Source: an uncultured bacterium
GTDB taxonomy: Bacteria; Krumholzibacteriota; Krumholzibacteriia; Krumholzibacteriales; Krumholzibacteriaceae
Assembly: GCA_965371515.1 (NCBI GenBank)
Contig: CBDUYR010000070.1
Coordinates: 1 to 11,205, forward strand
Direction of reading: 5' to 3'
DNA: 11,205 nucleotides
Shown here one piece after another: positions 1 to 11,205 of the stretch (its first letter is position 1; every line of letters begins with the position of its first letter). A model generated the notes under the pieces. It was not told the origin of the DNA. It made no database searches and was given only the letters and a program-made list of their open reading frames with translations. The position numbers and the translations under genes were made by a program.

Positions 1-864
1 CCCGGATCACCTGTGATCGTGGGATCTGTCGACACGCCAGGTTCCGCCCGGGGTGTGGCTGTCTCGGGAGATTATGCCTGTGTAGCCGATTTTGGATCCG
101 GTCTTCAGGTAATAGATATAAGCGCGCCCGGCTCACCTGTGATCACGGGATCCGTGGGCACACCAGGCTATGCCTATGGTGTGGCTGTCTCGGGAGACTA
201 TGCTTATGTAGCCGATTATGAATCCGGTCTTCAGGTAATAGATATAAGCACGCCCGGATCACCTGTGATCACAGGATCTATCGGCACACCAGGCTATGCC
301 TTTGGCGCTGCCGTCTCGGGAGACTATGCCTATGTAACGGATGGCGGTGGTCTTCAAGTAATAGATATAAGCACCCCTGAAACACCTCTGATCGTGGGAT
401 CTATCGACACACCAGGCTTCGCTTATGGTGTGGCCGTCTCGGGAGACTATGCCTATGTCGCTGATAACGAATCCGGTCTTCAGGTAATAGATATAAGCAC
501 CCCTGAAACACCTCTGATCGCGGGATCTATCGACACACCAGGCATCGCCTTTGGTGTGGCCGTCTCGGGAGACTATGCCTATGTGGCGGATTTCGGTTCC
601 GGTCTTCAGGTAATAGATATAAGCACGCCCGGATCACCTTCGATCGTGGGATCTGTCGACACACCACGCGCAGCCTTTGGCGCTGCCGTCTCTGGAGACT
701 ATGCCTATGTAGCCGCTTATGAATCCGGTCTTCAGATAATAGATATAAGCGCGCCCGGCTCACCTGTGATCGTGGTATCTATCGACACGCCAGATTCTGC
801 CCTTGGTGTGGCCGTCTCGGGAGACTATGCCTATGTAGCTGATATTTTTTCCGGTCTTCAGGTT
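1..864 (+). repeat. Intragenic tandem repeat, 126-bp unit (one unit 123 bp), about 7 copies
   Basis: Units begin at 1, 127, 253, 376, 502, 628 and 754. Near-invariant blocks such as GTCTCGGGAGACTATGCCTATGT and GGTCTTCAGGTAATAGATATAAGC recur. Unit 3 lacks one codon. Confidence 0.95.
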
Positions 865-885
865 GCAAATCGGCTGTGTGACTGA
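1..885 (+). CDS. LVIVD-repeat protein (beta-propeller-like), 5'-truncated by the window edge
   Basis: Frame is open from base 1 (CCC GGA TCA CCT GTG...), so the GTG at 13 is probably internal. Seven 41-42 aa repeats of the form GSxDTPGxAxGVAVSGDYAYVADxxSGLQVIDIS, the typical LVIVD pattern. Stop TGA at 883-885. Confidence 0.9.
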   Translation, partial: PGSPVIVGSVDTPGSARGVAVSGDYACVADFGSGLQVIDISAPGSPVITGSVGTPGYAYGVAVSGDYAYVADYESGLQVIDISTPGSPVITGSIGTPGYAFGAAVSGDYAYVTDGGGLQVIDISTPETPLIVGSIDTPGFAYGVAVSGDYAYVADNESGLQVIDISTPETPLIAGSIDTPGIAFGVAVSGDYAYVADFGSGLQVIDISTPGSPSIVGSVDTPRAAFGAAVSGDYAYVAAYESGLQIIDISAPGSPVIVVSIDTPDSALGVAVSGDYAYVADIFSGLQVANRLCD

Positions 886-897
886 CCTGTCGTGATT

Positions 898-1731
898 CTA
901 TGCGGGCGGATCGGTCTCGACCATCTGTGACTGGATGTGGAATCCCCCGACGAGGCTCTCGAGCGAGCCGGAACTCTCGAGGAAAGGGAACTCTATCAGG
1001 ACGGGGTGCGAGGCCTCGAGGTGGATTTCCTTCATGAAACTCGAACAGGTCTGTATCGATTCGGGCAGGGTGGCGAAGAAGATGTAGTCGACCAGGCGGG
1101 TTGCGTCTTCCGGCCCGAGCGCACACATGACAGGCTTCCCGGGATCGTCGAATCTCTCCGCGCGGAAGACCGGCTGGCGGCGGGTCATGAGCTGTCCTAT
1201 CTTCAGGTACGCCCGCGTGTTAGTGGTCCAGAAGGCGGGGATGTATACGTGCCAGCGGCCGGCCGCATCCATCCGGTCGAGTATATGCTCGAGCTGGGCC
1301 CTCGACGGCAACCGCTGCGACATGTGTGAAGAGTCGATCACCGCCGGCGTGCGCGCATCGGCAGAGTCGGCTCCCATCAGGTTCATTCCCAGCTCCATGA
1401 CCCAGTCCGGCTCTGACGAATCCGCCTCGATCTTCGTCGTGGCGATCTTCTGCGATATTTCCGCAAGACCAGCCATGACCGAGAAGATGTTCTTTCTCAG
1501 GGCGTCCACGTCGGCCTTGAGGGTCCAGAAAGGCAGGTATACGATTTTCCCCTCGCGCTTTTCCGGGGGCGAAGCCCTGTATACATTGAGGGGAGCGAGG
1601 CCGTCGTCCGTGATGATGCAGCGGCGGAAGCAGGTCCTGCACTGGAAGGTGACGTACCTTCCCATGACGGGGAGCTCGCCTCCGCAGTGGCTGCACTGCA
1701 GACGCTGCACAGTCATCAGGCCGTCCTTCAT
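898..1731 (-). CDS. Zinc-ribbon protein (YdjG-like), 277 aa, no obvious transmembrane segment
   Basis: Likely start is ATG 1731, which overlaps the upstream stop (ATGA) and follows GGAAGG. N-terminal CSHC...CRTC, then a YLPFW motif resembling the two upstream genes. The 568-aa track ORF is over-extended. Confidence 0.75.
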   Translation of the reverse strand: MKDGLMTVQRLQCSHCGGELPVMGRYVTFQCRTCFRRCIITDDGLAPLNVYRASPPEKREGKIVYLPFWTLKADVDALRKNIFSVMAGLAEISQKIATTKIEADSSEPDWVMELGMNLMGADSADARTPAVIDSSHMSQRLPSRAQLEHILDRMDAAGRWHVYIPAFWTTNTRAYLKIGQLMTRRQPVFRAERFDDPGKPVMCALGPEDATRLVDYIFFATLPESIQTCSSFMKEIHLEASHPVLIEFPFLESSGSLESLVGGFHIQSQMVETDPPA

Positions 1732-2774
1732 AACCTTCCTCCGAACCAGCGCTCGAGCTTCTCCTGAAGCCAGCGGTGCGGCGGCAGGATCCCGCCGGAC
1801 TGTATCGTGTCGTATACGTACATGGTCCCGGCGGCGATGAAGAGCAGCGGAAACCAGGTACCGGCGAGTATCGCGGCGAATGCCGGGACGAGAAAGAACG
1901 ACCTTGCAGAGATCTTGCTCCATCGGGGGACGTCTCCGCGTATCACATCGCCGTTGTTGCCGTCGATGGTGATCGAGTAGATACGGCCTGCGTGACGGTA
2001 CCGCAGGATATATACGGGGTAGTAGTAGATCGAGAGTCTGTTGCCGAAGAGCTCGAACCTGCTCGCCTTGATAAACGCGCCCGCAGGCGCGGCGAGTGTG
2101 GTCATGTAGCTGTATCCATCGCTGCGTGCCTGCGCGGCTGTTTTCATCGGAAGCGCGATGTTGAGTTTGTCCTTCATGTCGTGCTCGAAGACGTTCCACT
2201 GGAGCATCTGCGTCCTGAGCGAGATCCCCGGGAGGCCGAGGTGCCTCAGCGAGCATGCCGGCGTGCTCCAGTCGATCCGCTTGAACGAGAGTCTGGAGAA
2301 GGGACGTTTCTCCTCCTCGATTCTCGTGACCATCCTCGTTCCTTTCGGACCAGGGACGGGGACCTTGGTCTCGTGCTTGATGATCTCGTTGCCGCTTATC
2401 CACCCGGCCATCATCCCGCTCATTCGCCAGAAGGGCACGTTTATCATCCGCATGTCGATTATCGAGGCATGTCTCGCCTTGACCCTGCCGCCCGTCTCTT
2501 CGGACAGGTACTTCAGGGCGCCGAGCCTCGCCTTGCCTTCGCTGATGCGGGGATCGAGGATATATCCGCGGACCCCCCTCGGGCGGGTGACCAGCAGAGC
2601 GCAACCGCAGTATTCACAGATAATGCTTCTTTCACCCTCGTGGACCCTGAGCGATCCGCCGCAACCGCTGCAGCTCACACCGAACGTCTCGGTGGACAGG
2701 GATGCCTGCCGGATGGCGGCATTCTCTTCGGCTTCGGCGGAGGCCGTTTCGACGTTATCGAGGAGTTCAGTCAC
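1728..2774 (-). CDS. Zinc-ribbon membrane protein (YdjG-like), 348 aa
   Basis: CSGC...CEYC near the N-terminus, NVPFW motif, YYPVYILRYRHAGRIYSITIDGNNGDVIRG motif, and a C-terminal hydrophobic segment (FFLVPAFAAILAGTWFPLLFIAAGTMYVY). GTG start overlaps the previous gene by 8 bp. Confidence 0.8.
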   Translation of the reverse strand: MTELLDNVETASAEAEENAAIRQASLSTETFGVSCSGCGGSLRVHEGERSIICEYCGCALLVTRPRGVRGYILDPRISEGKARLGALKYLSEETGGRVKARHASIIDMRMINVPFWRMSGMMAGWISGNEIIKHETKVPVPGPKGTRMVTRIEEEKRPFSRLSFKRIDWSTPACSLRHLGLPGISLRTQMLQWNVFEHDMKDKLNIALPMKTAAQARSDGYSYMTTLAAPAGAFIKASRFELFGNRLSIYYYPVYILRYRHAGRIYSITIDGNNGDVIRGDVPRWSKISARSFFLVPAFAAILAGTWFPLLFIAAGTMYVYDTIQSGGILPPHRWLQEKLERWFGGRL

Positions 2775-3480
2775 TCCTGCTCACCATCCTCGCTCGAAGG
2801 GAGAACACTCCCCATCCGGCCAGGGCCGCGGCCATGATAACCATTATCCTGGCTGCCGCCGAATGACCGAGCTTTCCCAGAAAGAGATAAACAACGGCCA
2901 TCGAGACTGCCGCGAGGATGTTCGGTATGCTGACGCTCCGCGGACGCTTCGGCGGTATGGTATCGGCGAATACGTAGTAGCTCTCGCCCATGATCAGGGC
3001 GCGGTATTTCTTTCCTGCTGCCCTGTAGCGCACGCGGTATACGGGAAGAAAGAGGATCCTCGCCGCTTCGGCCAGCGTCTCCGGATCCTCGTCGGGCGGG
3101 ATCACCGTCTCGCCGCCGGCAAGTGATTCATCGAAGAAACGGTATTCCCCCGCGGGAGGGGAGGAGAGGGGGCCGACCTCGGGCCACGAGCCCCTGCCGG
3201 GCTGACCGAAGAGGCGTCCCCTGTCGTCCTCGAGCATGCTGTAGGGAATGTATGCGAAATCGAGCTTGATATCCTTCGGAGAAGCGAGGTTCTTTGCAGC
3301 GAGAAACGACCGGAGCGCCTCTTCGGAGTGCCGGTCGTTCCGCTGATGAGGTAGTATGAGGCGCTCGGGCCCCCTGTCCTCCTCGATAGCGAGGGCGGAA
3401 CCGCAGTACGAGCAGAAGAGCATCTCCTGCCCCGGGTGTACACTGTTTTCGCCCCCGCAGAGACGGCAATTAACCTGCAT
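2767..3480 (-). CDS. Zinc-ribbon membrane protein (YdjG-like), 237 aa
   Basis: ATG 3480 preceded by AAGAGGA, with an 11-bp overlap with the SPFH gene. MQVNCRLC...CSYC, YIPY and [16 protein letters not shown] motifs, and two C-terminal hydrophobic helices. Confidence 0.8.
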
Positions 3481-4627
3481 CGTCCTCTTTTTCCACCCTC
3501 TCACCGCAGCTCGTGCAGAACTTCGTTCCATGAGGCAGCTTCGTATCGCAGTGCGGGCAGATCAGATCGGCGCCGATCTCGTTTCCGCAGCTCGAACAGA
3601 ACTTCGCCTCGGCGGGCAGCTCCGTGCCGCAGTCCTGGCAGCGGTTCATCACGACCAGGTGTGTCCCGCAGTTCTGGCAGAACCTCGAGTCGGGCGTGAC
3701 CTCGTTGTGACACTTCGGGCACTGGAGCATCTCGATCGTGCCGGTTGCAGAGCTCGAGGGGGTGCTGATGCTCCGGGCGAGCATGCCGGGGATCATCATC
3801 CCGAGGCCTGCTCCGACGCCGATGCCCATTCCGCCTGCCGCGGCCGCTCCCGCTCCGCCGCCACCGCCGCTTGAAGATGCTGCGTCTCCCATCGCCTTGG
3901 CGGCCTTGAATTTGAAAAACTCGTCGAGATTGCCTACTGCCTCGAGCCCGCTTCGCTCGTCGATCATCTTCTGAACCTCGGGTGGTGGGGTTATCGAGTT
4001 GATGAAGAAGTCGGTCAGCTCCATGCCGTACTTGGAGAAATCGTTGACGAGCCTCTCCTTGATCTCGACGGCGAGCTCGTCGTAGTACTGCGGAAGTTCG
4101 AAGATCGAGTCGAGCTTCTCGCCGAAGAGGTCGTTTATCCTGGCGACGACGACGTCGCGCAGGTAGTTGCCGATCATCTCGCTTGTGTAGACGCCCTGCG
4201 TTCCCACGACCGTGTTGATGAAGAGAACCGGCTCGGTGATCTTGAATGTGTAGATGCCGAACGCGCGGAGCCTGACCAGTCCGAGCTTGCTGTCCTTGAA
4301 CGCGACGGGATCCTTCGTTCCCCACTTCTGGTTGAGGAACATCTTCATGTTGACAAAATAGACCTCGGCCCTGAAGGGCGATTTGAATCCCCAGGGCAGC
4401 GAGAGGATCTTCGTGAGGATCGGAAGGTTCTTCGTCGTGAGCGTGTGGCGTCCCGCGCCGAAGATGTCGAGGCCCTTTCCATCCTTGAAGAAGACGCCGG
4501 ACTGGTTGTCGCGCACGATCAGCTGGGCGCCCATCTTGATCTCTGCGGACCCCTCCGGGGGTATCCTGTGAACGATCTCCTCGCCCGTCTCGTCGAACCA
4601 CTCGAGGACTTCCATGAACTGTGACAT
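3470..4627 (-). CDS. SPFH/band-7 domain protein with C-terminal zinc ribbons (YdjI-like), 385 aa
   Basis: [46 protein letters not shown] and LRAFG motifs of the YdjI-type SPFH family; Gly/Ala-rich linker; six CxxC (CPKC, CQNC, CQDC, CSSC, CPHC, CTSC). RBS AGGAG 5 nt before the ATG. Confidence 0.92.
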
Positions 4628-4709
4628 ACCGTCTCCTGACTGTAAAATTGCCGGTCTGGGCGCAAAAAGTTGCTAAATAGTCGATTTACACTGTGCCGTA
4701 GAGGTTTTT

Positions 4710-4726
4710 TGCAAGGTGGGTGCCAA
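4710..4726 (-). promoter_or_regulatory. Sigma-54 (RpoN) -24/-12 promoter for the SPFH/zinc-ribbon operon
   Basis: Minus strand reads TTGGCAC-CCACC-TTGCA, matching TGGCAC-N5-TTGC with exact GG-N10-GC spacing. It is intergenic, correctly oriented and about 83 bp upstream of the ATG at 4627. Confidence 0.75.
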
Positions 4727-4829
4727 TATATCTGTGATCGTGAAGCCGGTTGCGGTTTGTGCATCGCGCCCTTTTCCATAGACCTGTCGCCAGCGCGTCC
4801 GGGAGACCGATATTGTTGGAATCGCCCTT

Positions 4830-4854
4830 TTCCCTGTGATAATGTAACAGGGAA
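4830..4854. promoter_or_regulatory. Inverted repeat TTCCCTGT-N9-ACAGGGAA, candidate transcription-factor or enhancer-binding site
   Basis: Perfect 8-bp arms in the divergent intergenic region, centred about 140 bp upstream of the predicted sigma-54 start. It overlaps a TGTGATAAT extended -10-like element on the + strand. Confidence 0.45.
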
Positions 4855-4900
4855 CATCGATATGGTACGCAAGGTAATCCCTTGAGGAGGAAGGATCCCC

Positions 4901-6061
4901 TTGGCCGGAGAAGGACAGCACAGGATAAAGATCTGCGTGGTGCTGCCGAGACTCAGGATCGGCGGCGCCGAGATGCAGGTCCTTGGCCTTTTTGCCAACA
5001 TAGACCGCTCGCGTTTCGAGCTCCATCTCTGCGTGTTAATGCGCGGCGACGCGAAGATGGAAGCGGCGGCGAGGCGCAACGTCGAATCGTTTACCTGCCT
5101 CGATTTCCGGTGGAGAATGCTGCTTGTCGTATTTCCCCGGTTCGTACGATATCTGAAAAGAGAGAGATTCGATATTCTCCACGCGCATCTCGCCCTTGCC
5201 GATTCCCTGGGCCGCATAGCGGGCAGGTTTGCGGGCGTACCCGTGCTGATGACTACCGAGCACGGGAAACATCTCTGGAAGGGGAGACTCTACCTGATGA
5301 TGGAAAGGATGCTTGCGCGGTCGACCGACATGCGGATATGCGTCAGTGACGATATAGCCCGCATCCGCGTCAACCGCGAGGGTACTCCGGAGGAGAAACT
5401 GGTGGTCATACCCAACTCCGTCGATCCGACCCCCTTCCGCGGCGCCGTAAAGGGACGCGCGGCGGTGATGGCCGAATTCGGCTGGGAGGTGGAGGATCCT
5501 CTCGTCGTCACCGTCGGAAGGCTCGTGGTGGCCAAGGCCTACCCGTCCCTCGTCGAAGCAGTCTCCTTCCTGAAGGAGGAGTTCCCGTCGGTCCGATGCC
5601 TGATAGCAGGCGACGGGCCGTGCCGCGAAGAGATAGAGGAGGCGGTGGAGAGATACGGAGTGAGCGGCAACGTGACGCTGCCCGGAGCGCGAAGGGATAT
5701 ACCAGACCTGCTGTCGGCCTGCGACGTATTTGTACTCTCGTCGATAAGGGAGGGGCTGCCCGTCTCCCTTCTCGAGGCGATGGCGTCCGGCTGCGCGATA
5801 GCGGCGACGGCGGTGGGAGGGATACCTGAGGCCGTAAGGGATGGCGAGAGCGCCCTGCTTGTGCCGCCCGACGAGCCGAGGGCCCTCGGCGGGGCGATCG
5901 GCAGGCTGCTGGGAAACAGGGGACTAGCCGTCCGGTTCGGAGAGAACGCCTCGCGAGTGATAGACGAGAGGTACAGCGCGGCGGGCGTTACGAAAATGAT
6001 CGAGGAGATTTACACGCGGCTAGCTGCCGCGGCGAGAGGTGATAACGATCGGAGCGCCTGA
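4901..6061 (+). CDS. Glycosyltransferase family 4 (GT-B fold), 386 aa
   Basis: GGAE motif near the N-terminus, DILHAH, TEHG, VIPNSVD, VGRLVVAK, and DVFVLSSIREGLPVSLLEAMASG (E-x7-E motif). TTG start with GAGGAGG at 4884-4890. Confidence 0.93.
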   Translation: MAGEGQHRIKICVVLPRLRIGGAEMQVLGLFANIDRSRFELHLCVLMRGDAKMEAAARRNVESFTCLDFRWRMLLVVFPRFVRYLKRERFDILHAHLALADSLGRIAGRFAGVPVLMTTEHGKHLWKGRLYLMMERMLARSTDMRICVSDDIARIRVNREGTPEEKLVVIPNSVDPTPFRGAVKGRAAVMAEFGWEVEDPLVVTVGRLVVAKAYPSLVEAVSFLKEEFPSVRCLIAGDGPCREEIEEAVERYGVSGNVTLPGARRDIPDLLSACDVFVLSSIREGLPVSLLEAMASGCAIAATAVGGIPEAVRDGESALLVPPDEPRALGGAIGRLLGNRGLAVRFGENASRVIDERYSAAGVTKMIEEIYTRLAAAARGDNDRSA

Positions 6062-7310
6062 AGTCTGCAGGAACCGCAATTCCGGCGATGATTCCGGGAA
6101 GGGAACGGGGAAGGTGCGCGGCATTCCCGTTGTGATGTATCACGGCGTCGGGCCCGACAGGCCCGGCTGGATCTGGAACCACCTGCTTACCCCGCTCGAC
6201 GTGTTCGAGGGGCAGATGAAGGCCCTCAGGGACAATGGCTGGACGACGATCTCGCTAGCTGAGCTGCATGCCCATGTATCCGCCGGAGAACCTGTTCCCG
6301 AAAAGCCCGTTGTTCTCACGTTCGATGACGGATACCTCGACAATTATATCCTCGCCTGGCCGATACTGAAGAAGTACGGGCACCGGGCGGTTATCTGGAT
6401 GACGACTGATTTCATCGATCCTTCTCCCGATCCGAGGCCGACACTGGACAGCGGTATCGAGGGGGGCGCCTGGAAGTCGGGAATGCCCCTCAGCGGGTTT
6501 CTCTCGATGGCGGAGATGAGGCTGATGGAGGCTTCGGGGCATATCGAGATCCAGAGCCACGCGAAGACTCACACGTGGTATCCGATCGGGCCGAAGATCG
6601 TCGATTTTCACAGGCCGATCGGCGTCGAGGGATACGCACCTCCGCCCTGGCTTGCGTGGAACACATTTCCCGAGAGCAAGCATGAGTATATGTCACGGGG
6701 CAGGGAGGACGAGATCCCCTGCGGCACGCCGATCTATCGGCACGCCAAGTCGCTCGAGGCGCCGAAATACTTCCCCGACCCCGCGCTCTCTGACAGGCTC
6801 GTTTCACATGTCCTCAAGAACGGCGGCGACAATTTCTTCGCGAGGGACGGATGGCGGAGCGAGCTTGAGAGGATAGCGACGGAGAACCCCCCGTCGGCCG
6901 ACAGTGTGGAAACGCAGGAGGAATTCCGCGAGAGGGTCATGTTCGAACTGACCGAATCGAAACGGATACTGACAGAGGGGCTGGGCCACAGTGTCGATTT
7001 TCTGTGCTGGCCGGGAGGTGGCAGGAATCCCGAGGTCATCGAGTTGGCGAAGAAGGCGGGGTATCTCGCCACGACGACCCACTACCAGGTGATGGATAGA
7101 AGGAATGTCCCCGGGCAGGACCCGTCGGAGATCGGGAGGGTCGGCAGCGGCTCGCCGTGGGCCTGGAGGGGGAAGCTCTTCCGCAGGACCGATCCCGGTT
7201 TCTTCATATCGATCCTTGAAAAGTTCGCCGGCGGTCAAAATACGGTTTGGACGATGAGATTCTATAAATTAAAATACTTTCTGCGCTATTATCTTACCGG
7301 CACGAGATGA
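6039..7310 (+). CDS. Polysaccharide deacetylase family protein (CE4/NodB-like, IcaB/PgaB type)
   Basis: IPVVMYH, VVLTFDDGYLDN, IQSHAKTH, ELTESK and LCWPGG motifs. Start uncertain (GTG 6039 or GTG 6114). Confidence 0.9.
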   Translation: MITIGAPEVCRNRNSGDDSGKGTGKVRGIPVVMYHGVGPDRPGWIWNHLLTPLDVFEGQMKALRDNGWTTISLAELHAHVSAGEPVPEKPVVLTFDDGYLDNYILAWPILKKYGHRAVIWMTTDFIDPSPDPRPTLDSGIEGGAWKSGMPLSGFLSMAEMRLMEASGHIEIQSHAKTHTWYPIGPKIVDFHRPIGVEGYAPPPWLAWNTFPESKHEYMSRGREDEIPCGTPIYRHAKSLEAPKYFPDPALSDRLVSHVLKNGGDNFFARDGWRSELERIATENPPSADSVETQEEFRERVMFELTESKRILTEGLGHSVDFLCWPGGGRNPEVIELAKKAGYLATTTHYQVMDRRNVPGQDPSEIGRVGSGSPWAWRGKLFRRTDPGFFISILEKFAGGQNTVWTMRFYKLKYFLRYYLTGTR

Positions 7311-7329
7311 CTAGGAGCTGATTGAACCG

Positions 7330-9051
7330 ATGATCCCGCCCCTTCCCGAATCACTGGTAAGAAACGTCGTGTATCCCTTATACAGGGGATTCCGCAAGGA
7401 CAGGGTCCTCGATATCCTCGACGAGCTCGAACACAACCAGTTTCTTCCCGAGAGAGAGATAGAGGATCTGAAGTGGCGCAAGCTGTCCGTTCTGCTCGAA
7501 GCGGCCGGATCCCACGTTCCGTATTACAGAGATCTCTTCGAGCGCGAGGGGATCGACCCGGCCTCCTTCGAGAGCCCGGCGGACATGGTGGCAATACCAT
7601 TTCTGACGAAGGAGATAATCCGGAGCGAGAAAAGGAAGCTGATCTCGAAAGACCCTCTGCGCAGAGGATATCCCTCGAGCACGGGAGGATCGACGGGGGA
7701 GCCGCTCCATTTCTGGTGCGACACCGCCGCCGGCCCGGTGCGCCGTGCGACCACGATGAGGGGGTACCGCTGGACTGGATTCGACATAGGCGGAAGGCAG
7801 GCGATGCTGTGGGGATTCCATCTCGACAGGCCGTTGAAGGAGCGGATCTCCGAGGGCGCGAAGAACTTTTTCAACAACATCATGACCCTTTCCTCGTTCG
7901 ACATGACCCCGGAGATGATGAGGAGATACGCGGTGAGGCTCAGGCGGTTCAGGCCGTCCATCGTGATCGGCTACCCTTCCGCGCTGACGGCCTTTTCCGA
8001 ATTCTGCCGGGGCGCGGGCGTCCGCCTGCCCTCCCTGAAGGCCGTGGTAACGGGAGGCGAGAGGCTCTTTCCGCATCAGAGGGACCTGATCGAGGAGGCC
8101 TTCCACGCCGACGTGTTCGACCGCTACGGAAGCAGGGAATTTTCCGCCGTCGCGCACGAATGTTCCGAGCACAAGGGACTGCATGTTTTCAACGACCTCT
8201 TTCACGTCGAGGTCATCCACGAAAGCGGGCGCGCGGCGCAGAGCGGTGAAATAGGGGAACTGGTCATCACCGACCTTTCCAATCTTTACATGCCGTTCAT
8301 AAGGTACAGGACGGGCGATCTTGCCATGCCGACTGAAAGGAAGTGCCCGTGCGGCAGGGGGCTCCCACTGCTCGAGAGGATAGAGGGACGCTCATTCGAC
8401 TCGATCGTCACTCCCGAGGGAAAGAAGGTAGGCGGCTTCTTCTGGACCTGGCTGTCCAGGGCCGTACCCGGCATCGACAGGTTCCAGATCGAGCAGAGAG
8501 ACAGGGCCGGCATCATCTTTCGTATTGTTCCGGGCGAGGGATGGCGGGACGATCATATGGAGGTCCTCGCCGGAAAGATACGCGAGAACTGCTGCGAGGA
8601 TTTCAGGATCGATTTCCAGGTGGTCGACGACATCCCGCTGACGCCGGCGGGAAAGGCGAAATTCATCATCTCGAACATCGAGGAGAGGCTCGTCATCAAA
8701 TCGAAGATCCACAAGGCTCACATAAGCGGCGACGCACCGGAGGAGAACGACTGCCTGCGGATCGATGCGAAGCTTTTGGAACTGGGCAACGTGGCGGTGT
8801 TCGAGAAGATCCTCATAGTCAACGCCACGAGCGGGGCCAGGCTGGAGACCTTCGCACTCGAAGCGGAGAGCGGAAGCGGGGACATCATCGCCTGCGGGGC
8901 GGTTTCGAGGCTCTGCAGGCCTGGAGACGAGATAAGCGTCATGGCATTCACCTGGTCGACCGGGGAATCGGGCGATTTCAGCAACATCCTGGTCGATGAG
9001 GAGAACAGGTTCGTCAGATACCTTACCGAGAAGGCAGGCGACAGGATCTGA
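7330..9051 (+). CDS. PaaK/CapK-like adenylate-forming ligase (aa 1-450) fused to a degenerate PanD-like domain (aa 451-573)
   Basis: ANL-family motifs [28 protein letters not shown] and TPAGKAK. From 8680 the protein aligns without gaps to aspartate 1-decarboxylase (KSKIHKA...IDAKLL...SGARLETF...GSG...GA...PGDEI). No stop or separate start at the junction. Confidence 0.9.
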
Positions 9052-9075
9052 GCGGCATCCAGTCCCCGAAACGGC

Positions 9076-9104
9076 TTTTCATCCCGTGGGGTTTGTACTA
9101 TATT
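9076..9104 (+). promoter_or_regulatory. Possible sigma-70-type internal promoter upstream of panD
   Basis: TTTTCA (9076-9081), 17-bp spacer, TATATT (9099-9104) in the 82-bp intergenic gap. Confidence 0.35.
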
Positions 9105-9133
9105 CCGAACGATCCTTCACAATGGACTGTTAC

Positions 9134-9481
9134 ATGAAATGTCTTCTACTTAAATCGATGATTCTCCGGGCCACCGTAACACAGGCCGATCTGCGCTATG
9201 TGGGAAGCATCACGATAGACGAAGACCTGATCGACAGGGCCAACCTGAGCGAACACGAGAACGTGTACGTCATCGACCGCACCAACGGCCACAGGCTCCA
9301 GACCTACGTCATCAAGGGAGAGAGGGGAAGTGGTGTGATTGGGATGAACGGCGCTGCCGCCCATCTCGTAAACGAGGGCGACGAGATCGACATCATGGCT
9401 TACAGCTGGTCGTCGGGCGATGCACGTCCCATGCTGATAGAGGTCGATTCGGGCAACAGATTCAAGGGTTACGCAGGCTGA
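9134..9481 (+). CDS. panD: Aspartate 1-decarboxylase family protein (pyruvoyl-dependent), 115 aa, atypical at positions 9, 11 and 86
   Basis: Starting at ATG 9134 the numbering matches E. coli PanD exactly: [12 protein letters not shown] (G24-S25 at 9203-9208), NGHRLQTY (R54, T57, Y58), [15 protein letters not shown] (N72). The usual KSKIHRA reads KSMILRA here. Confidence 0.88.
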
Positions 9482-9497
9482 CCCGCCGGGATGATCG

Positions 9498-10643
9498 ATG
9501 TTCAATAAAAATCTCAGGCTCTTCACTCTCCAGGGTATACCGGTCGAGATCAATATCTCATGGCTCTTTGTTCTCGCGCTCGTCACGTGGTCGTTTGCCA
9601 CCGGGTTCTATCCCGAATCGTACCCGGGCCTCTTCACATCCGCGGCGAAATGGACGCTGTCGCTGCTCACCGCCCTTCTGCTCTTCACGTCGATACTCAT
9701 CCATGAGTTCAGTCATGCGATTGTTGCATCGAGGGGCGGACTGCCGATCAAGCGGATAACGCTGTTCATGTTCGGCGGCGTCGCCCAGATGGGGCACGAG
9801 GTCGACGAACCGTCGCTCGAGCTGCGCATGGCGGCGGCAGGCCCGCTGATGACCCTGGTCCTTGTCGGTGTGTTTCTGGGGGCGGCGACCCTGGCAAGGG
9901 GCGTTCCGTTCCTCTCGATCCTTTTTGGTACGGTCGGCGCGATTAACATCGGGGTATTCGTCTTCAACATGGTGCCGGGATTCCCTCTCGATGGAGGGAG
10001 GATATTGAGGGCGATCATCTGGAAGAGGACTGGCAACGTCAGGAAGGCGACACGGATCGCTACGGGAGTGGGGAAGGTCTTCGCATGGATCCTCGTGGCG
10101 GGAGGAGCCTTCAATTTTCTCGTGTACGACAACCTTGTCAGCGGAATCTGGATGGTGTTCATCGGACTCTTTCTCAGGCAGGCGGCCGCGAGGAGCTACA
10201 GGCAGATCATATGGAAGAAGTCACTGGCAGAGATGAAGATCGGAGACGTGATGCGCCGGGATATGCCGGCCATCGATCCTTCGACCGATCTCGAGACACT
10301 CGTCGAGGAGTTCTTCCTGCGTTTTCACCTGGACAGCCTGCCGGTCGTGTCAGGAGGGATGCTGCTCGGGATCGTATATCTCGATGATGTTACCGCGATA
10401 GACCGAGGCGAGTGGACCGGCATCTCCGCAGCCGATGTCGTGAGGAAGATCGATCCTTCATCGGTCGCGAGGCCGGATGATCCAGCCTGGACGCTTTTTG
10501 TCCCTCTGGTGCAGCAGGGACGCGGAATCGTACCTGTAGCCGGACCGGACGGACGTCTGGCCGGAGTGGTGACGAGAAGGGACTATTCGGCCCTCCTCGA
10601 TGTGATGTCTACTGTCGGCTCCCGACGTGCGGGCCCCGGCTGA
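9498..10643 (+). CDS. Site-2 protease (peptidase M50) with C-terminal CBS domain pair, 381 aa
   Basis: HEFSH zinc motif, LFMFGGVA, AAAGP, FNMVPGFPLDGGR and several hydrophobic segments; C-terminal IGDVM...LPVV...LLGIV...VPV...LAGVVTRRD CBS pattern. Confidence 0.93.
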   Translation: MFNKNLRLFTLQGIPVEINISWLFVLALVTWSFATGFYPESYPGLFTSAAKWTLSLLTALLLFTSILIHEFSHAIVASRGGLPIKRITLFMFGGVAQMGHEVDEPSLELRMAAAGPLMTLVLVGVFLGAATLARGVPFLSILFGTVGAINIGVFVFNMVPGFPLDGGRILRAIIWKRTGNVRKATRIATGVGKVFAWILVAGGAFNFLVYDNLVSGIWMVFIGLFLRQAAARSYRQIIWKKSLAEMKIGDVMRRDMPAIDPSTDLETLVEEFFLRFHLDSLPVVSGGMLLGIVYLDDVTAIDRGEWTGISAADVVRKIDPSSVARPDDPAWTLFVPLVQQGRGIVPVAGPDGRLAGVVTRRDYSALLDVMSTVGSRRAGPG

Positions 10644-10645
10644 TA

Positions 10646-10807
10646 TCAATCTTCGTCGTCGATCGAGGGGTCGTCCTCGAGAAGTGTTGAAACGCCGTAT
10701 TTGCTCGTCTTTTTCTCCCTGGAGCTTCTCTGCTTTAAGACTCTGTGTTCTTCCTGTGACCGCTTGTCCTTGTGTTTCGACCTGTGGGTGTTGGATCTCT
10801 TCTTCAA
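10646..10807 (-). CDS. Small hypothetical protein (53 aa) with a basic N-terminus and acidic C-terminus
   Basis: AAAGGAG RBS 8 nt upstream of TTG 10807, giving MKKRSNTHRSKHKDKRSQEEHRVLKQRSSREKKTSKYGVSTLLEDDPSIDDED. Fills an otherwise empty gap and ends 2 bp from the protease stop. Confidence 0.55.
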   Translation of the reverse strand: MKKRSNTHRSKHKDKRSQEEHRVLKQRSSREKKTSKYGVSTLLEDDPSIDDED

Positions 10808-10927
10808 CTCGGTCACTCCTTTCTCGTCCCCCGCAATAGTGAATCGCTTCCGGGAAGAACTTTGCAAGATTTATGACAAGAAGCCCAAGGGGTCCAGTTA
10901 AAAGGCGAAGGAGCTTAATTGCTTGGT

Positions 10928-10982
10928 AATAATATAAATAACGAGGGGCTCAATGGTGTTGCATGACGCCATTGAGCCCCTC
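10928..10982 (-). terminator. Probable intrinsic terminator of the minus-strand gene ending at 11048
   Basis: Hairpin 10943-10982: GAGGGGCTCAATGG pairs perfectly with CCATTGAGCCCCTC (14 bp, extendable to 17 with one mismatch or wobble). On the minus strand it is followed by GTTATTTATATTATT. Confidence 0.65.
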
Positions 10983-11047
10983 TCACCATTTTTGAGCCCT
11001 GCATTTTGAGAACCGATGAAAACAGCCCCGGTCCAGCCGGCGGGCCG

Positions 11048-11205
11048 TCAGTCTTCGGTCGGCTTCGGCCTGTTCTTTTCGAACTCGGCCCTGTCGATCT
11101 CGACGTCGAACTCGATCGACTGCCAGATCATCTCCCGGTTCTTCGAACCGTTGGCGTATGACGTCTCGTGGAACGGCACGAGGTATCCGTTGACCGAGCG
11201 GTAGT
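11048..11205 (-). CDS. C-terminus of a probable LolA-like / outer-membrane lipoprotein-sorting-type protein (truncated by the window edge, not in the ORF track)
   Basis: Manual translation gives YRSVNGYLVPFHETSYANGSKNREMIWQSIEFDVEIDRAEFEKNRPKPTED*, stop TGA at 11050-11048. The YRxVxGxxxP...EFDxxIDxxxF ending resembles that fold, and third codon positions are strongly GC-biased. Confidence 0.6.
   Translation of the reverse strand, partial: YRSVNGYLVPFHETSYANGSKNREMIWQSIEFDVEIDRAEFEKNRPKPTED

Follow-up and report, generated by a model that had tools for sequence, protein, structure and literature searches.

The window, by which we mean the whole stretch of 11,205 nt analyzed here, carries a run of five genes on the same strand: a GT4 glycosyltransferase, a polysaccharide deacetylase, a ligase fused to a PanD-like domain (A), a stand-alone PanD-like gene (B), and an M50 peptidase-CBS gene (Table 1). 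The GT4 gene was found at 14 and the deacetylase gene at 21 of the 40 loci at which A and B are adjacent. The ATG at 9134 that opens B is also used by relatives. In a promoter scan, a single weak match lay in the gap that separates A from B (9076-9104), an uninformative result with 6 sites found and 2.3 ± 1.9 in shuffled sequences. No tie between the M50 peptidase-CBS gene and the mechanism of PanD was seen.

Table 1 Genes and gene parts of the window
Feature	Position (nt)	Strand	Basis and remarks
GT4 glycosyltransferase	4901-6061	+	Profile matches; start codon uncertain; upstream of the fusion, same orientation
Polysaccharide deacetylase (PF01522)	6039-7310	+	Profile match; uncertain start codon; the gene just before the ligase
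573-aa ORF (ligase and C-terminal PanD domain A)	7330-9051	+	
CapK/PaaK-type adenylate-forming ligase (N-terminal part of the 573-aa fusion)	7330-8679	+	PaaK structures, E 1.9e-32
PanD-like domain A (fused)	8680-9051 (compared part, 8680-9048)	+	PF02261, 71.7 bits; conservation; AlphaFold2 model
Stand-alone PanD B (115 aa)	9134-9481	+	TIGR00223, 117.9 bits against a cut-off of 106; conservation
M50 peptidase-CBS	9498-10643	+	Profile match; conserved downstream neighbor

Residues of the two PanD copies

Both copies passed the cut-off of PF02261, and B also passed that of TIGR00223, below which A fell (47.6). The AlphaFold2 model of A (mean pLDDT 89) matched uncleaved PanD structures with TM 0.85-0.93, as expected of members of the double-psi beta-barrel ADC fold. 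A and B were 35% identical. The gap-free alignment claimed in the preliminary description was confirmed, A, B, and E. coli PanD having equal lengths over about residues 3-94; the alignment of both copies with M. tuberculosis PanD was likewise free of gaps, across roughly residues 3-91. All residues and codons that had been assigned to the two copies were present in the sequence. A retains K9 (AAG, 8704), H11 (CAC, 8710), R54 (8839), and T57 (8848), and is changed to E22, D24-C25 (GAC TGC, 8749-8754), F58 (8851), C72 (8893), V75, and S86 (8935). B retains Y22, G24-S25 (9203-9208), R54 (9293), T57-Y58 (9302-9307), N72 (9347), and A74-A75, and is changed to M9 (ATG, 9158), L11 (CTC, 9164), and D86 (9389-9391). 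The full self-sufficient set, namely K9, H11, R54, and the cleavage site in one chain, was found in neither A nor B and was absent from every PanD match of the order to which the window belongs.

Conservation and distribution of the pair

Three sets were compared: A (64 fusion homologues, which are all matches of the search), B (the best 120 of 261 matches to the B profile, a set that favors sequences near the profile), and ordinary PanD (n = 175, made up of 36 from sister families and 139 from a list, from which 10 rows that were A-type, B-type, or fragments had been removed). K9 was present in 64/64 A domains, in 0/120 of the best 120 of 261 B matches, and in 174/174 ordinary PanDs; the respective counts for H11 were 64/64, 0/120, and 172/174. 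The converse was found for Y22, G24, and Y58 (0/64 each in A; 120/120 each in the best 120 of 261 B matches) and for N72 (0/63 and 120/120). S25 occurred in 3/64 A domains (Cys in 52, Gly in 9) and in 119/120 of the same best B matches, R54 in 64/64 and 120/120, and T57 in 59/64 and 120/120. G24-S25 together with T57, Y58, and N72 within one chain was therefore a property of B alone (119-120 of the best 120 of 261 matches). Since K9 and H11 are found in all A domains and in none of these B proteins, with the opposite for Y22, G24, Y58, and N72, the reciprocal pattern is not one of chance or drift.

Two invariant residues are missing from the preliminary description: Asp24 in A (64/64) and Asp86, normally Ile, in B (120/120 of the best 120 of 261). 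M9 was present in 117/120 of these B matches, and I86 was lost from 50/64 A domains. The change of A75 to Val, listed as a site loss in A, is real and uninformative, because 23% of A domains retain A75 and ordinary PanDs are variable there. Cys25 is indeed present in A; as a loss it is equivocal, being by itself compatible with processing according to the title of PDB 1pyu (E. coli S25C, processed). V23 was rejected as a special change of B, as 42% of ordinary PanDs carry it.

A deeper branch (L187, L188, and P0114) has the same cassette, and its B proteins retain H11 and are changed only by K9M and I86D, the constant changes of B. The loss of H11 in B is therefore secondary; the claim that the stand-alone copy has lost both K9 and H11 stands for K9, which is lost from every B, and not for H11, which these three B-type proteins keep. 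Four more genome loci, one labeled Ca. Eisenbacteria, carry an A+B pair, and the A domain of L149 retains Y58 and carries E24-G25. Pairwise dN/dS over 10 pairs was 0.02-0.27 for A and 0.02-0.14 for B, values that indicate that both copies are under purifying selection and that point to a conserved system, not to decay. Both stood apart from the ordinary PanD of the class; their sisterhood by duplication was neither rejected nor shown (p-AU 0.46), and an 87-row quick tree did not resolve it. No natural single-chain fusion of A and B was seen among 38 motif-scanned matches in longer proteins, which is weak evidence with 8000 candidates scored; all readable PanD matches in longer proteins (38 motif-scanned, 6 examined in full) were ordinary PanD.

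Close homologues bear source names that put the lineage in Candidatus Krumholzibacteriota. We surveyed 208 genomes of the phylum, 52 of which belong to the order of the window (families f1-f3). A PanD match was found in 48 of these 52 genomes, and 45 of the 48 carried both A and B, adjacent in 40. Ordinary PanD was absent from the order: no PanD match across the 52 genomes unites K9 with G24-S25. The genome of the window, which is 99.6% complete, has two PanD matches only, A and B, and carries panB beside panC on another contig. The preliminary description suggested looking for loss of K9 and H11 in the panD next to homologous ligase-PanD fusions; K9 was missing from B-type copies throughout (0/120 in the best 120 of 261 matches). 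Both copies outlast relocation: the fusion has moved to another locus in G033, and likewise in G072, and both genomes retain A and B. In G043 a single B accompanies two fusions. In the sister families, all 36 single PanD copies examined (of 41, in three families) were ordinary, and three other families had PanD in 0/7, 0/10, and 0/91 genomes, yet have panC. The neighborhoods of 13 close ordinary PanDs held no ligase or glycan cassette.

Three genomes of the order (G062, G075, and G034) depart from the A+B pattern. The loci of G062 and G075 break at contig ends, and G075 has an A fragment. In G034 (94% complete) a glycosyltransferase is followed directly by an intact B; neither A or a fused ligase nor an orthologue of the marker gene of the relocated locus was found in this genome, and an assembly gap and a real loss both stand. 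G034 is a real point against mutual dependence of A and B, unless its fusion sits on an unassembled contig, relocated as in G033.

As for the supply of beta-alanine, panC was present in 51/52 genomes of the order, and the group II PLP decarboxylase was missing from 14/19 well-assembled relatives in the order (present in 5/19) and present in 3/3, 9/9, and 42/44 well-assembled genomes of the PanD-less sister families. The argument from pantothenate is a soft one: those three families have panC without any PanD, and the genome of the window and G034 each carry a PLP decarboxylase.

Ligase integrity and the glycan genes

The ligase of the window has the adenylation motifs A3, A5, A7, A8, and A10 (ANL nomenclature) and the C-terminal subdomain of CapK/PaaK-type enzymes; no damage is seen in its P-loop, in its A5, A7, and A8 motifs, or at the A10 lysine. 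Its nearest clusters carry PF27533 (CapK_C). It did not reach the PaaK equivalog cut-offs (TIGR02155, 91 against 646 bits; NF041878, 109 against 700 bits) and no named ligase family of NCBIfam gave it a score above the cut-off. A literature search on CapK chemistry returned nothing useful.

Most of the CapK_C subdomain was deleted in frame in 17/64 homologues, with several different breakpoints, and the P-loop was often eroded. The deletion, carried by 19/71 rows of a tree from which the deleted columns had been left out, required at least four changes. The ligase motifs were intact at 22/23 loci that retain GT4, the deacetylase, or both, vs. 4/13 loci that lack both (Fisher test, P = 7e-5, a value inflated by kinship; 36 adjacent-pair loci, 4 truncated loci dropped), whereas K9, H11, and D24 of A were intact at all 36. 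Thus, the integrity of the ligase tracks the glycan genes and that of A does not. The preliminary description had an A2B2 tetramer dock the decarboxylase onto the ligase; the fusion is there, but A persists where the ligase is eroded, so docking cannot alone explain the retention of A. An apparent frameshift in the ligase of G053 was in fact an assembly gap of Ns and was left out of the decay count.

The N-domain of the ligase was never cleanly lost in these sets, and its dN/dS was about 0.1 in the tested pairs of deletion lineages, along a path that takes in intact lineages. Because this domain is still constrained, decay of the ligase is shown only in part, and the N-domain may serve a structural purpose. 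Moved or duplicated fusions have polysaccharide genes around them (pyruvyl transferase, export protein, sugar transferases).

A shared-site tetramer and its alternatives

The available text of PMC3314653 places the PanD site at a dimer interface, with Lys9* (ion-paired with the alpha-carboxylate) and Arg54* contributed by another subunit. Arg54 also acts in trans in the accessible parts of PMC6969166 and PMC8659263, so its earlier attribution to the neighboring subunit is borne out. K9 and H11 are modeled as binding the alpha-carboxylate in the available text of PMC10743139, in which the subunit is not named. The accessible portions of PMC3975893 report that T57 is needed for maturation and that Y22, Y58, and N72 are not, with Y58 cited as proton donor; those of PMC9429672 and PMC7770189 agree on the site residues, and those of PMC4537548 and PMC3461031 hold nothing on K9 or H11. 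Of the two residues that had been ascribed to the neighbor, K9 is thus placed there by the available text of one secondary paper (PMC3314653); H11 is assigned by none of the papers cited, and its placement there is consistent with the model below.

The A2B2 model had a score of 0.88 vs. 0.00 for the best of three controls; the score mark is reached by 116/157 solved complexes and by 2/215 mismatched pairs, counts that apply only roughly here. The runs agreed in at least 93% of contacts, with partner pLDDT of at least 90, and the top contacts formed an alternating ring. In it, the Y58 residues of the two B copies reach different A copies: one contacts residues 5, 6, and 90 of its A, and the other contacts residue 88 of its A. 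Residue 58 of each A contacts the N-terminal strand and the strand 86-90 of a B. The interface includes residues 20-25 and 72-75 of B and residues 11, 54, and 86 of A; K9 of A is not among its named residues, which speaks against the A2B2 reading. The alternating tetramer of the preliminary description agrees with the comparative tests and with this ring, although, PanD homotetramers being already solved, the pass may show likeness only.

H11 and I86, which we take to belong to the neighbor-side face, are placed consistently with the A2B2 model. With this placement, all three losses of B (positions 9, 11, and 86) are on the neighbor-side face (P = 0.024 among 11 site positions), and five of the six losses of A are on the own-side face (P = 0.20). 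The joint P of the face pattern is about 0.005, for a single evolutionary event and with the faces of H11 and I86 assigned in line with the model. Site losses are therefore complementary and on opposite faces, as in shared-site paralogues, given that placement.

These patterns make it probable that A and B together form an obligate A2B2 decarboxylase, two of whose sites are live and two dead; it would feed both pantothenate synthesis and the CapK-type ligase. B would cleave itself at G24-S25 and so generate the pyruvoyl cofactor, and A, in the neighboring position, would supply Lys9, His11, and Arg54 across the interface. An A-B-A-B ring would then contain two working sites, with Y22, G24-S25, T57, Y58, N72, and A74 of B facing K9, H11, and R54 of A, and two dead ones, with D24, C25, F58, and C72 of A facing M9, L11, R54, and D86 of B. 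The dead pocket is probably plugged by the invariant D24 of A and R54 and D86 of B. The binding of A to B, the stoichiometry, and the obligate dependence are what we infer from sequence and model; the earlier proposal that neither copy should work well alone, each having kept one face, gains from the fixation of the reciprocity in homologues and is weakened by the loss of I86 from most A domains and by the B without A in G034. In addition, A may not be wholly inert, as it keeps T57 in 59/64 homologues and mostly Cys25, and the title of 1pyu describes E. coli S25C as processed; Cys25 of A, with T57, might still cleave.

Beta-alanine, made from L-aspartate, is the most likely product. It would pass to the tethered CapK-type ligase for an amide link to a glycan made with the neighboring GT4 and deacetylase, the adenylated partner of the ligase step being either beta-alanine or a sugar acid, and pantothenate synthesis would be a second customer. 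The need for pantothenate supply is proposed as the reason why both halves are intact after the loss of the glycan genes and the erosion of the ligase. The substrate may differ from aspartate: as I86 is lost from 50/64 A domains, the rebuilt site would not be fully ordinary. Taurine amides occur in a staphylococcal capsule that has a CapK gene, and cysteate to taurine is therefore a candidate reaction.

A wider evolutionary reading, to which we give about an even chance, is that an ancient PanD pair split one interface site and that a CapK-type amide ligase acquired the dead copy as a fused domain, the amine for glycan decoration then being made on the ligase. As the pair is the only PanD of the order, the fused half-enzyme would have been locked in for pantothenate supply and would have outlived the ligase and the glycan genes; the loss of I86 may widen the pocket, for example for cysteate to taurine.

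It is also conceivable, and in our view unlikely, that B is an active homotetramer with a pocket remodeled for another substrate (M9, L11, R54, and D86) and that A plays no catalytic part and serves for docking or ligand binding, being retained for some other reason. R54 and D86 in 120/120 and M9 in 117/120 of the best 120 of 261 B matches have the look of fixed replacements, not of free drift, and the B without A in G034 and the H11 kept in the deeper branch fit such an enzyme. Yet a remodeled B leaves the retention of K9, H11, and R54 by A (64/64, even with an eroded ligase) unexplained, and in 14/19 genomes panC would be accompanied by no aspartate decarboxylase and by no PLP substitute. 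Moreover, K9 is present in 174/174 ordinary PanDs and pairs with the departing alpha-carboxylate, a group common to any amino acid (PMC3314653, available text). The R54 that B keeps on the supposedly dead neighbor-side face (120/120 of the best 120 of 261), with its invariant D86, counts against the A2B2 reading and is as in a remodeled pocket.

Less probable again is that A binds B as a maturation factor or allosteric activator, in the manner of PanZ or prozyme, and does not complete the site residue by residue. The title of PDB 1pt1 describes E. coli H11A crystallized unprocessed, so H11 of the neighbor may matter for cleavage, activation of a pyruvoyl decarboxylase by a dead paralogue is known (PMC5201418, available text), and the A2B2 model supports binding either way. 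Against this, the wild-type zymogen was crystallized unprocessed as well (PDB 1ppy), which makes the H11A title weak evidence, and mere activation would leave a B without K9 still short of the ion pair. Activation is compatible with the obligate A2B2 decarboxylase and not exclusive of it; unprocessed H11A hints that A, besides donating residues, could also assist the maturation of B. That A and B are two decaying or unrelated copies that never interact, their reciprocity being coincidence, is very improbable: non-overlap of the lost positions is in itself not unlikely, the losses arose once, and the sisterhood test leaves such an origin room, but purifying selection acts on both copies, they co-occur in 45/48 genomes and are both retained after relocation (G033 and G072), and the losses are face-specific.

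Among known systems, PanD/ADC (PF02261, TIGR00223; PDB 1ppy, 2c45, 1uhe, 6oyy) shares with A and B the fold and an active site at the interface, and no strictly conserved site residue is missing from A and B taken together, apart from I86 in most pairs. Known PanDs are homotetramers with both faces in each chain, whereas here neither chain is complete and a CapK-type ligase is joined to one of them. In the available texts on trypanosomatid deoxyhypusine synthase (DHSc/DHSp; PMC7581365, PMC3663545), two paralogues from a homotetrameric enzyme family assemble into a heterotetramer in which two of the shared sites are live and two are dead, both paralogues being required, and A and B are predicted by analogy to work in the same way. 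That enzyme differs in its fold, its NAD-dependent chemistry, its eukaryotic host, and its lack of self-cleavage and of a fusion; it is known from experiment, A+B from sequence and model. The likeness is predicted to be smaller to AdoMetDC/prozyme of T. brucei and to PanD-PanZ. The former, in the accessible part of PMC5201418, is a pyruvoyl decarboxylase dependent on a paralogue without catalytic activity, but it is a heterodimer of another fold that works by allosteric relief of autoinhibition, whereas A is predicted to donate site residues. In the latter (PanZ/PanM; PMC4410942, available text), a partner protein at the PanD interfaces governs maturation, but PanZ is an unrelated protein of acetyltransferase fold outside an intact homotetramer. 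The ligase resembles CapK/PaaK-type enzymes (PF27533 CapK_C; PaaK, PDB 4r1l and 2y27) in motifs, domain layout, and glycan-gene neighborhood, and differs from them in its C-terminal PanD-like domain and in its scores below every named family.

A literature search, with most subscription papers beyond its reach, found no report of a split, heteromeric, or ligase-fused PanD, in line with the novelty suggested earlier. The principle of a shared-site heterotetramer is known from trypanosomatid deoxyhypusine synthase and looks unreported for PanD. The database label "aspartate 1-decarboxylase" is probably wrong for either copy taken alone. If the A2B2 reading is true, the pair would offer a substrate clue for the poorly characterized CapK-type ligases of glycan loci, and a natural experiment that separates the own-side from the neighbor-side roles (K9 and H11) in the maturation and catalysis of PanD. 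It would also be a bacterial case, in two small proteins, in which complementary losses at a shared site turned a homomeric enzyme into an obligate heteromer, and a system of two genes of about 120 codons each that is testable in E. coli.

Gene content upstream of the cassette

Many relatives share, upstream of the cassette, the run formed by the SPFH/Band-7 gene and the genes for Cys-rich proteins, and the Cys-rich proteins of the window had no Pfam match. GC content was lower across the end of the LVIVD-repeat protein.

Features of the upstream part of the window
Feature	Position	Strand	Basis
LVIVD-repeat protein, end only, truncated by contig start	1-885		
ORF next after the LVIVD-repeat gene	937-1329		No Pfam match
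SPFH/Band-7 protein with double zinc ribbon, then Cys-rich proteins	1731-4627	-	Pfam search

Variant PanD homologues and fusions

The stand-alone PanD of the window (B) has Cys at position 3 (codon 9140-9142), whereas 97% of its relatives have Arg; R3 is tied to self-processing in PMC10743139.

Relocated or duplicated fusions of the ligase with the PanD-like domain (A) were found at loci L057 (genome G043) and L052 (genome G033), where their neighbours encode an FrhB-like protein and a polysaccharide pyruvyl transferase.

The homologue P0107 was chimeric: its N-terminal half was of the A type (K9, H11, D24), and past G73 its C-terminal half was of the B type; it lacks the cleavage serine. It is either the product of a deletion between the A and B paralogues or an assembly chimera. 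An odd PanD, P0155 (a cluster of 6), combined K9, Q11, Q22, G24-C25, Y58, N72, and D86. PanD genes of ordinary appearance at L171, L176, L177, and L182, three of which have Tyr in place of N72, came from records titled Saccharibacteria or Woesearchaeota, lineages poor in biosynthetic genes.

Families and genomes lacking PanD

Several genomes of family f5 of the class (e.g., G008, G009, G016, and G018) had neither PanD nor a group II PLP decarboxylase. Families f4, f6, and f7 had panC and no PanD, and nearly all of their well-assembled genomes encoded group II PLP decarboxylases, which are candidate replacements for PanD in these three families.
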